A stretch of DNA of 64,000 bases, counting the filler, from Diploschistes diacapsis (Eukaryota), in assembly GCA_023645945.1 (NCBI GenBank). It is 12 parts of 12 records of this genome, joined end to end, with 100 filler letters (N's around TTAATTAATTAA, not from the genome) between each part and the next. Parts side by side here need not be neighbours in the genome. Positions count along the whole stretch, not along the records: positions 39,968 to 43,333 come from JALAIB010001937.1; 11 more parts are not named here. One strand, 5' to 3'. The stretch's first letter is position 1. Every line of letters starts with the position of its first letter. A model generated the notes under the pieces. That model did not search any database and was not told where the DNA came from. It saw only the letters and a program-made list of their open reading frames with translations. Both the position numbers and the translations under genes were made by a program. Positions 1 through 64,000 of this stretch are shown one piece after another.

Positions 1-87
1 ATGGAGCACTACCCCCCCCCGTGCAATCGCTATGCTACAACGACGACCGGCCCATCCAACCAAAACTCATCCCCTCCCTCCACCCTA

Positions 88-1463
88 CTACCTCCGTCTC
101 AGATACCAATTGAACGCCAGCCCGTTGACCTCGGTCCCAAACGGCGTCGGCACCTCGCCCAGGCCGGGCTTGGCCACGGGGTGCCGCAGATAGACCGCGG
201 AGCACACGGTGTGGTGCACCTCGAGGTACCGCGGGATGAAGGCGAAGGCGCTCATGTAGGGCCGCGGCCGCCAGGGCGTGGCGTAGGCTTTCGTCGGGTC
301 GATCGGGTTGTCGCGCGCCTCCTGCAGCGCGGCGGCCAGCATCTTTTCGTCCTGCGTCCGCAGCGTCCGGGTCATGGGCGGGGGCGCGTCGCGGGGACGG
401 CGCTCGCGTGGCGACGGTTGGGGCGGCGGGCGGTCGCCGGAAGAGGCGGCGGAGGGGTCGAGGCTGAGCTGTTCGGCGAGGAGGGAGAGGGAGGAGGAGA
501 CGGATTCGCGTTCGAGCGCGCGTGAGTTGGAGAGCGTGCTGCGGACTTGGCGCTGGAAGGCGCGCAGCTCGCGTTTGCGGGAGGCGGAGTGGGCGCTGGT
601 TGGAGCGGCGAGGATGGTCTTCGCTTGGGAGAGGAGGGATTGGAGGGTTGCTCTGGGGGTCGTGGAGGGCTCCGAGTCTTCGGAAGCGTCGGATGGGCGA
701 GTTGCTGTGGATTCCGAGGGTTCCGAGGGAGTTGGTTCTGAGGATGCGGAGCGCTCCCGACGTAAGAGGCGGCGTTCCTGGCGGCGCTCTTTGCCTGTTT
801 TGATGGCACCAGTGGCGAGGAGCACGCGCTCGGGATCGACCTGAAACATGTCGCCGGGGTTGAGGTGGTAACCTGGATGGACCATCTTGAAAAAAGTCAG
901 CATAGGGGCTTGGGGTTGCAGGTTGCAGCCGAACACGCCGACCTTTTTTCCGTTGACTCTGACGTAGCCGTGAACGCAGAATTGGCGAGCTTGCAGCACG
1001 CTGCTGGCGAACAGGGACCGGAAGATTGCAGTGTCCAGGCGGCGCTCTAACGGTGCGTAGAGCATGTGCATGTACGGTACCGGCTGGGTTTTCCTTTTGT
1101 TCTCCTCAGCACCCAAGCCCGACCCTCGACCAGAAGCCTCATCGGATCCATCATGCAATGCCAAGTACTTGGGATCCATAGAGACAACTGAGCGCATGGT
1201 TGGGCTGAAGAGGCGCTGCCAGTGCTTCTCTTTGAGCGTGATGCCGTGGTATGTTCGAGTTAAGGATTTCGAGTACCATTTCTGCTGGAAGTAGGTCTGG
1301 CTCCTGTTGATTGGATTTCTTAATCTGGTCAGGTTATAGAGGTTGTATTTGTTCCATGACTGTCGAAATTTCTATCACGCATGTTAACTTGGACCAGCGC
1401 CTGCCGTGAGAAGGAGCTGAATACAGGTCTTTTCAATGCATGCAGGTTTTTGTTGCGCGGCAT
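88..1463 (-). CDS. NAM9: Mitochondrial ribosomal protein uS4m (Nam9)
   Basis: Spliced model: ATG 1463 ([13 protein letters not shown]), intron 1424-1372, then [22 protein letters not shown]4 motif [36 protein letters not shown]; 57-nt intron 942-886; C-terminus [28 protein letters not shown]. Confidence 0.93.
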
Positions 1464-2306
1464 AGTAGCAAGGGAGGTCTAAGAATCTCCTTTCTTCACA
1501 CCAATGCGAGCAATCAAGCACAGTATGCTCTCTTGCAGCAGAGCAAAGCAGGTAGTAGATGTCTAACGTCTACCAAACCACAAACCACACGGGGCTAATC
1601 AAGCTTTTCAAAGTTTTTCCGGTCCGATAGAGCTAGACCCAAAGAAGATTGAGGCTCAATGGTCTTGGCATATGGCATATCAATGTATTCATTGTGGGTT
1701 GGTTGACAGCAACGGGTGGACGGCTACTAGGGGCGCTATCGAACGCAACGTAACAGCAAGTAAATAATAATGTAGAGAGTTATTCATCGTCAGAAGACTC
1801 CCCACTTGGGCCATGCCATACATAAGGGAAGCTGCAGCACCATCACACAAAAATTTAAGAGCGCATGATAGTCCCTTTCCAAGGCGGAGAAGGTATGAAT
1901 GTCATTGGTTCAGAGCTATCATTGACCCCTTAAGGAACTTAGCTCTAACCAACAAAGAACTAGCTCCCCCTTGCTTCCTTTTCCTTGACCCGATGAGGGA
2001 ACTTAGCGCATTCTCCGTGAAATTGCTATCGTCCCTCACATTTCCCCCCTTCTTCCCCCATCTCTTTGCATCTATCCGTGTTGGTTGAACCTCCTCTGTC
2101 CATTGCACGATATCGATCGCTGCTACGCTACTGGGTGCTGAGCGCCGTCCTCTCCTTTTTTTTTTGCGTTCATCATATTGATCATAGTCACTCATTTGAG
2201 ACAAGCAATCAATCGACTAGAGGTCTAACATCCAAATCACCGACACTCGTTCACATCCTCCATATTCAATTAACTCGCAATACCAGCCATTGCAACAATA
2301 TTCGAA

Positions 2307-3555
2307 ATGCTTCGCTTTGGATTCCTGGGCCTGCTGGCCGCCTTCATCGCGCCGGCTGTCGCGCAGACTTTCACGGCATGCAGCCCGTTGAACTCGACCT
2401 GTGCTCCGGACCCGGCTCTGGCCATGGAGTACAACTGGAACATGACCAACACCACCCTCGACACCACCCAGGGCGTTTGGAACATGACCGGCGAGGGTAT
2501 CAGCTACTTGAACAACTACGCCGAATTCACAATCGACGCGAAAGGTCAGTCGCCGACAATTCAGTCCAGCTTCTATGTCTTCTGGGGCTCCGTTAGCGTC
2601 ATCATGAAAGCGGCCCACGGACAGGGCATTGTCAGCAGTATCGTGCTGGAATCGGACGACCTGGATGAAATCGACTGGTAAGGACTTCTGTCGCTAGTAG
2701 TAGCGAATCTAGTTCTAATACGAGTACGCAGGGAGTGGATCGGCGGTAACTCGACCCATGTTCAAACAAACTACTTTGGCAAGGGAAACACAACGACCTA
2801 CGACCGTGCAGTGTGGGTGCCTGTCAGCAATCCCCAAGACCAAACACACAACTACACCACCGTCTGGAACCAAAACGAACTGCAGTGGATCATCGACGGC
2901 CAGGTCGTGCGCACGCTGCCCTACGCCGAAGCAGATGGGGCCGGCCAGTTCTACCCTCAGACACCCATGCAGCTCAAGCTGGGCTCATGGGCCGGCGGCG
3001 ACTCGGCCTCCAACGGGACCGTTCAATGGGCCGGCGGCGAAGTCGACTACTCGCAAGCACCCTTCATCATGTCCGTGGGCAACGTCCACGTCAACGACGC
3101 GCAGCGCAACGTCAGCTCCTACACGTACAGCGACCACACCGGCGCCTTCGACAGCATCAAAATGGCCACGTAAGTCCCTGATCCCCCTCTCTTCTCCTCA
3201 CGCGCAACACTGACCGTTGCCCCATAGCGGCCAATCCTCCATCTCCAACACCCTCACCCAACCCCCACCCGAAAGCGTGACCCAAAAGTTCAACGCCCTC
3301 CCCTCAGGTGCCAAAATCGGCATCTTCGCCTCCGTCGGCGGCGTCGTCATCGTCCTGCTCGCGCTGGGCTGCTGCTGCTGCGTGCGCCAGCGCAAAGCGG
3401 GCCGCAAGGAGCGCGCCCTCGCCGACGCCGAGTGGGACAAGAGCAACTCGGAGCTCCTGGCCTACCGCAACCAGATGGCCAGGGGCGGCTTCGCAGCCAG
3501 CAGCATCCCGCTGTCGCCGAACCCGCAGTATGCGGCCGCTTCGCACAAGTTCTGA
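2307..3555 (+). CDS. GH16 Crh-family cell-wall transglycosylase with signal peptide and C-terminal transmembrane helix
   Basis: Signal peptide, QTFTACSPLN, GIVSSIVLESDDLDEIDW|E catalytic motif across intron 2678-2731, QTNYFGKG, YPQTPM, WAGG. Second intron 3170-3227. TM segment IGIFASVGGVVIVLLALGCCCC followed by a basic stretch. Confidence 0.9.
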
Positions 3556-5174
3556 TGAGGGATTGGATGGGTTTTTACGTCTTGATTGATGTTTTTTGAT
3601 CGGAGTTTCGTGTTATGTCGGGCGAGGGGGGGTTTGCTTTTGCTCCCGCCTTTGGATTCTTTACCGGGCAGCAGGTGATGGCTGGAGAGAGCAGCCGCGA
3701 TGAGGTCGCTTGCATGGGCAGGCGGGAAGGCGGGAAGGTGGGTTGGACGGCACTTCTGGTGCTGCTGATGCTGCTGCTGCTGTTGCTGCTTGCTACTTGC
3801 CACTATTAAGTAAAATATCTATACCCCGAATCAATAAAACCAATATATACATTTCATACCGGACGTCGGTGAGGTGGAGGAAAAAATTGTTTGTGAGATA
3901 ACCAGCTTTCTCGATAAAATTGTTCCCCCCAACAAGCAACTGCATGTTCGTTGTGATGGACTTCTTGAGCTGGTGCTGTATAGGTCCAAGTACGCGTTTT
4001 TGATCCACGGGGGGCGTCACATGGTCATCGTAACTTCCTTACAGGAAAATCGGGTTGTCCAGAGCGTTTTGTTTCCGGCTGTGGTGAGTGACTTATCAAG
4101 ATGTTCGAACAGAGAAGTTCTTTCGGTCGGTCGTCTGCTAACGTTTGTTCCCAACGTTCAACCAGAAGATTCGGCTATTTTCCTAGTCTTTTTTTTTTTT
4201 TTGCTTAGATAAAAGGACCTTGTTTTCTTTTTCTTGAATCTTTTTTTTCTTCTTCTGTCGTGAAGGGGGGTTAGTCAGGTATAGAAAGAAGTTGGCGGGT
4301 GACGGAGATTTTGTTTTCTTTCTTCTACACCACATAAAAGTGCGCGGCTTTTGAATGATTGGGAGCAGACGGGTGTGCACTGAATTGCTGTCACTGTTCA
4401 TGATGTATTAACTAGGGACATGCGGACAAGGCAAGAAGACATTACAGTCTGTTTCGATCCTTTTAAGCAAGTTTTTTTCCTTTCATAGTGCAGGTCTGCT
4501 TGCTTTGATTTTATACTGCTGTGTTCTATTGAGCATGACGGTACATATGTATCACTTAGTGGCTTCTATCAACATATACCGTACATTCAACCTACCCGTC
4601 TCTTATTGAGTACGGATATACCAATCTGCTTCCAGATTTTCTGTCGGAAGTGGGTGATTTCTTCACCTATAGAGTGATTGACATGGTGATTTAGTCTGCA
4701 ATATGTTGACGTGTTCCGACCAAGACAATGCCTCTATTCCCCGTCAACACTCTGAGCCCCATCACAAGTGATCGAACCTCTTTACTCACCGTGAACAACT
4801 GTACCGTTCACAACCGAGCGTCCGTGAATCTGCTCGACCTCAACCTTTTCCTGCATCTCTCAAGTGCCTTCGATCACTATGAAATGTTCCTGTGTCTTAG
4901 CAAACACTGAGAATCTTACACCATGACCTTCCGGGACAGAAAAGGCTATGCTTGCTCGCGCCTCAACTCGGCTGCGCTTCCTATTTGGGACGAGTTATCT
5001 CGCTCACTAAGTCCTCCCATCGATCCCAGACTGCTTTAAGAACCTCAACACTTCGATATAGGCAGTTTTGTAACGCAGTCTATTGTTAGCATACCGAACG
5101 AACGCCGTCAAGCTGCCACCGTGTCCATACAGGAAGCTTCGTCGAGTCAAGGGAACACTACCAGTCCAACCTCC

Positions 5175-6497
5175 ATGGACGGCCAACAAGTCAAGAAAAA
5201 GGAGACAAGGGAAGAGCGCATGGCACGCTACGTGGCGGAAATTCCACAACACACGGCAAACTATAAGTTACCGCCAACACGAAACCGCTCCGGTCTGCAG
5301 TTCAACTACGTCTCCATGTGGGTCGAGATCCGGCTGAAGTGGCACGTCAATATGATCGAACCTCACGGGCCAGCAAGTATTTTCTTTCGGACCCCCCGAT
5401 CGGGCGTCTCGTACGATGTCATGGAGAGCATGTTCAAACTGGTGAACAAGACGGACCAGTGCTGGGCCGGCGCGCTCCTGACACAGCTCTATCTCGGTTG
5501 GCAGAACGAGGTGGATGAACAAAGTGACTTTTACATACATGCACTGACTAGCAGGCATGTAAAGGCGTTGTGCGAGTATTATGGTGTCAATTTGAGTGAC
5601 GACAAGCCGCTCTCGCTCGAGGATATGCCGTCATGTTATAAGAACGTGTTGCTGGCAAGGGTACCAAGGAAAGTTTTCAGACCGAACCCAGATGGGGACG
5701 AACCACCAAGCGATGAGTCAGAGACGGATCTGCCATCCGACGACGAATCTATAAAGGACGTTGATAGTATCATTGTAAACCCGTTCCTGGACTTGAGCTT
5801 AGAGAACCGCGACGCTCACGAAAATCTCGAGCAAGAGCCACAGGCTGACAATTCGACGCTTCAAGACGAGGAACTGGATTCAAAGAGTGGTAGCGATTCC
5901 GATTCGGACTTTGATAGTGACTATATCAATAACTTTGGAATTCCCAGCATGAAGGGGGTTCAATTTATGGAAAGACGGAAGAAGATACTGGAGGCCAACT
6001 ATAGGGACAAGGCGGTTGCTGCTGGTGTTCCAATCCCAGAATTCACATGGGACTGGCTGAGTTTGGGACTGCTAAGGCAGCAGAGGACAGAGGATGAGTT
6101 ACGGACGGATGAAGATTCTATGGCGCCGGTCAGAACAAGTGACGAAACTTGGCAGCTCAAAAACAAGCCGGAACCCCCGTGGGATGTCAACTGGACCTCA
6201 GCTAGCGAGATTGAAGGAGCAGGCGGATCTCAGGATGAGTTGGAACCTTTATCCCATACTCAAGAGGTCGAGCGTAGGCAAAGAGCAGATTCAGTCGACA
6301 GAGCCCTTGAAAAGAGGGATAAGCGAAAATGGCAGGCAGACTCGACTGATGGAGATGCTGTTGAAGAGGACACACCAGCCAAGAAAGTGCGTGAAGAGCG
6401 TGGGCGTAAGCGAGTCAGTTTTGGAGATTCGCTGCGACGGCAGATCGTGATATTCGAGGACAGGGTATCACCCCAGAGGTTCAGGATGTGCCATTGA
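5175..6497 (+). CDS. Hypothetical protein, acidic C-terminal half, no recognised domain
   Basis: Uninterrupted ORF of >440 codons; first ATG at 5175. The frame continues upstream to ATG 4923 across a single TAA (5037-5039). Confidence 0.6.
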   Translation: MDGQQVKKKETREERMARYVAEIPQHTANYKLPPTRNRSGLQFNYVSMWVEIRLKWHVNMIEPHGPASIFFRTPRSGVSYDVMESMFKLVNKTDQCWAGALLTQLYLGWQNEVDEQSDFYIHALTSRHVKALCEYYGVNLSDDKPLSLEDMPSCYKNVLLARVPRKVFRPNPDGDEPPSDESETDLPSDDESIKDVDSIIVNPFLDLSLENRDAHENLEQEPQADNSTLQDEELDSKSGSDSDSDFDSDYINNFGIPSMKGVQFMERRKKILEANYRDKAVAAGVPIPEFTWDWLSLGLLRQQRTEDELRTDEDSMAPVRTSDETWQLKNKPEPPWDVNWTSASEIEGAGGSQDELEPLSHTQEVERRQRADSVDRALEKRDKRKWQADSTDGDAVEEDTPAKKVREERGRKRVSFGDSLRRQIVIFEDRVSPQRFRMCH

Positions 6498-7140
6498 CAA
6501 CTGAAGCGGAGGAAAGGTGTGAGCCATCGTCCTGGACTCCATAAAGGAAGCTTGATTGTGTAACAGGAGGATATCTGGTCTGGTCAAAGGCATAGACATA
6601 GTGATGTTTGGTGGACTAAGAAGTGACGAGTTGATGCTTGCACAATTGAATATATCCTGGAAAATATAGTTGGCTTAGCAAAGCAATTTGCCTCGCGCCT
6701 GCTAGACGAATGTTGGATAAGTTCTCAGATTATATAAGGGTATATTCCCTTGTAAGTCGCTTACCACTTGTTCTTAGGTGATTCGCTGACCAAGTAGACT
6801 TCCTCCACCTAGATATCCATGAACGTTTTGTACCCTTCAGGTCCTCTCAAACATCTAGATACTTGCTTTAGTGGCTCCTTGTGTCTGGGATCATTTATGA
6901 AGACCCCAAACAAATGAGGCAGGAAATTAATCGTGACAGCGCGAGAGATGAAAGAGACCAGGAGATGCTAGCTTCTCGGCTTCACGGGAAATCCTGTCAG
7001 CGCGCGCTTACAGTAACTAATAAAAACCGATATGAGAAACCGGTTTAAATAACTGAGGAACCGGGAAAGCTTTTATTTAGCTCTCGCTGTAAAGTGAGGC
7101 GCGCAAAACAAATACTTTTTTCAGGCCGCCTTGCCCTGAA

Positions 7141-7225
7141 GAGCTGGCAGCTGGAGCCGACCTCGCTGGCCATGGCGTCACCACCTATGACGATGGCGCT
7201 TGGCATTGCTCTACAATAACTAGAA
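7141..7225 (+). repeat. Dispersed repeat, probable degenerate short solo LTR (copy A)
   Basis: GCTGGCAGCTGGAGCCGACCTCGCTG..CTATGACGATGGCGCTTGGCAT aligns by eye with 42531-42610; weaker similarity to 7590-7680. Confidence 0.55.
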
Positions 7226-8705
7226 TTCGGTAAAGTAAAGGGATAAAACCAGATTTATATTATTATCCGAGAAATAGGTATAATTGATATCGAGATCAAT
7301 ACGAAAGGAAAGCGGACTAAAAGCATGACTTTATATGCCAAAAATGAGACCATATAAAGTGTGACCTATAGGGTCATAGATCCCCCGCTGCCACAGCCAC
7401 GCACCTATATATAGTGTAATAGGGAAACAATGCTTCGGGGTTCCTGAAAGCATTGTGGTTAGTTCTTTTGGCTCAGTGGGATAGTTGCTACCTATTAGGT
7501 GCTATTCCCCGCTGTTACAAATATCTATTATTAAAGTATTTACAGTTTAAATTGAGACCTTACAGCAACGTACTTGCTACTGCGAGTTGGGCCTCGCTCA
7601 TGTCGCCTACGCCCCGGGGTCGCTGCTGGGTGCAGCAGCATCTACCTACAACGATGCTGCCCACATTAGCTATATAGAGTTTCTATTCCTACCTAACTGG
7701 AGCCAACCTCGATACAACTGCACGCCTCAATCACACAAAACCGATCGAGGATCATTTACAAACTTTACGCGATATCGTTAACCATAAAGGATATCGATAC
7801 GATTGTTGAATTAAACCGACCGTTCTTTTTATTCGCGCCAACAGGCTGGGCTTCGAAGGAAAACTAAAGATGAGCACGGCATTAAGAGAAAACCTTATTG
7901 GCGCGGTGCCCTTGAACCTATATCAATGGCGGTTGATCGGTAAAAGCTTTTTTGACGGGTTTCTTGTAGGGTAGACTGGCGTCCTGGCAGAGGCCTTGAC
8001 GTCCCCATTCCCCCAGTACGCGGCTCGAGTCTGAGATGGTAAGTTCTCCTTGTATGAACCCAACCCCCTTCGTAGTCAGTGTTGGTGACGAAAGGTGCGC
8101 TTCAGCACTACATCGCGCGATACATCGAGAAGATGGAAAAAACTTGATGGTTTTGTGAGGGGCTAACACCCCTTACACCCCTACTACAGCCTCCATCGTC
8201 AACTGTTGGCTCGCGCCCCGCCTCCTTCTTGCCGGGACCGAGGTTCCACGACAGAAATCAGCGGCTGATCCCCAGGTACGGTATGGCTTGACTACTATTA
8301 GTTTTGGCCAATATATATCTAGATAGTAGCACGATTGTTTTAAGGTTGTTTCAAAGCTTTGACAGCGAACCTGGCTAACTGACCAGCCAGCTACTTTGGA
8401 TACCTAACTAATAACCCCCCCGTCTCAAAAGAGTGTCGGGCACTGAGTTTTTTTGTTCCTAGGTTTTGGGGGTATTAAGCGTGACCAAATACCCTTGCTA
8501 TATGCTGCGCTCTTTCAATATTCCTTTCTTGATTCCTAAATTGAGACGACTCTAAACCAAAGAATGTTCTTGTTGACAATACTGATCGCCGCTCGCCTTG
8601 CTCTGTAAGAAATCCTTCCCTCGCCAAGATAGACCACAATGGAGCGATGTTTCCCCCCAAGATTTCGAGCCCCTAAACAAATGTTGCTTGCTGGACCGCG
8701 CAAGG

Positions 8706-11337
8706 TCAGTGAGACTCATGATACTGTGGTACCACCTCCAATACCTCTGCGAGGAAGTCGATACCCTTATCACAAGTCTCTCTTATCGCCCGTTGCTTCA
8801 AGAATTCACTCAGTCCTTCATGGGGCTGCTCTCTGGGAACCTCCACCCTAGAGCTTGCTAAATAGGTCTCGTTGACGCCCCTATGCTGGAGCTGATGTAC
8901 CGACAGCTCCATTTTCGTGACAATCCTTTCACAAGCATTGCCTAATAACTGGAATACCTCGTGAACGGCCTCGTTTGTTAATTGGCCTTCGTATTCCAGA
9001 GTGAATTGTTGTGGTTCCTGTTCGAAAAAGATTCGTACTGAACCCCGTTTCTTGGAGAACTGGGCTTTCCTGAGGAACCAGGCTGACTTGGTCCACTCAG
9101 AGGCAGCAGGCGAGTTATTCTGGGGTCCCTGAGTTGGCCCAGAGTTCGACGATGCTTGGCCCGCGTTTAAAGCTGAGCTCGATGCTTTGCTCCGAGCCTG
9201 CGCAGGGGTTGAGAGAACGACGTTCGAAGAACCTGCAAGGTCCACGACAGGAGGTACACGGTGGAGTACCCCATTATCAGGTTCGGCACGATGCTCTGGC
9301 TGTGAATCATTAGTGCTTGGCGATACCGATTTTCTGGTTTCCTCATTCGCTCTTCGCTTTTCCACCGAACCGTTCCTTGTCTGGTCATCCGATAGGACTT
9401 GGTCAATTGTTCGCTTCTTCACCAATTTGGTGTTGCTATCGGCAGGCGACTTCAATATAGCGATGGTGTTAACGATGGTGTTAACGCCTTGAGATGATTG
9501 AGGTGCTGAGACATACTGAGCCCAAGACGTCCTTAAGGAACCGCTATCTTCTTTTGTATTCATAGTCGGCTGAGGATGTGCGGTCGAGTTGAGAAGCGGC
9601 AGACGTGGCTCGGTGCTCTCCGTTCTCGGTAGTGTTCCATCTCCGCTTTCCCTGAGCCGGTCCAAAAGACGGCTTGATTCCTTTGCTGGCATACTCTGTG
9701 AATCCTTTGGGTTAGATGATTCGGCACAGCTTGCCTCTGCGGTTCTGGAACGGAGCCCAGGCTCAGCCTGTTTTCCGGCATCCTCACCAAGCGCAGACAA
9801 GCTTGCAGATGGCGGGCCTTCTGAATGACTACGACAGGTTTGTACTTGCGTTAGAAAATGCTGTAAGCAATTTCGGCGGATCTTCGTCAACCTTTGTCGA
9901 AGCTGTGGGTCTTCGATCCGGCCTAGAACACGAGCGCGTTCCTCGAGTCGGGCCGCTACAAGCACCTTCGCCCAACAGGAGTTTCGATAGTCTAGAGTGC
10001 AATGCGGCCTTCTGGAACGAATGAACTGGCCGAAAGAGCTCTCCAGTGCCCGCTTCGCCTCCGAAAATGACGGCAACGTTGAATTCTCGTCTTGATCGTT
10101 CCAGACGAAGGCGGGGTTCTCCTTTAGGAGCTTAGAGATCTCGTTTTGTATAACTTCGCAGACAAACGGTTCGTTGACAAGCCCCAAGGCCCGTGTCATC
10201 TTTCCCCAGTCGGGTTTCCGTCCATCCGTAAGAATATTCCCGTCGTACCACGACTTTGGAAAGAACGCTCTGTTCTCCATATCAGTTTCTATTGGCGAGG
10301 CTTTGTTGCATCCGTCAACATATAGAGCTGGGAAGAAATCAACGCGCCACTGCTGCGGAACGGGAACCTTCGCTATTCGCTCGTCCGCTGTCAGGTCCCT
10401 GCAATGCGCACCAAGCGGATACGAGGGTAATGATAGCCCAGCAACCACAGGAGCGCCAAGGGTTGCAGTGGCCATGCCTTTCGAGCAAGCAAAGTCTGGT
10501 TCTGCGGCAGCTGCCTCAAAGGGAACCTGCAGCAAGGGTGATTTTGGTATTGGATGTGCAAAGTTTTGTAGGCTAACGGGCTTCAGCTTCAAGACGATAA
10601 TTCGTCGCTCCTTTTCCCGACCCTCGTCGGGTACAGCCCCGATTCTCTCGCCGGAATCTGGAACGACGTGCTTGCTCGGTGGTGCTGCTTGTATGTCTTG
10701 TGCTACACGAGCTTCTCCTTCGGGTGAGGCGAAGTCAGGATTTCGCGAATTGGGTATCCTAGTTTTAGTCCGTGGTTTTCCCCGGCCTTGACTTCTGTAG
10801 GCTCTCTTCCCTCGAATCATCAGGCAGAGTGCTATAGCGTTTTGATGGACGAACCTGGTTGAGAACAACGGCAAGCGACTGTAGAATCTCGCGTAGTGGC
10901 TTAAAGTCACGAAGCAGGCTACCACTAGTTAAGCATGCTCTTAGTAGGTTTGAGGAACCATACCTTTTCTGTGAAGCTCCACTGGAGTAGGCCAACAACC
11001 TAGGATGATGTTTCTGACGATCGGGACCGAAGAGGGACGGGCCTTTCCACTCGAGGAACTGAAGCAACTTCTCGTCCACAACTTTTGGATTTGAGTACCC
11101 TCGGAACGGGCTTCTAAAGCAACGAAGATCTTCAGGCTCTAGAAAGCTCACAAAAAGCTGACAGTCTTGATGTACTTGCTGAACGCTTGACCGTAATTTG
11201 CCAGCATCTGATCCCGACGCATGACGAGTAACGTCAAAGCCTAGACGTAGAAAGCAATCAAGAATACGTGGAGGAGGCTCAGAGCAACGAAACTTGTTTA
11301 TAGTCGTGCCTCTGGTTATACAGTGCTCAGACTTCAT
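8706..11337 (-). CDS. Large hypothetical protein (multi-exon, ends uncertain)
   Basis: The 739-codon ORF 8706-10925 can be joined in frame to the upstream ORF 10765-11466 through GTATGG..TAG (~10963-10925) and GTTCGT..AAG (~10858-10807) introns. No family recognised; 3' exons may extend to ~8475. Confidence 0.6.
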
Positions 11338-11689
11338 GGGGTGTACATGGCATTGGATAGGAAGGTGGTCGAGAATGGTATGGTATGGCCAAGTAAAGAT
11401 AAAGAACGACGAAAATGGCAGTAGCACGCATACTTGTATGTTCTCGATAGTGGCAAAAGAATCCACGAACAGTCTGGGCTCTTGTCAGCCAATGAAGCCA
11501 GAACTGACATGGCTGTCAACGGCCACTGGTAAATTGAACAAGCCGATGGATTGATGGGCGGCACGTTGGTTACAGGCAACAGCCCACTTTGAGTGTTTCA
11601 AACAAGAAATCGGACTATGTAGCCAGGACGTTAAAGGATTAGGTATAAGTTGGCCAGGGAGTGCGAGTAGGGACGCCAATAGTAACTTA

Positions 11690-12900
11690 CTGATGAGTCG
11701 GTTGAAGCCAAGCGAGACTGTCGCAGTAGACTCATTCGAACCATTCCCGAGTCCCATCACACCCCACCAGGTACTAGTTTGGAGGCTGGCGCCGAGCTTA
11801 GTCGCGCCACATAAGCAGGGAGGGGGGTCTTTTACATATTACATATATCTTTCAGTAAGACTACATACACGTTGAGCTTGTTTTTTTAATAGCTTCGGTG
11901 CTAACCTTGTGTTCGTGTTCTTGGGGTCACTTTCGTATTTCCTTTCAAGAAACAGTCCTTCTCTCTTGGCACTGTTAATATCGACAACTCTGGAGAAAGA
12001 ATTTCAAGAGCCGCATCTAGCCATGCTACGCGTTAGATTTGCAGCGTTTCAGCCTCCAGAAAAAAAGGTCCAAGCACAGGAGCTAGTAGCTGGTGGTTCA
12101 TCTTGTGAAGCTGCAGGCTTTCCCTCCCATCACTGCTTGGCTTGCAAGTTGATGCGGATGGACAAAAGTCACACCCCCTATGCCCTACACATCATATCCC
12201 TGCTATTATTCAACAAACCCCTTTCCCATTTCCCCTGCAGCTTCCATCCAGCCCTCCACTACCTATCATGGGCTTCAAGAGACCTGGCAGTCCGTCACCG
12301 TGGAGCTCTCAAAGGAATCATTGTCTCTCGTTAAATCGGGCCACCTCGCATCCTACTATGATATCCAATCAACAGTACAAGGAGCAATCGCCATTGCATG
12401 GACGGACGACTGTCCTTGGATCCCTCCATGAAACATAAAAGGGACTGATCCCACCAATAATTCTTCACCGCTGTTTGCGAGCGCAAATAGTACCTGTCTA
12501 ACTTGACAGCAATTCAGTCATTTGGGGGCTATATGTAGGAATGAAAATCCCCAATCTATGCTGGGATGTAATGTGATATGGGAAGTTAGGGAACTTGGCA
12601 GCTTGCCTCTACATGTCCGAGAGGATGTGACGCGCGCTATGCCCCGTGCGTTGGCGGAAGTACCTTTGCCGCACAGCGCCCGTGCAGAGGTACTTAGCTT
12701 CTGAGGTAGAAAGAAGCTTAGCCTAGAGAGCCACATCCTGTCGGAAAGGTGGAGATACTACAGTGGGGTCCTGCAGGTTTGTGTGTGTGGTGGCTGTAAA
12801 AGGCCTTTAAGGGTTAGCCAACCCGCCAATTATGTGCCAGGATAGTCGGGATAATAGATGCGGTGCTGTATGCGCTTCCTGTACGGGGAGTTTAATGTTG
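11690..12900 (-). ncRNA. Candidate long structured ncRNA, possibly telomerase RNA
   Basis: Many hairpins and long-range helices whose wobbles read as G-U on the minus strand, a CUAACCCU motif (12817-12810) and a GUAAGU site at the 3' end (11690-11685). No convincing ORF. Boundaries approximate. Confidence 0.35.
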
Positions 12901-13326
12901 AGATTCTGGTACAATACGCCAGTACAGGCAGTTACGCAGTTTTAGTGTTCCACAAAAGAGGCGAGTTGTAGGCGCTCCGGAACGATGGACAGTAAGCCAG
13001 CCGTTACGAGGACCAATGCTCCCCAGGCCAAGCAAGCTACTAAGGACATAGTCTATCGTTGGCCTTGGCAGTGGGTATCAACAAACATCATCGAAGCCTG
13101 CTAAAAACATGGGACATCAACGTCGCTATCCATCCCTTCCGTTCAAATCCCTTGGGCCAATTACCCAGCCGCATGTGCTTGCCGCGGTTTCCTTTCAACG
13201 CCTTGGTATACACAGTCAAGACAGAAGACGGGACGGCTTCCTCGCACATCCTTGAGTGCAACTCCCAGGCGCCCGTACCGTCGTGCATATTTAGAGGACA
13301 GCCAGCAATGGCAGGAGTCAAAAACC

Positions 13327-15231
13327 TCAAGCCAGGGCCGCCAGTTGCCCGTTCAACGTCGGAGGGTCATACTTGACGTACTTCCCCTTCCCCTTGTCGA
13401 TCTCGTGATATCGTTCCCAAAACCTCGAGTACATGGCATCCATCAGAGACTTGATCTCCCTCGCCAATAGCGACCGCACTTCCCTCTCCATCGCCGGCGT
13501 CAGCTCGCGGTGCTTGGCACACAGGCTGTCGAACATGACGTTGAAGTTCTTGAACTTGTCCTTGATCGCGTCCTTTCTCTTGCTGTCGAGACCCTTGACG
13601 AGCGAGGCGGACTCGTTCGGCCCGACGTTGCCTGAGGGAGGCCGCTGGCCCTTCTTGTCTTTACTTGTGCTGAGAGAGTCCATCAACGTGGCCCGTACAA
13701 GCTCGTTCCAGGGGTCGAGGCAGAGCTTGATGCCTTTTGCGCGCCAGCCATCCAGCTTGTTGTTTGGTTGGTTGGCGAAGAATGACGCGAGCTCGGAGGA
13801 GCGGATCATGCGATCTGCGACTGCGTGGTTGTTGAGGAGGAAAACGCCGGTGACGGTCTTTTGTTTGTGGATCAGGCGCGACTTAGATTCCAGGTCTTTG
13901 AACAGGGCTTCAATTGTATCTTCGGCGTAGCGGGCTAGCAGAGACGAGGAGTTGGGGTTGACGTCGAAAGACTTCAACGTTGGAATAGATGACGCGGAGT
14001 TGCCGGTCCCGGGCGACATCCAGTTCCTGTCGCCCACGGAAGACATGATGGAGCCCAAGGGGGCAGGATAGGCTGTCATGGCCTGTAAACGGGTCATGAT
14101 CTGGGCTGTGAAAGGTAGCGCGGAACCGTCTGTTGGGAGGTACGTCATCATGTTGACACGGCCACGTACATCGTCAAGCAGCTCAGCCAACGAAGTTTTG
14201 GCCGTATCGCGTACAGGTTTCACGGCTCCGAAGATCTCTTGTTTGAGCAGCCCGGTCCTCTTGTCAATTTCAAATGCAAGGCTGTTTACTACGCCAATCA
14301 CGTCGTACGCAAGGAAACAGTCAGTGGTGATGTTTTGCTTTATCTGAGAATTGAGGTCCCGCAGAGTCTTAGCAAGCTCAGTTAAGGCCTTGCTGGTGGT
14401 GTTCTCGAGGAGCCGGCCACGGTCGGAAGCACCAAAGATAGCACAGATATTTGTCCATTCTGCGGCAAAGCTTAGCTCGATTCCAGTAGCATAGGTTCCG
14501 ATGGCACATGCTCCTTGACGATATATGTCTTCCGTATTCTGCCTCCTGGCAGTACTCAAAGTACCGGAAGCCAGATTGGTCAGGCTGGCTTGCAAGTATC
14601 GTCCTCGGATATCAGCATAGATTTGCGGCGCACTGTTGGGAGCATTGCGCTGAGTTCTTGACAAGAACATGCGTAGTTCTCCGAGCTGAGCAACCTTTTC
14701 CTGGTCAAAGGTAGGGAAAGGGCGGTTACGAGTGATGAATTGCAGCGGCTCGACTGTTTCAGAAGAGCTCGCAATGGCATCTTCAAACAGCTCTTGGATC
14801 CTCTTGCCCCCAAAGTTAAGCAGCTGGCTTAATTCTTGCGCTGCCTCTTGATTGACACGCACTGGCGAGCGGCTCAGCTGTTCGTGCTTACCATCTATTC
14901 GTCTCAAGCATGCCAGATAATTGGGGAGACCGACTCGTTCTGGGCCATCCCGGATCACTCTCTCATCCTCTGCCTTCCCCTCGAGTGGTGATTGCATCTT
15001 GTTGATAGCCTCAAGCATTCGGTCAGCATTTTCCGTAGTGGTCTGAAGGTACTGAGTATCATTATACACTGGACCGATAGCGGCTTGAAGAGAGGATCCA
15101 GTGTCCTGAATCCTCGCCAGCGAAGCCTTTATCTTCTTGCCCAGCTCATCGTGCTTCTTTGCTTGAGCTAGTAGAACTTCGACCTCCGCACTTTCCTCGG
15201 CCGCTTGCTCCCGGGTGCGCCTATGAGCCAT
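13327..15231 (-). CDS. EXO70: Exocyst complex subunit Exo70
   Basis: N-terminus MAHRRTREQAAEESAEVEVLLA, TTDCFLAY, GVFLLNN, KDAIKDKFKNFNVMFD, C-terminus YHEIDKGKGKYVKYD. The ORF is open upstream to ATG 15459. Confidence 0.93.
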   Translation of the reverse strand: MAHRRTREQAAEESAEVEVLLAQAKKHDELGKKIKASLARIQDTGSSLQAAIGPVYNDTQYLQTTTENADRMLEAINKMQSPLEGKAEDERVIRDGPERVGLPNYLACLRRIDGKHEQLSRSPVRVNQEAAQELSQLLNFGGKRIQELFEDAIASSSETVEPLQFITRNRPFPTFDQEKVAQLGELRMFLSRTQRNAPNSAPQIYADIRGRYLQASLTNLASGTLSTARRQNTEDIYRQGACAIGTYATGIELSFAAEWTNICAIFGASDRGRLLENTTSKALTELAKTLRDLNSQIKQNITTDCFLAYDVIGVVNSLAFEIDKRTGLLKQEIFGAVKPVRDTAKTSLAELLDDVRGRVNMMTYLPTDGSALPFTAQIMTRLQAMTAYPAPLGSIMSSVGDRNWMSPGTGNSASSIPTLKSFDVNPNSSSLLARYAEDTIEALFKDLESKSRLIHKQKTVTGVFLLNNHAVADRMIRSSELASFFANQPNNKLDGWRAKGIKLCLDPWNELVRATLMDSLSTSKDKKGQRPPSGNVGPNESASLVKGLDSKRKDAIKDKFKNFNVMFDSLCAKHRELTPAMEREVRSLLAREIKSLMDAMYSRFWERYHEIDKGKGKYVKYDPPTLNGQLAALA

Positions 15232-15769
15232 GTTCAAGTCTTTGGGCCTAGCTGCCCATGTGAATGATACTGGAGGAGGCCCCACAAAGGTAGAGACGGT
15301 CTTGTCAAACTGCTCGATTAAATCTATAAAATCTTTCTCTTTTTTTTGAGCCTTTGTTGGTTGTCCGTCGGAGGTTGAGCCATGGTGTGGCTTGGAAGCA
15401 AAGTCGCCCATGGCTGGTGTATCTAGCGGTTCTGAGTCTTCCGCTCGCTGGTTGGTCATTCAAGCGAGACTGTTATCTGGAGCAGATGAAGTGTGGCGCT
15501 AGCTGTGACTTCCCCTGTCTTGTCGCGTCAACAATTTTCACAAACACGAGATACGCAATGATTATTCATGGTGTTACAGCTACAAGTCTTCCGTGAAAGC
15601 ATCATGGAGAACATGTTTCATGCACTTCATTGACACAGATGAAACCTGTGTATGCCAACTTGTCCGGCATGATAAGGAGTATGCCAGGTTCATCTCCTTC
15701 CTGATCTCTTCATGAGCTTCGGTTTCTTGAAGCTCCTAATGCAATTCTCGAGCCCAAGTCAATGTTAAC

Positions 15770-18037
15770 ATGAGTTATCGTTTCCTATACCATCTCAGAT
15801 CCGTCCACATTGTCCCCATTAGCGCTGTTTCCGTCTACTTCCTCTTCACTTCAAGCGCTCGGGAACGACATGTATCCCATCTTGACGCGCCCCCTAACCG
15901 AAAATGGGTCGAAGGTAGGACTGTTGCTGCTGCCAACAGTCAAGACAAGGAAAACTTGAAGATAGCTGCGTCTGGGAAGTCTTTGCCAAGCGGAACATCC
16001 GATCATGATAATAAGGCTTGGTTCGAGCACGACGACGATGCTGCATGGCGGTCTTTTTCCTCAAAGTTCAGCGAGATAGGCTCTTCCATTGCCTCTATCG
16101 AGTGGTCTAATATCGGAGATAAAGTCACCGATCTCATTGTTCCAGGATGGGCTCAAGCTCTGCCGGGCTACATACGGAAACTACAAGGGGAATTGGAGAT
16201 GGCCCCTGGATCTCTGGCGCAGGAGGTCTGGAATGAGTCTGAAGACCCCTATGTTAACCCAGAGATTGAACGAACTGCTACCGTGCAGATAGGAGACAGC
16301 CTGAGCGACGAGGAGATAGCTTTTCAGCAGGTCAGGAAAATCCACACCGCTAGGGCTTTGGCGAGGTACTTAGGTATCCCCGAAAGTGAAATCGATCCTC
16401 GCGATGTTCCCACCATAGCCATGTGCGGGTCAGGCGGGGGTCTGCGAGCTTTGGTAGCAGGGACAGGCTCCTATCTGAGTGCTCACGAAGCTCACCTGTT
16501 TGATTGCGTGACTTACACTGCTGGCGTCAGTGGAAGCTGTTGGCTTCAGTCACTTTACTATTCGAGCTTAAGCAGGCAAAGCCATCAGACAATCATCGAT
16601 CACCTGAAAAAGCGAATAAATATTCATATCGCATTCCCGCCACCGGCGCTACGCCTATTGACTCAGGCACCAACAGACAAATTTCTTCTCTCGGGATTGA
16701 TTGAGAAGGCCAAGGGTGACCCGAAAGCCGACTTCGGCTTCGTGGATGTCTATGGGCTTCTTCTTGCGGCTAGACTTTTAGTACCGCGAGGGGAGTTAGA
16801 GATTGACCCGACAGATCTAAAGCTGTCAAATCAGCGTCGATTCATCAATGATGGAACGCATCCGCTACCCTTATATACAATGGTTCGACATGAGGTATCC
16901 AAGAAGGTATCGGATGAAGATCACAACAACAAGCAATCATGGTTTTCTTGGTGGGAAATCTCGCCGTATTACCTATGGTGCGAGGAATTTGGTGCCGGTA
17001 TCCCAACCTGGAGCCTAGGAAGACAGTTCAAGAACGGCGTCAGTCTCCCGCGAGAAAGTGGCTACCACCTCCCTGAGATGCGCATCCCCCAGCTCTTCGG
17101 AATCTGGGGCTCCGCCTTTTGCGCAACCCTTGCACACTACTACAAAGAAGTCCGGCCTGTCTTGCAAGGTATTGTCGGCTTTGGCACTATCGACGCGCTC
17201 CTAACAGAGCACAACGAAAACCTCGTTAAGCTACATCCAATTGACGCAGCCTCTATTCCCAACTTTGCTCTAGGATTGGAGAACCAACTATCCACAAGCT
17301 GCCCAGCCGATATATCTAAAACTTCTCACTTACGTCTCATGGACGCTGGCATGTCTAACAATCTCCCTATCTACCCTCTATTACGACCTGGTCGTGACGT
17401 TGACATAATCATCGCTTTTGATGCCTCAGCAGACATTAAGAAGGAAAATTGGCTGTCAGTGGCGAATCATTACGCCCAAGAGCGCGGCATCAGAGGCTGG
17501 CCCGCTGGCATCGGCTGGCCACAGGCAAACCACCTGCGCGAGAAACTCGAAAGAGATGTCGAGGCTGCAGCGCCCCAAGACTCTACCTTACCAACATCAA
17601 CTGCGGATGACCAACGTGGCATACAGCCAGCAAACCCAGGATCTGACCTTGGGTACTGTACAATCTGGCTTGGTTCTTCCAGCGCATCCGCGACCCGCAT
17701 CCCACCCTCCTTTGACTGGTCTACTCTTACCAGTTTCGACTCCGACTCGGGTCTAGCCGTGATCTACTTTCCCCTCCTCCCAAACCCTAGGGTACCTGGC
17801 GTCGACCCGGACAAGTCCGACTTCATGAGCACGTGGAATTTCGTCTACACGCCAGAGGAGATCGACAAGGTCACTGCGCTGGCGAGAGCAAACTTTGAGG
17901 AAGGTAGGGAGCAGACGAGGGACTGTGTAAGGTCAGTTTACGAGAGGAAGAAGAGAGCAAGGTTAGAAGTGGAGGAACGGGAAAGCAGGGAGGCGTGGCG
18001 GAGGAGGTTGAGGGGGGGTGGGGATTTATTCCGATAG
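15770..18037 (+). CDS. Cytosolic phospholipase A2 / lysophospholipase catalytic-domain protein
   Basis: CGSGGGLRAL oxyanion loop, AGVSGSCW nucleophile, WGSAFCATL, LMDAGMSNNLP, FDASAD, FMSTWNF. Start may lie upstream. Confidence 0.9.
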   Translation: MSYRFLYHLRSVHIVPISAVSVYFLFTSSARERHVSHLDAPPNRKWVEGRTVAAANSQDKENLKIAASGKSLPSGTSDHDNKAWFEHDDDAAWRSFSSKFSEIGSSIASIEWSNIGDKVTDLIVPGWAQALPGYIRKLQGELEMAPGSLAQEVWNESEDPYVNPEIERTATVQIGDSLSDEEIAFQQVRKIHTARALARYLGIPESEIDPRDVPTIAMCGSGGGLRALVAGTGSYLSAHEAHLFDCVTYTAGVSGSCWLQSLYYSSLSRQSHQTIIDHLKKRINIHIAFPPPALRLLTQAPTDKFLLSGLIEKAKGDPKADFGFVDVYGLLLAARLLVPRGELEIDPTDLKLSNQRRFINDGTHPLPLYTMVRHEVSKKVSDEDHNNKQSWFSWWEISPYYLWCEEFGAGIPTWSLGRQFKNGVSLPRESGYHLPEMRIPQLFGIWGSAFCATLAHYYKEVRPVLQGIVGFGTIDALLTEHNENLVKLHPIDAASIPNFALGLENQLSTSCPADISKTSHLRLMDAGMSNNLPIYPLLRPGRDVDIIIAFDASADIKKENWLSVANHYAQERGIRGWPAGIGWPQANHLREKLERDVEAAAPQDSTLPTSTADDQRGIQPANPGSDLGYCTIWLGSSSASATRIPPSFDWSTLTSFDSDSGLAVIYFPLLPNPRVPGVDPDKSDFMSTWNFVYTPEEIDKVTALARANFEEGREQTRDCVRSVYERKKRARLEVEERESREAWRRRLRGGGDLFR

Positions 18038-19009
18038 GTTCTTCCGTGTCTTGGACGTACCTGGTGGTCTGAACAACTCGATCTCTTTCATCCGACACCA
18101 CGAATCATGGACATTCAATTCTCTATACATTAAATTACTTCCTTATAGAAAGATATCTCATCTTGCTTTAATGTAGCCTTGAGCCTCTCAGATAATCCAC
18201 AACTTATCAAGTCCTCTTCCTGCAGCTAAGGCATTTAGACGCCATGTTGTAAAGGATATTCAATTTTCCACTTCTCCCGCCCGTTCTTTAACCCTTCATT
18301 GTACTTTTTCCTCGCCCGAATCACGCATTTAAGAAGTATAACAAAGATGCACACCTTCCTTATCAGCAGCGGAACGATAGACCCAAGGTTAAATCGAAAA
18401 AGAAACAAAGCAGAAATCATACAAGATGATCCCTATCGATAGAGTCCCGCCGGAAATAGGAGTAGGGCGGCGGAACGGAAAGGAAAGGTCAGGTTTCTGG
18501 GATGAGCTCTAGAATTCAGGAAGTTAGAGCGGGGGACGCAGTGGAGTGGGAATAGGTAATGGTAAGAGAGCAGTTGTCGCAGCATGGGCCCTGCATACAG
18601 CAGAGAAACGAAAGGTAGAATAGGGTTGGATGGAGCGAGGCGAAGCAACGCCCATGCCAAAAACGTGAGATGCCCGGTGGGGAAGGGGAACGGCGGAAAA
18701 TGAAGGACGAACTCAAGGAGATAGAGGTGGATTTGAAGATCGAGCAGCGTAAGCGCAGCGCAGGAGGAGGATGCCTGCCTTTTTGGGATATCTCTACATA
18801 AGCGGGTTGGCTGCTAACGGCAGTTGGATGTTTCCCCGATTGCATTTCCCAGTTCTCGGACTGCATCTAAAGTAATGCCCCTTGGATGCTTGAAATATAA
18901 GACTGATTCTTGAATGCGTGAAAGCTCATTCCGACAAAGCAGCGCTTGGAAATGCCAATCATCAAGGTATCCTTCCACGACATCATACAATGTGCCCTTT
19001 AATGCCTCA

Positions 19010-21377
19010 TCACCCTTGCCTTTCCTCCCTTACAAAAGCCTTCTGCAGCGCCTCTCCCTCCTCGGGCGTCACCAGCTCCTCCAGCATCTGATGCGCGCAA
19101 TCCAGCACATCCTCCTCAATCTCTGCCTCAAAGAATGTCCCCTCACTAAACGCCAACCTTGACAGCACAATCAAATGCTTGTATACGCTCGTCGGCGGCG
19201 CCCTGAGCTTCTCCTGCAGATTGCCCACAGCCGAGGCATAGGCCGTAGTGAGATGATATAACATCCGGGTCGAGCCATTGACAAGTTCGGCATGCAGTTC
19301 GTGCCCGTGCCGCCATTCGTAGAGGTTGTTGAGCTCGTCGTGCATTACGCGCACGAGGCGGCTGATGGCGGAAGGGTGCTTGGCGAAAGCTTTGCCGCAG
19401 TATCGCTTCGTGCACATAATCTCGACGAGGGAGAGGATCTCGAGACGCAGATGGGAGATCTCGGAGGGGGTATAGGGTTTCTCGTCTTCGGCAGTGCGAG
19501 GGACCTCAATTAGCATGGAGGAGAGGCGATCGATGACGTGCTGCTCTGACACAGACTGGCTTGCGGGTGGAGCGACGATCATTGCGAAACTATCTGCTCG
19601 GACGCTAGTCTGGAGGAGCTTGACTGTGATCTGGATGTCGTCGAGATCTTGGGAGTTGCGAAGTAGCATGGAGATGAAATCGAAGCGCATGGACCGCCAG
19701 AAGCGCTTGACTAGGTCATCGTCTTGACTGCAAATGGTTACAGTCAATTCGAGGAATTGTAGGCACTCTTGTGTATCAATGTTTGGGTTGAGTGGTCGAT
19801 TATCAGAATTATCCGCAGCCGTCTTGCGTTTGAATCTTTTATAGCGAGGAATGATGTTAATGTCCGCTGTTCTCTGAGCTAGGTCGACTAATTCGTCCAT
19901 CAAACTTGACGCCACAGTCATTGACCCCTGAAAAAGAATGAATTGCATCAAATCCATGAAATATCGTACAGGTTCGTAGAAAGCCTCTTGCAAACACCGT
20001 GACCACAGGGACAGAACGATTTGTCCTACAGCGGCTGGAAAGCTTTCAAGATTGTCCTTGGCACTCAAAGGGGTCATCTGGTCAATGAGCAAGCCCGAAA
20101 GCGTGTTGCGTTGATCCGAAGGGAACATGTAATTCGCCAATGTCTCAAATGTCCGTTTTTCATGTCTTCCAATGCGCCTGTCAAGTAACTGTTGGAGGAA
20201 TTTGAAGCGCCCGTCAATGGGTTTTATTGCATCGGCGCCTTTCCTGCCCATGGCATTCAAGAGGTTGTCAGCTGCGGCTGCCATACCATTGCTTGTCTCG
20301 CTGAAATCCAATGGTTGAACCGGGCTTTCTCCAAGCACGTCGCGCTTACGCTTCGAGCCTGCCTTGAGAGCTGTTTTCCCTTTACCTGCTGCTTTAGAAG
20401 GCGATACAACCGCGACCTCGTCTTCATTAAAGCCATCACCAAAGGGCGCAGATCTTGGCTTCTTAGGAGTAACATCATTTCCACCTTGATTGCCCTTTGC
20501 ATTTGCGGCCGAATCTTTCTGTGCCCGCCGTACCTGCCATGTCTGATCGTTCCTTTCATGATCCAGAAACTGGTTGTGGGTGACTAGTTTCTCTCGTTCT
20601 TTTCTAGCCTGCTCGATCTCTAATCGATGCTTTTCATTCTCCTGGATATGCAGTTTCTGCAGTTCTTCGATCCTCGTTTCGTAGTCTCTGGCGGCTTTTG
20701 TGTGATTAGACCGAACGATCGAGATTTCCCCAGTCTTCGCAAGCAATTGGTCCTTCGCTGCTTTGATCGCATTTTGGAGACCCTCCTTTTCTATTCGAAG
20801 CTACTCTCGCGATTAGCACAATACCTTGATTCTTGGCGGCAAATTCTACCTGTTGTAGTTCAGCTTGCAGCTTTTCAACATCGGAAACGTTATTTTCTAG
20901 GCTATGCGTTCCTGGAAACGGCTGAGCAGCGGAAACCGGGCGAGAAGGTGTCTGGCCAGCAGGGCCGGCATTCCTATGAGGTAAGGAGATATTGCTGCTG
21001 ACCGGAGCATGTGTAACATTTGCTGCTCCACTTGTAAATCTGTTTAGTCTCCACCGCTCCCTTTGCGTGGTCTCGACAGTTGGTTTGTTCTCATAAGAGG
21101 CATGCGATCTATCAGCCAAGGGCTGTTTCTGCACGTTTGGCCGCGGGTCCTCTACCGCTTCGTCGTGCAGCCCATACTCGTCGAGAACAGTGCCATGGGC
21201 ATCTCCCTTAGGGACAAGACTAGTCCTCGGAGCTTGGAATCTTTGAGGGGCTTGAGGGAGCTCCGACAGGCCAGGATATTGCAGGATTGCTTGATCTTCG
21301 AGTGCTAAGAAGTCATCGCAGACAAGAGCATCAAGCTCATCATCGGAAAAGCCACCATCGTCGTCTGTGCCTGCCAT
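19010..21377 (-). CDS. rad26: DNA damage checkpoint protein Rad26 (S. pombe name; ATRIP/Lcd1/UvsD family)
   Basis: Acidic N-terminus DDGGFSDDELDAL..LEDQA; intron ~20849-20801 joins to coiled coil AKTGEISIVRSN; TPKK..PFGDGF..VSPSK; C-terminus LSRLAFSE..AHQMLEELVTPEEGEAL. Confidence 0.85.
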
Positions 21378-21794
21378 GCCATTTGTCCGAACTCATCCTC
21401 GAGACTGGAATAGATGTAGCGTGCTGACCATTGTTCTTGAATTCGATGGATGGGTTCAAGGAGTTAAGAGCGCCAAGCAATATCACATGTTAAGGAATAT
21501 CCAGAATTGCTCGCCCAACCTTTCGCAAGCTGATGTATGTAACCATGTACTTCACTCTCCAATCAATTATCTTTCCATATTGAGTTCCCATTAATATTAG
21601 GAAGTTAGCGACAAGAGTCACGCAGCTAGTGCTCTCAATCCAAGATTCTCGCAACAGATGTATATGCCTCATCAAAGCTGACAGCTCCAAGCTTGCGGTT
21701 TACTGCAGCCTAGCCCACAGCTATCCAACTTCAAGATATTCAGGACACAGGACGGCCCCACCGAGATAAAAGAGTGCCACGGACTTTTGTGACC

Positions 21795-23323
21795 ATGAAC
21801 AGGCGACGCAATGTTCAATTTCCCCATCGTGGAAGCAACGCACAAGATGGAAGACCCGGTGAACATGGACCTGGGGGTTCATCTCAGCCCAATAGTCCGA
21901 CATTACTACCTTCAAAGGACGAATGGTCGGCAAACGAGGTATTCACCAGTTCCTCCATTTCGCTTAATGACCTTGCTTTTCCGAAGTTCAGATCTGACAT
22001 CTTTGGAATTAGGAGCAGGACGAGTCCAAGAAGCAATCTGGCGAATACGAGAAGAAAAAGCAGACATTCATCACTCGTACGATATGGACATTTGTCATGA
22101 TAGCAGCCTTCTTCATCTGCATGTTCTCGGGGCATCTTTACATGATTGGCGTCGTCACAGCCGTACAGGTCGTATCATTCAAAGAAGTCATTGCCATAGC
22201 CAATGTACCCAGCAGAGCCAAAAACTTGAGATTCACACGAGCTTTGAACTGGTACTTCCTTGGCGCCGCCATGTATTACCTCTACGGAGAGAGTGTGATA
22301 TACTACTTCAAACACATCGTGCTCGTAGATAAGGTTCTTCTGCCATTTGCGACTCACCACCGATTCATTAGTTTCATGCTTTATGTTATTGGTAAGATTT
22401 AAGACAGTCTAGCTTTGTTGGTAGTCCTGATGGTATTGCTCTAGGGTTCGTCTTCTTCGTTGCTTCTCTCAAGAAGGGGCACTACAGGTTTCAGTTCACT
22501 CAGTTCGCATGGACACACTTGGCGCTCTACCTGATTGTTGTTCAAGCACATTTTGTTATGAACAACATCTTCGAGGGCATGATATGGTTCTTCTTACCCG
22601 CGGCACTTGTCATCACTAACGATATCTTCGCATACATATGCGGAATCACATTTGGTCGGACACAGCTCATCGCCTTGTCTCCCAAGAAGACTGTTGAAGG
22701 ATTCGTGGGAGCATGGATCTTCACAGTCATTGCCGGTATTGGTCTGACTGCCCTCATGACTCGTTATTCCTACTTCATCTGTCCTGTTAACGTAAGGAAC
22801 CATCTCAGAAACTCTTGCTTGATTATTAATTCTTATTCTTCAGGATCTCGGGGCCAACATCTTTACTGGCTTGAACTGTACGCCCAACCCTGTTTTCATC
22901 CCACGAGCCTACAGCATCCCAATCTGGGATCATGTATATACGTTCCGCATACAGCCCATGCAGTTCCATACTCTTATCTTGGCCACTTTCGCCTCCCTAG
23001 TAGCGCCTTTTGGCGGCTTCTTCGCCTCTGGTCTGAAGCGCACATTCAAGATCAAGGACTTTGGAGAATCTATCCCCGGCCACGGGGGGATCACTGATCG
23101 AATGGACTGTCAATTTATTATGGGCTTCTTTGCTTTTATGTATTACCAAAGCTTTGTCGCAGTATACAAAACGAGCATCGGAAACATCATGGAGAGCGCG
23201 ATCCAGGGCTTGAATGCAGACGAGCAGACTGAGGTCATCAAGGGGCTGACAAAACATTTGATCAACCAAGGAGCCTTGACAAACGTAGCTTTGGAGTGCT
23301 TTAATGGGATCTTAAGGTCATAG
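21795..23323 (+). CDS. CDS1: Phosphatidate cytidylyltransferase (CDP-DAG synthase)
   Basis: Four exons; YEKKKQTFITRTIWT, LSPKKTVEGF and the signature KIKDFGESIPGHGGITDRMDCQ. Confidence 0.95.
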
Positions 23324-25972
23324 GACGCTCGTATGCATATATCTGTTTTTACGTTTGGGTTAATATATGGTGATATCGAAGCTCCTAGTTCGTTTTTTAA
23401 CGATGCATAGTTATCTTTGTTTCCTACTAACGAAATATCAAGACATATGTTATGATCAAAGTCAAATTTACCATCTCATGTCCACTCCGCCCCCGTGAGA
23501 ATGTCCGAAAGAGCTTGAGAAGCCCTAACGGTACAAGCACGGGTGGTCCAACATTGAACATACCAAACTTGCCAGAAGCAACCCAATCATGATCCGCAAA
23601 CATTCTCGATGCAAGATGGCTTATGCCTGATGCATCAATATTTTAAGCTAGCTAAATGAAGAGAACTGTGCTAATGGTTGACAATGTGCCATGTAAGTGT
23701 AAGCACGCATCCCAATAGATCGTATCCGCAACAAGCTTTTATTTCTTAATGGGGGAAGCATCTACACCTCCCCCAATTTACCACAAACAGCAATAGCTAT
23801 ACCTGTTCATTCAGCTGCGCTTGCGAAAGCCCAACTTCTCCCTAAAAGACCTGGATCTAGCTGGAGGAACTGGGGGCTCGAGCTTTCGCAGAAGTGTTGG
23901 CGCAGGTGTTTTCTTGGGTTGGAGCTGATATCTCCCGAACACTGACGCCTTGAGGATTTTGGTCCCAATACTCTTCTTCTTTTCCTCCTCGAGGTGAATG
24001 TCGTCCATGATCTCTGAGAAGGACGAAAAATCATGATGAGCGCCCTCTTCGGTTTTTTTCGGCGACATAGGCTCTACATTTATTCTCGTCCGGCATGAGC
24101 GCCAGACTTGGCAGAGGTTGCGCTGGGTTAGTGGTATCTCCTGCTAGCAATCTTCACCCTTCTTGTTCGTTCCACGGGACCCATGAGCCCTGGTGTCAGA
24201 GCTCTTGCTCTAGGGGCTTACCCTCGTGTTTCTCCTGTGCGCACTGAGCGACGATGGAGAGTCTAAAGTCATCGTTGTTGAGGAACTTAAGGCCGCTTGG
24301 GCAGACTGTTATGTGTCGCTCATAGTATCTTTTGTTAGGTAAGCATGTCAGGCAGAGATCGCTGTTGATCCCAGCACATGATGGTTTTATTCTGGGTTTC
24401 TTGGCTTCTGCACGCTAGGATGGTTATGCTGAAGTAAGTGTGTTCTAATGAGATGTTGAGTAAGGTCTGGTTGAGGTAAAACAGAAGTGCTTTGCGACAT
24501 CAAATAAGTTCACGGATTTATTTCAATATCGGTGGCGTTATTTGAGATAGCTGTTTATGGGAGAAAGGATACAGCCAAGACGAGGGAGACCTATTTATAC
24601 TATCAGAAAGGCACTGTTGCGTTTCCAAGGCGGTGATTCAGAGCCGTGACAATCCCACAACTCGTCTTTACAAAGGGAAGCCTGTCATTGTTCGAAATAT
24701 ACCAGCCAGGGGCTCCCAGTGCAAAATGTGAGCCAACCTTAGCGGTCGATGAAGTGAGTAATGCTACTACATCAGGCCTCCAGCGCTCAATATCTGGAAC
24801 ATCCTCATAGAGGGGAAATGCTTTACGCACGGACAGACCCGGCATCCTGAATGACCTGGCGAAGATGCTCAGAATTATCAAAGACGGGGGCCTAGGCTAT
24901 CAGCTCCTCCAAATGCCGTGCTGGTGGCAACACCCCAGGCCCATGTGCCAATTTCTCGCTCGCTAAGCCTACCTCAATGACATCTTGACCGAAAAACATG
25001 GCTCTCTATCCTGCCAACAACTCTCAATATAGTCGTATGAACGCAAGTCGCAAAGCCCCTTCCTCATACGTCGCTGCATCTTTGAAGAATCTGATCAGCT
25101 CTAACTCGATAACTCTGCAATAGGTACCCCAATAGGACTACAGGTACTGGTACGATTTCCAGTGCCTGACGTTGCGGAAGTTCTGGGCCCTACTAAAGAT
25201 CATTGAGGGTGCTGGTCGAACGACAATAGCGCTCAGCCAGGTTATTTATATTGAGATCGAGGACGGACAACGCCAAGTCAGGGTTGAACTTGTAAGGGAT
25301 CGGGGGGCTCGATGATGCTGAGAACCTCGAGCAGACCTTGGGAAGTATCAAGTAAGGACGGAAGTGCGGAAGGAGCCCGGTAGGCATGTTACTGGGCTCG
25401 ATGATGCTGAGAAAATCGTGAAGATAGAGCGGAGGAGGTCGTTCCGACAGTATTGCCGATGCAACCAGGAATTTTCGAGGCGCATATCGGTGGGCTCGTT
25501 GGTGCGGAATGCTAACCCATTCCCTCGGTTTCACAAAGCTCTCAGCACGATCAAGCTCATCGATATGCCCCTTGAGGGTTTCTGGTTCTGTCAGTAGTGC
25601 ATCTTATACAGCTTCCTCCTTTCGGTCATTGTAAAGTTTCTCTGCGCTATTGAGACCCCTGACATGCACCTCAAGCCTCGGGTTTCATCACCATAGACAG
25701 TCTTCTGAACGCTACTGTGCAATCAAACAACGTGAAAAGAGCAGTAGGAAAGGCTTTGAAAGGATTGTACCTGAACATGAGTCATTGAGGACCGGATGGA
25801 ATCAAAAGAGTCAATAGAGACAACAGTGGGCATAGCATAGATCACACAAGAGCGCTCATATATTCAGCAATGAAACTGGGCAATCCAAAATTCATCTCAA
25901 CCCCTCATCCCTAGATCAGAAGTGCATCAAAGACATTCTATTATCCTCGCAATCCCACTTCTAACCCACTTC

Positions 25973-26072
25973 NNNNNNNNNNNNNNNNNNNNNNNNNNNN
26001 NNNNNNNNNNNNNNNNTTAATTAATTAANNNNNNNNNNNNNNNNNNNNNNNNNNNNNNNNNNNNNNNNNNNN
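25973..26072. other. Artificial contig linker N44-TTAATTAATTAA-N44 (first of 11)
   Basis: Identical 100-bp linkers start at 25973, 29460, 32931, 36400, 39868, 43334, 46792, 50250, 53704, 57157 and 60607. The 12-mer gives stops in all six frames. Confidence 0.98.
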
Positions 26073-26209
26073 TTTATAAACTTTTATCTTTATAAAATAC
26101 GTTAAATCTTATTATTTATATTATTCCCAAATCGATCTAACCGGAATTTTAAAACTTCTTTTTAAAATTTAATCGAACTTTTATTCATACCTTTTACCTG
26201 TTTGTTTAA

Positions 26210-27303
26210 TAAAAGGAATAAATACGAAAGCAATAGATGCAAAAATAGTAGATACGAAAATAATAAATACGAAAGTAATAGATTCGAAAGTAATAAATAC
26301 GAAAATAATAAATTCGAAAGTAAGTGCGAAAGCAGAAGGTGCGAAAGTAATAGATTCGAAAGTAGTAGATTCGAAAGCAGTAGGTGCGAAAGCAGGAGGT
26401 GTGAAAGCAGTAGGTGCGAAAGTAATAGGTTTAAAAGTAGTAGGTGCGAAAGCAGTAGATTCGAAAGCAGTAGATTCGAAAGTAATAGGTTCGAAAGTAA
26501 CAGGTTTTGAAAGTAGTAGGTGCGGAAGCAGTAGGTTCGAAAGTAGTAGATTCGAAAGTAGTAGGTGTGAAATCAATAGATTCGAAAGTAATAGATTCGA
26601 AAGTAGTAGATTCGAAAGCAGTGGGTGCGAAAGTAGTAGATGCGAAAGCAGTAGGTTCGAAAGCAGTAGGTTCAAAAGCAGTAGGTTCGAAAGTAGTAGG
26701 TTTAAAAGCAATAGATTTAAAAGTAGTAGGTGCGAAAGTAGTAGATGCGAAAGCAGTAGGTTCAAAAGTAGTAGATTTGAAAGCAGTAGATTCGGAAGCA
26801 GTAGGTTTAAAAGCAGTAGGTTTGAAAGCAGCAGATGCGAAAGCAGTAAATGCGAAACCAGTAGGTTCGAAAGCAGCAGCTGCGAAAGCAGTAGGTGCGA
26901 AAGTAGTAGATTCGAAAGCAATAGATGGGAAAGCAGTAGGTGCGAAAGTAGTAGGTGCGAAAGCAGTAGGTGCGAAAGCAGTAGATTCAAAAGCAGTAGG
27001 TTCGAAAGCAATAGCTTTTGAAAGCAGTAGATACGAAAGTAGTGGATGCGAAACAGTAGGTTTAAAAGCAATAGGTTCGAAAGCAGTGGGTTTCGAAAGT
27101 AGGTAGATTCGAAAGCAGTAGGTGCTAAAGTTAGTAGATGCCAAAGCAGTAGATTCGAAAGCAGTAGGTTTGAAAGCAATAGATTTTGAAAGCAGTAGTA
27201 GGTGCGACAGCAGTAGGTTTGGATTCGAAAGTAGTAGGTTCGAAAGCAATAGGTTTTGAAAGTAGTAGGTGTGGAAGCAGTAGGTTTAAAAGCAAGTAAA
27301 TGC
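26210..27303. repeat. 15-bp tandem array (consensus CGAAAGCAGTAGGTT), roughly 70 units
   Basis: Periodicity directly visible; units differ mostly by transitions and become AT-richer toward the left. Confidence 0.95.
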
Positions 27304-27481
27304 AAAAAAAGATGCCACGTAATAGTTCAGTTCAGTTCGGCCAATCAAACCCGTTAAAATTCATTTCGGCCAATCAAACCCTTGACTGATACTTTCGGAG
27401 TTAATTTCTTATCTACGGTTTTTTCTACGCCCATAAACACACTAATCTGCAACTATAGTCCTGCGCTTCGCTTAGGAATAA
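27304..27481 (-). mobile_element. Possible terminus of a Helentron/HINE-like element hosting the 15-bp array
   Basis: The minus strand begins TTATTCCTAAGCGAAGCGCAGGACTATAG (TCCT..AGGA stem around GCGAAGC), followed by a duplicated TTCGGCCAATCAAACCC 17-mer and then the array. Confidence 0.4.
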
Positions 27482-27539
27482 TGTAGATGCGTTAGATAGT
27501 TTTAAGCGAGCTTTTGAGCCCCACAACCACACATAAAAT

Positions 27540-27640
27540 TACTTGTACGAAAGGTGAAAATGTTAAGAAATACATTTTACGAAGGTGCAGGGATTGTAAC
27601 CCGCTTTGTGGTGTAACCCGTTATGTGGTTAAACACGTTA
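27540..27640 (-). mobile_element. pogo/Fot1-type terminal fragment
   Basis: Reverse complement starts TA-ACGT and contains ATCCCTGCACCTTCGTAAAATGTATTTCTTAACATTTTCACCTTTCGTAC, identical to the transposase leader at ~40076-40125. Confidence 0.75.
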
Positions 27641-28272
27641 ATAGTGCCCGTAATTAATAATTGAAATGGCAAGCAAGGTTAATATTTATATTTTAAACGT
27701 TTTTGCACCGCGATATAAATTGGGTTAGAGAAAGCGGAGTATAGTATATACAGATTTTGAAGATTATACTTTGGTTGGAAAATATATAGGTGCTTTAATT
27801 CCTATGAGAAAATTTAAGTAGCGTTGTATTGTCGATGTAACTGAGCTTTAGCGTTTATATAACTTTGCGTTTAACCGGAGCGAGGGATAGCCCAGAGCTC
27901 TCGAAAGTCAAAAATGCAGCGTAAGACGAGCAAGGCTCGGCTCCGTCTATTAAAACCAACATGATAGAATAGAATGCAAGATACTATAATAATAATGATT
28001 CTTCTATACGGTCAAAGCGTGACCATACAAAGGTACAAAGGCACAAAGCTTGATTCAAATTGTCGTTGTTGCCATGCTCCTTGCATCCAATAGGATGAAC
28101 CCATCACCCTGTATACGCTATACTCGATTGAGTAAATGTAAGTTTCAGCTGCCAACAAACACCCGCACTCGCTTAGCCTAGTTGATTTGTTTTTCCGGCG
28201 GAAGGCATTGGAATTCTTTCTTCTCCCCTAGAGCTCCCTGATCAGGCCGGTCCTGGCATTTGAGGCATAAGA

Positions 28273-29459
28273 ATGGCCTCGACTACCGCGACAACTACTG
28301 TCGAAAACTCCGTCAAGTCGTCTAATACCTCCGACTACGATAAGTTCTTCTGGACATACACCGAAGAGCCTCATCGGACACGGCGACAGGCAATCATCAA
28401 GGCATATCCAGAGGTAAGGTAGTCTCAGTATGGTAGTATCTTCTTCTGACCATCAAGGAAGGTCCTCAAACTCTGCGGCGTTGAGCCTCTAACCAAATAC
28501 CTCGTCCTCGCCGTCGTACTCCTACAAGTCGCTTGCGCAGCATGCCTTCGAACCACTCCAGTTCTCTCCATCACGTTCCTTCTCACAGCTTACATCATCG
28601 GCGCAACGGCGAACCAAAATCTGTTCCTTGCTATTCATGAAATCTCCCATAACCTGGCCTTCAAGAATCCAACGGCCAACCGCCTCCTTGCCGTATTCGC
28701 CAACTTTCCCATCGGCATCCCCTACAGCGCCGCATTTAGAGTGGGTTCCCCGCATACCAATAGAAACCCTCTTTCCCTGAAAAAGCTCAACTGAAGTCTC
28801 CTCCCACAGCCTTATCACCTAACCCACCACAAATCCCTCGGCATCGATGGTCTCGACACCGACCTCCCCACCTCTCTCGAAGCCCTCTTCCTCGACTCCG
28901 TCGCCGGCAAAGCCTTCTTCTGCACCTTCCAGATCCTCTTCTACGCCCTCCGACCCATGTTCGTCTACCAGCTCCCTTTCACAAACCTACACGCCGCCAA
29001 CGTTCTCGCCCAGCTCTTCTTCGACCTAACAATCTATCACTATCTGGGCGGCCCGGCGCTTGCATACTTCATCCTCTCTTCTTTCCTCGCGGGCTCTCTG
29101 CACCCCTGCGCGGGTCACTTCATTGCGGAACACTACGTTTTTGACCGAGCGCAGGTTCTCAAAGCCCTCAACCAAAAAACATCACACATGCCGAGCGCTG
29201 TTGCGCCCCCACCGGAGACGTTCTCCTATTACGGCCCCCTGAACTTTTTCTGCTACAACGTCGGCCTGCACAACGAGCACCATGATTTCCCAGCCGTGCC
29301 GTGGAGCCGGCTGCCAGTGCTGCACGAGATGGCTAAAGAGTTCTATGCAGATTTGCCACGGCATGAGAGCTGGGTATGGGTGCTGTGGCAGTTCGTGTGG
29401 GACAAAGAGGTAGGACTGTGGTGTAGGGTTAAGAGGAGGGAGGGGGGAAGGTTGGTGGG
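28273..29459 (+). CDS. DES1: Sphingolipid (dihydroceramide) delta-4 desaturase, 3'-truncated by contig end
   Basis: FFWTYTEEPHRTRRQAIIKAYPE, His boxes HEISH, HLTHH and HNEHHDFP; two introns. Confidence 0.95.
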
Positions 29460-30716
29460 NNNNNNNNNNNNNNNNNNNNNNNNNNNNNNNNNNNNNNNNN
29501 NNNTTAATTAATTAANNNNNNNNNNNNNNNNNNNNNNNNNNNNNNNNNNNNNNNNNNNNATATAGATCATTAAAAGGAAAAGAAGAAAAAAAAAGTAAGC
29601 CTGAAATAGGTTTTAAAATTAAGCGTAAGCCATATACGTTTATTATTAAGATAAAAATTGAGGAAGGGATAAGAAAGAAAAAGGCGGAAAAAGCGGTATA
29701 AAGCCTCGCGCTAATTCTATAAATATAATAAATATATAAAAACAACGAGGGCCTTACGGCGCCTCGAAACAGGCATTTATGAAAATAAAATAGCCGTATT
29801 TCAGGTCTTGATAATTACGTAGAAAAGAAAAAAATTTATTAAAAGGATAATGGCATTTGATATCCTACCTGATTGGGACTAGCTCCCACCAAGCTACTAA
29901 AAACTACCCTAAGCCTATCTGGGAAGCCCGCAGCGCCACAACGCAACCGCAGCGACAGGGGTGCCAAACCTCTCTAATCGCGCAAGGAGCGCGGCCGTTT
30001 CCTTGGGCCGGTGCACCAGTCCTTTAGCGTTGCCCAGGTGTTAGCAGATCTTCTGTTTCTGCTGCGGATTCGGAGCGGGAAAGAAAAGGCGCGCTAATGT
30101 CTGAACACCGATAGAGTCTATAGACACGTCAAAATGGGGCGGAATGCAGGCTCCAGGGTAACAAGCTGCGGCACCAACACAGTGGCTGGTACGGAGAAGC
30201 TCGTGTGAGGCAGGCTGGTAAGGCAGGTATCCCCCCCTTTCGAGGTCTCTGCTTCCATCTTTGTATACCGGCTTGATGGCACTCCATGTGTATAAGCAGA
30301 TTTAAATGCTGATGAAGTAGTCAGAAAGATGATGTAGAAGGGGGCTGTATGAGCCTGCATCGACTAGAAAGCCATTTTGGTAGGCGGTGTTACCTTTTTC
30401 CGGCAACACTACGACCCATCCCGTTGCTGCCATGCGTCTAGCTTGTGTTATAGATCGTGGGCTGATGGAGCTGCGCCCCAAGGACTCCGGTATGACGAGA
30501 CTGGCTAAAGGGCTTTCAACAGTGAGCATGAAGAAGAATCCTGTCTGCCTCTCTTCGTCTCTTCCCCCACGTCAAGGGTTTCATATGCACCTTGCGTACG
30601 TGCATGCTTGGTACGGCCGCAATGTCAATCTTCTCAGATCTTGATATACCTTGACCTGTTCCCAACGTACCAGCTGGAGGTACGGTCTATTGACCTGCTT
30701 CTGCACGAATCGAGCT

Positions 30717-32503
30717 ATGGCAATGCCTTCCATGCAAACACCATGGCGCGCAAGGACTGTTATAGAATTGCATGAGGAAAGGGATCAAGAAGCGTGGTAT
30801 TGGCGATGGCTCGCAGCGCTATCCTCTAGTTTGATACTACTCGGGTATGACCTGCAGGGCTTCTGTCGAGCAACAAGAGTAACTCACAGGGAATAGCTTC
30901 ATGATCTTTCCTGCATCCTTCGCAACAACGACAAACACCGTTTCGACTTCAGGTACATTAAGCGTTGTCGCGGTGGTGCTCTTGGCGCTAGGTTACTCGC
31001 TGTCGGTAGCATTGTGGTTCATCTGCCGTAGCTGGCTCTTCCAGTTTGACTTTATCTTCTCGTACGCGCTTTACCTACCACAATTCTTTCCAGAAGCTCC
31101 AGACTCACATTACCCACAGCCCCTGCCTCCTCGCCTGCGCTCTCGGTGCACTCAACACCGTCATATCTCTCTCCATCCACCCCTCTTCCCCATCAAAATG
31201 GACCACGTCCTCCATCGCCTCCCTCGTCCTCGCCCTCATCTCCAGCCTGATATACGCCTTTATTTCCCTCCTTATCCATCTCAAAATCTCGCGCATAAGA
31301 TCCACGTCCCCACAAACCCGGTCCAGATCCAAAGGCAAGCGCCTATCCGGTGCCGAAACCATCAAACTCCTCCCGGAGGAAGAGCTCCAAAGGCAGAATC
31401 TTCTTCGTCTACTCTCACCTAACGACAACTCTCCTCGCGTCTCCCCTTCCCACTCCCAGTCCACCTTCATCATCACCATCCCAGACAATGCCCGCGCGGC
31501 ACGCAATCCACTACCAACTACTCCCCTCCCTCTAGCCGGCAACGGCCTCAACAACAACAACAACGACGACGACGACGACACGGGAAACGCCCTCTCCCAC
31601 CACGCCGTACCCTCCTCGAACTACGAATGCGCCGAATTCCGCAACAATAACACCCACAACAGCGACAACGCGTCGCAAAGCGCATACCTCGCATCTCAGC
31701 ACCCCTCGCCACCCAGCCAACCCTTCCACCAAGACAGTGTTAACGCGCATCAAGCCGCCCTCTCCGCCGCCCGCGAACGCGAACGGAGCCGAGGCCACAG
31801 CAGCCCGTACAACCCTTATTCGCGCTCGCGCTCGCAAAGCAGCCGCGACCCCTCGCCCCTCGGTCCCGCGGTCATCGTCAACACGCGCCACCCGTACACC
31901 AGCTCGCTCTCTGAACGCCATCCGCTCGAGCGCGGCCAGGCACAGGTGGACTTCGTCCCCGGGCGCCGCGGCGGCAGCAAGGACAAGGAAGAGCACGAGC
32001 GCATCCGGGCCGCGGGGCCGGACGGCGGCGTGTGGCGGGCCGAAGACCACTCTAGCTGTAGCAATACCTACACCGGCATCGACGGCGATGCGGAAGAAGA
32101 CGATGGAAGAGGGGTGGCGAGAGGAGGGATGAGAGAAGAGGACGCAGGCCCGGCGTGGGAGATTGTCGAGGGCGGCGACGTGGTGCTCGATCTGGGCGAG
32201 TTCAGGCGGGCGGCGGTGCCGGCGAAGAAGATTCCGCAGCCGCGGCAGGGCGTGGCGGGGGGGAGGAGTCCTGTTGGTGTGTTGAGTCCCGAAGCTGGGA
32301 ATGGCGATGGTGGCGGTGGTTATGGTGGTGGTGGCGGTGGTGCTGGGGAGAATAGCACGTGGAGCTCGATGCAGCGGATGCCGGAGGAGCTGGATTCGAG
32401 GCCGAGGCGGAGCGAGTTGGACGGTGGAGGGGGGGGAGGAGGAGGACGGGGACGGAGATGGTCACAGCGGGCGCTGCAGCGTCCGGAGCAGAGGTTCGTG
32501 TGA
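30717..32503 (+). CDS. Fungal hypothetical membrane protein (N-terminal TM helices, disordered C-terminus)
   Basis: Exons ELHEERDQEAWYWRWLA..ILLG | FMIFPASF..SWLFQFDFIF | PCLLACALG..LLPEEELQRQNLLRLL are joined by plausible GT-AG introns. Confidence 0.7.
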
Positions 32504-33030
32504 GCGCGAGTATGAGTGCTCGGGTTCCGAGCCGTCGGTTAACATATGGGTGTTTGCTGCGTGACGTGATTTTATGGCATGGTTGGCGCATAGCATGGGC
32601 GTTGATGCGGTCTGGGAGGCAGGCCATTGGCAAAGGAAGCAAAGAAGCGAATGAAGAAGCGGTTTGCACGTTCCTCTTATGGTTCGATGAACAAGACAAG
32701 TATTCTACACGGCTCTCTCGCGATCTGTGCTTGTATATATCCAGACAGGAAAAACTATCCTTGCAACTTCAGTCCCTCGCTTGATTTTCCTGCTACATCT
32801 AATCAAAGATTATCCCGGACAAGGAAACAATAATGAACCCCGCCGCTCACCGAGCCATATCCCCTCTATACAAAACCCCCCTTTCCAAAAACACAGTACA
32901 TGGGCGGCCCCCCCCCCACACACACACACANNNNNNNNNNNNNNNNNNNNNNNNNNNNNNNNNNNNNNNNNNNNTTAATTAATTAANNNNNNNNNNNNNN
33001 NNNNNNNNNNNNNNNNNNNNNNNNNNNNNN

Positions 33031-34760
33031 TAAGAATTATAATAAGACTTAGTCTTCTAAGATTAAGTTATATACATATCTTATAACCGATAAATACTAA
33101 GATAAGAAAATGATATCGAAACATTTAAAACGTGTTAATAAAAAAAATATCTCGCCGATTATTATAATTACGAAGAATCTTATCGTTCTTAATTTTACGA
33201 CTTCCACGAGCCTTAACGGCGCCTCGACGGCGACTGTTAATACTTCTACGAAATCTGTTTCTATCACCATCTTGCCGATCTAGATAAAGTCACATTATTA
33301 TATCGACACGATTATTAAGTCGGATATAAAGCCTAATTAGAACCCGTGTTTCGGATTTAAAAGTTATAAATACGCGATCGTGTTTATAAAATTAAAAATC
33401 AATAAAAAACATATTACTTTTATTTAAATATTAAGTATACTATAAGCTTCATAAACAGAAAGTTCCTTAATAAGATAAAGTTAGAGATAAAAGTACTTAC
33501 GATATCAACGCCGATAAAGGTGACTAAAGTAGGCAAAACCAAGTATTCGGTTACGAACTACGTCGTCCTAGAATTATACTTCCCGGCTAACGACGGTAGA
33601 TTAACGTAAATCACGAGAAAGCTATATATTATCGACAATTTACGAATAATCGTGCTTATAAAGATCGATATACTGGATTTAAAACGGTTTTTAATAGATT
33701 TTCAAAGATATATTATCATTATTAGAAATTATATTAATTCCAAAGTTTCAATCTTAATTATAACGATAGAAAAAACTACGATTACAGTCTTCGTTAAAAA
33801 TATCTCGACGATACCCCCTAAAATAGTTATATTAGTGCCTATTATTGGTCTAAAAGATGTACCTTTAATACTATTATAGGATCGGGACTTTCTTTTTAAC
33901 TAAAGCGACAACGACATCTTTCGATTAGGCTGGCCGTTTCGTGCCACGGTCACTAACACGGACACTATAGCAAAAATTTTTAAAACACGGACACTAACAC
34001 GGACACGACAGTTAAAATTTTAAAACATTAATATTAATACGAACACTGCACTTCCGTAAATCCACGGACACGGACACTATCATTAAAATTTTTAAAATAT
34101 TAATATTAATACGGACACTATATTTCCGTGAATTCACGGATACGGACACCGTAATTAAAAAATTTAAAACACGGATATTAATACGAATATTGTATTTCCG
34201 TAAATCCATTAATACGAATATTATACTATAATAAAAACACGAAAACACTTTTTTTTTAATATTTTTAAAATTATCACGTTTATTTCTCACGCTTTTATTT
34301 TTAAAAAAGTTTTTTTAAAACACGGACATGGATACGGATACTGTATTATAATGAATACACGAACACGGATACCGTAATTAAATTTTTTAAAATACGGATA
34401 TTAATACGGACATTATATTTCCGTAAATCCACGGACACGGATATTGTAATTAAAAAATTTAAAATATTAATATTAATACGGATACTGTACTTCCGTGAAT
34501 CCACGGACACGGACACCGTAGCTAAAAAATCTAAAACACGGACACTGACACTGTCAGTGTCCGTGTCAGTGTCAGTGACGGCCAGCCTACTTTCGATATA
34601 CGCACACGTGGTCGATTATAATACCAATATAATACTAATACGAAATAATACGAATGTTACGCATACCTTTCCGAAGCATACTTAATTAGATTTTATTATC
34701 GACTACAACGACAACGGTACCTATAAAGCCGATACCAGCCTCAGAAACCTAACGAGATGT
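33031..34760 (+). pseudogene. RIP-degraded Ty3/Gypsy pol fragment (protease region)
   Basis: Reads as an eroded CLDTGC..IDRKFL / IVDNL..LIGxD / DRDFLF..IYAHVVD region; interrupted by a hAT MITE and an LTR. Confidence 0.7.
33926..34589. mobile_element. Non-autonomous hAT-type element (664 bp)
   Basis: Perfect 12-bp TIRs TAGGCTGGCCGT/ACGGCCAGCCTA; exact 8-bp TSD CTTTCGAT (33918-33925, 34590-34597); internal ~72-bp CACGGACAC-rich subrepeats. Confidence 0.92.
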
Positions 34761-36399
34761 TGTTATGATCTCTATCTCTACAACGTAGACACGAGGTATT
34801 GATTAAGGTGGATTTGGTCTCTGGTAGAATGTTATGATCTCTATCTATACAAGGTATACACGAGTAGGATCAAGGTGGGTTTGGTCTCTATTAGAAGAGG
34901 AGTGTAGTAAGAGAAGAAGATAGAGCAGTTATAGGTCTTGGACTGTTTTTAAAAAGAAAGCTTTTTAATAATAGAAGTTACGAATATAAATTAATTTTAA
35001 ATAAAAATTAAAGATATTTATAAAAATAAACACGCCCTAAATTTATAAAAGTTATAACGACGTTTTTATATAACTAATAATTCTGTTAATAAAATAAATA
35101 AATAAATGAATAAAACTACCGTTCTTTTTTTCTACTTACGATTAGATAGAATGGTTTTTTAGACCTTTTACTCGTCACGTGACCCGTGTTACCCTAATTA
35201 GACTATATATAAGAAATAGTTAGGAAGTGCCCGACTAACTGTTACGTATTAAGTACTATAGGTTAATATTTTAGATCGTAATATTATCCTCTTTTTTTAA
35301 TTTTGTCGGCCCGATAAGCACCGAAGAGTTAATATAAATATTAAATAAAAGAAAATCTTAAGTCGTGAGACAGCGATATCTTCTTCGTCTTTAATATAAA
35401 AGAAACGTTTAAGCTTTATTATTCGTCTTCGGGATTTTCTAGACACATTACCTTATAATTATTATTTATTTTCTTACGATTGTATTAAGATACCTTTTAT
35501 CTCGGTGAAATGCGCTCGTTATATTAAGTCCGGTAAGAAGGATTACGTTTTTATTATATAGGAGGTAATTAAACGGACTATCCTTTCGAAAAAAACGAGA
35601 TCGAAAAGGATAAGAAGCTTATTAACGAGGATAATAAACAAAAGGAAGAGTTGGAAAAACAACTTCGTGAGATTAAGGATCGTCGTCTCTAGCGCAAACG
35701 TCGTATTCGCCGTAATTAAAAGGTTTTTAAATTAACGGAAGGTCGTGCGGACGCGCAAGCGAGGTGTTTAACGAAAGAATTAGATTTAGAATCGTTCGAG
35801 ATATATGCTAACGTTTAAGAAGGCGTGCCTTCGGAGTTCGGTCCAGAATTATTAAAATTAGCCGCGATATCGTTTATTTAATTGAATTGATCTTTAAGAA
35901 ATGAAACTTTTATTTCTTTAAATTAAATAAGTCTGCGGTATTCTCTTATCTTATTCCTATAATTGCTCAAATTCTCTAAAGATTCCTACGTGTTTTATTC
36001 CGATGGGTATCTTTTTCACTTAATAAAGAATCTTTTAGGACTATTATCCAGAATCCTTTCGATTTCGTATTCGTTTTCGTTATCTAATTCGAAATAAAAG
36101 GTTTTTTATAACGGTGTTTCTAGATATATTAATTTAAAATATCGTGAATAGAACACTAAATAAACTTTCGCGTTCTTTAATACTTTAAATCGGTAACTGA
36201 TTCGTTTAGTTTCGTCCTGTATAACGGATTATTTATCGATAAAAAAAAGTTCGATTTTAACGTAATTTAACTTTTTAAAAGGTCTACGTGTCTTAAAATT
36301 ATTCGTATATAAATAAATCTTATTTCTCTTTTTTAACTAGGGATTCTTCCTTAAGACTACGAATCTTCTAACATCATTCAATGCCTCGTTATTAAATAA
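34761..36399 (-). mobile_element. 3' end of a RIP-mutated Gypsy chromovirus: integrase tail, chromodomain, PPT and 454-bp LTR (34830-35283), inserted into a related LTR end (34761-34829)
   Basis: Minus strand ENEYEIERILDN..FFIK*KRYPSE*NT*ESLENL; purine tract next to the LTR; LTR termini TGTTATGATC..GATCGTAATA, homologous to 56178-56631. Confidence 0.85.
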
Positions 36400-36499
36400 N
36401 NNNNNNNNNNNNNNNNNNNNNNNNNNNNNNNNNNNNNNNNNNNTTAATTAATTAANNNNNNNNNNNNNNNNNNNNNNNNNNNNNNNNNNNNNNNNNNNN

Positions 36500-36965
36500 A
36501 GCCCCTCCTCCATCTCCATCTCCATATCAACCTCCTCTTCCCCATCCCCATGCCCATCCGCCGGTCCCCCCTTCTTCCCATCCTCCGCAACAACGCGCTC
36601 CACGCCCGCCACCACAACAACCGGCAGGCCGGCCCAGAGCAGATACGGGTGCCGGCCCGCGCGCGGCGCCAGCAGCCAGGCCGACAGCAGCGCGCCGAGC
36701 GCCAGCGAGGAGAGCAGCGCGTGCAGCGCGCCGGCGCGCCGCCGGAGGCGCGAGAACGCGGCGTGCGCGGCGTGCGCGCCAGGGAGGCGCAGGAGCGCCG
36801 GCAGCGTCACGAGCGGCAGCGAGAGCGAGGAGCCCTGTGTTTTGGCGGTTAGTTGCCGAGGGAGGCGCGGGCACGGGAGGAAGGAAATTGGGGGACGGGT
36901 ACGGTGAGCAGGCCGAGTGATGTGAGGCCGATGAATTTGGAGAGCGTCGAGGTCGGTTTGGACAT
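36500..36965 (-). CDS. ATG33: Atg33/Scm4-family mitochondrial membrane protein, 3'-truncated
   Basis: MSKPTSTLSKFIGLTSLGLLT | G..VTLPALLRLP..APRAGRHPYLLW. Confidence 0.75.
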
Positions 36966-37752
36966 GGTGGGTCTGGATGGGGGATGATGTTGTGGTGATG
37001 GGTGTTTGTGGGATGGGTTTTGGGGAAGGGGTTGTTGGTGCTAGTATGTGATGGCGAAGGAGCTTTTTGTTTTGTGAGTGAGTTTTCGGAGTGGGGGAGC
37101 TGATTGGTTGGTTGCGCTCGGGGTTAGGGGAGGTTGTTTGGGAGGGCTTATCTCCGTCACGGTAGGGAAAATGATGCTTTACTTGGCCTTGGCAATAGAA
37201 CCAAGGTTCTACAACTCGAGAACGCCATTTCGATGATGCGAGACTTACCGTGGACGCATGCCTCAGTGAGTGCTCTGTTTCTGTGCATATCACCATGCCT
37301 TGAGCGCTTCTTGAGGGGAGTCGATCTGACATATGCGGAAAAGAGAAGCGATTTGTGACTGCGGAATCAGGTCCCATGCCCATTTAGTAAGGGAAAGCTT
37401 ACCTCCGGGCAGTCTGCTGAGGGTAGGGCAGCGGGGGCAGCTACATTTCGTGGGACCCATGTTCCGCTGATGCCTCCAAACTCCCCTAATGTTATCTCCA
37501 AATTAGTTGCAGGGGTAGCTCCGCGATTTACCTCGGCCCAGATTACTGAGTCGACAGGCATCACTTCTCTCGCGACTATTGAAAGGCGCACCATTTCCCC
37601 AAGTCTTCCATTTTGTCCTTCTTTGTCTACATTGTATTTCTCTTGCTTCTCCCTTTAGCATCAAACTGCGTGAAACCGCCCTCGACCGCTCGGTAACGGG
37701 TGCTTCTCCCAATCACACAAGTCCCCCACCTCCCCTCCTACCCAGTTCTATA

Positions 37753-38864
37753 ATGCCGATCTCTCCCTCCGAGTACATCTCCGCCTCCTGGTCCAAGGAC
37801 CAATTCACGAATAAAGTCGTCTTCTGCACCGGCGGCGCGGGCACGATATGCAGCGGACAGGTGCGCGCGCTGGTGCACCTCGGCGCCGACGCCTGCATTA
37901 TCGGGCGCAACGTGGAGAAGACGGAGGCCATGGCAAAGGACATTGCCACGGCACGGAGCGGCGCGAAGGTGATCGGCATCGGGAACGTGGACGTTAGAAA
38001 AGTCGAGAGCCTGCAGGCCGCGGTAGAGCGATGCGTGAAAGAGCTGGGCGGAGTGGACATTGCCATGTGAGTTGCGGCCATTCTTTGCGCAAGAGGGAGA
38101 CACAACCGGGCGGTTATGCAACACGTGGACCCATAGTCATCGACCGGCTAAAACCGGCACAACGCTGACACTCTGCTGTCCCACAGAGCCGGCGCAGCAG
38201 GCAACTTCCTCGCGCCCCTAACCCAGCTCTCGCCCAACGCCTTCAAGTCCGTCATCGACATCGACGTGCTGGGCTCCTACAACACCGTCAAAGCCGTGCT
38301 CCCCCACCTCGAAGCCTCCGCCAGGAAGAACTCCGCTTCCTCCCCCGCCCGCATCATCTTCGTCTCCGCAACCCTCCACTACACCGGCCTCCCGCTGCAG
38401 ACGCACGTTATGGCCGCCAAGGCCGCCGTCGACGCGCTGTCCTCGAGCTGCGCCATCGAACTGGGCCCCAGGGGGATCGCGAGCAACGTCATTGCGCCCG
38501 GCGCGATCGAGGGGACCGAGGGCATGGAGAGGCTGGCAAGAAAAGATGATATGGTGAATGCGGCGCGGACAACGCCGATGGGGAGGGTGGGCCGTGTGAA
38601 GGACGTGGCGGATGCGACGGTGTATCTTTGTAGCGATGCGGGGGCGTTTATTAATGGGACCATTGTTGTTGGTGAGTTCTTTTTCCATTCGTTGAGTGGT
38701 GGGGGATCATGGGTAGCGAGGGTTGAGCTAATGTAACTACAGTCGATGGCGGATCGTGGCGGACGTCGTCCGCTAATCCGGGGACCGGGTTCCGGTATCC
38801 GGACTTTTTGCTAGGTGGGGAGACGGTGACGGGGGTTAAGGGCGGGAAGAAGTCGAAGCTATGA
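37753..38864 (+). CDS. SPS19: Peroxisomal 2,4-dienoyl-CoA reductase (SDR)
   Basis: VVFCTGGAGTICS, AGAAGNFLAP, NVIAPGAIEGTEG, C-terminal SKL (PTS1); two introns. Confidence 0.93.
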
Positions 38865-40029
38865 ATGGGGTGCTTGTAGGTATGAAGTCCGAGTTGTATG
38901 TTTTGATTGGCTGGGTATGGGATAAGGGAGTGTATGCTACGATTGGGTATCATAGATGATGTTCTCTCTCTCGAGTTTCAGGATCCTTCCCCATCTATCG
39001 TTGCTTCTGCAAGCAAGAGTCACCTATTGTTGTTGGTCTCTAATGTCCGCTAAAATTTCGGTGTCTTCTACGAGTCTCCTCAGCTAACAGTGCCACTGGC
39101 AGCTGGATTTCCTTTTCTATTTACAAGTCAGTAGCACATCTTGTGAGAACACCTTCTGGTTGAAGCATTCAAGAAGCGAGAGCATGTATCATGAATCTGT
39201 TGCTGAATCTGCCATCAACCTTTTTTCCCTTCGGGAATGGGCTTCCTCAACGCAGCGCGCTGCTGCTTCCCCTTCGCAACCTGCTTTTCTTTGTTGAGCG
39301 AGCACGTGCTAAGATCTGGCAAGCGATGCCTTTTCCGAACCGACTCCAAAGGAACCATACGAGGCTCGAGACGCTCAACCTCGCAGTCGGCGGATTCCAT
39401 GACATGGAAGCCATCGACCACAACCACGCATCCACGTGCACGTGCACATTAGCTCCCAGCTTTCCATCGCGGTGCCGTTTCAACCCTCCGCAGCTCCTTT
39501 GGCACGACTTGAGAGACCGGGAGTGTAGAGGCTCAAAGGGAAACAACGGCATTCAGCATTTCGAAAATGGACAAAGCCTCGAGAACAAAGCCCACGATTC
39601 ATCCTCCTACTCGTCGAACGCAAGGCCTCGACAAAGGCCATTATGCTTGCTACACACCCCCCACCGTTTAAAATGCATGCTCGACTCTCCTATCCGCTCA
39701 CCATCACTGTCTACCACCACACTACCACCACAATACTAAACCGTGCCCCCAACCGAACCTACCACACCCACCAAACCAAGCAGCCGACAGGTAAGTCTCC
39801 ATCCCTCCAGCACCACGCCCCCCACCAGCCAAGACCGAAATGTGCTGGCGTCTCACCACCATAACCCNNNNNNNNNNNNNNNNNNNNNNNNNNNNNNNNN
39901 NNNNNNNNNNNTTAATTAATTAANNNNNNNNNNNNNNNNNNNNNNNNNNNNNNNNNNNNNNNNNNNNGACAGAGAAAGTATCTATAGAACCATAATACTT
40001 ATCATGTAATTTATGTGTATAGTAGGCAG

Positions 40030-40860
40030 AATAGCACTTGCCCACTTAACGGCCCATCCCACAAAGCGGCTCACTATCCCTGCACCTTCGTAAAATGTAT
40101 TTCTTAACATTTTCACCTTTCGTACGATAACATTCTTTTATTATAAATACTCAAGAAGGCCGAATCGCTTTAGCATTAAATGCTTTATAATCAAAAGAAT
40201 GTAAATCCGTACGATAAGTTAGTGAACGATTTGGAATTCTTTTAATAACGTTCCGTCATTATCGAAATAATAAAAAAATTAAAAAAGAATGGGCCGTTAT
40301 ACGACAAAATTTATAATCATAGAAGAAGAATCGCTCGTACGATGGATTCTTTTAATGAACGAACGAGGATTCTCTATACGAAAAGATACTATTGTTATAA
40401 GTGTAAATATTATCCTTCGCGATCGTACGAACAATTCCGCATTAAAAATCGGAATAAATTAGATTAATCGATTTCTTTAACGATAATAATCTAGTTTACG
40501 TGTCAAAATTCTTCGAAAATACGATGAATAAAAAGCTCGAAATAAAAATTTAAATATCGTACGAAAATAATTTCGCATCGTACGAGAAAAGATTAATGAA
40601 TACAATATTTATCCGAAAGATATCTACAATTTCGATGAAACAGGGTTTCAAATGGGAGTAATTATAAATATAAAAGTAATTATTATATCTGAAATATATG
40701 GTCGTTTTGTACATCTTTAACCAGGAAATCGAGAATGGGTGACAGTTATCGAATCTATCAATATTTCGTACGAAGTAATATTACCTATGGTTATGTTCGC
40801 GGGCAAATGGCATCAAAAATCTTAGTACGACGTTCTTCCAAAAGATTGGACAATCGGAAT
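40030..40860 (+). pseudogene. RIP-inactivated pogo/Fot1 (DDE_1) transposase
   Basis: EEESLVRWIL, DIYNFDETGFQMG, PGNREWVTVIE, LPKDWTIG, with many stops; truncated by an LTR at 40861. Confidence 0.9.
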
Positions 40861-41295
40861 TGTTGAAAGTGGTGGAAGTTCCTAATTGGTAACTGATGAC
40901 TAAGAGTGTATTCTTCAGCTAGTCCTAACTAGGGAATAATCCTAGCCTGCCTAGCCTGGTAGCTGACTATTGTTCAGTAATAATATATTGAAGAGGTTGA
41001 AGGTTATAACTAAGAACGATGGAGGGTGAGAGGCCTTTTATAGGCACATTTCACGCTAGTGTGATTATTAATAATTTAATGTAGACTGTTCCTTATCCTT
41101 TCCAATCATTCCAGGCATTAGTAAGCCGAATATTCTAGAATATTCTAGAATATTCGATCATATTCGATCATATTCGATAATCTTCGATGATGTTCTATTA
41201 TATTCTAGAATATTCTAGAACCTTCCAGAATATTCGAACATGCTAGAAAGCTTAGTAAACAATCTTACTAACCTATTTAAATTAATATTCTGACA
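40861..41295 (+). mobile_element. LTR (TGTTG..TGACA) containing TATTCTAGAA-type 10-mer repeats
   Basis: The first ~140 bp match the reverse complement of ~50585-50739. Confidence 0.7.
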
Positions 41296-41297
41296 TT

Positions 41298-41535
41298 CAT
41301 CACGAAAGGTTTTTGGCAGCGAAACACCGCGAAAACCTATATAGTGCGCGAAACTAACGAAATCGAAAAACCGGCAACAGATAATACCTTTAAGCGACTC
41401 GCCAACTTTCATTAAACATTTTAGCGAAACGTGGCGAAACTGACGAAACCGGGGAAACTGACGAAATTGGCGAAATTGGCGAAACTGACGAAACTAACAA
41501 AACTAATAAAAACTGGCGAAGGTGGCGAGGCCAAT
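41298..41535 (+). mobile_element. Terminus of an unclassified DNA element with 9-bp subterminal repeats (CGAAACTGR)
   Basis: CATCACGAAAGGTTTTTGG..AAACACC..AAAACCT..AGTGCGCGAAACTA recurs, inverted, at 50740-50817. Confidence 0.6.
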
Positions 41536-42051
41536 CATTTTTTTTACTAAAATATTAAGTAAGTAAAAATTAATAATTATTCGAAGATTCTAAGGAGTTC
41601 TAGACTAGTCTAGAACCGAATAGAACACTATCGAGGATTCCACTAGCAATTTTCGATTATTCAATCAGTAACTGGAGGCTATTAGGAAGGATCATCGGAT
41701 CATTTGATTATTAATTCAATATTTGGATTAATGATCCAATCATATTTGGACCATGGATCCAATAAATGTTGGATAATTAGATCCACTATTATATTGGATT
41801 ATGGGTCGAATAATGTTGGATTATAAACCCAACATTTATGGGAGATTAATGTATTATTAATCATTGAGCACTAGTTAGGTGAAATGCGTCTATAAAGCAC
41901 CTCTCACCTTCCATCTTTACCAACGTTATCTTCATTTTTATTACTTCTTACAATAATAACACTTTATTATTATACGCAAGCTATTCAGTTTCTATTTTAT
42001 TAATTGTTCTTGCCTACTTAGTGATTCTATTTCCCATTTTTAGCATTCCGA

Positions 42052-42445
42052 ATGCGTTATCTATTTTTATTCTTACTTTGCTCGAATGTTTACGGCCAGG
42101 ATTTTATCGATAATCTCCATTCTCGTGAATTTAATTCTTTAAACATTCGTGATAACGACGATTTATCCAACCCTTTCTATACCCGCGACATTCAATATAG
42201 CCGTCTATTCGCTCGCGACGATCTCTACCCCCGAAATCCTTATTACAACCAGCTTGTTTCCAGAACAGCAGTTAATCCATGGACATATGACTGTTCAGCT
42301 TGTACCCTTACACAAATGATATCATCAAAGGAAAAACCTAAAGATCCTGTAAGTTATCTATTAATAAAAATTAATTTTAACTAATTATCTTCAGCATTGT
42401 GCTGTATGTGGCAGTCGTGTAAGAGTTCGTAAAGGACGTGATTGA
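42052..42445 (+). CDS. Small secreted protein (115 aa) with repeated pro-motifs and a CxxC..CxxC domain; effector candidate
   Basis: TATAAA at ~41891; exon 42052-42348; 46-nt intron GTAAGT..CTAAT..CAG; exon 42395-42445 (HCAVCGSRVRVRKGRD*); signal peptide MRYLFLFLLCSNVYG. Confidence 0.8.
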
Positions 42446-42492
42446 TTTGTTAGCATTATTTATTCCGTTTATTTTCCGTAAATTATACCTGC

Positions 42493-42664
42493 TGTCAGTG
42501 GTAGTAGCTGGGGTTGCTACTAGGGTTACTGGTGGCAGGTGGTGCCGACCTCGCTGCCATTAGGCGAGGGCTATGACGATGCCGTTTGGCATCTGCTATA
42601 CATAATAGATTTTGCTTCAGCTTAGCTACAAATCTATACTCACTTCCTATACAATGATTTGACA
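42493..42664 (+). mobile_element. Probable short solo LTR (copy B of the 7141 repeat)
   Basis: TGTCA..TGACA inverted ends; core shared with 7141-7225; no TSD seen. Confidence 0.5.
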
Positions 42665-42861
42665 GATGATTTGCATATCAGTCAGATTATTAACCTTAAT
42701 ATATAATTTATCTGGCGTTTATTATTAATAATGTACCGAATGTTTTAGAAGTGTTACTGTCACATGATTAACCTAAATAACTTAGTCTGTCTGACCAAGC
42801 ATTTAGTGGACCCGGAGGTTCTAAGAGGTTCTGGAGTGGTCCCGAACTTAATAGATCATTA

Positions 42862-43333
42862 ACATATTTCATAAGTTATCCGCCCACATAAGTTATCGGC
42901 CCACCTCCTCCTTTTTTACGTGTTTTCGACCTATAACTTCATATATCTTAATTATCATTATTTCAATTGATATGTAGTAAGAAAAGTGGCTATGATTAAT
43001 TATTAAAGTAATAAAAACTGATCAATTATCTTTATACGGAAGGTTATAAAATATACGATATTTTTCGATCCATTTAACGTAATAGATTTTAAGGATCTCG
43101 AGAATAACGCGTACGGAATCATACGAAGCGCAAATTAATAAAAACGGAAGAATATACGTTTCTGTTGAGCAGATAGGTAGAAGGCATGACTGGAAGTTCG
43201 ACTGAGTTCTAGAAGGAGGTTTAGTTCAGCTAAACTTCGGGGTTTAGTTTAATTGAATTTTTTAGGATTTTAATTAAACCGATCGGGAATAATATTAAAA
43301 ATAAGATTTAACGGATTCCGTAAGATATAAAAG
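42862..43333 (+). mobile_element. Second pogo/Fot1 5' relic interrupted at 43163 by a short LTR
   Basis: TIR-like duplicated CATAAGTTATC.GCCCAC and an eroded HTH region; the LTR TGTTGAGCAGATAGG.. is homologous to 50379-50533. Confidence 0.6.
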
Positions 43334-43433
43334 NNNNNNNNNNNNNNNNNNNNNNNNNNNNNNNNNNNNNNNNNNNNTTAATTAATTAANNNNNNNNNNN
43401 NNNNNNNNNNNNNNNNNNNNNNNNNNNNNNNNN

Positions 43434-46181
43434 TCTTAAAATATTTTAATAATATATTCTATATTACATCCTTTTCTTTTATTTTTAAGACAATTCTATT
43501 CTTTTATTAAATTTATCTTTATCTCGTAGACATAGTTTTAATTTTATATCCTTAATAGACCTATATTTACGACGTCGTTGTATTTTTACTCGAACTCGGC
43601 GATCCGGTTTATCGAATGTCGTTATAATTCTCGCTCGGTGATTCATATGTTATCGGTGGTATCGTATCTTATTTATCGGATTAAATACTGCGTACTTTAT
43701 CCGCGTTCTTTACGTATATGGCGTTTAATAAATAATCGTTTTACTTCGTACTCTTCCTCAATTTTTATTATTATAAATAGCGGCGGTAAAGATCGTCGGC
43801 GGTAAAAATCGTTAATTAAATCTAACACCGGCTCGAGATATACGATATTAATAATATTATAAATATAATAATAATCCGGTAATTATAATCTATAAACCAA
43901 CTTACTTACGCGTTTTAAGATCTTAAAAGATTTAATAAGTTAAACGAAAAGCTTGACATTAACAGCGATAAACTATTTATATTTACGATATAAACGTAAT
44001 ATAATAGAATCTTTAATTTTTATAAAGCAGGCCTTATAACGCTTATCGTAAATTTCCTTTATAATAATCTTAGTTATAATTTGCGCGTTTTTAACGTTTA
44101 TTATTTCTAAGCGTGGCTTAATTAATTTAACGATTTCACGACGTTTATACTATCGCTCTCCTAGTTGTCCATCTCGGGTGTGTGGAGTAGGTACTATATC
44201 GCGAGCTTCGGGTCCTGGTGCTAGCTCGTTGACAGGTGCTTGATCCTGTCTGGCTGTATCTGGGACAGATGTCTCTACTAACACTAATATTCTTTCCGGA
44301 AAAGGCCCTCTATCATTCGGGTTACCCTAATCGTCAAGTGTGTCTCGTGGTATGTCACTTCCATCTGGCCTAGGTAATCTCGTTATATATTAATAATTCC
44401 CGTCGAGATAAATAACGGTATCCGTTAGATCTACGACTATTACCGATTTTTTAATATCTCGAGATATAATCGCGGTTTTTGGTTTTCCTTCCGTTATTTT
44501 ACCGGATCACAATTTTATTAAAAAAATTAGAATTATAAAGAATAAGATATAATAATAAAAAATAATAATTATAATATTTATAAATCAATCTTTACAGAAG
44601 AAAAGAGGAAATCTTTTTATAAAAACTCCTCTTATATGGACCTGCGGCCTTGTCGCGGCGTTAGGGCTGAGTTCCTCCGCTCGCCCGGAGGACTATCACA
44701 GCTATCTGTTACAGGGGTAATTCAGAGACGTATATTCCTCTTTCTTACAATTAAAATAAACTATTGACGAGAATTTTTTTAATCCGTCACGTTCTTTCTG
44801 TCTTCTTCCGGATCTTCTTCGGTTATATATCGGAACCCTAACGAAACTTTTATAAGAATATTTTATTTCCTTTCTTAGATTCTTCTTTCGATAAAGAAAC
44901 GAAGACGATAATTTATAAGATTTATCTTTACGGAACTTTTTCGCACCTTTATCGGTCTTTTCCAGCTTTATTATAAAACGATAAAATTATTATAACGTTA
45001 TCAAGACGATAAGATTTAGGTTTATTATAGAAGATTTTAAAAAAGTTCTCGTAATTTCGAGAAAAAATATTAGTACCATTATACTTCGGTATAGAGCTCG
45101 AGCTGCTCTTCAATATCCGTTAAATAATACACAAATTGCTATAAGGATTAATTATTTCCTTATTTCGCGTTTATATAACGATATGTTATATTTAACTCAT
45201 AATTCATTAAATCTTTAATTAAATCGAATAAATATTCTTTAAAATATCCCTACGTGATCGAATTCATATCGATTTTAGCTGCATAAGCGAACCAGAATTT
45301 CAAAAGATTTCCCCAGAGCGCCTGCGCCACGTAACGGACTTATAACGTAGCTATAAATAAATTTAGCATATTTATTTTTCGTGTATTATTAACTATGATG
45401 AATCATTCTCGGTATTCCGCCACAGACGACCCTTAATATTCTAATAAAGGTTGAGATCGGAGGTATCTTATAGCGTTAATAATATTTTACTAAATACGGC
45501 TCTCTTCAGAGTAACTTACGTGTCGTGCTATATTTTAATTATTAAAAAAATAATTTAGATCTCTAGATTTATTATTTCTATACTTAAATCTTAGATTCTT
45601 TTTTGTTTTAGTAATCTTTCTGGTTTTCTTTCGAGATAAGCGATATATTCTCGATAACTCGCGAAGGGTTTACGTCCGATAAATATTGTTTTCCGATAAT
45701 AGAATTTAATTGATCTCCGTTTGATTTAAGAATTTCAACGGCGACGCGTTTTTCTTTAACGATTTCTTTTTTTCGCGAAGTTTTTACGGTTATCAACCGT
45801 AAAGATTCCGGTAAGGTCTCGTTATATATTAATAATCCCCGGCGGGATAAGACAACGGTATCCGTTAAATCTATTATTATTGACCGTTTTAAATTTTATC
45901 GCCTTATACGCGGTTTTTTAATATCTCGAGATGTAATCGCGGCCTTTCGGTTTCCTTTCGTCATTTTACCGGACCATTATTCTATTAAAGGAAGAGAAAT
46001 TAGAACTATAAAAGATAAAATATAATAATATAATAATAATAATTATAATATTCATGAACTAATCTTTAGAGAAAAAAAATCCTTTTATAAAAACTCTTTT
46101 TATGTGGACCTGCGGCCTTGGCGCGGCGCTAGGGCTGAGTTCCTCCGCTCGCCCGGAGGACTGTCACAGCTATCTGTTACA
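43434..46181 (-). mobile_element. Nested RIP-mutated Gypsy chromovirus copies (two 5' ends, gag Zn-knuckle, integrase tail, chromodomain)
   Basis: Repeats 44379-44712 and 45818-46181 begin TGTAACAGATAGC on the minus strand; VYFNCKKEEYTSLNYP (eroded CX2CX4HX4C) at ~44715-44765; EEEYEVKRL..QYLIR* chromodomain at ~43600-43760. Confidence 0.85.
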
Positions 46182-46891
46182 TGTACGGACCCGGTTTAGC
46201 GAAGGTTACGAACGAAAGAAGTAAGATCTTTTTAGACGAATATACTTAGAATATTTATTAAAACCAACGTCAATATTAGAAGGAATTATGAAACAAAGGT
46301 GATCGAAAATTAATTAAATAAGAATTATAGGCTATTTTAGGAAAGTGTCGAAGGGATTCGATTTCGTCGGCGAGGCGAAAACGTTCTTTTCTTTTGTTAC
46401 GGCGTGTGATTTTGTGTTGACGAAGAGTAGAGGAATCCATTAAGAAGGAATGAGATAGGGACACGTTTTCGTTTATATAATTACACCTTTCGGTGAATTG
46501 TCGGGCCGATAATATTAAAAGAAAGAAATAATGTTACGATCTAGATAATTAATCTATCACGTTCTAGCCACTTATTTAAAAACTTACTGACGTTCATATC
46601 ACGTGAGTTATTGGAGCGAGAAACGCCGTTCTATATGTTTTATAAGAGCAATAAATAGCTCTTCTTCTGTTCCATAAAAGCCACCGTTGGCGCTTCCTTC
46701 GCTTCTTGAGAATTAAAAGAACTAACATTAGTGCTTTATCGAAAGCTTATTTATATAATTCTCATACTAGGACTGTTTATGTCCTATATATNNNNNNNNN
46801 NNNNNNNNNNNNNNNNNNNNNNNNNNNNNNNNNNNTTAATTAATTAANNNNNNNNNNNNNNNNNNNNNNNNNNNNNNNNNNNNNNNNNNNN

Positions 46892-47308
46892 CTGGCCCCC
46901 AAAGTTCCCTCCTCCATTCTCCTCTTCCTTAACCTTCCTACATAGCGCCTCGGCGAGAACGCCGCTGCCGTCATCGATCAACACGCTCCAAGCTCCCAAC
47001 TTCTCCACTAGCCCGGAGTCCACGACGATGCCGCAGATATCGACAAAGGGTATGGGATGATTGAGATGATGGTACAAGGGCAGTGCAGGGCCGGCGGTAG
47101 AAGTGATGGAGGCGTCGAACCCGGGCGGTACTCGGAGTCTTTGTAGAAAAGCAGCCGTGATTTTGATCCAGGTGTTAGTGAGGGGATGCGAGGAGTGGGT
47201 GTAAGCGGGGTAATAGGTGGGGTTTGGGGAGGGAGCAGCTGAAAGGGCGGTGGTGCTCTCTTTACGAGCGGAAGATGTCGTTCGAAAGGTAGAGCCGGAC
47301 TTGGGCAT
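46892..47308 (-). CDS. STN1: Telomere-capping CST subunit Stn1, N-terminal OB fold, truncated
   Basis: YYPAY..P..NTWIKIT..GF..LNHPIPFVDICGIVV..LIDDGSG matches the fungal Stn1 pattern. Confidence 0.8.
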
Positions 47309-49211
47309 TGAGTTGTTGGTTGAGCAGCACCTAGATGTTCACATATGGAGATGGGCGAGCATGAACGCTGCGCAAGTGTGAAGGGCCGGTTTAGAAAATG
47401 GAAAAAACTGCACGGTGTGAGAACTGTGTACTGTGTGTGTTGTGTAGTACGCGCCAAAGTCGCGTAAATTGAGATCAGCTGCGTCATCACGTGGCGATTA
47501 GTAAGCTGGGTTTCTGAAGCTGCCTTCATCTATGGCACAAGAAGACTGAGTGACTCTATATCTATGCACATGGCAATCTATGTGGGCGTCTCTAAATGGT
47601 CGCCTGTGCGCGCGCCTTTTGGATTATCAAGCTTACTGGGCTGTATTTGGGACGGATGAGAAGTAATTGTTTCTAGAGGACAAGGCATTAATCACGACGT
47701 TGCAGACACGATCTGACGCTTTGAGACGTGTAAGCATCTATGATGACTACCGTGATAGCATCTGAGGCACAATATACTGAGACACCATGGACTCCCAATA
47801 AGGTCAAGGATTGGTGAGCTTTCATGAACTTGTAAGGCTTGCGAGTCAGCACAGGCAACCGTCCATGCCTATGCAGCCTTTTTCAAATCGCGATGATCCT
47901 TCAAAGCCAGACAGATAGTAGCCATATCGCGAAGCCTCGGACTAGCGCGGGTCCCTTTGACAACCATGGGTGGGAAGTCAGAACACAAAGGAGGCACCCT
48001 CGCGACTCATTGCCCTGGGATCATGAACCTTGGCCAGCAACCCTTGCAATTTGTTGTAAGGTATGAAGGTAGCTGAACATATCATAGTACGTAATCGAGG
48101 GTATGATGGGAGTGATAAAGCAACTATAGACGTGGGCCACCGAAGCTGGATTCTGGATACCTATAAGTGCATTCGATAACGATCTCAAGGCTTAATGCGC
48201 GGATTCGCATGGTTCCTGTGAGGGGCGTCATTGAGGCCTTCTTCGAATGTTCTTCGGGGAGCGGTGGAGGGTTTGCTTGATAGACTCCTAGAGAGGCTCA
48301 TGGTTAGTCCAGCGCATGCTTGAGCAATGACTTATCAACTGTTTTAAACCGGTTGCCGACGTCGAAAGCATTCGTAGAAGTAAAATATGCCGTCGTGTTG
48401 CCAGTAAGGTAGAGAACATCTGAGACGACGACGGAGCTGTGGCTGCTTTAAGGAAAATGGGTGTGGTGTGGCGTAGCTTGGCTAGTGTGGCTTTACGTTT
48501 TTGACAAATTGTGTACAAAATACAAAAGCTATTAAGGGAATCTACGCTAAACCCAAAGTTGCAGTTAGTTGTTAGTTGTTATGCAAAGTGACTGGTCTTG
48601 GCATTCTAACCGCCCAGGACGCCCCAAAATAGAGCACTCAATTCGCTAGAATAGCCCTTTAACGACCCGTTAACGCTTACCAATCACCCCGCTAACCCTG
48701 CTAGGCTTCGCGCTAACCCAGTGCTTCCCTCAACCTCGTCTGTTCACCATCTTCCTACTGGACAAAAGGGTCTCAATGGAACAGGGTGTCAGTGGCTGCA
48801 AGACATGCCATCCTCCTGCTACTACTGTGCTCTGGAACTTGTCTGCAACTCGATATAGACTCCCCGCCATGGCTGCTTCCATGCCAATCACTTGTGCTCT
48901 CCGCAAGCACAGCAGAGGTTCCGGCACATGCCTACTGTTGGGAGCAACCGTCTTCCTCTGCACGAAGCCAGAGTACATGTGTTTCCATCTACCCCATCAT
49001 AACTGAAAGTCATTGACCTTGAGCTCTGAGCTCTCTAGCTCTGCCAGGCCTGCCATCGTTGAGCCATGAGCCATGAGTCTATGAATTAAATTAGCGGGGA
49101 CCACGCGTTTCACTGTCAATCCCCCCCGATTGCCGTTTTTGCATGCAGCGTCAATGCATTGATACCGTCTTGTGGTACCAACAGCCTGCTGCGTGCTACC
49201 GAGCCTCCTAG

Positions 49212-50249
49212 ATGGATTCATATCATCAATATCCGCATGTTCCACAGTCCCAGAATGGCCATCCGGTACTGTCTCCTCTCCGCCGGCAACATGCGGTTCA
49301 GCCTCCGACGCTCCTGACATCGTCTCCCAACAACGCTCGTGGCCACGGACATGGTCTGGGCTTGTCTGGTGGGCAAACACCGTTGTCGACAACCTCCCTT
49401 AGTAGTCCCTTCTCTCATCAGGCTTCGTCGCCATATCAGGTTTCGCCAGCCGGCGGTACACCTGCGATGCCTGCTTCCAGCTCTGCAGTCTATGCCGCGC
49501 CTTACAATCCTCGGCAGTGGGGAAGAATAGCTGGCGACGGTATGGCCGACGTTGGTCCCACGGCGACATTGTCGCCACTGCATGCAAGGCAGTCATCCGG
49601 AAATATGCAGTATGCGCCTCGGCCGAGAGGTCCAGATGGTGATGCGAGGAGTCCCTCCAAAGCGGTTCTTCAGCTCACAGGTGAAACAGAACTTATAGCA
49701 TCCCCTCCTCCGCCGTACACTGCTGACCCCGCACATCCCTCGCCTGCGGACACGACGTCTCCCGCCACCGACTTTTCTCACGGTACGACCCCCAGCAGCG
49801 CTTCGACTGCATTCTCCCCTTACGTCGCTCTCGCGCCAAACGAGCACTGGTCTTCGAACCCTGCATACGCCCGGTCGGGGTCTCCAGCAGTCGCCCAAGC
49901 AGCGTTTCCGCCTCCTCCAGGGCCGTCTAACCGAACACGATCCTCTTCCAGGAACCCCACCGAAAGAATTCTAGCTGCAATGAATCTGCGATCGCGAAAC
50001 AGCGCGGCTCCACCACAAAACGCCATCGAGATGTTGCAGTACGATACTGCACATGCTCTGGAGCGGACGGTACGATCCTATGCCGAGCCAGTAGCTCCAC
50101 CTGCCGCCCGAAGGGCAGTGTCGACAGGAGCCCTCGGCGGCGGCGTATCTACGATGCGCACAATGCATGAGAGGCCAGTCCTGACGGAGCGAGGCTTCGC
50201 TCTGCCACCTCCACCTCCACCCCCAGGCCCGCCGCCACCACCACCACCA
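49212..50249 (+). CDS. Pro/Ser-rich N-terminus of a large protein, possibly a Rho GEF; truncated
   Basis: Motifs QTPLSTTSLSSPFS, YNPRQWG, SPPPPY, PPAARRAVS and a poly-Pro run, recalled from fungal RhoGEF N-termini. No DH domain in the contig. Confidence 0.55.
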
Positions 50250-50378
50250 NNNNNNNNNNNNNNNNNNNNNNNNNNNNNNNNNNNNNNNNNNNNTTAATTA
50301 ATTAANNNNNNNNNNNNNNNNNNNNNNNNNNNNNNNNNNNNNNNNNNNNTATACTAAATAATTCCGTCTGTAGAGGAA

Positions 50379-50817
50379 TATTAAATAGATAGATAAATTG
50401 TATGGCTAGAAATTCGACTAAATTTCAAGATAAGGTTCAGTTCAGTTAAACCTTTTGAGATTCTGATTAAACCGATTTGGGAATAATAAGTAATAAGGCT
50501 TAGCGGATCCCGTAGGGTATACAAGTCTGCACAGTAGGATATTTTCATAAATTAGACCTCTAGACTTCAATATATTCATTACGTTGCCAAACAATTCCCT
50601 TTATTATCAACAATACCATTACTGAGTAATAGTCAGCTAAACAGGCTAAATAGGCTAGGAATTATTTCTAGTTAGGATTAGCTCGGAATATATCTTAGCC
50701 ACTTGTCATTTTATTAGGAAATTTCCACCATATCCAACACCTGTTTCGCCGGTTTGGCTAGTTTCGCGCACTGTACAGGTTTTTATGGTGTTTGGTCGGC
50801 AAAAACTTTTCGTGATG
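50379..50817. mobile_element. TE nest: short LTR, LTR fragment and DNA-element terminus
   Basis: The three pieces are homologous to 43163-43333, 40861-41000 and 41298-41370. Confidence 0.7.
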
Positions 50818-51209
50818 TTATAAGATCACAAAAATACTTTTAAACGAAACAGGACATAAAATTATTCTCGAAAATTATTTTTATATATTATAATAGATCT
50901 GGATATAGTCTGAAATAAAGCTTTAAATTCTGTATAAGAAAACTAGCTATCATTTCTGTAAAAAATGTGCCAAGACGCCAAGACAATTCTATTAACTTTT
51001 GCAACGTATCATTGATGAAAAGTTTTCCAATGGATGAACCACTTTGAAATGGGATTTTTGGTCCTCAAGTTGTGGTTCATGTCTGTCGAAAGATTATCAC
51101 TCTAGCCTGGTAATGTCTTGCTATATTAGTGCCTTCCCTGCCGGTCGTTGAGGTTCCAAGGAATCCTACACTGATACTTCAACGCTTAATCCTAGCTTAC
51201 GCTCGATCG

Positions 51210-53217
51210 ATGTTTCAATTGCTTTCAAAGCTCAAGGCAAACTCCCCTACACCCAGCGTTCCCGACGAAAATACCAAAAGTGAACGTAACCGATCCTCTT
51301 CGCAAAGGTCAGCTTCCAAATCCTTACGCAAGGGGAAAGGAAGATCAACATTCCCTCGACGTCCTGGTTACACCTCAAAAACTTCCCAACTAAGAATGAA
51401 AGGCTCCGAACACACGGAATCTGACGTACACCCTTTGAATCTACCACCTGACGAGCGTGAGCGACATCGACCAGCGTTCGCCAACATGGCTGGTAATTTC
51501 GAGTCAATGGAAGGAGATCAATCTATCAGAGAAAAGCCGCCTCCACTATCCTTCACTCATGCGCTTGGTTCGTTTGCCAAGAATGCCAGTCCACCACATC
51601 CGGACTCTTCAAATGGTCTGGTAGGTCCTATGCCACCGCCTCATAAATCGCCTCCTCAGTCTCCACTTAACCAGCCGGCTTGCACGGATGCAGAGGCATA
51701 CAAGGCAGCTGGCAATAAGTTCTTTAAAGCTGGAGATTTCAAGAAAGCGGTTGCCGAATATGGTCGAGCCGTCGATGCTGATGCGACCAACCCCACGTAC
51801 TTGTCTAATCGATCAGCTGCTTACATGTCGATGAACCTATACGAGAAAGCGCTTGAGGACGTCAAGCAAGCAGATAATCTAGGTCCAGGAAACTCGAAGG
51901 TCCTGTTCCGCCTAGCCCGCATATATACGGCTCTAGGCAGACCCCTGGAGGCTTTGGCAGTCTACGCACTGATACAACCCCCTGTGGCGGCAAAAGACCG
52001 ATTGCCGGCGGTCTCGATGCACAATCACATTGAACAAGCTGAAGTTGGTTTGCGAGAGGGCACTTCAGGATCAATGATCATCCACGCCCTAGATCAAGCG
52101 GAGAAAGGTCTGGGAGCCAAGGTCGAAAAGCCTCGGAAATGGAGACTTATGCGGGGAGAAGCCTATCTTAGAATGGGGAACGTGAACGCTTTTGGTGATG
52201 CTCAAAATGTGGCGATGTCCCTGCTGAGGTCGAATAGCCATGATCCTGATGCCCTCGTTCTGAGAGGCAGAATACTTTATGCACAAGGTGAGAATGAAAA
52301 AGCCATACAGCACTTTCGGCAGGCTCTAAGCTGTGACCCGGACTTCAAAGCAGCGGTTCGGTATTTACGCACAGTCCAAAAGCTTGACAAAACCAAAGAA
52401 GAGGGAAATACTGCTTTCAGAGCCGGACGATATACTGAGGCTGTACGGCTCTATGGTGCCGCTCTAGAAGTCGATCCTGCAAACAAGGGCACGAATTCAA
52501 AGATTCTCCAAAACCGCGCTTTAGCTTTGATGAAGGTATGCTGTTTTTGAAACCCATGTGAAAACCCACTCACCACTCGATTTATAGCTTAAGGACTATG
52601 GATCCGCCATTGAAGATTGTGCCCAAGCGCTGTACCTTGATCCATCCTATATTAAAGCACGCAAAACCAAGGCACGCGCCCTGGGCGACTCAGGAAATTG
52701 GGAGGAAGCTCTACGCGAATATAAGACTATTGCTGAGAGTCATCCGGCAGAGCCAGGCATTACTAAGGATGTGCGAAATGCCGAGCTCGAATTAAAGAAA
52801 TCGAAACGGAAGGATTATTACAGGATTTTAGGTATCGAAAAGGATGCTGGTGAGAACGAGATCAAGAAAGCGTATCGGAAACTTGCCATAGCTCTTCATC
52901 CGGACAAGAACCCCGGTGACACAGAAGCTGAACATAGATTTAAAGAACTCGGAGAAGCTTACGAAACCATGAGTGATCCGCAAAAGAAAGCCAGATATGA
53001 TACTGGGGAAGATCTCATTGACCATGGTGAGATGTTTGGGACGGCAGGCATGGGAGGCTTTGGAGGAGGTGTGATCGACCCGGAGATGCTCTTCAACATG
53101 ATGGGAGGCATGGGAGGTGGGAGAGGCGGTCCATCCTTCACATTCTCCACTGGCGGAAGTGCATTTGGCAGTGGTGCGAGACAAAAAGGTGGCTTCCCAG
53201 GCAGTTTTGGATTCTAA
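51210..53217 (+). CDS. TPR + DnaJ co-chaperone (DNAJC7-like)
   Basis: TPRs [23 protein letters not shown] and [11 protein letters not shown]; intron 52537-52587; J domain [16 protein letters not shown]-rich tail. Confidence 0.93.
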
Positions 53218-53803
53218 GAATGCTAAGAACGCGGGTGACAGGGTTTTGAGGCTTGAATCATGGGAAGGGAAGGTGTACGTAGTTTCACTTCCCAGAATTA
53301 GCAGCATGCATAGCGCTGGTGTTTGAGCAGTAAGGAACCGAGGCATTGCGAGGCGCATGATACTGGGAGGGCCAATGCAAAGGTAGCACTTTTATAGAAA
53401 GCGCCTTTTAGGCGGCTGATTTAGGCAAAGGTGTTGGTAGAAAGTAGCTTTTTTATATTACAATCGTTAAGATTGCCTTGCCCGCCTTGGTGTTTATAGA
53501 TAAAAGCTGAACAGAACCTGAAGAGGGTTGAGCATAGCGCACTTTGACAAGGTCAATGGCTGAAAATGCTGCAAACGGAGCTGAAAATGATTTGATTATT
53601 AAGAAATCAGGGTTGATTATTCAGTCCTTGACGCGTACCTAAAATTATTAATCGTTTATATATTAAATTGGAGTGCCGTTAAAGTATACGAATTCTTATA
53701 ACTNNNNNNNNNNNNNNNNNNNNNNNNNNNNNNNNNNNNNNNNNNNNTTAATTAATTAANNNNNNNNNNNNNNNNNNNNNNNNNNNNNNNNNNNNNNNNN
53801 NNN

Positions 53804-53874
<71 letters not shown>
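53804..53874. repeat. (TAA)n microsatellite at contig end
   Basis: About 24 perfect units. Confidence 0.95.
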
Positions 53875-53877
<3 letters not shown>

Positions 53878-54580
53878 GAACATATTGGTAGGAAGCTACC
53901 CCACAATCTGGGGCTGCCAAGGGTGAGGGGAATATAACATCAACTTCAACGGGGGTACTTTGACTTTGGCGTGCCGATGCTGCGAAAGCAGATGTACTAC
54001 TACTAGCTGCCACAATAAACCCCGCACCACTGCCGCCGACTTGATAAGTAACCCTGTTCTCATGCGACAACCCAATCGCTTGATTGCACGACGGGGATAC
54101 GGAGCACGTTCATGTGCTTGCGCTGCTTCCTGCCTTCTGCTCTGGACAAGGGGAAACATGCTGCTTCCGTATCTTCCCTCCCCCTTCCCCACATACACAT
54201 ACAGACTGAGAGAGCTTCCATTCAGGCGCCACACAGCTTGCTTCGCGGGCCTGCCCGACAACATTCCAACGTACTAGATCGTTCTGCTCTCTGCCTCAGA
54301 TAATTTGACCAGCCACCAGTTCGAAGTAGAACTGACTCCATCTTGCCATCGAAGGCTTGTCGCTTGTTCTTAGGGAGGAGTAGCCCTACCCCAGAACTGG
54401 GCTGGGACTGTGTGTATAACTCCTTTCAAGGCCAGCGCTAGGCTTCTGGAAGGAAATAGCGGCATGAATGGTAGGGACTAACGAACCAGTAGATCAAACC
54501 AGTTTTGACACTTCTTCCCAAGATCTCGAGCAGGATTACCCTTTAGCACATTTGCAAGACTCTCAATCCTCACTGCCAAC

Positions 54581-55612
54581 ATGTCGCGCTCCTCCACAAC
54601 TGCTCAAGCAGTCGAAGCCACCAAGTCTGCCGGACAAGAGGTGAAGGCAACTTCCTCGACCATCCTCCACCACCCGTACACGCGTGTTGCCCTACCGTTT
54701 ATCAATGGTGGGCTAGCAGGAATGATGGCAACTGCAGTCATCCAGCCGGTCGACATGATCAAGGTGCGACTTCAGTTGGCAGGAGAAGGTCTTTCGACAG
54801 GGCCAAGATCATCGGCATTCACCATTACCAAGGATATTGTAGCATCAGGGAGGGCTCTGGATCTATATACGGGGCTCTCGGCTGGCCTTCTCAGGCAAGC
54901 TGTGTACACCACCGCGAGACTTGGCTTCTTTGATACCTTCATGGGCATGGCCAAATCAAGAGCCGAAGCCGCAGGCAAAGCACCCGGCTTCTCAGAGCGC
55001 GCCTTTTCTGGGCTTAGCGCCGGTGGTCTAGCCGCCATGCTAGGAAACCCCGCGGATCTTGCATTGATTCGAATGCAGAGCGACGGTCTTAAGCCAAAAG
55101 ACATGCGTGCAAACTATAGGTCGGTGCTCGATGCACTCGTCCGAATATCCAAGGCCGAAGGAATCACAGCCCTGTGGGCAGGCTGCGTACCAACCGTGGC
55201 ACGGGCGATGGCTCTAAACTTTGGCCAACTGGCATTCTTCTCGGAAGCGAAATCGCAACTGAAAACGAAGACGACTTGGTCGCCCCAAGTACAGACCTTG
55301 ACTGCCAGCGCCATAGCAGGTTTTTTCGCGTCGTTCTTCAGCCTACCGTTTGACTTCATTAAGACAAGGCTGCAGAAGCAGACGCGAGCTCCTGACGGCA
55401 CCCTTCCATATAAAGGCGTTCTACATTGCGCTCAAAAGGTTGTAAGAGAAGAAGGCTGGCTCAGATTCTATCGAGGCTTCACCACTTACTATGTCCGGAT
55501 TGCACCGCATGCGTAAGTCTGATGGCCAACAGTCAGCGAAGAGATTCTAACTTCTTACCTTAGTATGATAACATTGATAGCCGCAGACTTCTTAGGGTTC
55601 CTTACAAAATAG
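54581..55612 (+). CDS. Mitochondrial 2-oxoglutarate/malate (dicarboxylate) carrier, SLC25A11-like
   Basis: Three PxDxxK/RxR motifs, GLSAGLLRQAVYTTARLG, YYVRIAPH; intron 55513-55563. Confidence 0.9.
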
Positions 55613-56127
55613 GTTGCGGACAAGAGCATGGTCTCAATGGAACTTTTTGCTACAGGCTTTCGTACTTTTCTTCTGTGCAAGGGTATTTCCCAGAATTGGA
55701 GCACCCATCGGTTCGGCAAACCGTTCTAGTTGAACATGTACTTCTCAGACAGACCTTGAGCGTTGAAGATGGCATAGACTATGAAGTCTAGTCTTTGCTA
55801 TTGGTCGGCAGGAAGACTGCTGTGTGAAAGAGAAGGAGAAAGACATTAGGCGAATAGATTTTTGGGTGTGAGTAAGGTCGCCAGTCAAGAGCACGTAGGT
55901 TTCAAATCCTCCTAGTGTGGTTTCACTACGGAGTTTAAGCCCTAAGTCCGAAAAGGTTTGGCAGAATACTTTTTATTTATAAATCTGTAGCTAGACAATT
56001 TAAACACACTATACAATCGAATCACATATGGTAGCAACGAAAAGATAACTCACCTAAAAAAATTCTAACCTCGGCCAGACTCTAAAGGTTGAGTTTTAAA
56101 AAAAATTAATCTTCTTTCGATCGAAAC

Positions 56128-56631
56128 TGTAACAGATAGCTGTGACAGTCCTCCGGGCGAGCGGAGGAACTCAGCCCTGTTACGATCCAAGTAACTAGGT
56201 GGTAGTCCACTTGGCACTTCACAGCTGATCGGGCCTAACCCAACCACTCCTTATATATAATCCAATCATAATGACACTAATCACGTGATAAATAAAAAGC
56301 CTTAAAGGCTATTTTACCCTCTATAAATAAAACGGGAGAACGATAATTTTATTTATCTATTAATTTATTCCGCTAGAGAGCAGTTGGTTATATAAAAACG
56401 CGTTATAACTTCTATAAATCGGGGTATGTTCATCTTTATAAACATCTTTAACGATTACTCGAAAGCAATCTATATTCGTTTACCTTTATTATCAGATAAT
56501 AATCTTTTTAGAAATCAGAATAAACCTATTACCGATCTTCTTCTTCTCCTTCCATACTTTTCTTCTACCAGAGACCAAACCCACCTTAATCAATACCTCG
56601 TGTCTACGTTATAGAAATAGAGATCATAACA
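56128..56631 (+). mobile_element. 454-bp LTR (56178-56631) inserted 50 bp into the start of a second LTR family (56128-56177)
   Basis: TGTTACGATC..GATCATAACA termini; the host matches the reverse complement of 46132-46181. Confidence 0.85.
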
Positions 56632-57256
56632 ATAGGATTAATAAAAATCGTAATTTCGTGTAGGTTCTGGAGCTTTTTAGGTCCTATATGAGTTATGCGT
56701 GCGTGTCATAGCTGATAACTGTTTTTATTAGACTGAACTTTTAAGTTTAGTTTAGGATTAGGTTGAACCGGGTTTAGTTTAGTTGGTTTAGATTTAATTA
56801 TTGGATACGTAGTTGCCTTATACGTATGTTCTTCTTTTATAACTTTATTTGAGTAATAGATTTCATTCTTTTTCTTGTATATAAGAATGATCCGACCGTT
56901 TTCGTTATATAAATACAAGTTCTTTTGATCAAAACTCTTCCGTAATCTTATTTTACATAACTTTTATTTCGATATGAGGTTTGTTTTCAGTCCAAATATA
57001 TACATCATATATCTTAAATATAGAACGTTATTGCCTTGTTTTAACTTAATTTTCCTAATATAATCTAAATAGAGCATTTTTTCCCCGATTTTGATTCGTC
57101 GTTTTCGAATAGGAATTAGACTTTTATGTAAATGTAATTAATTAATTATATATGATNNNNNNNNNNNNNNNNNNNNNNNNNNNNNNNNNNNNNNNNNNNN
57201 TTAATTAATTAANNNNNNNNNNNNNNNNNNNNNNNNNNNNNNNNNNNNNNNNNNNN

Positions 57257-58048
57257 TTATATAATTAAGAAAACTCGTTACTCAATACTCGCTAGTTATC
57301 GTCGAGTAATTATTAATTTAGCGCTCGTTACTCGATACTCGCCAGCTGTCGTTGAGCAGCTGTCGGTTACGTGACCGGTGTCATCTGAACTGAATTATAT
57401 ATATACTAGTGGTCTTGGGATGTGACGAGCTCGGAACCTCGGATCGTAACACTGGGTATAGTATTAATATTAGTGGCATTTTTATAATGTGTGTGACAGC
57501 TATTAATGTAATATGGCCTGAAGCTGCCACGTGTTAACGACTACAAATAAGTTCTCATATGTTCTTTTATATTTAGTAACTTATTGAGACAGCCCAGCCC
57601 AGGGGCCTGCCAAGCCACGGCAGGGTCAATGCCCAGGTGCTTGCCAAGACACGGTAGGGTCAGGGGGTGGCTGTGTAGACGGGTAGTCCCCGAACCCCGA
57701 TAGGTCTGGCACCCACACTATTTAACGGTGCCTTCCTTCCACCTAGATAGTTTCTTCTTCAGCTTTTCGAATCGAGACCTTTTACCTGCAGATGCCCAGC
57801 TACACGTAATCCTTCCGGATCAGGCTCAGCCCCCGGTAGTGTAGTATCCCATTCCTGCGCTGGCGTTTCACCTATAGATAGTTAGTCTATCTTATTATTT
57901 TTATTATAGCTTTTTTTATAGATAAGAAGATTTGTTTGTATTATAATTCGTATTGCGTTCGGTCGAGCTCTCTCCTCTATAAGATTCCCAGATCTTGATC
58001 AATACCTCCAGGCTACCTAGTTGAAATAGACATCATAATATCCCAACA
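57257..58048. mobile_element. LTR relics
   Basis: GGATCGTAACA end at ~57451; 32-bp near-direct repeat at 57597/57631; the 3' end GATCAATACCTC..TAGACATCATAATA resembles 56589-56631. Confidence 0.55.
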
Positions 58049-58385
58049 GGCTAGCATTTATTTCTGTATTTATCTTAGTCTTTGTTTCCTATTTAGGGGT
58101 CCCAACTTCCACCTTGTAATATCTGTCATGTTTTATACTTAACCATTCTTTTTACAGCTATTTTACTTCGACAGTGGATAATCGGCTCTTACGCTAAGAA
58201 TGCCAAGCTAACTCTATTAACTGCAACGTACTGGGACACGGGAACTTGTTATGACACGTGTTTTGTTAACCGCAACTTGAGAAGTATTATAAGAGAAGAA
58301 CTTACATGATGTGATTTCTCAATCTATTGTTTTGTAACGTTAGGGGCTACAAAATTCTGCTCCTGGTTACAGACTACATCTTAGA

Positions 58386-59658
58386 ATGCTTTGGCATCTC
58401 TGGACCTTAGTGGCTTTGGTTCCGCTGATTCTTTGTGTGGAAGATTTCTATAAACTACTGGGTATCAAGAAATCTGCGCCCGATAAGGACATCAAAAAGG
58501 CCTATAGAACTCTTAGTAAGAAATTCCACCCTGACAAAAACTCGTAAGCATTGGACACCTGTATCAACGGCGATCTTCTGACAAACTATCAGGGGAGACC
58601 ATGGAGCACATCAGAAGTTTGTGGCAATTGCAGAGGCATATGAAGCACTCTCCAACAGTCAGACACGCCGAATCTACGACCAATATGGCCACGAGGGACT
58701 TTCGCAGCATAATCATGGCGGAGGTCAGCGGGCTCACGATCCTTTCGATCTCTTCTCACGCTTCTTCGGGGGCGGTGGCCATTTCGGTGGCGGAGGGCAA
58801 CGAAGAGGGCCGGACATGGAGGTTCGTGTAAGTGTCCCACTGCGAGACTTCTACAACGGTAAAGAACATGAATTCTCCGTCGAGAAACAACAAATATGTG
58901 AAGAGTGTGAAGGGACCGGTAGCGCCGACGGTGACGTGGCAGTTTGCTCACAATGTGGAGGTCATGGAATGGTGGTTCAGAAGCATATGCTTGCCCCCGG
59001 CATCTTCCAACAGCTACAGACGGGATGCGACAAGTGTGGTGGCCAGGGCAAGACGATCAAGAAACCCTGCAATGTGTGCGGTGGCTCCCGTGTGGTGAGA
59101 AGATTGTCCTCCTATACTCTTACCGTGGAGAAAGGGATATCCAGAGGAGCTCGGATAACTTATGAAAACGAGGCCGATGCCAGTCCTGACCATGTGGCCG
59201 GCGATTTAATCGTACAGCTCGAAGAACTTGATGCAACTATCGGGGTATCCGATGAAGAACGAGTTGACGGCAGCTTTTTCCGAAGAAAAGGCAATGAACT
59301 TTTCTGGAAAGAGGTTCTCAGTCTTCGAGAAGCTTGGATGGGAGATTGGACCAGGAACTTGACTCATTTGGACGGTCATTCTGTCCAGCTCCATCGAGAA
59401 AAGGGGATTGTAACCCAGCCCAACACCGTGGATATCATCGAAGGTGAAGGTATGCCATTGATCTTTGAGGATCAAGAGCGTAGTGGCCGTGGATTCGGGG
59501 ATTTGCATGTGGAATTTGTTGTGGTGCTCCCAGACCAGATGGACAAATCGATGGAAAAGGATTTCTGGGCTGTATGGGAGAAGTGGCGGAAAAGAAAAGC
59601 GGTAGATTTGCGCAATGATAATGGGAGACCACACAGCATAGATCGAGATGAGCTTTGA
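58386..59658 (+). CDS. SCJ1: ER-lumenal type I DnaJ (Scj1)
   Basis: Signal peptide, [13 protein letters not shown], one intron, four CxxCxGxG-type repeats, C-terminal RDEL. Confidence 0.92.
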
Positions 59659-60124
59659 AGTTTTTATAGAATAACAAACTATAGACTGCACGTTTCTGGT
59701 ATTAAAATCGTCATTGTCTGCCAGGACAGACTATGGAGGTTCGAAACATTTCTTGCAATTTTGGTTCTTGGTTAGTAACCTGCGCGAGTTTCCTGTGATA
59801 GACTGCTCCTCCAACTAATGAACATCCATTTTATAACTCGGCCTTTTCCTCCAGACGACCTATCTTGAGACGATCTGAATATTTTGGTAGGACCGTCTCA
59901 CTGTGATACTGTGACAATAAGCTCTTGAAAAACAACGGGGTCTACAGCAATGAAATTTGGATTAAAAGACCACTGTTTGCTAATGTATGATTTCACCATA
60001 ATAACGGGGGGCAGTTATTCGGACCGAAATATTGACGGTCATAAATTTTATCGGTTGTTCACGTAGAGAAGCCACCTTTAATATAGAAATCTAGATTTAC
60101 TAGCAATTTATTTATAAATTAATA

Positions 60125-60606
60125 ACGTGTTTCACGGGGATTCCGGCCACCCCTAGATTCCGGTTACCTTAAATTACTACCGTCAACATTCTACGGTTTT
60201 TAGATATAATCTATTCGTCGTAATTAGAATCTATTCGATCTAAATTGAATCTATTTTCCTCCTTTTTATCTTTCTTGATTTCAAAACCGAGACGACGATT
60301 TTTACGCATTATAAATCGTTTTGAAATTATCCGACTCGATTTAACCTGAATTACTATTTTAAGAACTTCGTCTATATTAAACATAAAACGACCTGTTAAT
60401 TCGATTCGTTTAACGTATTTCACGGGGATGCCGGCCACCCCCACATTCCGGCCACCTCAAATCAAGATTTTTGTTTTATATTCGATCTTTCTTAATAATG
60501 ACTACGTCGCATGATAATAATTCGATTTTAATAGAATTTAATATCAACGACTGTTTATAGGCTTTAAAACTACAATAATATTTTAACATTCGAGAAACTA
60601 TCCGCG
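60125..60606 (+). mobile_element. Two pogo/Fot1-type 5' termini, RIP-eroded
   Basis: TA-ACGTRTTTCACGGGGATKCCGGCCACCCCC at 60125 and 60413. Confidence 0.7.
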
Positions 60607-60706
60607 NNNNNNNNNNNNNNNNNNNNNNNNNNNNNNNNNNNNNNNNNNNNTTAATTAATTAANNNNNNNNNNNNNNNNNNNNNNNNNNNNNNNNNNNNNN
60701 NNNNNN

Positions 60707-61587
60707 GCCCTAACCTCCTGCTCCGCCAACCGCTCACACATGTCCTCCGCCTCGCGGCACAGCACGTCGTACTCGCACCCCAGCACATACACCTTCTGCG
60801 GCAGGCTCGCCCTGTCCGCCCAGGCGGGCGCGAACAGCGGATCGCGCGCCAGCGGCAGGGCCTCGTCCCTGGTGGGCGTGGGCGGCGCATAGGCCCACTT
60901 GAACATGGGCATCATGTCGGCGAGGACGTCGGTGCGGTAGGGCGGCGGGGTGGCGGCGGCCAGCTTCTCGGCGGCGGGCTTGGCGGGGTCGGTGCTCGGG
61001 TAGTAGGCGACCACGGCGCCGATGCGGCGCCGGTGGCGGTCGTCCAGCAGCATGGGCGCCGCCAGCGCCAGGCTGCCGCCGGCCGAGAAGCCCGCCACCG
61101 CGACCGGCGCGCGGGCGTCCACGGGGAGCGACCCGTCGTCCAGCACGGCGCCCATGAGCTTCGCGCAGTCCTGCGCCGGCCCGGGGAACCGGTGCTCCGG
61201 CGCCTTGCCGTAGTTGATCCCCACCACCACCATCGACGAGCGCTGTGCGAAATACGCGTTGTCCGGGTCGTCCAGGAACGGGTGCCCGACGCAGAAGCCG
61301 CCGCCGTGGATGGTGATGAGGAGGGGGTAGAGCTTTTCGGAGCTGGGGTCCGAGGGAGAGGTGGTGGCGGAGGGGGGCACGAACACGTGGCAGACGAGAG
61401 AGGGCAGGATGGGGTAGTGTTTCGTGTAACTGGGTTTCTCGGTGACGGGGATGGAGGAGGGGCGGAGCATGCGGTAGCGGTACAAGAGGCCGAGGAAGGA
61501 TTTGGTGAGGAGGAGATTGAGGCGCCAACGGAGGATTTGGAAGAAGGAGGGAGGGGAAATGGGCGCGGAGGTGCTGTTGCTGGGCAT
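60707..61587 (-). CDS. HSL-family alpha/beta hydrolase (esterase/lipase), 3'-truncated
   Basis: IHGGGF, YGKAPEHRFP, GFSAGG nucleophile, CEYDVL. Confidence 0.9.
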
Positions 61588-62216
61588 TTTGGGGGAATGG
61601 ATACCTAGGCTTAAGAGCTACTACTGAAGGGAGAGAGAAAGAAGCGCAGCGCAATCGTGATATACGTCCAGTTCGAATCTCCGAATAAATACCAATTAGG
61701 CTGGGAAGTCGTGCCTGGATGACACTCTTTGGCAACTTGCCGGCAAAGGGTTGGGAGGTTCTAAGGAAGCTTCATGATCCACAGCTTCTAAACAACGATG
61801 TAACCTCACTCGTTCATAGAACAAGTTAGAATCCTATCGTTCCGTGGGCGTTGCTTATCATTATGAATTTACGACAGCACTCACTGGTAAGTTAGATAAA
61901 AAGTAGGTATTCGTCAATCATCATAACATGCACAAAATCATCAGCAGTCCACAACCGACCGCAACCCTTTTGTAATGGAATAGCCCCCGGCATTTCTCCA
62001 GATTGGAATATGGTGCAGACATTACAATGTAGGATGAGTAACTTGCAAGCTTTAGTAAGTCCTCGTCATTCGGGTTCGTATATAAGTGTTGTCGTAAGCT
62101 TCGTTTCTAGGAGAAAACTCAAAGTCCATGGCACCTTTCTAAGCAACGCCGGCTATGCAGTACCTAATTTGACTCGTACACCCCAAGGCACCATTGATGG
62201 GTCAAAACTAAGCATC

Positions 62217-62829
62217 TCAAACCGCAACCCAAGCGACCGTAAGGACAACATCGAATTCTCTCTGGCTGTCCCCGTCGGCACCACTCTGCTTGTAGCTCCA
62301 GATAGCGTCCTTCTCTTGGTTCCAGAACGCCCCACTGGCAGTGTGCATTCCACGGCTGGCGGTTGGAGGTGGTACCGGCTCGCCTTCCTTAGCTTCCTTC
62401 TTCAACTCGTGCTGGATAATTGTGCTGGTGACAATGAATTTGTAGGAGTTTGGGGGGACCGTCGTGGTAAGGGAGTTGAGGAGGGTGCCCTTTGAGTAGA
62501 GAATTAGCCTACCGAAGAGATTGAAGAGAAAGAAGTACTCACGATGATGACATCGTTCCAGCCCTTGGTATTCGAGTGCTCATATGTTTGACCTTTGCCT
62601 TCGAAAGCTTTCTCACAAGCCTGGGAAGAATCAGTTAATCATCTAACCCGAAGGCTTGGACCCCCAGCGTCTTGCTCAAAGGGAGGCTTACGTCTTTGGC
62701 AAACTGGGTCAACTTGTCTTGGTCAACGGGCTAGGCCATGTTAGCCGACAGAAAGCATGACCACATCATTGTCTTGTGGTGAGCTACTCGTGTACTTACA
62801 AACTTGGTAGCACCAACTGGGTCGGCCAT
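62217..62829 (-). CDS. Dynein light chain Tctex-1 family
   Basis: Four exons splice in frame: MADPVGATKF|PVDQDKLTQFAKD|ACEKAF..WNDVII|GTLLNSL..YKFIVTSTIIQH..RGMHTASGAFWNQEKD. Confidence 0.9.
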
Positions 62830-63634
62830 TGCGTATTGGAGCTGTGCAAAAAGTTCCAAGATGGGATGGTTGAGTGAGATGGTGAAATCCGAAGCTCAAC
62901 GAAGGACTGAAACAATGCTTGATAGCAGCTAAATGAGCGTGAGTCGATGTTGAATGTTGAGTTGAAGAAAAGAAAGCTTGAGCAGAAGACGGGCAGCTGG
63001 TTAGATATATACAAAGCTATTGCGACCAATGGAAGAAGGCACTGTTGAAGCTCGTTGCACCTACCTCACGCGAGTAATCTTACTACTTTGTGTTCCGCAA
63101 GCTCGAACTACTTCTCGTAGACAGACGCAAAAGCTCTCCGATTCTTTAAGCAGCTCTTTGGAACGACAACGCACTCGCCTTATACACGGCATCTCTATTG
63201 CCCATTGTCAAACCTTCCCATGAACTTGAATTCGAGTAATTACTTCGAGTAATTACCTAGAATTCCCCGAGCGGGGTGGGTTATGCAAAAGTACTCCCCG
63301 CAGTATCGTACATGCAAAGAGACCTAAGCATATCTTTATGCCTACTAGGTACATAAATTCTGCCCGCACCTTTTTCTTGCTTCGTCTGAATTAAAAACCG
63401 CCTGTACAACAGGTCGCCAATCCACGCCCCGAGCTCCTGCAGCTGCTCCTACTACTCCTAGTCTCGACTTCCCCCTCCCCCAGAGCCCCGCCGCGTCTAG
63501 ACGAAACGCAACGCAGCAGCAGCAGCAGCAGCAGCGGCGGCCGCAACCGCTCCTTCCCACCCTACTGTATCAGCCCCTCCCCCAGCGCGCACCTCCTGCA
63601 CCACCACCACCACCACACAACATCAGCAAGCACG

Positions 63635-64000
63635 ATGTCCTCGCAGCCCCTCCTCTCCACATCCGCGGGCAAGCGCATCTCGCTTCCCACGCGCGTCGAG
63701 CCCAAAGTCTTCTTCGCCAACGAACGCACCTTCCTCTCGTGGCTCAACTTTACCGTCGTCCTCGGTGGCCTGGCCATCGGCCTGCTCAACTTCGGCGACT
63801 CCGTCGGCCGCATCAGCGCCGGCCTGTTCACCCTGGTGGCTCTGGCCGCCATGCTCTATGCCCTGGCCACCTTCCACTGGAGGGCGAGGAGTATAAGACG
63901 GAGGGGCCAGGGTGGGTTTGATGATCGGTGGGGGCCGACGGTGCTGGCGGTTGCCTTGCTGGCGGCTGTGGGGGTGAATTTTGTGTTGAGGGTTGTGGAA
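63635..64000 (+). CDS. VTC1: Vacuolar transporter chaperone 1 (DUF202), runs off the window
   Basis: [37 protein letters not shown]. Confidence 0.95.

Follow-up and report, generated by a model that had tools for sequence, protein, structure and literature searches.

A candidate orphan gene for a small pre-pro-peptide with repeated LxxR motifs in AT-rich, transposon-derived fungal DNA

The LxxR motif has been described as an expanded Kex2 motif that defines the K2PP effectors, among them SnTox3, ToxA and SIX1/4/6 (Outram et al.; PMC8528282, bioRxiv 10.1101/2020.05.27.120113). According to PMC8528282, Arg occupies P1 and Leu or another aliphatic residue P4, the residues tolerated at the variable P2 include Thr, Pro, Glu and Ile, and Asp is disfavoured at P3. 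The preprint (bioRxiv 10.1101/2020.05.27.120113) counts a protein as K2PP if LxxR, KR or RR occurs after at least four residues and if over half of the secreted protein lies C-terminal to the site. Fungal AFP/BP antifungal proteins of the BPF superfamily are described in PMC13525654 as consisting of a signal, a pro-sequence, a Kex2-like LxxR (LDAR or LEAR) and a basic, Cys-stabilised mature part, with a gamma-core of the form GxCx(3,9)C or its inverse. Finally, KEPs are recognised in PMC6339444 by at least four fragments after cuts at KR/RR (or KK), at least three of which share one common motif, and the same paper gives X-Ala and X-Pro as the dipeptides preferred by Ste13.

Here we describe a candidate gene with which these systems can be compared, located in a window of 64 kb (the whole stretch of DNA that was analysed). 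The window chains 12 separate contigs, a complete one of 25,972 nt followed by pieces of ~3.4 kb arranged by decreasing length, and eleven spacers of 100 nt each (N44 + TTAATTAATTAA + N44) are spread over positions 25973-60706. The lengths between spacers are 3387, 3371, 3369, 3368, 3366, 3358, 3358, 3354, 3353 and 3350 nt, and the last piece stops at the window end. Since the window is a chain of contigs, findings based on adjacency across spacers are artefacts, and the only DNA truly contiguous with the gene is its own AT-rich, unplaced contig (39968-43333; 3366 nt; GC 34%); the AT-rich DNA at 33-36 kb and at 43.4-46.8 kb belongs to contigs other than this one. The features of the gene's contig, with its limits, are as follows.

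39868-39967 (no strand): artificial spacer, N44 + TTAATTAATTAA + N44, the left limit of the gene's contig
40025-40882 (plus strand): first transposase relic, pogo/Fot1/Tan1-type (DDE_1, Tc5 HTH), with RIP-type stops; protein search and tblastn
41015-41054 (no strand): left arm of an inverted repeat, 40 nt, 83% complementary, bounding a 904-nt segment
41879-41918 (plus strand): right arm of the inverted repeat, holding TATAAAG (41891-41897) and a CT-rich block
42052-42096 (plus strand): codons 1-15, signal-peptide-like, with a predicted cut after G15; home-made rule
42097-42264 (plus strand): codons 16-71, pro-region with six [LF]xxR sites (R25, R33, R45, R55, R61, R71) and QYSR (R51)
42265-42348 (plus strand): codons 72-99, opening portion of the predicted mature peptide; contains the first CxxC (C81, C84)
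42349-42394 (plus strand): predicted 46-nt intron with GTAAGT donor, CTAAT branch and CAG acceptor, GC 15%; sequence reading
42395-42445 (plus strand): exon 2, of 16 codons and a TGA stop; the second CxxC (C101, C104) is encoded here, followed by G and a basic tail
42533-42612 (no strand): stretch rich in GC on the 3' side of the gene, with 78% identity to positions 7145-7227 in the 25,972-nt contig
43021-43200 (plus strand): onset of the second transposase relic, likewise of pogo type, residues ~18-89 (33 HSPs, E 0.004-0.96)
43334-43433 (no strand): artificial spacer, the right limit of the gene's contig

Regarding the source organism, the 25,972-nt contig encodes an Exo70 (13327-15459, minus strand) that shares 72% identity with its Thelotrema lepadinum counterpart, with other Lecanoromycetes as the next named matches at ~50%; by this comparison, the assembly is that of a lichen-forming ascomycete, a Lecanoromycete. 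The transposase relic and the intron type on the gene's own contig are both fungal. The 25,972-nt contig also carries genes for a lysophospholipase and a Rad26-like protein, and genes for DnaJ, a mitochondrial carrier, a TPR protein and a short-chain dehydrogenase are found on other contigs of the window.

The gene model starts at an ATG at 42052, with C at position -3. Exon 1 (42052-42348, 99 codons, by reading and translation) is joined to exon 2 across the predicted intron, in which the CTAAT branch motif (42381-42385) lies 10 nt from the CAG acceptor, resulting in a spliced product of 115 aa. Left unspliced, the frame stops at 42384 after 110 aa and lacks the second CxxC, so that the claim of the earlier note that this motif appears only upon removal of a 46-nt intron is borne out by reading and translation of the predicted gene. 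GC amounts to 38% and 45% in the two exons as compared to 15% in the intron, and GC3 of the gene is 0.30. When long open frames were crudely scanned for bridging introns of this kind, seven candidates emerged, all on other contigs, part of which are probably false (e.g. one within the uninterrupted Exo70 frame); plausible ones include 55513-55580 in the mitochondrial-carrier gene and 58544-58592 in the DnaJ gene. Introns of housekeeping genes elsewhere in the window (GTAAGT or GTAAGC, CTRAY, 49-68 nt) are comparable to that of the gene.

At the N-terminus, our home-made signal rule recognises R2, an 8-residue hydrophobic core (residues 3-10; Kyte-Doolittle mean of 3.33 over residues 4-10), V at -3 and G at -1, the sequence before Q16 reading V-Y-G. 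The pro-region that follows (56 residues) has a net charge of -2 and nine aromatic residues, and by residue counts alone it is not clearly disorder-prone, holding 20 disorder-promoting versus 26 order-promoting residues. Translation confirmed the six LxxR-like motifs as they had been listed (LHSR-E, LNIR-D, FYTR-D, LFAR-D, LYPR-N, LVSR-T). Their P4 codons (CTC, TTA, TTC, CTA, CTC, CTT) and P1 codons (CGT, CGT, CGC, CGC, CGA, AGA) differ among the sites, which means that the LxxR pattern is maintained in the protein and does not stem from a DNA repeat. At P2 the six sites carry S, I, T, A, P and S, and Asp never occurs at their P3; both the tolerated I, T and P at P2 and the absence of Asp at P3 count in favour of a Kex2-type reading, as far as the motif description in PMC8528282 extends. 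The segments bounded by Arg are 10, 8, 12, 6, 4, 6 and 10 residues long and mutually unlike, and two of the sites are followed by X-Pro or X-Ala dipeptides (NP, TA), which fit the Ste13 preference as given in PMC6339444. Dibasic KR, RR or KK sites are absent from the product, in which R111-K112 is the sole adjacent basic pair. The predicted mature part comprises residues 72-115 (44 residues, net charge +4), with Cys at 81, 84, 101 and 104 forming CxxC-x16-CxxC-G ahead of the basic tail. Both CxxC motifs are thus present as had been stated, with a spacer of 16 residues, that is, the previously given x15 plus a His.

The gene is located in AT-rich, transposon-derived DNA and has itself been spared RIP-type inactivation. 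Relic 1 corresponds to residues ~14-254 of a ~550-residue transposase, with matches to 602 proteins at E<=0.001 (best 3.5e-47), and TAA or TAG has replaced 5 of its 9 strongly conserved W/Q codons, which is a RIP signature. The RIP index, calculated as (CpA+TpG)/(ApC+GpT), is 0.50 over 43021-43333 and hence strongly RIP-like at relic 2, as compared to 1.00 for the gene, 1.11 for 41015-42051 and 1.03 for 42446-43020, none of which is RIP-like. RIP-sensitive codons in the gene are TGG (1), CAA (2), CAG (2) and TGT (4), and this count bears out the claim that such codons survive; all five of the TGG, CAA and CAG codons are retained, with relic 1 standing 1.2 kb upstream. The accompanying claim of heavily RIP-mutated flanks holds for the nonsense codons of relic 1 and the index of relic 2, but not for the immediate flanks. 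Likewise, two pogo relics do lie on the gene's own contig, yet placing the gene inside a dead TE nest was an overstatement, the rest of that context belonging to other contigs. On one of these, at ~43.8-44.0 kb on the minus strand, we observed a weak, sub-cut-off match to a Tf2-1-type integrase SH3 domain (PF24626, E 4e-4), which suggests a putative relic of a Gypsy-type retrotransposon; the RIP index of this neighbouring contig is 0.55 and strongly RIP-like.

Between the two relics, the segment bounded by the inverted repeat (41015-41918, 904 nt) contains two tandem arrays, with units of 10 nt (41120-41257) and 9 nt (41423-41511), as well as an inner inverted repeat of 60 nt, and each outer arm bears an outward-facing TATA-like box. 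Its structure resembles that of a non-autonomous TIR or foldback element, and no flanking target-site duplication was discerned. An inverted gene duplicate to the left of the 41015 arm was ruled out, the similarity stopping with a core of 40-45 nt. The right arm with its CT-rich block lies 134 nt 5' of the ATG, and TATAAAG together with this block may serve as the core promoter. A lack of upstream ATGs was dropped as a sign of a 5'UTR (P ~0.24 by chance). Within the same segment, a palindromic stretch rich in TTGGAT/ATCCAA (41724-41830) gave Rfam miRNA-precursor matches on both strands (RF04111, 29 bits versus a gathering score of 80) and is most likely a hairpin-forming repeat. Downstream of the gene, the identity between 42533-42612 and the intergenic 7145-7227 spans 86 nt, and the stretch may represent either a fragment of some gene or a short dispersed repeat. 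Derivation of 42480-42612 from a tRNA or SINE was rejected, as a tRNA search of it came back empty and Rfam returned only sub-threshold miRNA-like hairpins.

We also considered whether the ORF itself derives from a transposon. The string 'LPPKSLLQP' in another frame had prompted the idea that it is the missing C-terminal half of a pogo transposase, which was rejected as none of 120 transposases gave a plus-strand HSP with E<1 over 42052-42445. Nor was a second copy of the gene detected in the 64-kb window at the DNA level, and at the protein level the best non-self match had an E of 0.24. A standard multicopy TE fragment, which the earlier note had named as an outcome that would overturn its reading, accordingly finds no support from these comparisons within the 64 kb.

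Searches beyond the window returned no relatives of the predicted product. Neither the 99-aa exon-1 form nor the 110-aa unspliced form matched any Pfam family, and a word-indexed protein search with the exon-1 product gave four candidates, none of which scored. The searched protein collection contains no match to the ORF, although the Exo70 of the 25,972-nt contig does occur in it. In an exhaustive HMMER search of 1.84 billion representatives, the sole match (E 3.8e-5) was a 727-aa repeat protein, rejected as an artefact because its 'FNSLD[VC][RK]KNIDM' repeat was matched in eight stretches, which inflates the summed score. The metagenome scan matched 162 patterns and gave 0 relatives, the ESM Atlas provided no usable match, and phmmer against the PDB with residues 72-99 returned a GATA finger alone (E 0.89). 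By the searches run, the predicted gene is an orphan, having no Pfam family and no homologue.

The paired CxxC motifs had been taken for a Zn-ribbon of the Rpb12/RpoP pattern. For comparison, we collected PF03604 matches from archaeal genomes (3/5, 66/81 and 54/81 genomes) and built our own profile from 55 archaeal RpoP domain sequences originating from 63 loci (31 unique). The spliced mature peptide reached 15.1 bits against this 55-domain profile, whereas among shuffles with fixed Cys the median was 2.0 bits, the 99th percentile 13.2 and the highest score 24.2, and 17 of 5000 reached 15.1. The alignment follows Y-x-C-x2-C-x16-C-x2-C-G-S-R-[IV] with a spacer of equal length and ends before the RpoP C-terminal tail. 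Basic residues are a further point of likeness to RpoP/Rpb12 (PF03604), and non-Cys matches are limited to Y, G, S, R and V/I. The resemblance to RpoP/Rpb12 thus appears real but slight and below any family threshold (the PF03604 cut-off of 24 bits belongs to a model other than our profile), and we do not file the peptide there. The two CxxC knuckles and the rarity of the score in shuffles speak weakly for the proposed ribbon; the sub-threshold score, the few non-Cys matches and the lack of any Pfam match for the exon-1 product speak against it. In a protein that enters the ER, a pair of disulfides would be at least as likely as a zinc site.

Considering the gene model and its product together, we tentatively favour, at a little below an even chance, the reading that this is a real, lineage-specific two-exon gene, whose 115-aa pre-pro-peptide would be cut at Kex2-type LxxR sites to yield a cationic four-Cys peptide. 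The 15-residue signal peptide would direct the precursor into the ER, and a Kex2-type convertase of the Golgi would then cut the acidic, aromatic pro-region of 56 residues after Arg at one or more of the six monobasic [LF]xxR sites, of which those carrying S or A at P2 are only putative substrates of Kex2. The final cut, between LVSR and TA, would release the C-terminal part, from which a Ste13-type aminopeptidase may afterwards trim an X-Ala dipeptide. In the resulting product of 44 residues and charge +4, the CxxC-x16-CxxC-G arrangement would pair two hairpin 'knuckles' via two disulfides or a zinc ion. The peptide would presumably work outside the hypha and, speculatively, its likeliest role would be that of a cationic, cysteine-stabilised antimicrobial or partner-interaction peptide.

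How far the same observations could arise without any gene, from a chance open frame in AT-rich repeat debris with motifs noticed post hoc, was assessed with simulated sequences, and we regard this explanation as unlikely, albeit well short of negligible. It accords with the orphan status in every search. Length alone is weak evidence, as an ATG-ORF of at least 110 codons occurred in 1.9-2.7% of Markov shuffles of the contig, and a second-order simulation of AT-rich contigs produced ORFs of at least 99 codons at ~7 per Mb (n=3687). The gene's low GC3 points the same way, T-rich DNA easily encodes hydrophobic starts, and the count of [LFIVM]xxR is unremarkable (at least six in 551 of the 3687 chance ORFs). 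Among these 3687, in contrast, none had a frame-extending intron (GTAAGT..CTRAY..YAG near the ORF end, at least 10 codons gained) and 95 contained a CxxC. The previously claimed signal peptide does pass our simple rule, yet so do 18 of the 3687, a small number that nevertheless tells against a chance frame. Values of GC1-GC3 as high as that of the spliced CDS (0.17) were attained by 6 of 1844 chance ORFs, and as high as that of the unspliced ORF (0.10) by 84 of 1844. Moreover, shuffling of the 57-residue pro-region gave p ~1e-5 for six [LF]xxR, and five [LF]xxR[DEN] were reached in 0 of 100000 shuffles. The LxxR enrichment noted earlier is statistically real by this measure, and LxxR as an expanded Kex2 motif is found in PMC8528282 and bioRxiv 10.1101/2020.05.27.120113. 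All features assessed here had been selected post hoc by a reader, and the formal values lose weight on this account. The GC difference between exons and intron also argues against a chance frame, and on these controls the intact gene of the earlier note is unlikely to be a product of chance.

If there is a gene, it could nevertheless differ from our preferred reading in its state or in its active product. Recent decay of a secreted-peptide gene, stranded among RIP-affected repeats and with its expression lost, would fit the AT-rich codon usage and surroundings, the RIP-inactivated transposase relics on both sides, and the C at -3 before the ATG, a weak start context; the intact frame, splice and branch sites, the five retained nonsense-prone codons and a local RIP index that is not RIP-like make such decay improbable in our view. 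We give similarly little credence to the possibility that the active products are short pro-region peptides in the style of KEPs or RiPPs, with the Cys tail acting as a follower or recognition domain. Seven segments end in Arg, measure 4-12 residues and abound in Tyr, Phe and Asp, which would suit this possibility, as would the NP and TA dipeptides given the Ste13 signature in PMC6339444, and a class of Kex2-cleaved precursors that release peptides is described in PMC8528282. The segments, however, are not repeats of one core, the missing KR, RR and KK leave the product outside the KEP definition, and no tailoring enzyme gene is present on the 3.4-kb contig, the other contigs not being truly adjacent. 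Alternatively, the product could be an intracellular small zinc-ribbon protein, derived from or convergent with RpoP/Rpb12, with an N-terminus whose hydrophobicity serves as a membrane anchor or stems from base composition. Zinc sites typically occur in proteins of the cytosol and nucleus, and the 15.1 bits against the archaeal RpoP domains, equalled by few Cys-fixed shuffles, point in this direction. This option is also doubtful to us, considering that the score lies far below the 24 bits of PF03604 (a different model), that the RpoP C-terminal tail is unaligned, that the PDB search of the exon-1 part returned nothing beyond the GATA finger, and that the regular LxxR[DE] pattern is left unexplained. 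Furthermore, the peptide follows a signal-like segment and a pro-region, which are found in no RNA polymerase subunit, and the signal-like N-terminus argues against a polymerase subunit. Least probable of all, and to our mind hardly credible, is an exported miniature RpoP/Rpb12-like ribbon with a basic tail, carried behind a signal and a multi-site convertase pro-domain, that passes into the alga or into competing microbes and there binds to nucleic acid or to the transcription machinery; if true, such an exported ribbon would amount to mimicry of an RNA-polymerase subunit by a secreted peptide. The earlier note's suggestion of an export to act on nucleic acids in a partner cell draws no support from the results above.

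Returning to the preferred reading of a Kex2-processed, cationic four-Cys peptide, an orphan candidate for a small secreted protein is, taken alone, one among hundreds per typical fungal genome. To our knowledge, the secreted effectors and antimicrobial peptides of lichen mycobionts have been little studied, and the gene, if expressed, would provide a further candidate secreted peptide from such a partner. In plant pathogens, lone small secreted-protein genes persist amid RIP-inactivated transposons; the present locus would repeat in a symbiont this pattern of a small secreted-protein gene among RIP-inactivated transposons. In addition, a pro-domain with six LxxR[D/E/N] and no dibasic site would offer a natural test of how far a convertase tolerates the expanded LxxR.

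In comparison to the systems outlined at the beginning, the KEPs share with this product a putative secreted precursor, many closely set convertase sites and, by the Ste13 preference in PMC6339444, possible Ste13 dipeptides (NP, TA); the product differs from the KEP definition given there in having neither dibasic cut sites nor a repeated core. As in the AFP/BP proteins, the layout is pre-pro, with six LxxR and a mature net charge of +4, which corresponds to the description in PMC13525654. Unlike them, it has only four Cys with spacings of 2, 16 and 2, which makes a gamma-core of the form given there impossible, and no sequence similarity to AFP/BP was found in the Pfam, word-indexed or HMMER searches. 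Parallels also exist with the K2PP effectors, namely a signal-like start, an N-terminal pro-region ending in LxxR, a small Cys-containing mature part and a lineage-specific product that belongs to no family. Cuts at R25, R33, R45, R55 and R61 would leave 90, 82, 70, 60 and 54 of 100 residues, respectively, and thus more than half of the secreted protein, and R71 alone would leave less (44 of 100). The differences from the K2PP effectors are the six or seven monobasic sites (theirs being one junction site), the lack of KR/RR, a cleavage that is predicted, the aromatic-rich pro-region, and a lichen fungus rather than a plant pathogen as the host of the gene. Disorder-promoting residues are abundant in K2PP pro-domains, whereas here they number 20 of 56 against 26 that promote order. 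Taken together, the candidate probably belongs to a known kind, the small secreted pre-pro cysteine peptides, within which its regular multi-LxxR pro-region would be the unusual feature.
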